Below, one piece after another: positions 1-32,000 of a DNA stretch of 32,000 nt. This DNA comes from Methanomassiliicoccus sp. Lineage in GTDB: Archaea > Thermoplasmatota > Thermoplasmata > Methanomassiliicoccales > Methanomassiliicoccaceae. The stretch spans positions 16,264 through 48,263 of the forward strand of contig JAEILR010000004.1 in NCBI GenBank assembly GCA_016109435.1. The letters run 5' to 3'. Made by a program: the position numbers and the translations under genes. Below the pieces are notes generated by a model. It did no database searches. It was not told the origin of the DNA and was given only the letters and a program-made list of their open reading frames with translations. Numbering within the stretch: position 1 is the first letter of the stretch; each line of letters opens with the position of its first letter.

Positions 1-240
1 CACGTTCCTGCCGTCCAGGTGCTTCTCTGCCGCCTCCTTCGTCCCCTTCCTGTCTTCTGGATGGACGAACTCCAAGAACGGCCTGCTCATCAGCTCCTCG
101 CGGGTCCATCCCAGGACCTTTTCCCATGACCGGTTCAGTCGTCTGTAGAAGCCGTCGAAGCCGGCGATGCACAGCATGTCCAGCGACAGTTCGAAGAAGC
201 GATCTATTTGGTTCCCGCCATCATTTGGTCCACCGAACAT
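1..240 (-). CDS. PAS-domain sensor protein, N-terminal part (gene continues past the window start)
   Basis: Reverse-strand translation from ATG at 240 gives MFGGPNDGGNQIDRFFELSLDMLCIAGFDGFYRRLNRSWEKVLGWTREELMSRPFLEFVHPEDRKGTKEAAEKHLDGRNV, a typical PAS signature. It is absent from the ORF track because the window edge truncates it. In-frame alternative starts exist at 294 (ATG) and 378 (GTG). Confidence 0.7.
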   Translation of the reverse strand, partial: MFGGPNDGGNQIDRFFELSLDMLCIAGFDGFYRRLNRSWEKVLGWTREELMSRPFLEFVHPEDRKGTKEAAEKHLDGRNV

Positions 241-562
241 GCTCTGACACCTCTGCGACCGCCGCCTCCTCTTTGACCGGGAAGGTCGCGCCATCCGGCG
301 CGTTCTCACGAAAGCCCGAGATCGCCACCGCCTCTGATCAGGGCGATGTTCCGCGGCATGTCCCTCCCCCAGCCTCACACGGTAAGGCGGACGATACGGG
401 CAAAACGGCCATCGATATATTCAACCTTTCCACCCGGTGAACGTCCCCGGTCACTGGCCGCGTGCGGCGATCTACCGGTCAGGCCTGCTGCTGTTCCCAT
501 GACCGAAGGCCACGGTCCGGCCGTTGGTTAATAGCGTCAGGCCGATGCATCGCCGATGATGC

Positions 563-572
563 TAAATTTATT
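563..572 (+). promoter_or_regulatory. TATA box for the VOC gene (leaderless transcript)
   Basis: taaatttatt is centred about 30 nt upstream of the ATG at 598, in an otherwise GC-rich spacer. Confidence 0.5.
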
Positions 573-597
573 CATTTCCGACGTGGCTCATCCCGCC

Positions 598-1408
598 ATG
601 AAGTTGATCAGCGTCCGCCTGATGGTCGATCGGTTCAATGAGTGCTTCCGCTTCTACCAGGATGATCTGGGCCTGAAGGTCAAGTGGGGAGAACTGGACG
701 GGGACTATGCCTCGTTCTCCCTGGACGGCGAGGGATATCTCTCGATCTTCAGACGGGAACTGATGGCCAGGGACGTCCGCACCGGTCACCTCCCGGCCGA
801 TGCGGTGGCTCAGGACCGCTCCGCCGTCATTCTGCAGGTCGGCGATGTGGACACCGTGTGCCGGCGCGTCGCCGAAAGAGGGGTGCGGTTCGTGAACCCG
901 CCGACGGACTACCCCGATTATCGAACGGGAGCAAGAAAGCCCACGATTTCAATCGTGGATGAATTGCGACGGAGCGGTACTTTCGGACAACCCTCCTAAA
1001 GATGTTAATATGCTCTGGGCGATGAGTTGTCAGCCACTATACTGCCGCACTTCAATGGGCGTGCAAGTTCTGGCATCGAACATGCTTCCCTCGGAAGCAT
1101 GGTTGACCACGCTGACGCCAACGCCTCGTTCAACATCGCGCTGCGTCCTTCCTCGGAAGAAGGCGCTGGTCGATTGCACCAAGACAGAGATTGGTGCAAG
1201 GGCCGCATTGATACGCCCCGAGAGGCTCCGTCATGAACGACGACGACCTCAGAATCCCACGACTGAAGGTCGTGGGAATGTCAAGGGGATAAGAGCAGCG
1301 CACCTGCGCGATCCCGATGGCAATCTCATCGAGATCAGCATGCCCATGCCCAGGGAGGGATGGACGGCGGAGCTGAAGGAGGACACCGACCGCTTCCAGA
1401 AGGGATGA
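598..1408 (+). pseudogene. VOC (glyoxalase/bleomycin-resistance/dioxygenase) family gene interrupted by a ~364-nt insertion
   Basis: The N-terminal part (598-921) reads MKLISVRLMVDRFNECFRFYQDDLGLKVKWG...GVRFVNPPTDYPDY in frame 1. It then runs into unrelated residues and a TAA at 997-999. The conserved VOC C-terminus GIRAAHLRDPDGNLIEISMP... is in frame 2 from 1286 to the stop at 1408. Deleting 922-1285 (364 nt, 1 mod 3) rejoins the frames. Confidence 0.8.
922..1285 (+). mobile_element. Non-autonomous IS200/IS605-like element (PATE-type), ORF-less and highly structured; boundaries +/-3 nt
   Basis: It interrupts the VOC gene and is visibly lower in GC than its flanks. It has no TIR, no TSD and no credible ORF. 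Two similar same-strand subterminal hairpins are present: 941-958 (CCACGAT-ttca-ATCGTGG, 19 nt from the left junction) and 1256-1276 (CCCACGAC-tgaag-GTCGTGGG, 9 nt from the right junction). The left flank ends TTAT and the element ends TCAAG. Confidence 0.6.
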
Positions 1409-1445
1409 GCCTCACGATCCGGTCTCATCACGGTCCGCGGCCTGG

Positions 1446-2117
1446 TCAGTGGCGGGGGAACCATAGGTCGAGCTGTTTATCCAGCGCGGCGAAAGTGCTC
1501 TCCAGCATGTACGTGTCGCCGTGGATTGCTCCTTCTATCCTGACCGCGTTCCGCCCCAGGGCCTTCAGCGCATCACCCGACTCCACGATCTCCGGGACGT
1601 CGCGGGAGCCGTAGATGACCATGGTGCGCTCGCTGCCCTCCTCCCGATAGGCGGGGAGGGTCCTCAGGAAGTCGAACACCGTATCCGGGTCGTCCGGCCG
1701 GACGCGGTAGCTCCTGAGCTTCTGGAGCAGCTCCCTGGTCCTTACGCAGTAGCTGGGGTCAAGGGGAGGGGAGATGCCGACCGCGAAGTCGGCCTCGCTG
1801 ATCAGGGCAAGCCGTCCCCCCAGGGAATGACCGATGGCCACCACCCGGCCGAACCGGCGGCAGTGGGCCACGGCGGCATCGACGTCGGTGAGCACCCCGG
1901 CGTCCAGGGGTAAAGGGTGCTGGCCGTGCCCCCTCAGGTCGATGGCGCAGGCGGCGAGACCTGCTTCCGCGATCCTGAACGCCAGCCCGAGCTGCTCCTC
2001 CTTGCATCCGCCGTAGCCATGGGAGATCACCGCCGCGCCCCGCGGAGCGGGCGGAACGATGATGATGGCCGGGATGATGTGGCCCCCCTTTCTGATATCA
2101 GCTCGTTGCACGTCCAT
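1446..2117 (-). CDS. alpha/beta hydrolase (dienelactone-hydrolase-like serine hydrolase)
   Basis: It contains VISHGYGG...IDLRGHGQH and the nucleophile elbow GHSLGG. I chose the start at the internal ATG (MDVQRADIRKGG...) rather than the long Arg/Pro-rich extension to 2279. Confidence 0.75.
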   Translation of the reverse strand: MDVQRADIRKGGHIIPAIIIVPPAPRGAAVISHGYGGCKEEQLGLAFRIAEAGLAACAIDLRGHGQHPLPLDAGVLTDVDAAVAHCRRFGRVVAIGHSLGGRLALISEADFAVGISPPLDPSYCVRTRELLQKLRSYRVRPDDPDTVFDFLRTLPAYREEGSERTMVIYGSRDVPEIVESGDALKALGRNAVRIEGAIHGDTYMLESTFAALDKQLDLWFPRH

Positions 2118-2277
2118 GCTATCTGTGGTACGGAGGATGGCCTTGGAGCGATAAGAACCTGGCAGTCTCGCGGTCCATGCTGGCATCGGCGAACGCTCCC
2201 GCACGGTCGAAAGCGGTGGCCGTGTGCCGGACCCCCTCGCCGGCCCGAGGCGCGGGGACAGGTCTCCTCTCCGCTCC

Positions 2278-2288
2278 ATTAATATAAT
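2278..2288 (+). promoter_or_regulatory. TATA box for the UbiD-family gene (leaderless)
   Basis: attaatataat is centred about 26 nt upstream of the ATG at 2309. Confidence 0.5.
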
Positions 2289-2308
2289 GCTATGGGTGAT
2301 TACCGGCC

Positions 2309-3571
2309 ATGGCCCTGCGCAATCTTCTCGCTCAGATGACCGATGCCATCACCGTCGAACAGGACGTCCCTCTGGACCTCGAGGTCTCCAAGGTCCTGAT
2401 GAAGGACCAGACCCGGCCGGTCATGTTCACCAACCTCAACGGCATGCGGGCCGCGGGCAACATATGGTCCACCCGGGAGAGGATCGCCGGGGCGATGAAG
2501 ATCCGTAAGGAGGACCTCATCCCCAAGATGCTGGAAGCGATGTCCTTCCCCTCCGCGCCGAAGCTGGTGGGCGACGCGCCGTTCATGGACGACGTGCGCA
2601 CCGAGTTCGACCTGACCAAGTTGCCGATACCCAAGTACTTCCCCGGGGACAAGGGGAGGTACATAACCTCCGCGGTGGCGGTGGCCGAGCACGAGGGGAA
2701 GCGGAACGTGTCGTTCCACCGCATGTATCTTCGCGATGAGCGGTCCTTCGCCCTGCGTCTGGTGCCCAGGCACCTGTACACTATGTGGAAGAGCATGACC
2801 GCGAGGGGCAGGGACCTCCCGGTGGCCTTCACCATGGGCCTGTGCCCGCCCATCCTCCTGGCCGCGGCTACCTCGACCGATTACGGCACCGATGAGATGT
2901 ACATCGCCTCCTCGCTCAAGGAGAGGACCCTGGGAACGCCGCTGGAGGTGGCCAAGATCGACAACGGTCTGGCCGTGCCGGCGCAAGCGGAGATCGTGTT
3001 CGAGGGAAGGATCACCTCTCAGATGGTGGACGAGGGGCCGTTCATGGACATCACCGGCACCTACGATTCCGTGCGGCCAGCGCCGGTGTTCGAGGTCGAC
3101 CGCCTGTACATGCGCAAGGACCCGGTGTTCCACCTCCTCCTTCCGGGTGGTTACGAGCACTACATGATGATGGGGCTGCCACGCGAACCGATCATCTACC
3201 GCACCGTGAACCAGGTCGTGCCCCGCGTCCACGGCGTCAGGCTGACCGAAGGCGGCTGCTGCTGGCTTCATGGCGTGGTGTCCATCACCAAGAACAAGGA
3301 AGGGGACGGCATCAACGCGGCCATGGCCGCGTTCTCCGGCCATCCGTCGATGAAGAAAGTCACCATCGTGGACCACGACATCAACATCTTCGACGATCGC
3401 GAGGTCGAATGGGCCGAGGCAACCAGGTTCCAGGCCGCCCGCTCTCTGATGGTGGTCAACAACGCCGCCGGTTCCTCCCTGGACCCCAGCTCCGAGGGCA
3501 CGACGTCGAAGGTCGCGATAGACGCCACCAAGCCGTTCGGGGCCAAGGGCTTCGACCGTGCCGTTCTGTGA
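2309..3571 (+). CDS. UbiD-family (prFMN-dependent) decarboxylase
   Basis: This 420-aa protein carries UbiD hallmarks: GRYITSAVAVAEHEGKRNVSFHRM, EGPFMDITGTYD and TIVDHDINIFDDREVEWA. Its size class matches archaeal UbiD-like enzymes such as anhydromevalonate-phosphate decarboxylase. The substrate cannot be assigned. Confidence 0.8.
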   Translation: MALRNLLAQMTDAITVEQDVPLDLEVSKVLMKDQTRPVMFTNLNGMRAAGNIWSTRERIAGAMKIRKEDLIPKMLEAMSFPSAPKLVGDAPFMDDVRTEFDLTKLPIPKYFPGDKGRYITSAVAVAEHEGKRNVSFHRMYLRDERSFALRLVPRHLYTMWKSMTARGRDLPVAFTMGLCPPILLAAATSTDYGTDEMYIASSLKERTLGTPLEVAKIDNGLAVPAQAEIVFEGRITSQMVDEGPFMDITGTYDSVRPAPVFEVDRLYMRKDPVFHLLLPGGYEHYMMMGLPREPIIYRTVNQVVPRVHGVRLTEGGCCWLHGVVSITKNKEGDGINAAMAAFSGHPSMKKVTIVDHDINIFDDREVEWAEATRFQAARSLMVVNNAAGSSLDPSSEGTTSKVAIDATKPFGAKGFDRAVL

Positions 3572-3739
3572 GCTGCGGCCGGGCGGCCCATTTGCGGCCG
3601 GCGCCGTCATCACCCCCCGCTCGCCCGATGCGCCCGTCCCGCGCTGACGTACGGTGCGGTTCATATATCCGAAGCGGTCAAGAAAGGTCCGTTCCGGACG
3701 GATGATCCTTCGACCATCCGGTCCGACGGAGGCTGGGCG

Positions 3740-4726
3740 ATGAAGATGGTCTTCACCGAGGTGATGGGTTACCAGGAGATGCTGCGGACCGCGTTCCCCC
3801 ATGACGAGCTGGTGATGTTCGACGGGCCACTCAGCGAGGAGGAGCTTGTCAGGGAGGCCAAGAATGCCAGGGTCCTGTCGGTGTTCATCCGTACCAGGAT
3901 CGACGAGGAGGTCATCGACCGCCTGCCCAAGCTGGCGATGATCAATACCAGGAGCGTGGGGTTCGACCATATCGCCGCCGGATATGCGGTGGGCAGGGGC
4001 ATAGCCGTCACCCACGTCCCCGACTACGGCCCGCACGTGGTGGCGGAACACGTGTTCTGCCTCCTGCTGGCATGCGCCAGGGACCTCATCGCCGCGGACC
4101 GCTCGGTGCGCAAGGAGAAGAGGTTCGACTTCGAACCGTTCATGGGGCTGGAGCTGAAGGACAAGGTCCTGGGGGTGATCGGCACCGGCAAGATCGGCGC
4201 GGAGGTCGTCCGCATCGCCCAGGGGTTCGGGATGACCGTGGTGGCGTTCGACATCGTTAGGAACGAGAAACTGGCTAGGAAGTACGGCTTTTCCTACATG
4301 TCCCTCGACGAGGTCCTCGATCTGAGCGACTTTGTCACCATACACGTGCCCCTCACCCCGGACACCGAGAACCTCATCGACCGGGACGCGCTGGCGAGGA
4401 TGAAGCGGGGCAGCATCCTCATCAACACTTCCAGGGGCAGTATAGTCGACGAGCACGCGCTCAGGGAGGCCCTGGACATGGGCCATCTGGCCGGGGCCGG
4501 GCTGGATGTGATCTCGGACGAGTCGGACCCGGCCGGGGATCCCATGGTCGGCGCGGAAGGAACGATTATCACACCCCACATCGCCTTCTACACTCGGGAA
4601 TCGCTTTCCAGGATGTTCGACAGGTCCATCGAGACCATCCGTTCGTTCACCGCCGGCAAGAGGATCAACGAGGTCCCCCGCGAATACATGGGGAGAGCGA
4701 GGGTTCCCGCCGCTCCACATGATTGA
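3740..4726 (+). CDS. D-isomer-specific 2-hydroxyacid dehydrogenase (NAD-binding)
   Basis: It has the Rossmann motif GVIGTGKIGAEVVRIAQGFGMTVVAFD and the catalytic region INTSRGSIVDEHAL...GLDV...TPHIAF. A GGAGG lies 7 nt upstream of the ATG. Confidence 0.85.
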   Translation: MKMVFTEVMGYQEMLRTAFPHDELVMFDGPLSEEELVREAKNARVLSVFIRTRIDEEVIDRLPKLAMINTRSVGFDHIAAGYAVGRGIAVTHVPDYGPHVVAEHVFCLLLACARDLIAADRSVRKEKRFDFEPFMGLELKDKVLGVIGTGKIGAEVVRIAQGFGMTVVAFDIVRNEKLARKYGFSYMSLDEVLDLSDFVTIHVPLTPDTENLIDRDALARMKRGSILINTSRGSIVDEHALREALDMGHLAGAGLDVISDESDPAGDPMVGAEGTIITPHIAFYTRESLSRMFDRSIETIRSFTAGKRINEVPREYMGRARVPAAPHD

Positions 4727-4794
4727 GGACCGACCCGCTTCATTCTCATCGCCCCCTCGTCGTCGATCGAAGTGATCTCCGGGGTGAGGGCCTA

Positions 4795-4853
4795 ATTTAT
4801 TCACAATAATATAATTATATTTAGTATTTTTAGACCCATTCAGAAACGTTTTT
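4795..4853 (+). promoter_or_regulatory. AT-rich spacer holding oligo-T terminator(s) for the upstream gene and TATA box(es) for gap
   Basis: The sequence is ctaatttattcacaataatataattatatttagtattttt..., with T5 runs at 4827-4831 and 4849-4853. It is the only strongly AT-rich block in the window. GGAGGGA lies just upstream of the gap ATG. Confidence 0.45.
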
Positions 4854-4902
4854 AACGAGCCCCCTTCAATCTGAACTCAGCATGTTATGATGGAGGGATA
4901 AG

Positions 4903-5949
4903 ATGGTTACGAACATTGCGATCAATGGCATGGGCCGCATCGGGCGGATAATCACCAGGCGCTACCTGACCGACCCTCCGGCAGGCATCCGGCTAGTAGC
5001 GGCGAACGACCTGTTCCCAACCGAGGACATCGCCTACCTGATGCGTTACGATTCGGTGCACGGCAGAGCGCCGTTCCCGGTCGAGCATGGTGCGAACGCC
5101 CTACACTTCGGCTCACGCGAGGTCGTGGTGTTCGGAGAGAAGGACCCGGCGGACATCCCCTGGAGGGACCTCGACGTGGACATCGTGCTGGAATGCACCG
5201 GGGCTTTCAGGGACCGGGAGAATGCGGCCAGACACCTGGAGGCCGGCGCGTCCAAGGTGATATTGAGCGCGCCGTCGGACAGCGCGGACCTCAGCATGGT
5301 CATGGGCGTGAACGAGAACATGTACGATCCGTCGAAGCATCACATCGTTTCCGCGGCCTCGTGCACCACCAACTCCCTCGCTCCGGTGGCCAAGGTCCTC
5401 AACGACTCGTTCGGCGTCGAGCTGATGATGGCCACCACCGTGCACGCGTACACCTCCAGCCAGAAGCTGGTGGACGGACCGGCCAGGAAGATCAGGAGGG
5501 GCAGGGCGGCGGCGGTGTCCCTTGTCCCCACCAGCACCGGGGCGGCCAACGCCACGGTGAGGACCATTCCCGAGCTGGAGGGTAAGATGTTCGCCACCGC
5601 CATCCGCGCGCCGATCCCCGACGGGGCGCTCACCGATATCACCGCCCTGCTGCGGCAGGACGTCACCGAGCAGAGCGTCAACGCGGCCCTGCAGGCCGCG
5701 GCCGGAGGGGCCATGAAGAACATTATGGGCTTCAGCGAGGACGAGCTGGTCTCCGCGGACATCATCACCGACCCGCACTCCGCGGTCATCGATTCGAGGT
5801 CCACCAAAGTGATCGGCGACCGTATGGTGAAGGTCCTGGCCTGGTACGACAACGAGTACGGCTTCTCCTGCCGCATGCTGGACATGGCCTCGTTCATGGC
5901 CGGGAAGGGAGGGCTGAAGGAAGCGAGGAAGGAGAAGGTCCCGGCCTGA
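4903..5949 (+). CDS. gap: type I (bacterial/eukaryotic-type) glyceraldehyde-3-phosphate dehydrogenase
   Basis: Motifs are INGMGRIGR, the active site ASCTTNSLAP, and WYDNEYGFSCRM. Confidence 0.92.
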   Translation: MVTNIAINGMGRIGRIITRRYLTDPPAGIRLVAANDLFPTEDIAYLMRYDSVHGRAPFPVEHGANALHFGSREVVVFGEKDPADIPWRDLDVDIVLECTGAFRDRENAARHLEAGASKVILSAPSDSADLSMVMGVNENMYDPSKHHIVSAASCTTNSLAPVAKVLNDSFGVELMMATTVHAYTSSQKLVDGPARKIRRGRAAAVSLVPTSTGAANATVRTIPELEGKMFATAIRAPIPDGALTDITALLRQDVTEQSVNAALQAAAGGAMKNIMGFSEDELVSADIITDPHSAVIDSRSTKVIGDRMVKVLAWYDNEYGFSCRMLDMASFMAGKGGLKEARKEKVPA

Positions 5950-5972
5950 GGGGGCCGCTGGGGGGAGGGAAG

Positions 5973-8420
5973 ATGATGCGCGAGGCTGGGAAGCAGGAGC
6001 GGACAGCGGGCCGGGGGTCCGAACACATACGCTGGTTCAGCGACATCCGGATGGAGGACGTGCCCATCGTCGGCGGCAAGAACGCCTCCCTGGGGGAGAT
6101 GTACCGGGAACTTACGAGCAAAGGGGTCAGGATTCCCAACGGGTTCGCCGTCACCGCCGACGGCTACCGCCACATGCTCTCCGCGACCGGCATCAGGGAC
6201 CGGTTGGGAAGCACCCTGGAGGGCGTGAGCAAGGAGGACCTGCCGGACCTGGCGGCCAGGGGGAAGAGGGCTAGGGACCTGATCCTGGGCGCGGGTATCC
6301 CGGACGACCTATGGATCGAGATCAGGGAGGCCTACGACCGGCTGTGCGACGAGTACGGCGAAAACACCGACGTGGCGGTCCGCTCCAGCGCGACCGCCGA
6401 GGACCTGCCCAACGCCTCCTTCGCCGGGCAGCAGGAGACCTACCTGAACGTTCGTGGCCATCCCGCGCTGAGGGAGGCCTGCGCCAAGTGCTTCGCCTCC
6501 CTCTTCACCGACCGGGCCATCTCCTACCGCATCGACCAGGGGTTTGGCCAGTTCGACGTCGCCCTCTCCATCGGAGTGATGAAGATGGTGCGCTCCGATC
6601 TCGCCTCCAGCGGCGTCATGTTCACTCTGGACACTGAGACCGGTTTCCGTGACGTGGTGTTCGTGACCGCCTCCTACGGGTTGGGGGAGAACATCGTCCA
6701 GGGTGCGGTGGACCCCGACGAATATTACGTGTTCAAGCCGACCTTGCGCAACGGTCACGAGCCGATCATCAAGAAGGAGGTCGGGGGGAAAGAGAAGAAG
6801 CTCATCTATGGCCACGGGGGGACGAAGGATATGACCCGCAACGTGGAGGTGCCCCAGGAGGACAGGGAACGCTTCTGCCTGACCGACCGGGAGGTCCTGG
6901 ACCTCGCCAGATACGCCATGACCATTGAGGATTATTATTCCGCCAAGTTCGGTCACGAGATGCCGATGGACATCGAGTGGGCCAAGGACGGGGTCAGCGG
7001 GGAACTGTTCATCGTCCAGTCCCGGCCGGAAACGGTGCAATCACAGAAACCCCAGGACGTTCTGGAAACCTACATGCTGGAGGAACAGGGGGAGGTGCTG
7101 GTGCGCGGGCACAGCGTGGGAACGAAGATCGCCTCGGGGAAGGCCAGGGTGATCACCGACATCTCCCAGCTGCCCTCCTTCCGGCCGGGGGAGATACTCA
7201 TCTCCGACAGCACCACCCCGGACTGGGAGCCAGTGATGAAGATCGCCGCGGCCATCGTGACCAATCTCGGAGGGCGTACCTCTCACGCGGCCATCGTCAG
7301 CCGGGAGTTGGGCATACCGGCGGTGGTAGGGACCGATAACGCCACTCGGAAGCTCCATGATGGCGACGCCATCACGGTGAGCTGTGCCGAGGGCGATGAC
7401 GGTTTCGTCTACAGGGGCGCGCTCCCGTTCAGGGTCGAGCGCACCAGCCTCGCCGACCTCCGCCGGCCTAGGACGGAGATGATGATGAACCTGGGCAATC
7501 CCGACGAGGCGTTCTCCAGGTCGTTCATCCCCAACGACGGGGTCGGCCTGGCCAGGCTGGAGTTCATCATCGGCAGCTACATCCGGGTACACCCCATGGC
7601 CCTGCTGCACCCGGACCGGGTGGAAGAGGAGGAAAGGAAGGAGATAGACCGCCTCACCTCCGCCTACGCCGACAAGCCCATGTACTTCGTGGAAAAGCTG
7701 GCCCAGGGGATCGCCACCATCGCTGCGGCGTTCTATCCCAAGGAGGTGGTCGTGCGGATGAGCGACCTGAAGACCAACGAGTACGCCAGCCTGCTCGGCG
7801 GACGGGCCTTCGAGCCAGTGGAGAACAATCCCATGCTCGGGTTCAGGGGAGCGTCCCGGTACTACTCGGACCGCTACAGGGAAGGGTTCGGCCTGGAGTG
7901 CAAGGCCATCAAGATCGTCCGGGAACGGATGGGCCTGACCAACGTCGTTCCCATGGTCCCCTTCTGCCGGACGATCGACGAGGCGAGGAAGGTCGTCGAG
8001 GAGATGAAGGGCAGGGGTCTGGAAAGGGGGGTGGACGGCCTGAAACTGTTCATCATGTGCGAGGTCCCCAACAACGTCCTGCTGATTGACCGGTTCAGCG
8101 AGCACTTCGACGGCTTCTCCATCGGTTCCAACGACCTTACCCAGCTGGTCCTGGGGATAGACCGGGACTCCGAGATACTGGCCGAAGAGTTCGACGAGAG
8201 GGACCCCGGGGTCTTGATGGCCATGGCCATGGCCGTCAAGGGGGCCAAGAGCAATGGGAGGCACAGCGGGATCTGCGGGCAGGCCCCCAGCGACTACCCA
8301 GAGATAGCCGAGTTCCTGGTGCGGGAGGGTATCGACTCGATCTCCGTGGACCCCGAGACGCTGATGAAGATCACCCTCAAGGTGCTGAAGATGGAGGACA
8401 GGCTGAAGGACGGGACATGA
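5973..8420 (+). CDS. ppsA: phosphoenolpyruvate synthase (pyruvate, water dikinase)
   Basis: This 815-aa protein has VGGKNASLGEM, VAVRSSATAEDLPNASFAGQQETYLNV, the phospho-His region GGRTSHAAIVSRELGIPAVVG and a C-terminal PEP-utilising domain. GGGGGAGGGA lies upstream of the start. Confidence 0.95.
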   Translation: MMREAGKQERTAGRGSEHIRWFSDIRMEDVPIVGGKNASLGEMYRELTSKGVRIPNGFAVTADGYRHMLSATGIRDRLGSTLEGVSKEDLPDLAARGKRARDLILGAGIPDDLWIEIREAYDRLCDEYGENTDVAVRSSATAEDLPNASFAGQQETYLNVRGHPALREACAKCFASLFTDRAISYRIDQGFGQFDVALSIGVMKMVRSDLASSGVMFTLDTETGFRDVVFVTASYGLGENIVQGAVDPDEYYVFKPTLRNGHEPIIKKEVGGKEKKLIYGHGGTKDMTRNVEVPQEDRERFCLTDREVLDLARYAMTIEDYYSAKFGHEMPMDIEWAKDGVSGELFIVQSRPETVQSQKPQDVLETYMLEEQGEVLVRGHSVGTKIASGKARVITDISQLPSFRPGEILISDSTTPDWEPVMKIAAAIVTNLGGRTSHAAIVSRELGIPAVVGTDNATRKLHDGDAITVSCAEGDDGFVYRGALPFRVERTSLADLRRPRTEMMMNLGNPDEAFSRSFIPNDGVGLARLEFIIGSYIRVHPMALLHPDRVEEEERKEIDRLTSAYADKPMYFVEKLAQGIATIAAAFYPKEVVVRMSDLKTNEYASLLGGRAFEPVENNPMLGFRGASRYYSDRYREGFGLECKAIKIVRERMGLTNVVPMVPFCRTIDEARKVVEEMKGRGLERGVDGLKLFIMCEVPNNVLLIDRFSEHFDGFSIGSNDLTQLVLGIDRDSEILAEEFDERDPGVLMAMAMAVKGAKSNGRHSGICGQAPSDYPEIAEFLVREGIDSISVDPETLMKITLKVLKMEDRLKDGT

Positions 8421-9379
8421 ACCTGCGGACCAACGGACAAGGGGGCACGGTCTATACCCTGGCCCTCAACCCGGCCATCGATCGGACCTTCTGGGTGGAC
8501 AGAATCGATTATGAGGAGGCTAACCGGGTGCAGCAGGAATGCCGGTACCCCGGGGGCAAGGGGATCGATGTTTCCCGCGTCCTCACCAACCTCGGCCTTC
8601 CCAACATGGCCATGGGCTTCGTCGGCGGGTATACGGGCGAGGAGCTGGAGCGCCGCCTGGCCTGTGAGGGCGTGATCACCGACCTCGTCCCCATCTCCGG
8701 GGAGACCCGCACCAACATCATCGTCCACGAAAACTCCACCGGCCGCCAGATCCTGCTCACCGCCAGCGGACCGGAGGTGTCCCCGGCGGAGATGAACGCC
8801 CTCCTTGCCAAGCTGGGAGCGCTGGAGGACGCCGGAATGGTGGCCATGGGCGGCAGCCTCCCGCCGGGCGCGGGCGCGGACACCTACCGCCGCATCATCG
8901 AGATGATGAAGGAAAAGGGCATCATCACCCTGCTGGACGCCGACGGGGAGGCGCTGAGGGAGGGGATAAAGGCCGGTCCTGACTACATCAAGCCGAACCG
9001 GTTCGAGCTGAGCGAGCTGGTGGGAAGGCCGCTTCCGGACGTCGAGGACGTGGTGGAGGCTGCGGAAGGCATCCGCTCTGGAGGGGTGGGCATGGTGCTG
9101 GCATCGATGGCGGCGGAGGGCATGGTGCTCGTAGGGAACGGCCAACGGTACTGGGCCGTGCCTCCCCGGGTCGACGCGGTCAACACTGTGGGGGTCGGCG
9201 ATTCCGCCGTAGCCGGGTTCATCTACGGCCTGGCGATGAAGAAGGGAGCCCCGGAGAGCCTCAGGTACGGCTCCGCCGCGGGGACGGCGACGGCTCTGAA
9301 ACCGGGGACCGCCCGGGCCGGCAAGGAGGACGTGATGGCCATGCTCCCGCGGGTGGCCATCAGGGACATATCGAGGTAG
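8417..9379 (+). CDS. pfkB: 1-phosphofructokinase-family hexose-phosphate kinase (PfkB/FruK type)
   Basis: Motifs are TLALNPAIDRT, GGKGIDVSRVL, IKPNRFELSEL and TVGVGDSAVAGFIYGL. Its ATG overlaps the ppsA stop (ATGA). Confidence 0.85.
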   Translation: MNLRTNGQGGTVYTLALNPAIDRTFWVDRIDYEEANRVQQECRYPGGKGIDVSRVLTNLGLPNMAMGFVGGYTGEELERRLACEGVITDLVPISGETRTNIIVHENSTGRQILLTASGPEVSPAEMNALLAKLGALEDAGMVAMGGSLPPGAGADTYRRIIEMMKEKGIITLLDADGEALREGIKAGPDYIKPNRFELSELVGRPLPDVEDVVEAAEGIRSGGVGMVLASMAAEGMVLVGNGQRYWAVPPRVDAVNTVGVGDSAVAGFIYGLAMKKGAPESLRYGSAAGTATALKPGTARAGKEDVMAMLPRVAIRDISR

Positions 9380-9384
9380 CGGAC

Positions 9385-10305
9385 ATGAACGAAGGAAAGG
9401 ACGCCATGGTGCCCCTGGACGTGCCCAGGGGGGCGAGGAAGGAGTATATCGATCGATATTCGGCCCTTACCGCCGGAAGGGGAAGGCTCATGCTCTTCGC
9501 CGGAGATCAGAAGATTGAGCATCTCCATGCTGATTTCCACGGCGAGGGCATCTCCCCTGACGACGCCGACCCCGAGCACCTGTTCCGCATCGCCGACCGG
9601 TCAAAGATAGGCGCCTTCGCCACCCAGTTCGGGCTCATCGCCCGTTATGGTGAGGACTACCGCAACGTCCCCTACGTGGTCAAGCTGAACTCCAAGACCA
9701 ACCTGGTCAAGACGCTGCAGGCCGAGCCGCTGAGCGGAACGCTGTGGTCGGTGGACGACGTGGCGGCCCTGAGGGCGGAGAGCGACCTCAACATACTGGG
9801 GGTCGGGTACACGTTCTACATCGGGAGCGAGCACGAGGCGATCATGCTGAGGGAGGCGGCCCAGGTGGTCCACCAGGCTCACCACTACGGCTTACCGGCC
9901 ATACTGTGGGCATACGCCCGGGGCCGGGCCGTGCCGGTGGAAAAGGACCCCCCGGTCATCGCCGGGGCGGCAGGGGTCGCCGCCTGCCTGGGCGCGGACT
10001 TCGCCAAGGTGAACTATCCTGACGGACCAGATGCTCCTGAGCGGCTGAAGGAAGTGGTGGCCGCGGCCGGCAGGACCAAGGTCATCTGCTCCGGGGGCGG
10101 GCGGATGGAGGTGGAGGCGTTCCTGCGGAGGCTGCACCAGCAGATCCACGTTTCCGGGACCTCGGGCTCCGCCACCGGCAGGAATATACATCAGAAATCA
10201 CTGGAGGAAGCGGTGCGGTTCTCCAATGCCGTGTACGCTGTCACGGTGGAGGACGCCTCGGTCAGGGATGCCATGAGCATTTACTGGGGAGATCTGGGAG
10301 CATGA
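9385..10305 (+). CDS. fba: class I fructose-bisphosphate aldolase (DhnA/FbaB, archaeal type)
   Basis: This is a DeoC/FbaB-family protein with VVKLNSKT and the Schiff-base region [10 protein letters not shown]. The glycolytic context supports the call. The paralogous ADH synthase (AroA') cannot be excluded from sequence alone. Confidence 0.7.
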
Positions 10306-11042
10306 CCAAGGTAGTACTGCTGCGTCATGGGCAGAGCGAGTGGAACCGGGACGGCAAGTTCACCGGATGGACCGACGTGGACCTGTCAGAGGAGGGCCGC
10401 AGGGAGGCCGCACTCGCCGGCAAGCGGCTGAAGGAAGCGGGCGTCGTGTTCGAGACCGTCTATACCTCGGTGCTGAAGAGAGCGATCCGCACCACCTGGA
10501 TCGCCCTGGACGAGATGGACCTGATGTGGCTCCCCATCGACCATACCTGGCGGCTCAACGAGCGGCACTACGGTGCCCTCCAGGGGCTGAGCAAGGAGGA
10601 GATGGTAGAGCTGCACGGCAAGGACGCTGTCCATACCTGGCGCCGCAGCTATGACGTCCGACCGCCGCCGCTGGACCGCGATGACCCCCGGCACCCCCGG
10701 TTCGATCCCCGCTATGCCGGCCTCGACGCCGGCGACCTCCCCTCGTCCGAATCGCTCAAGGACACCCTGGCGCGCACCCTTCCCTACTGGCGGGAGCGCA
10801 TCCTCCCTCAGGTGCTAAAGGGAAGGAACGTTCTGGTGTCGGCCCACGGGAACAGCCTCAGGGCGCTGGTGAAGCACCTGGACGGGATCTCGGACGCCGA
10901 CATCCCCGGGGTGAACATACCTACGGGGATCCCCTTGGTATACGAGATGGACGGCGAGAGGGTGGTGGAGCGTCGCTACCTGGCCTCCGAGGAGGAGCTG
11001 TCAGGGGCCAAGGAGAAAGCGGCCGGGACCGCTAGCAAGTGA
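10302..11042 (+). CDS. gpmA: 2,3-bisphosphoglycerate-dependent phosphoglycerate mutase
   Basis: Motifs are [40 protein letters not shown] and [10 protein letters not shown]. Its ATG overlaps the fba stop (ATGA). Confidence 0.93.
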
Positions 11043-12233
11043 GAGCGAGACGGTCCCTGCCTCGGCCGTTTCCAGCGCCCTCACCGCCGGAAGTTCCTTC
11101 CCGGCGAGCATCTCCAGGAACGCCCCTCCCCCGGTGGATACGTACGACATCCGCCCGTCCAGCCCCCACCGCCTGATCGCCGCCCCGGTGTCGCCACCCC
11201 CTACCAGAGTGAACGCGGAGGACGCCGCCATGGCCTCGGCCACCGCGCGGGTGCCGCGGTCGTAAGGGGCTTGCTCGAACACCCCCAGCGGCCCGTTCCA
11301 GATCATGGTGCCGGCGCTCCGAACCTGGGAGATGAACTGCTCCATCGCCGCCGGCCCGATATCCATGACCTCTGAGGCCTCTCCCGCCTCCTCCGGAGCA
11401 ACGACCCGGGGGGAGCCGTCCTCGTTCTTTCCCCCTACAAGGTCCGCGGGCAGGAGAAACCTCCCCTCCCCCGCTCCGGTCAGGATGCGGCCGGCCTCTG
11501 CCACCATCTCTTCGTCCAAACCCCGGCCCACGTACCTTCCCTGGGCACTAAGGAAGGGAAGGGACATCATCCCCCCCAGCAATATCCTGTCGGCTATCCT
11601 GGAAAGATTCTCCAGCACTCCTATCTTGGTCTTCACCTTGGCTCCTCCGATCACCGCCACCAGCGGCCTGCGGGGGGCGTCCAGGGCCCTGCACAGCATG
11701 GTTAGCTCGCGCTTCATCAGCAGGCCGCCGCCCCGGGCGGCGATGTGATGGACCACCCCCACGTTGGAGGCGTGGGCCCGATGGGCGGTGGAGAACGCGT
11801 CGTCGATGTACACGTCGGCGTACGATGCCAGTGCGCGGGCCAAACCCTCGTCGTTCTCTTCCTCGCCGGGGTCGAACCTGAGGTTCTCCAGCATGATGAC
11901 CGAGCCCGGCGCCAGCGCCTTTGCTCGCTCTTCGACCGTGCCCCCACGGACCTCTGGCACGAACCCGACCTCGGCCCCCAGGAGATCGGACAGCCTGGCG
12001 CTCACCGGGGCGAGGCTGAGGGCGGGGACCTTCCGCCCCCCGGGCCTTCCCAGATGGGACACGATGACGAGGCCGCAATCCCTCTCCAGCGCGTATCGTA
12101 TGGTCGGCAGCACCGCAAGGATGCGGCTGTCGTCCGCCACCCGCCCTCCGTCCAGAGGGACGTTGAGGTCCGCTCTCAGAAGAACCCTCTTCCCCCCGAC
12201 GTCCATCTGGTCGATGTACTGCAGCGTGCTCAT
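11001..12233 (-). CDS. pgk: phosphoglycerate kinase
   Basis: Motifs are [25 protein letters not shown] and GGGDTGAA...[20 protein letters not shown] chose the start at the internal ATG ([10 protein letters not shown]...), which lies 27 nt downstream of a TATA box. The 3' end overlaps gpmA by 42 nt. Confidence 0.92.
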
Positions 12234-12256
12234 GTTCGTAACGTGCAGCGGGCGGG

Positions 12257-12263
12257 ATAAATC
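12257..12263 (-). promoter_or_regulatory. TATA box for pgk (leaderless)
   Basis: The minus strand reads aattGATTTATcc, centred about 27 nt upstream of the ATG at 12233. Confidence 0.45.
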
Positions 12264-12303
12264 AATTGGGGGGCATGTCCCCGTCAACGACGCCGACGTC
12301 CCT

Positions 12304-12792
12304 TCAGGACCTTGAGGCAACGGCGTCGGCGAGCTCGGCCACCCTTCCCTGCCAACCCTCTTCCAGCGGCCCTTTCATCTCCCTCACGAAGATGATCTTA
12401 TCGGCGACCTTGACCAGGCCCTTCCCGTTCAGTATCTCACAGAGGATCGGTATGGTCCTTCTCCAGCGTTCCATCTCCTCTTCCGTGGGCACCTTTCCGG
12501 TCTTCTTGTCTGGCGTCTCCCGGATATGGGTGGCGAAGATGGCGTACTTCGTTCCCGGCGGCAGGTTGGCCTTCTTGACGAACCGGCGCATGTTACCGGA
12601 CGGCTTCCCCATGCGCGTACCCGATCCGAAGACGTACAGGTCCGCCGGCGGCAGTTCCTTGGCCCTCGCCTCGTCGATGTGATACACGTTCACCTGGTGG
12701 CCCCTGGCCTCCATGACCCGCTTGAACTCGTCGGCGACCTTCGCCCCGTTCCCGTACTTCGATGCGTGATACAGCTCGATCCTCATGACCAT
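12304..12792 (-). CDS. flavodoxin-like fold protein
   Basis: This 162-aa protein reads MRIELYHASKYGNGAKVADEF...DLYVFGSGTRMGKPSGNMRRFVKK. That is a short-chain flavodoxin-like pattern. Confidence 0.65.
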   Translation of the reverse strand: MVMRIELYHASKYGNGAKVADEFKRVMEARGHQVNVYHIDEARAKELPPADLYVFGSGTRMGKPSGNMRRFVKKANLPPGTKYAIFATHIRETPDKKTGKVPTEEEMERWRRTIPILCEILNGKGLVKVADKIIFVREMKGPLEEGWQGRVAELADAVASRS

Positions 12793-12871
12793 ACCGCCGG
12801 CCCCAGAACGGGACGGAGCGCTCTTAATGATAGTTACGCTCCGGCGGGGCGGAGGGGACGGCGTTCGGCCG

Positions 12872-14179
12872 CTACCGCGACCAGGTCCTCCTGCGGAGGT
12901 CTATGGTCTCCTCCCGACCCTTCCCGAAGGACACGATGCCGATGGGGATCCCGCTGCTGGTGGTGATGAAGTCGAGGTACTTGCGCATGTTCTTCGGCAG
13001 AGCAGCGTACCCCTTCCTGATGATGTCGGCGGGCTTGCTGGAGGCCGCTGTCCATCCCTCCAGTTCCTCGTAGATGGGCTTGGCACGGGCGAGACGGAAC
13101 ACGCTCGCCGGGAAGTCCTCCACGATCTGGCCGTCGATCTCATAGGCTACGCATACCTTCAGCGTCGGAAGGTCGCTCAGGACGTCCAGCTTGGTGACGG
13201 CCAGGGATGTCATGCCGCTGAGGCGTATGGCGTGGCGCACCACTACCATGTCCAGCCACCCGCATCGGCGCGGCCGGCCGGTGGTGGTGCCGAACTCGCC
13301 TCCTACGTTCTGCAGGTGCAGTCCCATCGCATCGTGCAGTTCGGTGACGAACGGCCCGGCCCCCACCCTGGTGGTGTACGCCTTGGTGACCCCGATGACC
13401 TCTTCCACCGCCGAGGGGGGCACTCCCGCCCCGTTGCATATGCCGGCCGCGGTGCAGTTGGAGGAGGTGACGTACGGATAGGTGCCGTGGTCTATGTCCA
13501 GCATGGTTCCCTGGGCTCCCTCGAACATCACCTTCTTGCCTTCCTGGATGGCCCTGTTCACCAGGACCGAGGTGTCGGTGATGTACGGACGGTACAGGTT
13601 GCCGTACTCCAGGAGGGTCCTCAGCAGCGAGGCCTTCTCCAGGTCCAGCTTGATCCCCAGGGACTGGGCGAGGCGCTCCTTCTGCGGGAAGATGGTGTCC
13701 AGCCTCTCCCACAGGTATACTTCGTCCAACAGGTCCCCCATGCGGATGCCCGCCCGGGCGACCTTGTCGGCGTAGCATGGTCCGATGCCCCGGCCGGTGG
13801 TACCCACGCCCTTGTTCCCCCTAGCCCTCTCCTCGGCTCCGTCCAGCAGACGGTGGTACGGCAGGACGACGTTGGCGCGGTCCGAGATCCTCAGCATCTC
13901 CCCGCTACGGCCGGTCTTGCGCAGCATGGCCAGCTCGTTCTTCAACTGTTCCAGGTCGACGACCAGGCCGTTGCCGATGACCGAGAGAACACCCTCGCGG
14001 ATGATGCCCGACGGCAGCAGGTGGAGGGCGATCACCTCATTGCCCACCTTGATGGTATGGCCAGCGTTGGCGCCCCCCTGGAACCTCACCACCAGGTCGG
14101 CGTCCTCGGCCAGATAGTCGGTGATCTTTCCCTTACCCTCGTCGCCCCACTGCGAGCCGATTACAGCTAATGTTGGCAT
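12872..14179 (-). CDS. purA: adenylosuccinate synthase
   Basis: Motifs are GSQWGDEGKGKITDYL, GGANAGHT, GTTGRGIGPCY and TTGRPRRCGWLD. Confidence 0.95.
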   Translation of the reverse strand: MPTLAVIGSQWGDEGKGKITDYLAEDADLVVRFQGGANAGHTIKVGNEVIALHLLPSGIIREGVLSVIGNGLVVDLEQLKNELAMLRKTGRSGEMLRISDRANVVLPYHRLLDGAEERARGNKGVGTTGRGIGPCYADKVARAGIRMGDLLDEVYLWERLDTIFPQKERLAQSLGIKLDLEKASLLRTLLEYGNLYRPYITDTSVLVNRAIQEGKKVMFEGAQGTMLDIDHGTYPYVTSSNCTAAGICNGAGVPPSAVEEVIGVTKAYTTRVGAGPFVTELHDAMGLHLQNVGGEFGTTTGRPRRCGWLDMVVVRHAIRLSGMTSLAVTKLDVLSDLPTLKVCVAYEIDGQIVEDFPASVFRLARAKPIYEELEGWTAASSKPADIIRKGYAALPKNMRKYLDFITTSSGIPIGIVSFGKGREETIDLRRRTWSR

Positions 14180-14225
14180 CGGATGACCGTCCTCGTCATA
14201 TTATGGCTTAGATTCAAATATTTTT

Positions 14226-15335
14226 TCAACTCCCCTTTACCGAACGATAGATGTCTAGGACCTCCCGAAGGTCGAGATCGGTCCTGATTCCGGTAGGGGA
14301 GAAATGCGTCCTTGATACCTTCCCTGCGGCCCCCAGCGCCTCGAACACCGCGTCCAGCCTCCTGGGGGATACCCTCACCATGGAGGCCAGTTCGTCATTG
14401 TCGTAGAAGAAGGGGACGTCCAGTTCCTTCCTCCACAGCTCCAGGTACTTGGCGCAGCGCCCCCTGGTCTGGAGGTTCTCCCCGGCGTTCATGTTGGCTA
14501 GGAGATCGTGATCGTGCAGCGGACCCAGCCACAGGGGGCCGATGGAACGGGGAGAGGTCCTCTCCGCCGACGCCCGGCGCTCTCCGGTGACAGGGTCGTA
14601 ATCGATGTAACCCAGGCGGTCGAGGGTCCGGTCGGCCTCTCCCCCGCCCTCCCTGACCCGCACGTAGGTCCGCATGTAGTGATCGGCGTAGAACGACAGC
14701 AGGCACTCCAGCCCCTTATCCTCCTTCGCCGCCTCCCTGGCGATATGGCCTATGAGGATCCTCAGCCCGCTCTCGTGGCCGAAGGGGGAGCGCATGGAGA
14801 AGGCGCCGTAGCGGCGCTGGCACTTCTTGGGGTAAGTCCCGGCGAGCGGCGCGGTGTCAGTAGCGGTGAACCCCGCGGCCCCGTGGCGCCTCAACCCCTG
14901 CAGCGCGGAGGGGATGAAGTGCACCGGACTGCCGAACGGATCGATGTCCACGTAATCAAAGACCTTCCTGGCCAGAACGCACCGGAGATCGTCATTGCTC
15001 ACCTCCACCTTATCGGCGCGGGCGTGCTCCGCGTTCGCCCGGATGTAGTCGCAGGCCCGGGGATCGCGATCGTTGGCCACGATGGTCATGTCCGGCCTGG
15101 CCTCGTTAGCGACCCGCACCGCCCTGGTGCCGGTGCTGGCCATGGCATCGAGTGCAGTCCTCGCTCGCGGATAGGCCTTCAGCAGCATGACCGTGACATC
15201 GCGATTGAAGGCCATCTGGTCGTTGAAGAAAACGGCCCCGGTGCGCTTGCCAGGTCCCTTCACCGAGTGCAGCGCGGGAACGAAGAGCTCGGTGGCACCT
15301 TCCATCACGAGCTCGGAATTGTCAGGTACGGTCAC
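14226..15335 (-). CDS. trm1: tRNA (guanine26-N2)-dimethyltransferase
   Basis: Motifs are VFFNDQMAFNRDVTV, ALDAMASTGTRAVRVANE and DIDPFGSP. I chose the start at the GTG that overlaps the upstream stop (GTGA), giving 369 aa. An alternative ATG is at 15305. The track ORF extension to 15587 overlaps the NTPase gene and is Arg-rich junk. Confidence 0.85.
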   Translation of the reverse strand: MTVPDNSELVMEGATELFVPALHSVKGPGKRTGAVFFNDQMAFNRDVTVMLLKAYPRARTALDAMASTGTRAVRVANEARPDMTIVANDRDPRACDYIRANAEHARADKVEVSNDDLRCVLARKVFDYVDIDPFGSPVHFIPSALQGLRRHGAAGFTATDTAPLAGTYPKKCQRRYGAFSMRSPFGHESGLRILIGHIAREAAKEDKGLECLLSFYADHYMRTYVRVREGGGEADRTLDRLGYIDYDPVTGERRASAERTSPRSIGPLWLGPLHDHDLLANMNAGENLQTRGRCAKYLELWRKELDVPFFYDNDELASMVRVSPRRLDAVFEALGAAGKVSRTHFSPTGIRTDLDLREVLDIYRSVKGS

Positions 15336-15877
15336 AGAAGCTCGCCCTTCATGAGCTTCATGATCTTGTAGGGAAGAAGGTTCCGGTTGATCGGCGTGAC
15401 CTCGAGAATGCGCACGTCGTCCCGCCGCCGGATGTCCTGCAGAAGAGGATTGCGGGATTTCTTGTGAAGTGTCAGCAGAAGGGGTTTTTCGATGTCCAGA
15501 GCGTATTTTACAGTGTCGATGAAGGTCGGGGACTCTACTTCCATGCGGCCTACCTCGTCGATGACGATGACGTCGGCGTCCTCGCATGCCTTCATCAAAG
15601 CTTTGACCCCTACCTCTTCCAGAACGTCCAGGTCCACCCCGAACTTCCCTACTGAGAACTTCGAGTGGATGTTCACATGCGCGAACACTCCCTTCTCCTT
15701 GCTCGCCCAGTCGATGATGGCGAAGCCGGTCCGCTTGTTGTCCTCGATGATGGGCTCGGTGACCATACCCCCTACGGCCACCCCCTCGGCCTCCAGCATC
15801 TCTATGACCTTGAGCAAAGCATGGGTCTTGCCCGCGCCAGGCAGACCCGTGATACCGATCTTGATAGTGGTGTTCAT
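15332..15877 (-). CDS. nucleoside-triphosphatase, THEP1/MJ1559 family
   Basis: It reads MNTTIKIGITGLPGAGKTHALLKV...GGMVTEPI...KRTGFAI...VGKFGV...VIVIDEVGRME. An alternative start is at 15892 (MSGDKMNTT). Confidence 0.8.
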   Translation of the reverse strand: MNTTIKIGITGLPGAGKTHALLKVIEMLEAEGVAVGGMVTEPIIEDNKRTGFAIIDWASKEKGVFAHVNIHSKFSVGKFGVDLDVLEEVGVKALMKACEDADVIVIDEVGRMEVESPTFIDTVKYALDIEKPLLLTLHKKSRNPLLQDIRRRDDVRILEVTPINRNLLPYKIMKLMKGELL

Positions 15878-16060
15878 TTTGTCACCGGACATGAGGCGAG
15901 CAAATCCCCTAATATTGAAACGATGCCACCCCGAATGGGCATCCTTCATTAATATGGTTTTCTAGAGGATTATTCTACCGGACCAATACAACCATCGCCA
16001 GCACTGAACCGAGGGGCGGGAAGGGTCGAAGGCCTTGACCGAACCCAGATCATCGATGGG

Positions 16061-16453
16061 TCAGTCTCCGATCTCCTCGATCGAGCTGATGTACATCAGC
16101 GGGTAATGGATGTCCTCGATGTAACGCATCTCGCCCACCGCCTCCACCTTGCCGATTCGGATGGTGACCTTCATGTCCAGCATCTCACCCGTCAGGGACT
16201 GGTAGTCGTACTCGTTCCTCTTCCGCTTGAGGCGGTCCCTCTGGATATGGACCCTGACCGAACGGACGAACGGCTGTACCTTGACCCCTTCCTCTATCGC
16301 CCGCTCTAAGCTCTCCACGTTGGATGCGCTCACCGGGGTGCCTATGAACTGATGGTACACCGCCGCCAGCTTGATCCCCGCCTCGAACACCGCCCTCTCG
16401 CGGTCCGTGCACCGGAAGTAGCCAGTGGCCTTCTCCTCTCGAGTCACGCTCAT
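16061..16453 (-). CDS. mptD: archaeal dihydroneopterin aldolase-like protein (MptD / PF04038 type)
   Basis: This 130-aa protein has the core ERAVFEAGIKLAAVYHQFIGTPVS...SLERAIEE...YPLMYI. I recognise this from memory as MJ0408-like, and it needs an HMM check. Confidence 0.55.
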   Translation of the reverse strand: MSVTREEKATGYFRCTDRERAVFEAGIKLAAVYHQFIGTPVSASNVESLERAIEEGVKVQPFVRSVRVHIQRDRLKRKRNEYDYQSLTGEMLDMKVTIRIGKVEAVGEMRYIEDIHYPLMYISSIEEIGD

Positions 16454-16608
16454 GTGCCGACGGTTCTATTGACATGGGTGGGGACATAATAAATGTGCTG
16501 GAGAGGGCAGGACGGGCACGACGGACGCCCGCCCCGTTCATCGGGGTATGGGAATGGCATCCGGCCGGCGAGCCCCTCCCTGGAGGCTCATGAGCACGCT
16601 TCACCGCT

Positions 16609-16620
16609 GGCCTTAAGGCC
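16609..16620. promoter_or_regulatory. perfect 12-nt palindrome GGCCTTAAGGCC upstream of the nadA TATA box (candidate operator)
   Basis: The palindrome is read directly from the sequence. It lies about 20-25 nt upstream of the TATA box at 16639-16645. Confidence 0.25.
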
Positions 16621-16638
16621 TTCTCTCTGAATCAATTA

Positions 16639-16645
16639 TTTATAT
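16639..16645 (+). promoter_or_regulatory. TATA box for nadA (leaderless)
   Basis: attaTTTATATcatt is centred about 27 nt upstream of the ATG at 16669. Confidence 0.55.
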
Positions 16646-16668
16646 CATTCCCATTATCACGAACCCTA

Positions 16669-17574
16669 ATGCGGCCCCAGGACCGGCTGATGGAACTTAA
16701 GAAGGAGCGGAACGCCGTCATCCTTGCGCACAATTACCAAGTCCCCGAGATACAGGACATCGCCGATTTCGTCGGCGACTCCCTGGGGCTGGCCATGGCG
16801 GCGGCCAAGACCACTGCCGACGTGATCGTTTTCTGCGGCGTCGACTTCATGGCCGAAAGCGCCAAGATCCTCAATCCGTCGAAGACCGTGCTCCACCCCG
16901 AGCCCAAGGCCAAGTGCCCGATGGCGGCCATGTGCGACCCCGCGGGGGTCCGCATGCTCAAGAAGGACTTCCCCCGTGCCGACGTGGTCGCGTACGTCAA
17001 CACCTCGGCGGAGTGCAAGGCGGAGGCGGACGTGTGCTGCACCTCCTCGAACGCCGTCAAGGTCGTCAACAGCCTGGAGTCCGATCTGGTCATATTCATC
17101 CCCGACGAGAACCTGGCATCCTTCGTTCAGCGCTCCACGGACAAGGACATCATACCCTGGCCCGGTTTCTGCCCGACCCACGAGTCCATAACCGTGGAGA
17201 AGTTGAACAAGCTGAAGGATGAGCATCCCGGTGCCGCCGTGGTGGTCCACCCTGAGTGCAGGCCGGATGTCATCGACACCGCCGACGCGGTCAGGTCCAC
17301 CGAGGGGATGATGAACTATGTCCGGGAGTCCCCCAAGAAGGATTTCATCATCGGCACCGAGCAGGAGATGCTGTATCGGCTCAGGAAGGAGAACCCTGGG
17401 AAGAACTTTTACGCCGTTCCCGGAGCGCTCTGCCCGACCATGAAGCTGATCACCCTCGATAACGTTCTGGCCGCCCTGGAATCAATGTCCCCGGAGGTCG
17501 CCCTGGGTCCCGAACTCATGGAGAGGGCAAGGAAACCCCTGCAGCGGATGATGGACATCGGCCGCGGCGACTGA
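16669..17574 (+). CDS. nadA: quinolinate synthase
   Basis: It has LKKERNAVILAHNYQVPEIQDIADFVGDSL and the conserved Cys ligands (FCGVDFMAE, CPMAAMC, CPTH..., VVHPEC). Length is 301 aa. Confidence 0.93.
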   Translation: MRPQDRLMELKKERNAVILAHNYQVPEIQDIADFVGDSLGLAMAAAKTTADVIVFCGVDFMAESAKILNPSKTVLHPEPKAKCPMAAMCDPAGVRMLKKDFPRADVVAYVNTSAECKAEADVCCTSSNAVKVVNSLESDLVIFIPDENLASFVQRSTDKDIIPWPGFCPTHESITVEKLNKLKDEHPGAAVVVHPECRPDVIDTADAVRSTEGMMNYVRESPKKDFIIGTEQEMLYRLRKENPGKNFYAVPGALCPTMKLITLDNVLAALESMSPEVALGPELMERARKPLQRMMDIGRGD

Positions 17575-17661
17575 CCGCCTCCCTCTCGTCCCAGGGCGTT
17601 CCTCTCTTTCGAACTGCCGATAGCGCCTTGGTCACGCCAGGCCTAACATCCCTGACCCGCC

Positions 17662-17671
17662 ATTAAATAAG
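17662..17671 (+). promoter_or_regulatory. TATA box for the 17696 gene (leaderless)
   Basis: attaaataag is centred about 30 nt upstream of the ATG at 17696. This supports that ATG over the TTG at 17678 used by the ORF track. Confidence 0.5.
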
Positions 17672-17695
17672 CGCTGATTGATTGTTATTAACGGT

Positions 17696-19120
17696 ATGAC
17701 AGTACCCGTGTTCATCTCCGCCGAGGCCATAAACCGGATCGTTAAGGACCTTTACGGATCGGCCGTCCTGCCAGAGGTGGAGGGCCAATTGGGAAGGTCC
17801 AGCCTGATGCATATCTGTTACCGGTTCAGGCTCAGCTCCCCCCCGTCGGTGGAAACGGATGAACAAGGCATGTTGCTGGTCCGCGCTCCGGTGGAAGGAT
17901 CGATCTCCATACCCTGGGGGCTGGGTAAGAGGTTCCGGCTGGAGGCGGTGGCCGGTCTGGGCCTGGGGGTCGCTGACGGCCAACTGTGGGCCGAGGTCGG
18001 AAACCTGATCTTCGAGGACATGCGCATCGGGGAGGGCTGTTCCCTTCCGAAGGAGGTGCTGGCCCTTATCGGCCCGTTCGTGAGGGGGGCCGTTTTCCAG
18101 GGCCGCAGCGGTCCGGATGGCCGCATCTATATAGACCTCCCCACGCTGGATCTCCCACTGTCCGGCCTGATGGAAGGGGCTCCCCCGGTGGAGGTTACGA
18201 TAAATGACATCACTGTGGTCCCTCAGGGCGTGGTCGCCCTGATCGGATTGGGGAGCGGGGACGACATACCCCCCATGCCCCTGCCCTCCCCGGAGGGGAG
18301 GGACGCGGTCCTGGTGATATCCGAGCCAATGACCGAGAGGCTTATCACCATGGTCCTGGAGGGGATGGGGGATATCAAAGGAGGCGGCTCCTTCGACGTT
18401 CCCGATCACAGGTTGGTCGCCGATCTGTTCATCGCCTCGGCGGAGACCCTCACCACCCTGGGGCGCCGGGGGCTGGGCCGGAGGGCCCTGAAGAGCTCGT
18501 CCCGTGTCGAGTATAATTTCTCCGCCACCACCGGGAAGCCCAACGTCACCTTCCTGGAAGGGGGCAAGATCGTGCTCAGCGACCTCCCGGCCCATGTGAA
18601 GGCCGACGCCGGGCTGGAGATGGACATGAACAAGGAGGGGATCCTCAGCCGCATCCGCTCCCTCTTCCGCCCCCCCTCCAAGCGTGCTCCCCCCAATACC
18701 GAGGAGGTCTCGGTGGGCAAGTGGGACTTCGACCAGGATATCAAGGTCGACCGGGCGGAGGTCACCATAGAAAAGGGCGTGGGACCGGACCTGGTCTGGA
18801 AGGTCGCCGATCTGGACCTGGAGATCGATCTCCCCTGGCCCCTGCCTGACGAAACCATCGAGAAGATCGTGGAGACCATAGGGAAGAGCATAGTATCGGA
18901 CCGCCTGCCGGGGAAGATGCCGGAGGAGATCCCTCTTTCCGAGGACCTGCCGTTCACGGTGAAGCTCTCGGACATGGATGTCAGCACGACGGAGAGCGAA
19001 CTCATCATCCGGACGAACATCGGCCTCCTGCCGAACAAGGAGCCCGAGGAGGCCAGGCGGTTGCTCATGGTCAAGGTCCGGGAGATCCTGCCTCCGGTCC
19101 TACAGGAAGGACTGAAATGA
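17696..19120 (+). CDS. hypothetical protein, 474 aa, with no recognisable catalytic motif
   Basis: The long ORF has coding-like composition and its own TATA box. It has no signal peptide and no TM segment. It looks like two similar halves, each beginning with an amphipathic helix (ISAEAINRIVKDLYG and ISEPMTERLITMVLEG) followed by beta-rich segments. Confidence 0.7.
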   Translation: MTVPVFISAEAINRIVKDLYGSAVLPEVEGQLGRSSLMHICYRFRLSSPPSVETDEQGMLLVRAPVEGSISIPWGLGKRFRLEAVAGLGLGVADGQLWAEVGNLIFEDMRIGEGCSLPKEVLALIGPFVRGAVFQGRSGPDGRIYIDLPTLDLPLSGLMEGAPPVEVTINDITVVPQGVVALIGLGSGDDIPPMPLPSPEGRDAVLVISEPMTERLITMVLEGMGDIKGGGSFDVPDHRLVADLFIASAETLTTLGRRGLGRRALKSSSRVEYNFSATTGKPNVTFLEGGKIVLSDLPAHVKADAGLEMDMNKEGILSRIRSLFRPPSKRAPPNTEEVSVGKWDFDQDIKVDRAEVTIEKGVGPDLVWKVADLDLEIDLPWPLPDETIEKIVETIGKSIVSDRLPGKMPEEIPLSEDLPFTVKLSDMDVSTTESELIIRTNIGLLPNKEPEEARRLLMVKVREILPPVLQEGLK

Positions 19121-19726
19121 GCTGGCGATGAAGTATAGCGCGAAAACGACGAGGAACAGGCCGCAGGCGGTGAACAGGACGCGGTACCGGCGCCCGGTGA
19201 AGAACCGTCGGGAGCGGTTCACCGACATGGACACGAACTGCAGCCACCCCAGGTCGCAGGCCAGGTGCACGGCGGCGAACAGGGGCAGCATCAGGAGTCC
19301 GTAACCGGCGGCGAGGCCGATCAGCGACGCTCCGACGGTGGCCCACCACAGTAGGAAGTAAGGGTTGGCGGCGGTGAGCACGACCCCCGCGGTGAGCGGC
19401 CGGAGCCGGGAGCCCTGCACCTGGCCGTCCTCAATCCTGACCCGGACCATCGAAATGCCCATGTACAGCAGGAAGGCCCCGCCCACCAGTCCGATGGTCG
19501 CGAGCACCGTCTGATCCTGGAGAACGGTCTCGAGGCCCAGGAAGATCGCGACGATCAGAGGTATCTCGATAACCGCGTGGCCGGCGGTGATCTTCAGCCC
19601 GGCGTTCCTGTCCTGGTATCCCTTGGCCACCGTGGTGGCGAAGATGGGGCCGGGCATCAGCGCTCCCGACAATGAGATGAACGCCACCAGGCCGAGGAAG
19701 ATGGCCGGATCGGTCAGGCCGTCCAT
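19100..19726 (-). CDS. LysE/RhtB-family amino-acid exporter
   Basis: This 208-aa protein has about 6 TM segments. The N-terminus FLGLVAFISLSGALMPGPIFATTVAKG is typical of the LysE family. Confidence 0.8.
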   Translation of the reverse strand: MDGLTDPAIFLGLVAFISLSGALMPGPIFATTVAKGYQDRNAGLKITAGHAVIEIPLIVAIFLGLETVLQDQTVLATIGLVGGAFLLYMGISMVRVRIEDGQVQGSRLRPLTAGVVLTAANPYFLLWWATVGASLIGLAAGYGLLMLPLFAAVHLACDLGWLQFVSMSVNRSRRFFTGRRYRVLFTACGLFLVVFALYFIASSFQSFL

Positions 19727-19764
19727 GCCTCATCGAAGCGAAATTCGCTATTTATACAGAGCGG

Positions 19765-20346
19765 TCAGCGAAGCCTGCGTCCGCTGAATATGCCGCGGTT
19801 GTACGCGTTCTCTTCCGGCCTCAGGCCCTCCGAACCCAGAAGCCCCCCCATCTCCTCGCGACGCACCTTCCTCCTTTCCGGTAGAAAGGTGATCAGCACT
19901 AGCACGATCGAGAGCAGTCCGACGTAGAGTCCCATGGAACTGGTGGTGGTGACGGTCCACCCGGGCGGGAGCGGGGGCATCGCGGCGACCTTTCCGGCCA
20001 GGAGGCCGGGGATGGTGAGGAAGAGAGCGGCGAAGGCCGCGATCTGGCCGATCACCGCCCGGGCATCGATGAACGCGAGCATCGTGGCCGCGATGAAGAA
20101 GAAGGAGGATGCGGCGATCACCAGGTCGGGTGAGGTCAACAGGTCCCACATGCCCACGGCTGTGGTGGATACGGTCGCGAAGGTGTCATCTCTCTGGATG
20201 ATGCTGCCCCACGGCAGCAGCAGCGATACCAGGCCGACGGCCGCCCCGGCGATCCTGATGTATCCATATTCGGAAATGGCATTCTCATGGCCGGGCGAAC
20301 GGGCGGCCTCGTCCCCTTCATTCCTTTTCGACCGTCTCCCGAACAC
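19765..20346 (-). CDS. hypothetical membrane protein (about 4 TM)
   Basis: It has hydrophobic segments. The GTG start lies 28 nt downstream of a TATA box (minus strand gtaatatattct, 20368-20379). Confidence 0.6.
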   Translation of the reverse strand: MFGRRSKRNEGDEAARSPGHENAISEYGYIRIAGAAVGLVSLLLPWGSIIQRDDTFATVSTTAVGMWDLLTSPDLVIAASSFFFIAATMLAFIDARAVIGQIAAFAALFLTIPGLLAGKVAAMPPLPPGWTVTTTSSMGLYVGLLSIVLVLITFLPERRKVRREEMGGLLGSEGLRPEENAYNRGIFSGRRLR

Positions 20347-20390
20347 GCCACCCTAATGCGACTCGTAGAATATATTACATCCCCGTGAGC

Positions 20391-20636
20391 TCAATCCACC
20401 TTGCATTCCCGGCTGATCATGAGGGTCATGGTGCCCTTGACCCCGGGCAGGGTCCTCACCTTGGTCATGAGCGTCCCTTCCAGACCCTCCATCGTGGACG
20501 AGGTGATGATGGCCACCACGTCGTACACTCCATAGACAAGGTAGGCCTTCTCCACTCCCTCGACCGCGCACACGCTGTTAACGATGTCCGTTTCACTTCC
20601 TACCTCACAGTTCATGAGAACGACGGCGCTGGGCAT
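20391..20636 (-). CDS. stand-alone Lrp/AsnC ligand-binding (RAM) domain protein
   Basis: This 81-aa protein reads AVVLMNCEVGSETDIVNSVCAVEGVEKAYLVYGVYDVVAII...TLPGVKGTMTLM. That is the AsnC_trans_reg pattern without an HTH. Confidence 0.8.
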   Translation of the reverse strand: MPSAVVLMNCEVGSETDIVNSVCAVEGVEKAYLVYGVYDVVAIITSSTMEGLEGTLMTKVRTLPGVKGTMTLMISRECKVD

Positions 20637-20714
20637 CGAACATATCTGGGTACCCGGAGTAGTTCAACCTTCCCGTCATCGAGATATAGCACCACAGCCG
20701 TCCCGGTCCCGGGA

Positions 20715-20789
20715 GGGGCCCTGGATGATGATAAGAGGGTCAGCAGATCCACCGGAGATGATGAGACCTTCTAGACTGACGCGGGCCCC
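20715..20789 (+). ncRNA. candidate C/D box sRNA (2'-O-methylation guide)
   Basis: The box layout is:
- C box ATGATGA at 20725-20731, followed by a 12-nt spacer.
- D' box CAGA at 20744-20747.
- C' box ATGATGA at 20758-20764, followed by an 11-nt spacer.
- D box CTGA at 20776-20779.
A 7-bp closing stem pairs GGGGCCC (20715-20721) with GGGCCCC (20783-20789). A TATA-like GAGATATAGC (20681-20690) lies about 27 nt upstream of the stem. Confidence 0.55.
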
Positions 20790-21982
20790 TCTCGCCGTTC
20801 CCGGTCGAGGAAGCTCTTCCGCTGCAGGCACAGCCTGGTGATGTCCAGCATGATGATCGTCCCCGCCGCTACTAAGGCGATCCCGACCACCCACGAGTAC
20901 GAGGGGTCGAGCCCCAGCCCCGAGGCCTCCAGCCCCTGGCCGAACAGCAGGGCGAGGTACATGGGCACCAGGCGTAGGAGGATGCCGCGGTCCTTGACCG
21001 CCCAGACCGAGAAGAACGCGAAGGGGAAGATGAAGTAGCCCAGCCTGATCATCGGGTATATGCTGAGGAACATCACCGTGGTGAGCATGGCCCCCCGCCA
21101 GATGTCCAGTTTCCAGCGGTACACCAGGTAGTAGGAGATGATCAGCACGCCCACGGTCAGGCCCGCGCCCACCGTTCCGGGGATGTGAAGCCCTCCCTGG
21201 CCGAGGAGGTTGATGACGGACATCCCCGCGCTGCCCTCCCCGCTCCTCCCCAACAGATAGTATGAAGGGAATCCGAGGAACTCGATGGGGCATAACAGCA
21301 GGAAGGGGAGAGCGATGAGGACGGATGTGAGGACGGCGATGCCGATGTTCTTGACCACCTCCCTCCTCTCTCCAAGCTTCACCAGGGTGACAGGGTACAC
21401 GATGATCGGCAGGAACTTGATCCAGAAGCCGAGGGCCGCGGCCGCTGCCGATGCCCCCCTCCTTCCGCTCAACATGAGCAGCACCGGCAGGATGTAGAAG
21501 AAGGCCACCATGGGCTCGTCCTGGATGCCCCAGGTGGCGTCCTGCAGGGCGAACGGGCATACAAGGACCAGCAGCGCGACCAGGGTGGCACGGTATCCGT
21601 CCCACCGGCGCATGACCAGATACATCGACAGCGCGGTCATGATGCTAAAGAAGGAGAAGTACGCCTCGTACGCCCACCACTCCCCGCCGATCATCTGCGC
21701 CGGCAGCAGCACGTAGTTAATGAGGGGCGGAGACTCGATGTCCAGGTCCCGGTAGATGATCCCCCCGTTGAGGATCAGGCTGGTCCTCTCTTGGTAGATA
21801 TGGAGGTCTGGGGTCATGCCGAAGGAAGCGTCCAGCCAGTGCCTTAGCACCAGTCCATCGACGGCAATGAACGATCCATATAGCAGCGCTCCGACGAGAA
21901 GGATGGCCACGATCCGCTGCCGATTCCCCCACGAGCTGAAGGTGGTCCGTTTATTGTCTGATGCCTCGACCGTGGCGACCAT
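20771..21982 (-). CDS. GT-C fold integral-membrane glycosyltransferase (DUF2029/GT87-like)
   Basis: It has about 10 TM segments. The first extracytoplasmic loop reads YQERTSLILNGGIIYRDLDIESPPLINY, typical of the family. I chose the start at the internal ATG (MVATVEASDNK...). Confidence 0.7.
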   Translation of the reverse strand: MVATVEASDNKRTTFSSWGNRQRIVAILLVGALLYGSFIAVDGLVLRHWLDASFGMTPDLHIYQERTSLILNGGIIYRDLDIESPPLINYVLLPAQMIGGEWWAYEAYFSFFSIMTALSMYLVMRRWDGYRATLVALLVLVCPFALQDATWGIQDEPMVAFFYILPVLLMLSGRRGASAAAAALGFWIKFLPIIVYPVTLVKLGERREVVKNIGIAVLTSVLIALPFLLLCPIEFLGFPSYYLLGRSGEGSAGMSVINLLGQGGLHIPGTVGAGLTVGVLIISYYLVYRWKLDIWRGAMLTTVMFLSIYPMIRLGYFIFPFAFFSVWAVKDRGILLRLVPMYLALLFGQGLEASGLGLDPSYSWVVGIALVAAGTIIMLDITRLCLQRKSFLDRERREGPASV

Positions 21983-22194
21983 ATCCCTCTTCGCTCCCCT
22001 GGTTGACAGCCCATAGTCCGGCTGCCATATTTCACCCTTTCCGATATTATGGGGACACAACTATTATGGTGGGCGGTTCCTTCCCCTGCCTGGATGGGTC
22101 GGGCACTATCGGTAAGGTCACCAATCGGACTAAATAGTGCCGCAGTTACATCGCAACGAGATGTCAGAGGTCCAGGTAGTATGATGGTGTTCGA

Positions 22195-22728
22195 ATGAGA
22201 GCCAACGAGTCCCCGGCGGAGACCTTGTCGTTCGTGGTGCTGGGAGAACCCACGCCCGAGGGCAGCACCAGGGCCTACTACATCAAGAGCCTGGACCGGA
22301 CGGTCACCACCCACCAGAACAAGAAGGGCCTGCAGGCCTGGAGGAACCGGGTCGCTACTGAGGCCCAGAGAGCCCTGGAGGGACGGGACTGGAGATGCGA
22401 CAACTGCTCGGCATACACCATCAGCGTGGACTTCATCCTCTCCCGGCCTCCCTCGGTACCGGAGCACAAACGCATACATCCCACGGTCAAGCCGGACATC
22501 GACAAGCTGGTCCGGGCGATCAACGACGCGTTGACCGGCATCCTGTTCGTGGACGACTGCCAGGTCGTGAACATGTTCGTAAGCAAGGATTACTGCGACG
22601 ACCGCAGGTCCGGAGCGTACATCGTGGTGAACCGGTATGTCAACCAGGCGGAGAAGGTCAGGAAGGGACGGAAGAAGGCCGAGCCCCCGGCGCTCGAAGA
22701 ACCTCCCTGCGACGATCCCCGCGACTAG
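22195..22728 (+). CDS. rusA: RusA-family Holliday-junction resolvase
   Basis: It contains the RusA core LSFVVLGEPTPEGSTRA ... RPPS...KPDIDKLVRAINDALTGILFVDDCQVV. Confidence 0.8.
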   Translation: MRANESPAETLSFVVLGEPTPEGSTRAYYIKSLDRTVTTHQNKKGLQAWRNRVATEAQRALEGRDWRCDNCSAYTISVDFILSRPPSVPEHKRIHPTVKPDIDKLVRAINDALTGILFVDDCQVVNMFVSKDYCDDRRSGAYIVVNRYVNQAEKVRKGRKKAEPPALEEPPCDDPRD

Positions 22729-23174
22729 GGCTTTTTCTGGGCCTTCCACATCCGGAGGTACGCTCCGATCAGCAGCGAGGTCGGGTACATGACCTCCTCC
22801 TCCATCTTGGCATGATGGATGAGGTCGTGGGCGAAGTCAACGTACTCGCTCTTCCCCGCCTCCTTCGCCCTCGCCGCCAGGACCTCCAGAGATCTAACGA
22901 TCTGGGCGTGCTCCTCGAGCATCCGGGGCATCTCCTGGCCGAGGCGCTCGGTCATGGCGATGATCCCGTCGACATCCCCTACCGGCCCGCTTCCAGAGAG
23001 GCTCAGCATTCCCAGCGGAGGGAGGGCGAACTCCTCCTCCCGGAGGAAGTGTGGGTGGAGGACTTCCCTGACCGCCCTGGCGGCCTCCCCCACCCCGCCC
23101 TTCTCCTTGGTAGCTTTGTCCAATACCTCATGCAGGTGGGCATGCTCCTTCCTGATGGATTCCGGAATGGCCAT
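22725..23174 (-). CDS. hemerythrin (HHE cation-binding) domain protein
   Basis: It reads MAIPESIRKEHAHLHEVL...HPHFLREEEF...MLEEHAQI...DLIHHAKMEEEVMYP, carrying the His/Glu ligand pattern. The track ORF extension to 23360 is rejected. Confidence 0.75.
   Translation of the reverse strand: MAIPESIRKEHAHLHEVLDKATKEKGGVGEAARAVREVLHPHFLREEEFALPPLGMLSLSGSGPVGDVDGIIAMTERLGQEMPRMLEEHAQIVRSLEVLAARAKEAGKSEYVDFAHDLIHHAKMEEEVMYPTSLLIGAYLRMWKAQKKP
22732..22736 (+). terminator. oligo-T tract immediately after the rusA stop
   Basis: TAGggcTTTTTctgg contains a T5 run, the archaeal-type termination signal. It lies inside the convergent hemerythrin coding sequence. Confidence 0.3.
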
Positions 23175-23257
23175 TGTGAAACCTCGGTGACGATATGGAG
23201 CGAGGGAGGTAATGACCTTGTTGCCCGGAGGACCGGCCCGGGAGCTTCGCGAGCCGT

Positions 23258-24574
23258 TCAGGGTACCAGGCGGACGCGGTCCCGGGGAAAGAGGATGGTC
23301 TCCCGGATGTTCGGCAGGTCCAGCATCTTCTGTACCAGCCTCTCCACTCCCAGGCCCCACCCGCCGTGGGGAGGCATGCCGAACTCGAAGGCGTCGAGAT
23401 AGAAGCGGAAGGCCTCGGGGTCCAGCCCCTTCTTTTGCATCCTCCGCACCAGGTGGTCGAAGCGGTGCTCCCTCTGCCCGCCAGAGGAGATCTCCTGTCC
23501 CTTGTAGTCGAGGTCGAAGGAGTACGAATACGGGGTCCCGTCCTTCTCCATGATGTAGAACGGTTTGGCCTCCTCGGGGTACTCGACGATCCAGTACATG
23601 TCGTGGCCTTTCTCCTTCATGACCGCGCCAAGGGCCTTCTCCCCCTCGGTGCCCAGGTCATCGCCGAGGGCGATGCTCATGCCCGTGCCCTGCACGATGT
23701 CCACCGCGTCCTTGTACTCGATCACCGGGTAGGGGGCCTTGGGCACCGTGACCTCAGCGTTGAGGACCTCCAGCTGGGGTCCGGCCCTCTCCACCACGCC
23801 CTTTATCACCGTCTGGGTGCACCGCTCGATGACGTCCAGGACGTCGGCCATGGACTCGATGAAGGCCATCTCCCCGTCGAAGGATATGAACTCGGAAACG
23901 TGTCTGACAGTGTCCGACGGTTCCGCCCGGAACGCCGGCCCTATCTCGAAGACCCGGTCCAGGCCGGTGGCCATGAGCATCTGCTTGTACAGCTGGGGGG
24001 ACTGGGCCAGGTAGGCCATCTGGTCAAAGTACTTCAGCTGGAACAGGGTCGCCCCTCCCTCCGCCCCGGAGGCTACGATCTTGGGGGTGAACACCTCCAC
24101 GAACCCCTCGTCCACCAGGAACTGGTCGATGAGGTTCAGGGTGAGGGACTTGATCTCGAAGACCGCCCGGGTCTCTGGCTTCCTCAGGTCCATGAACCGG
24201 TGGTCGAAACGGGTGTCCGCCTCCACGTTCACCTTGTCCACGACCCCCATGGGGAGCGGGGAGCCGGCGGCGCTGAGGACCTCGATGCTCGAGGGGATGA
24301 TCTCCACGCCCCCCTTGGCCTGGTTCGCCGCCTTGGCAGTGCCAGTGACCTTGACCACCGATTCGCGGGCCAGGGAGGTAAGCGAGGCCATGACCTCGGG
24401 AGCGATCTTCTTCTTCGGCGCGGTGACCTGGACGGTCCCGTGGCGGTCCCTGATGATAAGGAACGATATCCCGCCCAGGTTCCTGATCTCCTGGGCCCAG
24501 CCCTTTACCACGACCTCCCTCTCCGCATCGGCGGAGGACAGGGTCCTGGAGTTGCGCAGCGCTGTCTCGCTCAA
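23258..24574 (-). CDS. aspS: aspartate--tRNA ligase, archaeal type
   Basis: It has an OB-fold N-terminus VVVKGWAQEIRNLGGISFLIIRDRHGTVQV, class II motifs (FRAEPS, GGQREHR, GMPPHGGWGLGVERL) and a C-terminal FPRD. The proposed TTG start at 24574 gives 438 aa and lies about 35 nt downstream of a minus-strand TTTATA (24607-24612). The track ORF extends to 24844 through non-homologous sequence. Confidence 0.85.
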   Translation of the reverse strand: MSETALRNSRTLSSADAEREVVVKGWAQEIRNLGGISFLIIRDRHGTVQVTAPKKKIAPEVMASLTSLARESVVKVTGTAKAANQAKGGVEIIPSSIEVLSAAGSPLPMGVVDKVNVEADTRFDHRFMDLRKPETRAVFEIKSLTLNLIDQFLVDEGFVEVFTPKIVASGAEGGATLFQLKYFDQMAYLAQSPQLYKQMLMATGLDRVFEIGPAFRAEPSDTVRHVSEFISFDGEMAFIESMADVLDVIERCTQTVIKGVVERAGPQLEVLNAEVTVPKAPYPVIEYKDAVDIVQGTGMSIALGDDLGTEGEKALGAVMKEKGHDMYWIVEYPEEAKPFYIMEKDGTPYSYSFDLDYKGQEISSGGQREHRFDHLVRRMQKKGLDPEAFRFYLDAFEFGMPPHGGWGLGVERLVQKMLDLPNIRETILFPRDRVRLVP

Positions 24575-24769
24575 TCGAACACCGGGCCGTGGATGGCCCC
24601 CCGCACTATAAATGTGATGATTGCCGGCCCCGCAGGGACCATCGACTAGCACAAGTTGAATGGCGGGCATCTTCCGACCCGGACCGGCCACGCTCGATAG
24701 GCGGCGCTCGCTCAGGAGGGGTGATTCATATAGGGCGGATGGCAGGGGGCCCCTCGCGGGGGACCAAAA

Positions 24770-24777
24770 CTTAATAT
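24770..24777 (+). promoter_or_regulatory. TATA box for the ferredoxin gene (leaderless)
   Basis: cttaatat is centred about 29 nt upstream of the ATG at 24803. Confidence 0.5.
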
Positions 24778-24802
24778 CGAGCAGACTGGAATCTGAACGA
24801 AC

Positions 24803-25030
24803 ATGACGGTCAAGGTGGAGATCGACCAGGAAGGCTGCATCCAATGTGGCCGGTGCTACAACGACGAGTGCCCCGAGGTATATAAGGAAGGGGAGGACGG
24901 GACGTCCGAGATCGTGGAGCAGTACCGTGCAGGCAGCTCAGCGGAAGGGAACGTTCCGGACGAATTGTTCGACTGCGCCAGCAAGGGAGCGGACGCCTGT
25001 CCGGTCACCGTCATCATCGTCAGCAAGTGA
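24803..25030 (+). CDS. small single-cluster ferredoxin (Pyrococcus-type)
   Basis: This 75-aa protein has VEIDQEGCIQCGRCYNDECPEVY ... CASKGADACPVTVI. It shows the CxxCxxC...CP cluster pattern with a distal Cys-Pro. Confidence 0.85.
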   Translation: MTVKVEIDQEGCIQCGRCYNDECPEVYKEGEDGTSEIVEQYRAGSSAEGNVPDELFDCASKGADACPVTVIIVSK

Positions 25031-25139
25031 CGCCATCGGGCTCGACCGCCATGGGCCATGTTACGTTCAGGCGGTTTTCAGCCCCTAACATCTATTTATA
25101 CGGAAAGCATTATTTCGAGGCATACTAAGGGGAAAGTAA

Positions 25140-26282
25140 ATGTCAGACAGGGTTACTGTTTCAGTCATTAAGGCCGATGTGGGATCGGTCGGGGGCCACG
25201 CGCGGCCTCACCCATTGATGATGAAGAAGGCGGAAGAGCGGCTTGCCGACGGTCTGAAGGCAGGCACCATCGACGACTTCTATGTCACCAGGGTGGGGGA
25301 TGATATCAACCTGTTCCTCACCCACACCCGCGGGGAGAACAACCGGGACATCCACGGTCTATGCTGGGAGGCGTTCATGGACGCCACCAAGGAAGCCAAG
25401 AGGATGAAGCTCTATGCCGCCGGCCAGGACCTCCTGACCGACGCCTTCTCGGGCAATGTCCGGGGGGCCGGTCCGGGCGCCGCAGAGATGGAGTTCAAGG
25501 AGCGGGGCGCCGAGCCCATCGTGTTCCTCATGGCCGACAAGACCGAGCCTTCGGCCTATTCCCTTCCTCTATGCAGGACGTACATGGACCCGTTCACCAC
25601 CACCGGCCTGGTCATCGACCCCCGGGCCCACGAGGGTTTCAAGTTCGAGATCGTGGACGTGTGCGACTCCAAGAAGGTGATCATGTCCACTCCTGACGAG
25701 ACATATGACATGCTCACTCTTCTGGGCGACACCACCAGGTATGCCATCAAGAAGATATGGTCCAAGAGCGTGGACATCGGCCTGGGCGCGGTAGTGTCCA
25801 CGGAGAAGCTGAACATCTCCGCCGGCAAGTACGTGGGCAAGGACGATCCGGTATGCGTCTGCAGGGCTCAGAGCGGCCTCCCCGCGGTCGGGGAGATCCT
25901 CCAGCCATACATGTTCCCGGCCTTGGTGTCCGGGTGGATGAGGGGCTCCCACTATGGTGGATGGTACCCCTGCTCGGTGGCCGATTCCGACCCGGTGTTC
26001 TTCGACGGCCCGCCCCGCATCTGCGCGGTCGGCCTGCACGTGAGCAACGGCGTGTTCCAGGGTCTTGAGGACCCCAGCCACGGTCCGGGACAGCACACTC
26101 CCCTCGATTACTTCGAGGGAAGCTGCTGGGACGAGGCCAGGAGGGGAGCGGTCAAGGCGTCCATCTACATGCGCCGGCACGGGCCGTTCATGCCCGCGGT
26201 GCTCGGTCCCGAGGAGATGGAGTACACCACCCGCCCGTCCGTGCTCAACAAGCTGAAGGAACGGATGGAGAAGCTTGAGTAG
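25140..26282 (+). CDS. fbp: fructose-1,6-bisphosphate aldolase/phosphatase (class V FBPase)
   Basis: This 380-aa protein has VSVIKADVGSVGGHARPHP, FLTHTRGENN, MADKTEPSAYSLPL and GWMRGSHYGGWYP. Confidence 0.93.
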   Translation: MSDRVTVSVIKADVGSVGGHARPHPLMMKKAEERLADGLKAGTIDDFYVTRVGDDINLFLTHTRGENNRDIHGLCWEAFMDATKEAKRMKLYAAGQDLLTDAFSGNVRGAGPGAAEMEFKERGAEPIVFLMADKTEPSAYSLPLCRTYMDPFTTTGLVIDPRAHEGFKFEIVDVCDSKKVIMSTPDETYDMLTLLGDTTRYAIKKIWSKSVDIGLGAVVSTEKLNISAGKYVGKDDPVCVCRAQSGLPAVGEILQPYMFPALVSGWMRGSHYGGWYPCSVADSDPVFFDGPPRICAVGLHVSNGVFQGLEDPSHGPGQHTPLDYFEGSCWDEARRGAVKASIYMRRHGPFMPAVLGPEEMEYTTRPSVLNKLKERMEKLE

Positions 26283-26952
26283 GTTCAGAACACCGGTCGT
26301 CATCGTCAACTTCAAGGCCTATGCCGAGGTCGAGGGTAACCGCGCGGTCGCTCTCGCCGAGGCCTGCCAGGAAGTAGCTGACGACACGGGGGTCACCATA
26401 GGGGTGTGCCCCCCGACGACCGAACTATCGACGGTGGCCAGGGCGGTGACCGTTCCGGTCCTGGCGCAGCACGTTGACGCCAGGGTGCCGGGCGCGGCCA
26501 CCGGCTATACCACCGCCGAGCTGGTCAAGGCCGCCGGAGCGGCCGGCTCGCTGCTCAACCACTCCGAGCGGCGGATGGTCCTGGCCGATCTGGCCATGGC
26601 CGTCCGGTCCTGCCGCGAGGCCGGGCTCGCCACCGTGGTGTGCACGGATACCGAGGCCACCTCCGCCGCGGCCGCCTCCCTTGGCCCGGACATGATCGCC
26701 GTGGAACCGCCCGAGCTCATCGGCGGGGACGTGTCGGTCACCGACGCCCGGCCGGAGATCGTGAGCGATGCCGTGACCGCGGTCCGCCGCATCGACGAGG
26801 GCATCGAGGTGCTGTGCGGTGCTGGCATAAAGAACGGGCGGGACGTCAAGAAGGCGGTGGAGCTGGGCGCCTCGGGCGTGCTCCTCGCCTCCGGAGTGGT
26901 CAAGGCCAAGGACCCCCGTAAGGTGCTGCAGGATCTCGTGCAGTACCTCTAA
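26275..26952 (+). CDS. tpiA: triosephosphate isomerase, archaeal short form
   Basis: This 225-aa protein has VVIVNFKAYAEVEGNRA, LLNHSERR, IAVEPPELIG and GAGI. Its TTG start overlaps the fbp 3' end by 8 nt, and no in-frame ATG lies before the conserved NFK motif. Confidence 0.88.
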   Translation: MSRFRTPVVIVNFKAYAEVEGNRAVALAEACQEVADDTGVTIGVCPPTTELSTVARAVTVPVLAQHVDARVPGAATGYTTAELVKAAGAAGSLLNHSERRMVLADLAMAVRSCREAGLATVVCTDTEATSAAAASLGPDMIAVEPPELIGGDVSVTDARPEIVSDAVTAVRRIDEGIEVLCGAGIKNGRDVKKAVELGASGVLLASGVVKAKDPRKVLQDLVQYL

Positions 26953-27011
26953 GCCTGTTTTATTAAGGGTAGTCGGACCCGTTATACCACCCTCCGATCC
27001 TGCTAGACCCG

Positions 27012-28994
27012 ATGAGGGGCCTGTACATCCTGGTCCTGCTGGTGCTAGTTCTCCCCACCGCCCAGCCGGGCCCCTCATCACCTCTGGGAGCGGACATGGG
27101 GTACGAAGCGATATCCTACATCGGCGGAGGGTCGTTCCTGCTGTCCGAGGTATGTCCCGGGCGTCCCGGAGAATACGTCCTTCTGACCAACCAGGGGAGC
27201 GAGTCCTCCCTACTGGGCTGGAGCCTGACCGATGGGGAGGGGACCCTGACCGTGCAGGCCAACGTCACCGTGGCCCGGGGCGGACACATCGCTTTTGTCA
27301 CCAACGCCACCTCCTTCGCGGCGGTCCGGCCGGAGGTGGCGTTCATGGAGAGAGGTAACGCCGCCCTCTCATGGAGCGGCAGATATCAACTGGCCGACGG
27401 CGGCGACGAGGTCCTGCTGTGCTCCCCCGACGGAACGGTCGTGGACGCGCTCGCCTACGGGGCATCGACCTACAGCGGCCCGGGGTGGAGCGGCGGGCCG
27501 ACCGCCAGTGTCACCAAGGGCCACGCGGCCGTTCGCGGCGGCGCGGACACCGACACCTCGGCGGACTGGTCCATTGAGCCACCTGGCCGCTCCAAGTTCG
27601 CGGCGCTAAGCTTCCAGGCGGTGGTCGAACCCTTCTCCGCCCCGGAGAACGCCGCCGCCCGCATCGTCAGGGAACTGACGTTGGCGACCCTCACGGTGCG
27701 CTGCTCGGTCTACGAGATCTCCGATCCAGAGGTCGCCGAGCAGCTGGCAAAGTGTGCCCGGAGAGGGATCGAGGTCAGTGTTCTGGTGGAGGGCCAGCCG
27801 GTGGGCGGGATGTCCGAGCGTTCCAAGGACGCCATCGCCACCATGAGGTTCAGCGGGGTCGACGTTCGGGAACTGTGCTCCAACGATTCTTACAAGCGGT
27901 ACGACTACCTCCATTCCAAGTACATGGTGGTCGACGGGAGGAGGGTCACCATCATGTCCGAGAACTGGGGAGGAGGCCTCAGCTCCAATCGGGGCTGGGG
28001 GGTCACCCTCGACAGCATGGAGGCCGGGCAGTACTTCGGTAATGTCTTCGATAACGACTTCGGGGGCCCGCTGGACGTCAGGCGGCCGAAGGCCGAGGGG
28101 AGGGTGATGGACCCCATCGGGGCCACACCCGCGGGCGGGGAGGTCGCGCGGTATCGATGCGAGGTGTCGACCTTGCTGTCGCCGGACCACTCCGCCGTTT
28201 CGCTCAAGGACCTCATCGACCGCGCCAGGGACACGGTCCTGGTCCAGCAGATGTCGGTGGACGGTGACTGGCTGTCCGAACCGAGCCTGCTCGGCTCCCT
28301 GATCTCCGCCGCCGAACGAGGTGTGACCGTACGCGTGCTCCTGGACTCCTCCTGGGGAGGGAAGGACAACGGCATGGTGATCGACGGCCTCAACCGCAAT
28401 GCCCGGGCCGACGGCCTGGACCTGGAGGCGAGGATGATCTCGCCCCATCACGGCCTGTCGGTGATGCACAACAAGGGCCTGGTGGTGGACGACCGCACGG
28501 TGATATCGTCCATCAACTGGGGGGACGGGGCGCTGTATCAGAACCGGGAGGTCGGGGCAGCGGTCGTTTCTGACCAGGTGTCCGCTTACTTCAGCGCCCT
28601 GTTCTGGGAAGACTGGTCCGAGGACCCCGTTCCCCCGCAGGCCAGGCTGCCGTGGACCTATCTCCGGGTCCAGGAGGGTGAACCGGTCCTGCTGGACGCC
28701 GGCGGCTCGAGCGACAACGCCCCGCCCTTCACGGTCGAGTGGGATATCGACGAGGATGGGATCGCCGACAACACCTCCCTTTCCTGGACCGTTCGCCTGC
28801 CGGTAGGGAACAACAGCATCCTGCTCACCGTCCGCGACCGGGGCAACAATTCAGCAACGGCGATGTGCTGGGTGGAGGTGATACCTCGAGGATCGCCAGG
28901 GTTCGAGTGGACCGCGCCCCTGCTGTCCCTTCCGATCCTGTTCGCGGCCATCGTCACGGTTTGGAAAAGGATTATTGACCGGAATAAGCATTGA
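27012..28994 (+). CDS. secreted, cell-surface LTD - phospholipase D/nuclease (2x HKD) - PKD domain protein
   Basis: Domains in order:
- Signal peptide MRGLYILVLLVLVLPTAQP.
- Lamin-tail-like segment (EVCPGRPGEYVLLTN...LLGWSLTDGEG).
- HKD motifs HSKYMVVDGRRVTIMSENW and HNKGLVVDDRTVISSINW.
- PKD-like repeat.
- C-terminal PGF + TM + basic tail. Confidence 0.8.
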   Translation: MRGLYILVLLVLVLPTAQPGPSSPLGADMGYEAISYIGGGSFLLSEVCPGRPGEYVLLTNQGSESSLLGWSLTDGEGTLTVQANVTVARGGHIAFVTNATSFAAVRPEVAFMERGNAALSWSGRYQLADGGDEVLLCSPDGTVVDALAYGASTYSGPGWSGGPTASVTKGHAAVRGGADTDTSADWSIEPPGRSKFAALSFQAVVEPFSAPENAAARIVRELTLATLTVRCSVYEISDPEVAEQLAKCARRGIEVSVLVEGQPVGGMSERSKDAIATMRFSGVDVRELCSNDSYKRYDYLHSKYMVVDGRRVTIMSENWGGGLSSNRGWGVTLDSMEAGQYFGNVFDNDFGGPLDVRRPKAEGRVMDPIGATPAGGEVARYRCEVSTLLSPDHSAVSLKDLIDRARDTVLVQQMSVDGDWLSEPSLLGSLISAAERGVTVRVLLDSSWGGKDNGMVIDGLNRNARADGLDLEARMISPHHGLSVMHNKGLVVDDRTVISSINWGDGALYQNREVGAAVVSDQVSAYFSALFWEDWSEDPVPPQARLPWTYLRVQEGEPVLLDAGGSSDNAPPFTVEWDIDEDGIADNTSLSWTVRLPVGNNSILLTVRDRGNNSATAMCWVEVIPRGSPGFEWTAPLLSLPILFAAIVTVWKRIIDRNKH

Positions 28995-28998
28995 TGTG

Positions 28999-29436
28999 AT
29001 GGTGCACGTCAGAGGTTTCAGCATCAGCGATCTGCCATCGGTGTACGACCTGGCCTGTACGACCCTCAGTGAGAGGTACGACCCGGACATGTTCACCACG
29101 ATCTCCACCTCCTGGCCGGAGGGCTTCATGGTCGCCGAGGGCACCTGGGGGGTAAAGGCTTTCCTGCTCGGAGTGATGACCTCCTCGATCCACTCCCGGG
29201 TGCTCATGCTGGCGGTGTCGCCGGAAGTGCGCCGCATGGGCATCGGCACCATGCTCATGGAGCGGTACCTGGAGGCGAGCCGCAGGAAGGGGGCGAGGAT
29301 CCTGACCCTCGAGGTGAGGAAGGGCAACGCCGCGGCCATGGGGTTCTACCGGCGTTTCAACCTCCAGCCCGTGGATGTCATCAAGAACTACTACAACGAC
29401 GGCGAGGACGCCTACCAGATGCAGCTGTACATCTAG
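28999..29436 (+). CDS. GNAT N-acetyltransferase (RimI/Ard1-like)
   Basis: It has the acetyl-CoA site LAVSPEVRRMGIGTMLME...LEVRKGNAAAMGFYRRFNL. The ATG lies 5 nt after the upstream stop, and the track used an upstream TTG. Confidence 0.8.
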   Translation: MVHVRGFSISDLPSVYDLACTTLSERYDPDMFTTISTSWPEGFMVAEGTWGVKAFLLGVMTSSIHSRVLMLAVSPEVRRMGIGTMLMERYLEASRRKGARILTLEVRKGNAAAMGFYRRFNLQPVDVIKNYYNDGEDAYQMQLYI

Positions 29437-30965
29437 TGGTAGGCCTGATCGTCCCGCATGTGCTCGTTCCAGAAATAGTACGGGGATTTCTCCTTCTGGG
29501 CCGATGAGATGTCCGTCCCCAGGCCCTTCATGTAGGTGCCGTAGCGGTCCCTGATCTGCTCCTCGGCCGTCCGGCTCCTCTTGAGCGCCGCCGCGACATG
29601 GTGCGCCTCGATGATCCTGTCCCCGGACGCGACCGCCAGGTCTCCGGAGGAGCGGATCAGTCCGCCCAGCTCGCGCAGTCTGAGGGTCAGCGCGTTCTCC
29701 TTGCCGTCCATTATCCTGGCCCGGGTCCTGGCCTCCTTGATGATGGCCTCAATGGCCGCGTGGGAGGCATGGGGGATCCGGCCGTCGGTGGCTATTTCCT
29801 GGGCCACGAACTGCGCCAGCCTGGCCCGGTTCAGGTCATCGTCAGGCATGAACGTCTCTACCAGCACCTCGTAGCCGTCACCGTTGATGCGGGACCGCAG
29901 GGGGGACAGGACCTGCTCCAGGTCCTGGATGTTGCATGCCGCTACCAATATGAAGTTCGCGGGCACGGCGTCCACCCGGACCGAGGCTCCCGCCGACTGG
30001 GGGTTGCGCCCAGAGATGGGCGCGCGCTTCTCCTGCATCGCCGTGAGGATGAACCGCTGCATGGGACCGAGGTGGGAGATCTCGTCGAGGAAAAGGACTC
30101 CCTCGTGGGCCTCATGGATCGATCCAGGGATGACCCTCTCGTACGGCTGGGTGCCGAGCTGGGAGTGCCCACCGAAGGGGTCGTGGCGGACATCGCCGAG
30201 AAGCTCCGTCTCCGACGCGCCGGTGGCCAGGACGAAGGGGTTGCGCTCCAGGGGCACGATGACCTTCTTCGGCCGCTGCCTCTCGAACTCCCTCCTCCTC
30301 TCCAGGGCGTCCTGGTCCAGGACCCTGATCTTGTCCCCGGCGCGCTCGAACACCACCACCTCCTCCTTGTCCAGCCGCTTGCGGGTGGTGGTCACCTTCT
30401 CCTTCCCCGCGTTCAGCCCCGGGGCGGCGCTGGCCATGGACTCCATGAGATTGCCCAGCAGGTCCCCGAAGGGATTGTTGGGTTGCATGCCGGTGTCCGA
30501 CTTGGGCTTCTCGCACAGGGGACAGGTACGCTCGGAGGGGGAAGAAAAACCGCCGCAGTTGCGGCAGCGGTAGCCTAAACGCTCGGCCACGTTCGGCGGC
30601 GCGGACTGGGGGTCGATGAGATCGCCCTCGGCCGATCCCCTGGTTTCCCTCTCCCTGCGGACCTCGGCCTCCCCCTTCACTTCCACCAGGGGGCGCTCGG
30701 GGTTCTCCGGGTTGTGGACCACGCGGACCTCCTCGCGGGGCTGGGGAAGGTGGAGGGCGAGGGCCTGGGCGATCATCGACTTCCCCGTTCCCGGGGGGCC
30801 GACGAGCAGCAGGTTCCTTCTCTGCCGTGCAGCTATCCGCGCTAGTTCCACCGCTTCGTCCTGACCGATGACCCGGGCGAGCGGATCATTGGGGATCAGG
30901 ATGTCCGCGGTGGTGTTGACGGACCGGAGGTCCGTTTCCTTCCGCAGGTCCACCTTCTCGCTCAT
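29433..30965 (-). CDS. LonB-like AAA+ ATPase lacking a protease domain, with a zinc-ribbon insert
   Basis: It has [15 protein letters not shown]...[19 protein letters not shown] (Walker A), EGVLFLDEI (Walker B) and [12 protein letters not shown]...[12 protein letters not shown]...[12 protein letters not shown], all LonB-like. CRNCGG...CPLCEKP lies between Walker A and B. The protein ends at 510 aa with no Ser-Lys protease domain. Its ATG overlaps the dnaG stop (ATGA). Confidence 0.75.
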
Positions 30966-32000
30966 TCGTTCAGATCTTCCTTGGTCCAGATCTCCACCGC
31001 GGCGGGCTGCTTGGCGATGTTGCCCATCTTGGTGCCCACGATGGTGGCGATCTTGTTGTCCGCGGCGATATCCAGTATCCTCTGGGTGACTATGCCGTCG
31101 AACACCACGGCGTTCACTCCCTTGGCGCTGGTCTTGAGGGTGTTGACCAGGTCCCTGACCGGGACCTCCTTCATGACCTCGCCGGAGGCGTCCAGTATCT
31201 TGGCCTTGGAGGTGGCCGAGAGCTCGTTGATGATGGTCTTATAGAGCGCCTGGGCCTCCGAGAGCTTCTTGGTCGGCTCGGGCTCCGCAGGCTCCGGCTC
31301 ATAGGCCGCCACGGCCTTCTCCGGCAGCTCGCTCACCGGCTCCGCGGCGGGAAGCTCCTTGATCGGCTCGCGGGGCTCCCGGATCTCGCGCGGCTCGCGG
31401 CCACGGCGGTCACGGGGCTCACGGTGCGGGCGCTGGTCCCTCTCCGGGGGTCTCTCCTGAGGCCGTTCCCGGGCCTCGGCGGCCTCCTCGCGCTCCCTCG
31501 CCTGTTCCCTGGGCTGCTCCCTCGCCTGTTCCCTGGGCTGCTCCCTCGCCTGTTCCCTCGGCTCCCTGACCTGCTCCCGGGGGCCCCTCTCCTCGCGGTT
31601 CTCGGCGGCGGCCTTGCCGTTCTCCGAGGTCATGCCGTACATCTCCATGAACTGCTCCCCGGGGATCTTGTTGCGGAGGCACTTCATGATCTGCTTCTGG
31701 GTCAGCTCCTCGACCTCCATGCCCCGGGGGGCACGGGCCACGAAGTCGACCTCGGCCACCTGGAACAGCTCGCGGAGGATCAGCTCCCCGCCCCTGTCCC
31801 CGTCGACGAAGGCGGTGATAACCCTCTCCTTGCTGAGGTCCATGACCGTCTTGGGAACGTTGGTCCCCTCGACCGCGATGGCGTTCTTGATCCCCGACTT
31901 CAGCAGGTTAAGGACGTCGGAACGACCTTCCACCACGATGATGGCGTCGCTGTCCTGGACATTGGGCCCGGCCGGCAGGCGCTCCTTGCCATAGTTGATG
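30962..32000 (-). CDS. dnaG: archaeal DnaG primase (TOPRIM), C-terminal part; gene continues beyond the window end
   Basis: It has the TOPRIM core [27 protein letters not shown]...[16 protein letters not shown] and the conserved C-terminal domain [15 protein letters not shown]. The reading frame is open to position 32000. Confidence 0.9.
31493..31564. repeat. three tandem copies of a 24-nt unit inside dnaG
   Basis: CTCCCTCGCCTGTTCCCTGGGCTG occurs twice exactly (31493-31516 and 31517-31540), plus a diverged third copy (31541-31564). On the coding strand it encodes the PREQAREQ repeats. Confidence 0.85.

Follow-up and report, generated by a model that had tools for sequence, protein, structure and literature searches.

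A probable non-autonomous IS200/IS605 derivative with a tnpB remnant splits a VOC/glyoxalase gene in a Methanomassiliicoccus genome

Results

Overview of the insertion

A VOC/glyoxalase gene in a metagenome-assembled genome (MAG) of Methanomassiliicoccus sp. was split by a 364-nt insert at positions 922–1285 of the window, the whole 32,000-nt stretch of DNA that was analysed. The insert is very probably an internally deleted, non-autonomous derivative of an IS200/IS605 element, with an IS608-like parent that carried a Y1 tnpA and a tnpB. The assignment to IS200/IS605 was based on the homology of its ends and of a tnpB tail to elements encoding a Y1 TnpA (L031), and its orientation was fixed by the flanking motifs and the tnpB remnant. 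The features of the locus were as follows, with the basis of each in brackets:

598–921, + strand: 5′ part of the host gene, encoding a VOC/glyoxalase-family protein (Pfam Glyoxalase, gap-free homologue alignment)
918–921, + strand: TTAT, the tetranucleotide flanking the left junction, read as target and left cleavage site, CL (comparison with related elements)
922–967, + strand: left end (LE), consisting of a 14-nt leader, the guide GL AAAG (936–939), the hairpin IPL (941–958) and the conserved ATGAATTGC (959–967) (layout and motifs common to archaeal relatives)
968–1101, + strand: internal filler, without similarity to any fetched locus as DNA or protein
1102–1236, + strand: 3′ remnant of tnpB, its last 44 codons (VDHADANASFNIALRPSSEEGAGRLHQDRDWCKGRIDTPREAPS) and a TGA stop (BLASTP, tblastn)
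1102–1285, + strand: multi-helix structure resembling the TnpB omega-RNA (right-end RNA) scaffold (RNAalifold, covariation, covariance model)
1252–1255, + strand: GAAT, the right guide tetranucleotide GR, directly 5′ of the right-end hairpin (same as IS608; family pairing rule)
1255–1277, + strand: right-end hairpin IPR, TCCCACGAC TGAAG GTCGTGGGA, with a 9-bp stem (hairpin listing)
1281–1285, + strand: right terminus, TCAA (CR, 1281–1284) followed by G1285 (family rule versus frame restoration)
1286–1408, + strand: 3′ part of the VOC gene, beginning GIRAAHLRDPDGNLIEI (Pfam Glyoxalase, homologue alignment, ORF length)

Host gene and insertion site

The reading frame of the 5′ part was open from 556, and the start of the homologues corresponded to the Met at 598. 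Removal of the 364 nt yielded a 447-nt VOC ORF, equal in length to two homologous genes. The spliced protein (Pfam Glyoxalase, E = 2.9e-15) aligned without gaps across the junction (...PTDYPDY|GIRAAHLRDPDGN) with nine intact homologues, the closest of which shared 73–77% identity. The insertion accounts for the presence of two short ORFs in the MAG, the annotated 5′ VOC fragment P0004 and an ORF across the 1286–1408 region (P0026), where relatives have one VOC protein of 148 aa. The VOC/glyoxalase gene is insertionally inactivated, and neither half showed further decay. The GC content was 52–55% within the element and 60–67% in the flanks.

There was no target-site duplication, and with a right end at 1285 host bases were neither gained nor lost. 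An element ending with TCAA at 1284 would leave one extra G in the VOC gene. Shifting the whole element by one base, to 921–1284, was rejected, as the restored gene would then contain a TAG stop. Without the insert the VOC sequence would read GATTAT|GGGATAAG.

Subterminal hairpins

The two subterminal hairpins that the earlier note had described were recovered by the hairpin search. The left one, CCACGAT-ttca-ATCGTGG (941–958), was preceded by 19 nt (922–940). The right one, CCCACGAC-tgaag-GTCGTGGG (1256–1276), was extended to a 9-bp stem by the pair T1255/A1277, and 9 nt (1277–1285) followed it. The hairpins were thus asymmetrically placed, 19 nt from the left tip and 8–9 nt from the right tip, and their loops, TTCA and TGAAG, were mutually complementary. 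No terminal inverted repeat was found: the first and last 30 nt were not complementary, and only the subterminal palindromes matched. The absence of both terminal inverted repeats and a target-site duplication, as proposed earlier, was borne out by this comparison of the ends and by the gap-free homologue alignment.

Perfect hairpins with a stem of at least 8 bp and a loop of 2–8 nt were rare in the window. Eight distinct ones were found, four of them inside the 364 nt, and among the eight only the two end hairpins carried the CCACGA arm. The expectation for CCCACGA-N(3-9)-TCGTGGG, searched as CCCACGAN followed by a gap of 2–8 nt, was 0.00 in shuffled sequences. The element also folded far more stably than its shuffles, with z-scores of -4.5 (+ strand) and -4.3 (- strand). 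That both hairpins have this arm on the same strand, an argument made in the earlier note, proved uninformative, since a perfect stem reads alike on both strands.

Left end

The left end, TTAT|N14-AAAG-hairpin-ATGAA, matched the left ends of archaeal IS200/IS605 elements. The pattern TTAC|N14-AAAG-CCCAC-hairpin-GTGGG-ATGAA occurred in eight related loci (L005/27/29, L020, L031, L034/43/52), and the left end of a further relative, L057, was similar, sharing the LE layout with these eight. The same layout is found in the haloarchaeal ISNph18, ISHwa24 and the PATE HqIRS54 (PMC3119063 Table S9). In IS608, GL is AAAG and GR is GAAT (PMC5934647), and CL is TTAC (PMC3201880).

All eight related left ends had TTAC at the left junction. 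Two of them (L043 and L052) represented one element at two sites, with common sequence only from TTAC onward. The TTAT of the window was one base off this family tetranucleotide, and the relative closest to it in its left end, L057, had TTCT. The VOC homologues had TAC at the codon matching the TTAT flank. The TTAT flank would be compatible with a G:T wobble to GL AAAG, and equally with a C-to-T change at a later time.

Right end and guide pairing

The right end, GAAT-hairpin-AATGTCAA, likewise matched the right ends of archaeal IS200/IS605 elements. The guide tetranucleotides matched the cleavage sites, with GL AAAG at 936–939 and GR GAAT at 1252–1255, the latter with TCAA at 1281–1284. In 35 of 37 right-end-like ends, the fourth base of GR was the Watson-Crick partner of the final base in the terminal TCAN. 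The GR/CR combinations in the related right ends were GAAT/TCAA (17), GAAG/TCAC (13) and GAAC/TCAG (5).

The position of the right tip differed by one base between two lines of evidence. The family rule placed it at 1284 (TCAA), whereas the restored VOC frame placed it at 1285 (TCAAG). Right ends with GR = GAAT that were found at several sites stopped exactly at ...GTCAA|, an element with copies at separate sites ended exactly at TCAA, and the covariance-model match in the window ended at 1284. The right ends of ISNph18, ISHwa24 and HqIRS54 are GGATGTCAA (PMC3119063).

In the genome collection the exact 21-mer of the right hairpin turned up in 30 stretches, where by a rough estimate less than one match was expected by chance. 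Almost all of the 30 were archaeal, most were IS ends and none was from a Methanomassiliicoccus. No match to the exact 30-nt right end was found in the metagenome collection (metagenome_contigs). A relaxed search of metagenomes with GAAT+stem+N5+stem returned 20 matches, none of them a close copy of the window element. Although picked only for GAAT and the stem, 16 of the 20 had a TCAA end 8–10 nt past the stem. The right-end loop of the window read TGAAG, versus YTTCA on the top strand in most relatives. Loop orientation (TGAAG versus the family CTTCA) was considered as a disqualifying feature and dropped, as loops varied widely among right ends obeying the pairing rule.

Interior of the element

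The earlier note had reported neither a tnpA nor a tnpB ORF. This holds for tnpA, but positions 1102–1236 encode the last 44 codons of tnpB and its stop. The translation of 1102–1227 was 64% identical to the TnpB C-terminus of L031 (BLASTP, E = 1e-17), and the tnpB tail was 91% identical to P0027 (BLASTP, E = 2e-30). The tail was still an open reading frame, and with tblastn nothing else in the window resembled TnpB. With the 68-aa tnpB tail as query, a search yielded only short TnpB C-terminal fragments of 60–119 aa and no full-length close relative; the closest, L053, was cut by its 925-bp contig.

For the 134 nt at 968–1101, searches with blastn, blastn-short and tblastn found no homologue among the fetched loci. 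At the protein level, alignments with P0028 and P0031 extended N-terminally into this filler, but this was judged not to be real similarity. The filler contained a perfect 9-bp hairpin (1081–1101) and an AT-rich stretch, TAAAGATGTTAATATG (997–1012). This stretch might be a remnant of an archaeal TATA-like promoter, a reading suggested by an analogous AT-rich stretch that both L031 and L057 have after their left ends.

Related elements

L031 had the layout LE-tnpA-tnpB-RE, with ends of the window type and the same 21-bp right-end stem. Its TnpA matched Pfam Y1_Tnp (E = 1.7e-40) and its TnpB matched Cas12f1-like_TNB (E = 4e-17). Another relative (L056) also had both tnpA and tnpB. Independent truncations or deletions with differing breakpoints were observed in L054, L057, L058/59, L060 and L061. 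Close relatives occurred in Conexivisphaerales, other Thermoplasmata and Micrarchaeota. Relatives of the 3′ module were situated in intergenic DNA. A search for TnpA homologues returned more than 7,700 proteins. Within the 32-kb window there was no second copy of the element, no tnpA and no full tnpB. No identical short form was found among the fetched relatives, which constituted a limited search space.

Conserved structure at the 3′ end

The 3′ 184 nt of the element formed a conserved structure of seven helices, which contained the tnpB remnant and extended as far as the right boundary. In full-length relatives the module likewise covers the end of tnpB and reaches the right end. Besides the right-end hairpin, the helices were 1102–1113/1162–1174, 1114–1129/1133–1147, 1175–1182/1191–1198, 1200–1203/1215–1218, 1222–1225/1247–1250 and 1229–1233/1241–1245. 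RNAalifold with nine sequences gave 49 pairs, 18 of which had compensatory changes, and 44 of the 49 were kept in the window. Cells of the alignment predicted to be paired were paired in 95.5% of cases, versus 35–44% with slid partners, and none of 500 shuffles reached the observed covariation. A covariance model gave an independent full-length match in L057 (197.6 bits). G:U pairs occurred on the + strand only, which is the sense strand of tnpB. No Rfam family matched in the whole window, at 850–1350 (either at the gathering threshold or with E values up to 10) or in eight related loci, and the readings as an intron or a known sRNA were dropped accordingly.

The structured 3′ module was whole in all 5′-truncated relatives. 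The window element and L054 had undergone independent deletions, each with a breakpoint no more than 7 nt from where helix 1 begins. In position and predicted form, the 3′ module resembles a TnpB omega-RNA.

Discussion

Relation to known elements

PATEs are short, transposase-less elements without inverted terminal repeats or target duplication that have IS605-related palindromes at their ends (PMC3119063). The anatomy of the window element, too short for a transposase, without terminal inverted repeats or target-site duplication and with near-terminal palindromes, supports its description as a PATE. The earlier proposal of an IS200/IS605-style, PATE-type insertion agrees with the left end, the GR/CR rule at the right end and the tnpB tail, and the archaeal host it envisaged is this Methanomassiliicoccus sp. 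PATEs have been described before, including ones with TnpB C-terminal remnants (PMC3119063).

The closest described relatives are the haloarchaeal PATE HqIRS54 and its parent-type IS200/IS605 transposons ISNph18 and ISHwa24, reported from Haloquadratum walsbyi and Natronomonas pharaonis (Dyall-Smith et al. 2011, PMC3119063). HqIRS54 is 370–381 bp long, compared with 364 nt for the window element, and both lack terminal inverted repeats, a target-site duplication and transposase-coding capacity. The left ends of the haloarchaeal elements read TTAC|...GAAAG-CCC..hairpin..GGATGAA and that of the window ...GAAAGCCCACGA..TCGTGGATGAA; the right ends read GGGAATCC..hairpin..GGATGTCAA and GAATCCCACGAC..GTCGTGGGAATGTCAA, respectively. 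The window element differs in its host, a methanogen of the Thermoplasmatota rather than a haloarchaeon, in its flank (TTAT with an extra junction G, versus TTAC) and in the distance from the right hairpin to the TCAA end (8 nt versus 10). While copy number and mobility have been documented for HqIRS54, one copy of the window element was seen in 32 kb.

IS608 of Helicobacter pylori, the prototype for the 'peel and paste' mechanism of IS200/IS605 transposition, has the same GL AAAG, GR GAAT and right cleavage site TCAA (PMC5934647). Its hairpins lie 19 nt (left) and 10 nt (right) from the tips, similar to the window element (PMC3201880); the figures given in the earlier note, including TTAC and TCAA, were correct. 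IS608 likewise lacks terminal inverted repeats and a target-site duplication, and relatives of the window element have the order tnpA-tnpB. In contrast to IS608, the window element lacks tnpA and retains just 44 tnpB codons, its hairpin sequences are different and its host is archaeal. Its left site, TTAT instead of TTAC, would form a G:T pair at the fourth position.

A further deletion derivative of 374 nt, absent from the literature, was L057 from a Conexivisphaerales MAG (GCA_038728585.1). It shared with the window element the left-end motifs GAGCAAGAAAGC...GATGAATTGC, the 3′ module (197.6 bits), a similar length and a T at the fourth flank position (TTCT). Its deletion breakpoint differed, with 115 tnpB codons kept, as did its hairpin stems and its GR/CR (GAAC/TCAG), and it was intergenic, whereas the window element lies inside a gene.

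The TnpB omega-RNAs (reRNAs) of IS200/IS605 elements such as ISDra2, together with the sotRNAs and the PATE-derived VNG_R0052 of Halobacterium salinarum, have several features in common with the window element: a structured module that covers the 3′ end of tnpB and reaches the right end, its retention in derivatives without a transposase, and TTCA-type loops in the end hairpins (PMC8612924, PMC10055086, PMC4615843). Omega-RNAs are often encoded by PATEs (PMC10055086). No curated RNA family matched the window module by sequence or covariance model.

Proposed mechanism of insertion

By analogy with IS608, a Y1 TnpA would bind both subterminal hairpins on the top strand. GL AAAG would pair with the TTAT flank and GR GAAT with TCAA at the right tip, and the top strand would leave as a single-stranded circle. 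The circle would then be pasted 3′ of a TTAC-like tetranucleotide in a single-stranded target, creating neither a duplication nor inverted repeats. With tnpA and most of tnpB lost, any movement of the short form would presumably need a TnpA supplied in trans.

Alternative explanations

A self-splicing or enzyme-spliced intron, either group I or of the archaeal bulge-helix-bulge type, with the VOC gene still expressed, would also explain why the frame returns once exactly 364 nt are taken out. The insert is highly structured, the flank has a terminal T and the last base of the insert is G, the arrangement of group I introns. However, neither an intron nor any other Rfam family matched over 850–1350 at E values up to 10, homology links both ends and the 3′ 184 nt to the ends of tnpA/tnpB transposons, and related modules sit in intergenic DNA. 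We regard an intron as exceedingly improbable. We give just as little credence to the idea that the hairpins are fortuitous palindromes within an unrelated insertion or a chimeric assembly. Misassembly is conceivable in a metagenome-assembled genome, but both junctions are base-precise relative to the homologues, four of the eight strong hairpins of 32 kb fall in these 364 nt, and the hairpin expectation in shuffles was 0.00. The 30 genome-collection stretches with the exact 21-mer, mostly IS ends where less than one match was expected, likewise speak against coincidence.

An alternative history of the same element carries far more weight and has a probability only slightly below even: a full-length IS (tnpA-tnpB or tnpB only) entered the VOC gene and its core was later deleted there. 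The 364-nt form may then never have transposed and perhaps is no longer mobilisable. Such core deletions in place have been documented for haloarchaeal IS605-type elements (PMC3119063), and the many independent truncations and deletions among the relatives (L054, L057, L058/59, L060, L061) fit the same pattern. The element was single-copy in everything searched, and both of its cleavage sites deviate from the family: the left one reads TTAT where the family has TTAC, and at the right TCAA is followed by an additional G. On the other hand, both ends, guides and hairpins are intact, the length is close to that of the mobile haloarchaeal PATE HqIRS54 (370–381 bp), and the open tnpB tail and undecayed VOC halves suggest a recent event.

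Implications

Identification of this internally deleted derivative extends the ISNph18/HqIRS54-type lineage of IS200/IS605 elements from haloarchaea to Methanomassiliicoccus. Current understanding of IS200/IS605 elements is unchanged; this kind of element was already known from haloarchaea. The guide/cleavage-site pairing of IS608 (GAAN with TCAN′) was upheld in 35 related ends, nearly all archaeal.

It is conceivable, but unlikely, that the short element has been kept as a stand-alone guide-RNA module and is not mere debris. This idea draws on the deletion that stops near helix 1, the module being whole in relatives and the tnpB tail still being open. If it is true, a TnpB encoded elsewhere in the genome could load the RNA. 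The guide of the putative RNA, if transcribed with TnpB in trans, would correspond to the VOC sequence immediately downstream of the element, and TnpB could cut empty alleles flanked by TTAT/TTAC, leading to retention of the transposase-less insertion. Alternatively, the module, if kept, could have been taken over for host regulation. The conserved 3′ module provides a covariation-supported, uncurated omega-RNA-like structure for an archaeal TnpB clade, which is convertible to an RNA family for finding the guides of archaeal TnpB proteins.

Insertion into a VOC gene

The insertion of the 364-nt element has destroyed a glyoxalase-family (VOC) gene. The halves of this gene were annotated as two separate proteins (P0004 and P0026) in the Methanomassiliicoccus sp. 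MAG, so the host is archaeal, as the earlier note had it. The features concerned were as follows.

556–999 and 959–1408: ORFs corresponding to the two halves of the VOC gene
922–1285: element, oriented left to right on the + strand, as judged from flanking motifs and a tnpB remnant
941–958: left hairpin, 7-bp stem, TTCA loop
1102–1227: tnpB remnant, translated as VDHADANASFNIALRPSSEEGAGRLHQDRDWCKGRIDTPREA
1256–1276: right hairpin, TGAAG loop (9 bp if taken as 1255–1277)

When 921 was joined to 1286, the spliced protein matched Pfam Glyoxalase over its full length and aligned without gaps to nine intact homologues across the junction (...PTDYPDY/GIRAAHLRDPDGN...). The spliced ORF measured 447 nt, identical in length to the genes of two other loci (L062 and L002). 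The gap-free alignment and this length indicate that neither target duplication nor deletion occurred at the insertion site. Together with the non-inverted insert termini (...CCCCGATTAT/CGAACGGGAGCAAGAAAGCCCACGATTTCAATCGTGGATGAATTGCG ... CCTCAGAATCCCACGACTGAAGGTCGTGGGAATGTCAAG/GGGATAAGAGC, slashes at 921/922 and 1285/1286), this bears out the proposed insertion without terminal inverted repeats or target duplication. The GC content of the insert was 52–55%, whereas that of its surroundings was 60–67%.

Hairpins and ends

Both hairpins lay where the earlier note had placed them. The whole window contained eight distinct perfect hairpins with a stem of ≥8 bp, four of them inside the insert, and only the two element hairpins had a CCACGA arm among the strong hairpins. 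The specific hairpin pattern had an expectation of 0.00 in shuffles, and the folding of the whole insert gave a z of about −4.5. The element hairpins are not chance features. The argument that both CCACGA arms lie on the same strand was uninformative, since a perfect stem equals its reverse complement and so reads identically on both strands. The two loops were complementary to each other. The right-end loop of the window (1264–1268) and that of its closest relative, L053 (GAATG, ~366–372), corresponded approximately to the reverse complement of the CTTCA/TTTCA loop found in most relatives, with the stem unchanged; this may represent loop inversion within the palindrome.

Eight related loci had left ends of the form TTAC/N13-15-AAAG-CCCAC..hairpin..GTGGG-ATGAA, and the window had TTAT/N14-AAAG-CCCACGA..TCGTGG-ATGAA. 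One element present at two sites (L043, L052) shared sequence only from TTAC onward; TTAC is therefore the target. At right ends, the guide (GR, the tetranucleotide directly 5′ of the hairpin) and the cleavage site (CR, the terminal tetranucleotide) were paired as follows.

GR GAAG with CR TCAC: 13 ends, at least 11 different flanks
GR GAAC with CR TCAG: 5 ends
GR GAAT with CR TCAA: 17 ends, window included

The search for the GAAT set specified only GAAT and the stem, so the terminal TCAA is an independent observation. Apart from the anomalies at TTAT and G1285, the ends of the element obey the family rules. IS608 has these same values (CL, the left cleavage site, TTAC; CR TCAA; GL, the left guide, AAAG; GR GAAT); its sites are found at 19 nt on the 5′ side and 10 nt on the 3′ side of the hairpin feet (PMC3201880, PMC5934647). 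Matching end architecture was reported for haloarchaeal ISNph18, ISHwa24 and the 370–381-bp palindrome-associated transposable element (PATE) HqIRS54 (TTAC/GGCGGTGCGAGGAGAAAGCCCC...GGGATGAATC and ...GGGAATC...GGGGATGTCAA; Dyall-Smith et al. 2011, Table S9, PMC3119063).

Relatives sharing the right hairpin

The exact 21-nt right hairpin occurred in 30 stretches of a species-representative genome collection (chance matches roughly estimated at under one); the exact right end was absent from the metagenome collection. The carriers were nearly all archaeal (Micrarchaeota, Nitrososphaerales, Nitrosopumilales, Natrialbaceae), and many matches lay about 90–110 nt from contig ends, typical of multi-copy repeats. 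In the Nitrososphaerales MAG SPRUCE 323 (e.g. L006, L008, L014, L016, L018, L020–L026), this was observed at at least 10 contigs (~90–110 nt from the end), which points to a high-copy element breaking the assembly. The identical hairpin CCCACGAC-loop-GTCGTGGG stood at IS ends (L003–L032) in at least four archaeal lineages; identity of this kind across phyla, in a hairpin recognised by TnpA, suggests that it either spread horizontally or is strongly constrained.

A complete element was found in Micrarchaeota (L031), in the order left hairpin, tnpA (130-aa Y1 transposase; Pfam Y1_Tnp, E 1.7e-40), tnpB (Cas12f1-like TNB domain, E 4e-17) and right hairpin, followed by AGGATGTCAG. Within L031:3165–3350, an in-frame TAG was located ~48 codons after the likely tnpB start (MILTFKIKHNKDF...) of the otherwise complete element; this tnpB copy may itself be a pseudogene.

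tnpB remnant and structured 3′ module

The insert is not tnpB-free, because the translation of 1102–1227 is homologous to the TnpB C-terminus (64% identity to L031 TnpB, E 1e-17; 91% to protein P0027). What it keeps of tnpB is the final 44 codons plus the stop codon. The earlier statement that the element has no tnpA or tnpB ORF is thus incomplete; no further TnpA-like or TnpB-like sequence was detected elsewhere in the 32 kb. A similarity search with 968–1101 found no origin for it.

The stretch running from 1102 to the element's right end was 73–87% identical to the 3′ 183–185 nt of L053–L056, L058, L060 and L061, and it also aligned to L031. RNAalifold predicted 49 pairs in seven helices, with compensatory changes in 18. 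Paired cells amounted to 95.5%, against 35–44% when partners were slid by 1–3 columns; pairs with double changes numbered 18, against 1–5 in these controls, and none of 500 shuffles reached the observed covariation. The window retained 44 of the 49 consensus pairs, its own right-end hairpin being perfect, and the structure was specific to the + strand because of G:U pairs. A covariance model built from the aligned module sequences (window and relatives) found an independent full-length match in L057 (197.6 bits) and a single copy in the window. No Rfam family covered the module. Its position, strand and form match those of a TnpB omega-RNA, a role for which the module is a candidate. Earlier studies have described PATEs that encode omega-RNAs, as well as a PATE RNA expressed in Halobacterium (PMC10055086, PMC4615843).

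The helix at 1175–1198, like its homologous positions in L031 and L053–L061, lay inside the tnpB coding region, and its compensatory changes impose paired amino-acid substitutions on TnpB (H-Q-DRD-W-C, H-A-DRD-A-C, H-T-DRD-V-C). Here RNA structure clearly constrains the protein sequence.

Deletion derivatives

A search with the tnpB tail matched only short fragments (60–119 aa), with independent truncations in L054, L060 and L061 and internal deletions in L058/59 and L057. Deletion derivatives are common in the lineage of the element. L057, from a Conexivisphaerales MAG, was a 374-nt LE-to-RE derivative (flank TTCT); its left-end motifs (GAGCAAGAAAGC...GATGAATTGC) matched those of the window, but its deletion breakpoint did not.

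At L058/L059:2501–2862, a locus seen in two independent assemblies, the deletion joined the first ~40 tnpB codons to the zinc-ribbon and C-terminal part, yielding a 103-aa ORF with a complete 3′ structured module. L054:1960–2283 was a 5′-truncated tnpB-tail/RNA module copy with an inverted right-end-like hairpin upstream (GTGACGTCCT-CCCACGTC-TTTAG-ACGTGGG-CTTCC; GAAG/TCAC type on the other strand), which directly adjoined the stop codon of the preceding gene; two elements may have inserted into one another. In Natrialbaceae archaeon A-CW3, a ~50-nt single-hairpin element (L009:2560–2615; AGAGGGTCGAGGAGAAAG-CCCACGACCTTCAGTCGTGGG-TGGATGTCAA) combined a 5′ flank of the left-end type, with its AAAG guide, and a 3′ tail of the right-end type. 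It resembles the 52-bp 'terminal-only' PATEs, which have been described as products of hairpin-to-hairpin deletion (Dyall-Smith et al., PMC3119063).

Junction anomalies

The left flank of the window was TTAT instead of the family TTAC, so that pairing with GL AAAG would put G opposite T at the cleavage base. The TTCT flank of L057 hints that T at this position is perhaps tolerated in this sub-lineage; it is just as possible that a C mutated to T later, because homologues have TAC at that codon. On the right, the family rule places the terminus at TCAA (1284), but the VOC gene is restored only when 364 nt are removed, G1285 included. Slippage or misassembly may have lengthened the GGGG run by one G, cleavage may have fallen one position downstream, or a base may have come along from an earlier donor site. 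The element occurred once in the 32-kb window; the short form may itself have transposed or may have arisen by deletion in place. Unrelated to the element, a tandem repeat (31492–31578; period 12/24 nt, GCTCCCTCGCCTGTTCCCTGGGCT; 3 copies, 97% matches) was located within ORFs near the window end.

Identity of the element

The element is a non-autonomous, PATE-type member of the IS200/IS605 family in an archaeon. The earlier reading to this effect was right in substance, given the family-rule ends and the relatives with tnpA and tnpB, and insertion would have proceeded by a single-strand mechanism. Among described elements, HqIRS54, ISNph18 and ISHwa24 are the closest to it, and IS608 serves as the model for its mechanism. 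The present analysis adds the tnpB remnant, the omega-RNA-like module supported by covariation, the two junction anomalies and the GR/CR covariation across related, nearly all archaeal, ends.

Follow-up and report, generated by a model that had tools for sequence, protein, structure and literature searches.

A miniature IS608-like element in a Methanomassiliicoccales archaeon appears to retain a complete omega-RNA module

The analysed window, a 32-kb stretch (32,000 nucleotides) from a metagenome-assembled genome (MAG) of Methanomassiliicoccus sp., contains a VOC/glyoxalase-family gene that is interrupted by a short transposon-derived insertion. All features described here lie on the + strand and are numbered by window position. 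The 5′ part of the host gene (556..921) is 100% identical to protein P0005, matches Pfam PF00903 (E 1.8e-9) and is annotated publicly as MBI0583147.1, and the 3′ part (1286..1408) is fused in the public record into a hypothetical protein (ISF22_02865, MBI0583148.1). This annotation does not recognise the element and splits the disrupted VOC gene into two protein entries. In intact VOC orthologues, such as the empty-site orthologue L086, the junction reads ...DYPDY|GIRAAHLRDPDG without a gap. The insertion lies in sense orientation relative to the VOC gene, is not accompanied by a target-site duplication, and its removal restores the host open reading frame across the junction.

On the basis of the homology of its ends to those of full-length transposons and of the empty-site orthologue, we assign the insertion (922..1284) as a non-autonomous IS200/IS605 (IS608-like) derivative, or PATE, a palindrome-associated transposable element. 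The right-end rule of the family gives it a length of 363 nt, whereas the host reading frame places the end at 1285 and the length at 364 nt, a mismatch of 1 nt; a run of four G lies at this junction (1281–1290). Left ends at 920 or 921 and a right end at 1283 were rejected because each would introduce a stop codon or disrupt the frame of the VOC gene. The left end (LE; 922..1011) is homologous to the LE of full-length relatives: element positions 5–90 match positions 2148–2227 of locus L007, and also L016, L006 and L010 (blastn), all four of which encode a PF07282 TnpB, with L006 additionally encoding a Y1 TnpA. Taken together, the two ends (926–1011 and 1102–1284) match L007 (TnpB, PF07282) and L006 (PF01797 and PF07282). 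No transposase ORF was found in the element or the 32-kb window, from which tnpB and tnpA are both absent; the coding content of the element is limited to a 44-codon tnpB remnant, which is too short for a transposase.

Each end of the element has an imperfect palindrome in subterminal position, and terminal inverted repeats are absent. The hairpin pattern CCACGA..TCGTGG occurs twice in the window (0.08 matches expected), both times on the same strand and at the element ends. The LE hairpin (CCACGAT-TTCA-ATCGTGG, 941..958) is one G shorter than in relatives. The right-end (RE) hairpin (CCCACGAC-TGAAG-GTCGTGGG, 1256..1276) would act as the TnpA recognition hairpin in DNA and forms helix P8 of the RNA model described below. 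Directly 5′ of the RE hairpin foot, the sequence reads GAAT (1252..1255), which is also the right guide tetranucleotide, G_R, of IS608; the left guide, 5′ of the LE hairpin foot, reads AAAG (936..939) and is kept as GAAAG in relatives. AAAG is identical in sequence and position to G_L of Helicobacter pylori IS608, for which the guide-sequence positions relative to the hairpins are confirmed (PMC3201880). The right cleavage tetranucleotide and element end in the closest relatives is TCAA (1281..1284), directly after which the flanks diverge in ten close relatives (TCAT in L001); TCAA is likewise the right cleavage tetranucleotide of IS608 (PMC3201880). The tetranucleotide at the target or TAM position of the left flank is TTAT (918..921), whereas TTAC is found 17–19 nt 5′ of the hairpin foot in all ten relatives with a mapped left end, and IS608 inserts 3′ of TTAC (PMC3201880). 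Either the element inserted at an off-consensus target, or TTAT arose later from TTAC by a synonymous C-to-T change; the TTAT flank could entail both weaker cleavage by TnpA and weaker TAM recognition. Overall, the architecture is that of IS608, with TTAC roughly 19 nt 5′ of the left hairpin, AAAG as the left guide and TCAA a few nucleotides 3′ of the right hairpin (PMC3201880). IS608, however, is autonomous (1.8 kb) and carries tnpA (Y1) and tnpB, as do full-length relatives such as L006, whereas both genes are deleted here, the flank is TTAT and the distance from TCAA to the hairpin foot is 8 nt rather than 10 nt.

The 3′ part of the element (1102..1284) combines the tnpB remnant with the segment that we assign as a full-length omega-RNA (reRNA) scaffold. 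The remnant (1102..1236) translates into the last 44 codons of tnpB (VDHADANASFNIALR...EAPS, including the RuvC-III motif) followed by the stop codon TGA. It is 91% identical to P0001 (PF07282) and is found with the L007 TnpB as query (tblastn, E 9e-22); a Pfam search of the 69-aa ORF of the element gave no match, and the homology was seen only by protein database search. At the nucleotide level, 1102–1284 is roughly 85–91% identical to the closest tnpB 3′ ends (L007, L008, L006, L001 and L012) and detectably similar in about 60 tnpB loci among the matches listed, and the blastn matches to these 3′ ends, again among those listed, all begin at element position 181 (two at 176). The relatives came from a metagenome scan in which the best 80 loci were listed, all of them full tnpB C-termini. 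A covariance model built without the window copy (R1) matches 1102–1284 from model position 1 to 184 of 184 (cmsearch, 186.5 bits, E 7e-67), a score in the same range as those of the closest tnpB-linked relatives, and it matches once per locus, at the tnpB 3′ end, in 81 of 81 tnpB loci. The scaffold thus overlaps the end of the tnpB ORF (the last 44 codons and stop) and runs to the right end. No Rfam 15 family reached its gathering threshold over the 32 kb, and permissive searching of 900–1330 gave chance-level matches only (E 0.8–7).

Across 78 tnpB loci, the module adopts a covarying fold of 11 helices plus a pseudoknot. The alignment contains 59 base pairs, 41 of which show compensatory changes (18–22 in slid controls), and 94.7% of its cells are paired (34–40% when slid); none of 500 shuffles attained the observed values. 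A MAFFT alignment that was not fitted to the model gave a similar picture, with 95.3% of cells paired, compared with 33–44% when slid, and compensatory changes in 28 of 55 pairs. Of these 59 consensus pairs, 58 are intact in the window copy. This copy differs from its five nearest relatives at 15 positions, none of which breaks a pair, and two pairs have undergone double compensatory changes. The element region also folds better than its shuffles (z = −3.76 on the + strand and −2.94 on the − strand).

RNAalifold and pair counts define a 5′ domain (1102..1174) closed by P1 (1102–1108/1168–1174) and P1b (1110–1113/1162–1165) and containing P2 (1114–1118/1143–1147 and 1122–1124/1138–1140) and the hairpin P3 (1148–1151/1156–1159). 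The 1114–1118/1143–1147 helix is conserved; in the MAFFT alignment its changes are G–U wobbles only, with no double compensatory change. Hairpin P4 (1175..1198; 1175–1182/1191–1198), with the invariant loop GACAGRGA, covaries in all eight pairs, and 99.3% of its cells are paired; the encoded peptide changes while the stem is kept. It is followed by hairpin P5 (1200..1218; 1200–1203 and 1205 pairing with 1214 and 1215–1218) and by P6 (1222–1225/1247–1250) and P7 (1229–1233/1241–1245), which together span 1222..1250 and, like P5, were defined by pair counts. The P7 loop (TGAACGA, 1234–1240) contains the tnpB stop codon and provides the 3′ strand of the pseudoknot, pairing with TCGTTCA (1126..1132). 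The pseudoknot lies outside the covariance model and was tested independently of it; 91% of its cells are paired, and four of seven pairs show compensatory changes. The ISDra2 scaffold, too, reportedly contains a pseudoknot, as seen in cryo-EM work. At the 3′ end, the RE hairpin (P8) comprises helices 10 and 11 of the model, both of which covary.

An original prediction from the sequence had described this region as a miniature IS200/IS605 element in which a TnpB omega/reRNA scaffold makes up the 3′ part and reaches the right end. The motifs that it named all sit where it placed them (TTAATAT at 1005–1011, the stems and the right-end hairpin at 1256–1263/1269–1276), including the loop context CTTCC(C)TCGGAAG shared by 1085–1097 and 1148–1159, and its 9-bp stem (1174–1182/1191–1199) and right-end hairpin (1256–1276) covary strongly in relatives. 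Its imperfect stem at 1143–1166 holds in the inner part (1148–1151/1156–1159), which covaries, whereas the outer GCG/CGC pairing competes with the conserved 1114–1118/1143–1147 helix. The perfect 9-bp stem that it drew at 1081–1101 is present but lies outside the conserved scaffold and has no counterpart sequence in relatives, and the scaffold begins at 1102 rather than near 1035. The pseudoknot had been missed. Its structural observation is thus partly confirmed. The two sequence-based results that could have gone against the omega-RNA interpretation, namely the relation of the scaffold to tnpB 3′ ends (about 60 loci among the matches listed) and the covariation of its helices, both came out in its favour, and the interpretation is therefore supported.

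Upstream of the scaffold, the element departs from its relatives. The TATA-like box TTAATAT (1005..1011) stands where the parent element had its tnpB promoter and aligns with a TTAATAT that precedes the tnpB ATG of L007 by 24 nt, and A/T-rich boxes stand at the equivalent position in L016 and L010; the promoter that had been predicted here, reading into the scaffold, is therefore plausible. Between box and scaffold lies a linker (1012..1101) that gave no significant match (blastn-short and blastx) to the 85 loci, to a set of 149 proteins consisting mainly of TnpB homologues, or to the remaining window sequence. Antisense matches of the linker to TnpB residues 28–52 (E 0.5–5) were judged to be noise. 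The linker ends in the perfect 9-bp hairpin (1081..1101; 1081–1089/1093–1101), which adjoins the scaffold and stands where full-length relatives have a different hairpin of 6–8 bp, denoted P0 (GTGYCC..GGRCAC). The P0 sequence of the close relatives is absent from the element, and the 1081–1101 hairpin is unrelated to it; the chance of so long a stem at a fixed position is roughly 2e-5. In the relatives, P0 is part of the TnpB zinc-finger coding region.

The sequences 3′ of TCAA/GTCAG are unrelated among the loci and in the window are VOC gene sequence. Omega RNAs as a rule take their guide from the DNA next to the right end (PMC8612924; 10.1101/2023.03.14.532601), and we infer that the DNA 3′ of the right end serves as the guide here. 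The proposal that this locus-specific flank would act as the guide is supported, with a possible shift of its start from 1286: as the right end is probably 1284, the guide may start at 1285. The predicted guide segment is GGGGATAAGAGCAGCGCACC (1285..1304, with a start that is uncertain by 1 nt, 1285 or 1286). The predicted target sequences are TTAC/TTAT-GGGGATAAGAGCAGCG or, in the alternative register, GGGATAAGAGCAGCGC, the first guide base being uncertain by the same 1 nt. A candidate effector is P0037 (MBI0584788.1, 339 aa) from a Methanomassiliicoccus sp. MAG, the C-terminal tail of which is roughly 84% identical to the tnpB remnant. Its accession is only 1,641 numbers from MBI0583147.1 of the window, and it is therefore possibly from the same assembly. 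The TnpB proteins of this clade, at roughly 340 aa, are smaller than ISDra2 TnpB (408 aa). Searches of the window, the 85 loci and the database proteins revealed no other element carrying this linker. Several copies sharing an internal structure would mark a miniature form that itself transposes; we found one copy. A scan of a contig collection, to which the source genome does not belong, with a 19-nt right-end word gave four matches, all in unrelated bacteria and about the number expected by chance.

Taken as a whole, these data are best explained by an IS608-like PATE that keeps a complete omega-RNA module, predicted to be used in trans by TnpB, a reading to which we assign a probability of about 0.8. 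We derive the following steps from established TnpB biology. The 1102–1284 module would provide the omega/reRNA scaffold for the family's TnpB of about 340 aa. Its transcription would begin close to 1035 at the left-end promoter or result from read-through of the VOC gene, and the 3′ end of the RNA, from 1285/1286 onward, would be the guide copied from the flank. A TnpB encoded by a full-length relative at another site in the genome would bind this RNA and, after excision of the element by TnpA, would cut the restored TTAY+GGGATAAG... site, whereupon recombination with a sister copy would put the element back. Mobility itself would require TnpA supplied in trans. We counted against this explanation the single copy, a window without tnpB or tnpA, the TTAT flank, the left-end hairpin that lacks one G, the 1-nt mismatch between right end and reading frame, and the missing P0 sequence.

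The main alternative, which we consider unlikely although it deserves weight, is an inert relic: a full-length IS in the VOC gene would have lost its core in place, through a deletion or a rearrangement inside the element, and the inherited fold would be untranscribed and unused, the miniature form never having moved. The single copy and its unique linker are what such an origin would leave, the remnant ORF is still open and roughly 90% identical to its relatives, consistent with a recent event, and the TTAT flank, the shortened left-end hairpin and the 1-nt frame discrepancy can be read as signs of decay; core deletions, moreover, are frequent in the IS605-type elements of Haloquadratum (PMC3119063). 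Such a deletion would, however, have left exactly the complete scaffold, with its breakpoint at the first base of helix P1, and have kept the promoter box upstream, and the perfect 9-bp hairpin in the place of P0 would have to be a coincidence of about 2e-5. The lineage-specific changes, 0 of 15 of which break a pair, also argue against a relic, although they could predate the deletion.

A further possibility goes beyond the omega-RNA-bearing PATE, and we regard it as doubtful: the deletion would have brought the tnpB promoter directly to the scaffold, the unrelated 9-bp hairpin would have taken over the function of the lost P0 at that position, and selection would maintain the product, rather than a passive relic, as a guide-RNA gene of its own, fused to a promoter. 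Its RNA would be loaded in trans by the TnpB of about 340 aa encoded in that genome. If true, an omega RNA would here have had one of its structures naturally substituted by another, and one of the smallest TnpB clades would have a minimal guide cassette.

It is very improbable that the role of the conserved hairpins is confined to DNA, where they would mark the transposon ends for recognition and cleavage by TnpA, with none in RNA. The subterminal hairpins and the guide and cleavage tetranucleotides are indeed IS608 DNA signals (PMC3201880), but TnpA requires the subterminal hairpin and about 10–20 nt around it, whereas P1–P7 and the pseudoknot extend 150 nt further inward and covary at the cost of the TnpB C-terminal peptide, as expected for an omega RNA overlapping the tnpB 3′ end (PMC8612924). 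The specific fold of the original prediction, in which an 8-bp helix between GACGGAGC (968–975) and GCTCCGTC (1225–1232) closes a domain with three hairpins inside, is scarcely credible: the complementarity exists at chance level, with at least one such long-range 8-mer in 34% of element shuffles; the right arm is conserved but the left arm is not in L007, L016, L010 and L006; 1225–1232 is taken by the covarying local helices P6 and P7; 968–975 lies upstream of the transcription start proposed with that fold; and the helix is unused in the minimum-free-energy fold. Equally remote is a domesticated stand-alone guide RNA that steers a TnpB-like protein to a target in the host, with a regulatory role in place of transposon maintenance, for although the domestication of TnpB into RNA-guided regulators has reported precedent (10.1101/2023.11.30.569447), and the promoter–scaffold fusion looks like a dedicated RNA gene, the guide is merely the interrupted host gene, both transposon ends are kept, there is a single copy in a metagenome-assembled genome, and no associated protein gene lies nearby in the window.

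Comparisons to known systems place an omega-RNA-bearing PATE in a familiar context. The PATEs of Haloquadratum walsbyi, for example HqIRS71, are likewise gene-less IS605-type derivatives in an archaeon that arise by core deletion; they share with the element the subterminal palindromes and the lack of both inverted terminal repeats and target duplications, and some retain an extended terminal segment with part of the tnpB C-terminal coding region (PMC3119063). In contrast to the single copy seen here in Methanomassiliicoccales, they form multi-copy families in Halobacteria, with strain-specific insertions shown, and no RNA role was assigned to them because they were described (Dyall-Smith et al. 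2011) before omega RNAs were known. The omega-RNA PATEs of Geobacillus stearothermophilus (Meers et al. 2023, 10.1101/2023.03.14.532601) also consist of left and right ends without a protein gene, and their omega RNA needs TnpB in trans from another IS copy, with the same proposed role in cutting the donor joint and retaining the element. They are bacterial and present in multiple copies, and the TnpA and TnpB activities of their full-length relatives are experimental, whereas our element is known from sequence alone. As in the ISDra2 TnpB system (Karvelis et al. 2021, PMC8612924), the omega RNA would derive from the tnpB 3′ end and the right end, with a guide copied from the flank and a TAM equal to the target site; the two scaffolds share no detectable sequence similarity and no Rfam family. 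The archaeal sotRNAs of Halobacterium salinarum, non-coding RNAs over the 3′ end of IS1341-type tnpB, were detected experimentally, whereas the RNA of the element is predicted, with strong covariation support (Gomes-Filho et al. 2015, PMC4615843). One probable sotRNA in that study comes from a tnpB pseudogene truncated to 120 bp, and the authors propose that relics of this sort are retained because of the RNA (PMC4615843).

An archaeal example had been considered worth documenting, but it was in haloarchaea that PATEs were first defined (PMC3119063), and Meers et al. have noted PATEs that bear an omega RNA (10.1101/2023.03.14.532601); the concept, including archaeal relics that keep a 3′ RNA, is already in the literature. 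The element adds a well-delimited transposon reduced to two ends and a guide-RNA module in a Methanomassiliicoccales methanogen, and illustrates a possible dependence on TnpA and TnpB both made elsewhere. The analysis also yielded an omega-RNA model of 183 nt that includes a pseudoknot and is supported by covariation. It covers a large clade of compact (335–340 aa) TnpB proteins, is missing from Rfam and could aid the annotation of such RNAs and the choice of small genome-editing candidates.

The 3′ part of the element matches the 3′ ends of tnpB genes. By blastn, element positions 181–364 (window 1102–1285) correspond to a tnpB 3′ end plus right end in around 60 loci, with the match starting at position 181 except in two of them (position 176) and identity highest in L008 (91%), L006 (90%) and L007 (89%). 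Translated, window 1102–1236 reads VDHADANASFNIALRPSSEEGAGRLHQDRDWCKGRIDTPREAPS*, a peptide resembling the RuvC-III terminus of TnpB proteins. A database match, P0001, an 89-amino acid fragment carrying Pfam PF07282 (the Cas12f1-like TNB domain of TnpB), is 91% identical over this tail, and the contig encoding it is roughly 90% identical to window 1101–1283. The best 80 loci from a metagenome scan with two peptides were, without exception, tnpB 3′ ends. Element positions 5–90 (window 926–1011) match L007, L016, L006, L010 and others 1.0–1.4 kb upstream of the tnpB 3′ match and, judged by this homology, are the left end of full-length elements. The linker between the two regions, positions 91–180 (window 1012–1101), is matchless by blastn against the 80 scanned loci and has no detectable source. 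In L007, a 340-amino acid PF07282 protein lies between the left-end and right-end matches; in L006, a Y1 transposase (PF01797) is fused with or lies beside TnpB. A single 464-amino acid open reading frame at L006 1879–3273 carries both PF01797 and PF07282, and is either a TnpA–TnpB fusion or the product of a lost tnpA stop codon. Neither tnpB nor tnpA occurs elsewhere in the 32-kb window, nor does a second copy of the element or a similar hairpin. Gene-less, with its ends present and tnpA and tnpB absent from the window, the element is thus an IS200/IS605 derivative of the PATE type; the original prediction of a miniature IS200/IS605 element is borne out by ends homologous to those of full-length relatives.

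The element splits a VOC/glyoxalase-family gene (open reading frames; Pfam PF00903), the 5′ part of which closes with the residues TDYPDY at 921, whereas the 3′ part restarts at 1286 in a different frame with GIRAAHLRDPDGNLIEI.... In three intact orthologues (P0002–P0004, 73–77% identical) the junction reads DYPDYGIRAAHLRDPDG without a gap; the insert is therefore real, about 364 nt long and free of target duplication. The DNA of one intact orthologue (L086) runs GAC TAC|GGC ATT across the junction. The two halves, on a contig of 76,752 nt, exactly match NCBI MBI0583147.1 and MBI0583148.1 (ISF22_02865) from a Methanomassiliicoccus sp. MAG. Public annotation presents them as two separate proteins, a VOC family protein of 133 amino acids (window 598–999) and a hypothetical protein of 117 amino acids (window 1058–1408), both of which run into the element, itself unannotated.

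The architecture of the ends equals that of IS608 (PMC3201880). The flanking tetranucleotide, 17–19 nt 5′ of the left hairpin, is TTAT in the window and TTAC in all ten relatives with a mapped left end. AAAG (936–939) lies 5′ of the left hairpin foot and GAAT (1252–1255), which we take to be also the right guide of IS608, 5′ of the right hairpin foot; TCAA (1281–1284) follows a few nucleotides 3′ of the right hairpin. Directly past TCAA, the sequences flanking the ten closest relatives become unrelated to one another, a criterion that places the end of the element at 1284. The VOC reading frame, however, is restored only when 1285 is counted in the insert, which leaves one G of the GGGG run at 1285–1288 surplus, whether through a pseudogene mutation, an assembly error or an atypical right end.

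Compared with dinucleotide shuffles, the 386-nt region forms a more stable fold (z −3.76 and −2.94 for the two strands), a result that taken alone says little. In a MAFFT alignment of 29 sequences, fitted to no structure, the RNAalifold consensus leaves 95.3% of cells paired, compared with 33–44% when partners are slid by 1–3 columns, and 28 of its 55 pairs change on both sides. The changes that keep a stem often alter the TnpB C-terminal peptide; around the invariant loop GACAGRGA of helix P4, the peptides are LHQDRDWCK, FKLDRDSLK or LYVDRDTYK. A covariance model (R1), built from an alignment (A6) of 28 tnpB loci with the window left out, found window 1102–1284 on the + strand as its sole match in the 32 kb (186.5 bits, E 7e-67, whole model covered), in agreement with the expectation that the scaffold reaches the right end. 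In 81 of 81 loci it returned one match, at the tnpB 3′ end, with scores of 39–219 bits for all matches, 66–219 for full-length ones and 188–193 for the closest relatives. The 78-locus alignment comprises 59 pairs in 11 helices, 94.7% paired versus 34–40% when slid; compensatory changes affect 41 of the 59 pairs, and none of 500 shuffles reaches any observed measure. A pseudoknot, added to the fold and absent from the covariance model, joins TCGTTCA (1126–1132) to TGAACGA (1234–1240), the latter being the P7 loop with the tnpB stop codon inside; it is 91% paired, and four of its seven pairs show two-sided substitutions (among them U-A/G-C, C-G/G-C and G-C/A-U). In the window copy, 58 of the 59 pairs are intact. 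Its 15 differences from the five nearest relatives fall at nine unpaired and six paired positions, the latter breaking no pair, and it carries double compensatory changes at 1149/1158 (C-G to U-A) and 1263/1269 (A-U to C-G). From its position, locus-specific flank and covariation, we identify the 3′ module as the omega/reRNA scaffold of this TnpB clade, a function that we infer (PMC8612924; 10.1101/2023.03.14.532601). The sequence past TCAA is locus-specific, as anticipated for a guide drawn from the flank, and would serve in that role. In some loci (L026 2459–2720 and L032 3136–3397; likewise L020, L021, L031, L045, L046 and L070), roughly 20–80 nt are inserted between P7 and the right-end hairpin, so that model matches in loci of the L026/L032 type span 200–262 nt rather than 183. 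In L019, a second, partial match to P4–P5 (2027–2081) follows the right end of the tnpB element some 60 nt downstream and could be a piece of a further copy.

The motifs named in the original prediction are all present where it placed them, and three of its hairpins hold up, namely the 1174–1199 stem, the inner 1148–1159 stem and the hairpin at the right end; the outer part of the 1143–1166 stem competes with conserved P2. The proposed 8-bp long-range helix did not hold up: it is seen in 34% of shuffles, is missing in four relatives with a conserved right-end arm, rivals covarying P6 and P7, and has its 5′ arm upstream of the proposed transcript start. The conserved 5′ boundary of the scaffold is instead 1102, at once the first base of P1 and the homology breakpoint. 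The suggested TTAATAT promoter is plausible. It aligns in L007 with a TTAATAT that precedes the tnpB ATG by 24 nt, and in L016 and L010 with boxes rich in A/T; the deletion therefore moved the tnpB promoter to within about 90 nt of the scaffold.

Extending the full-length loci by 90 nt upstream of the scaffold revealed one further hairpin (P0), GTGYCC-N3–7-GGRCAC, of 6–8 bp, which encodes the last Cys-x-x-Cys-Gly-His of TnpB (L007 3120–3138 and equivalents). It ends exactly one base before P1, shows partial covariation at the wobble bases of Cys and Gly, and is found in 55 of 78 loci as well as in 11 of the 11 closest relatives. The window element lacks this sequence and has an unrelated perfect 9-bp hairpin (1081–1101) with the same end position. 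By our own rough estimate, a perfect 9-bp short-loop stem at one fixed position has a chance of about 2e-5; the hairpin, seen in a single copy, may either replace P0 functionally or have arisen as a by-product of the rearrangement.

Beyond the observed anatomy, homology and conserved fold, a working cycle can be proposed. Transcription would start from the left-end promoter (near 1035) or read through from the co-oriented VOC gene, and the RNA would be trimmed to the scaffold plus a guide of about 16–20 nt, its first base 1285 or 1286, and loaded by the TnpB of a full-length relative. TnpA acting in trans would excise the element, the ribonucleoprotein would cut TTAY-GGG(G)ATAAGAGC..., the site restored by excision, and recombination would put the element back. 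A candidate TnpB for this RNA is P0037 (MBI0584788.1, 'transposase [Methanomassiliicoccus sp.]', 339 amino acids), ending in ...RSHQDRDWCKGRIDAPQEATS, a tail that would likewise encode this P4 stem. By accession it comes 1,641 numbers past the window's proteins; because ISF22_02865 is approximately the 573rd gene, this is compatible with a possible origin in the same MAG. Several features speak against current activity: the flank reads TTAT, the left-end hairpin is short of one G compared with relatives, the reading frame is off by 1 nt, and a single copy of the element is seen.

PATEs were first defined in the archaeon Haloquadratum walsbyi, where some arose by core deletion and some contain a portion of the sequence encoding the TnpB C terminus (PMC3119063). 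Gomes-Filho et al. described archaeal RNAs that overlap tnpB genes at their 3′ end, one of them in a truncated 120-bp pseudogene (PMC4615843). The present element is of the same kind as the H. walsbyi PATEs and differs from them in lineage. The kind of element is thus already known; new are the lineage, the RNA model for a compact TnpB clade and the odd substituted hairpin. TnpB in this clade has about 335–340 amino acids (L007, L010, L016 and database proteins P0028–P0147), the clade comprises 1,990 database clusters at E ≤ 1e-30, and its omega-RNA scaffold, with no matching family in Rfam, measures about 173–186 nt in most loci.

The exact matches to the Methanomassiliicoccus sp. MAG make the host an archaeon, and genes in the window, such as those for archaeal-type FBP aldolase/phosphatase and Trm1 (14226–15587), are consistent with an archaeal chromosome. 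Central-carbon genes at 4903–8420 and 25140–26282 encode GAPDH, a PEP-utilising enzyme of the PPDK/PEP synthase type and an archaeal-type fructose-1,6-bisphosphatase (PF01950). At 31492–31584, a 12/24-nt unit, GCTCCCTCGCCTGTTCCCTGGGCT, is repeated in tandem (three copies, 97% identity) within a long minus-strand open reading frame (30962–31936).
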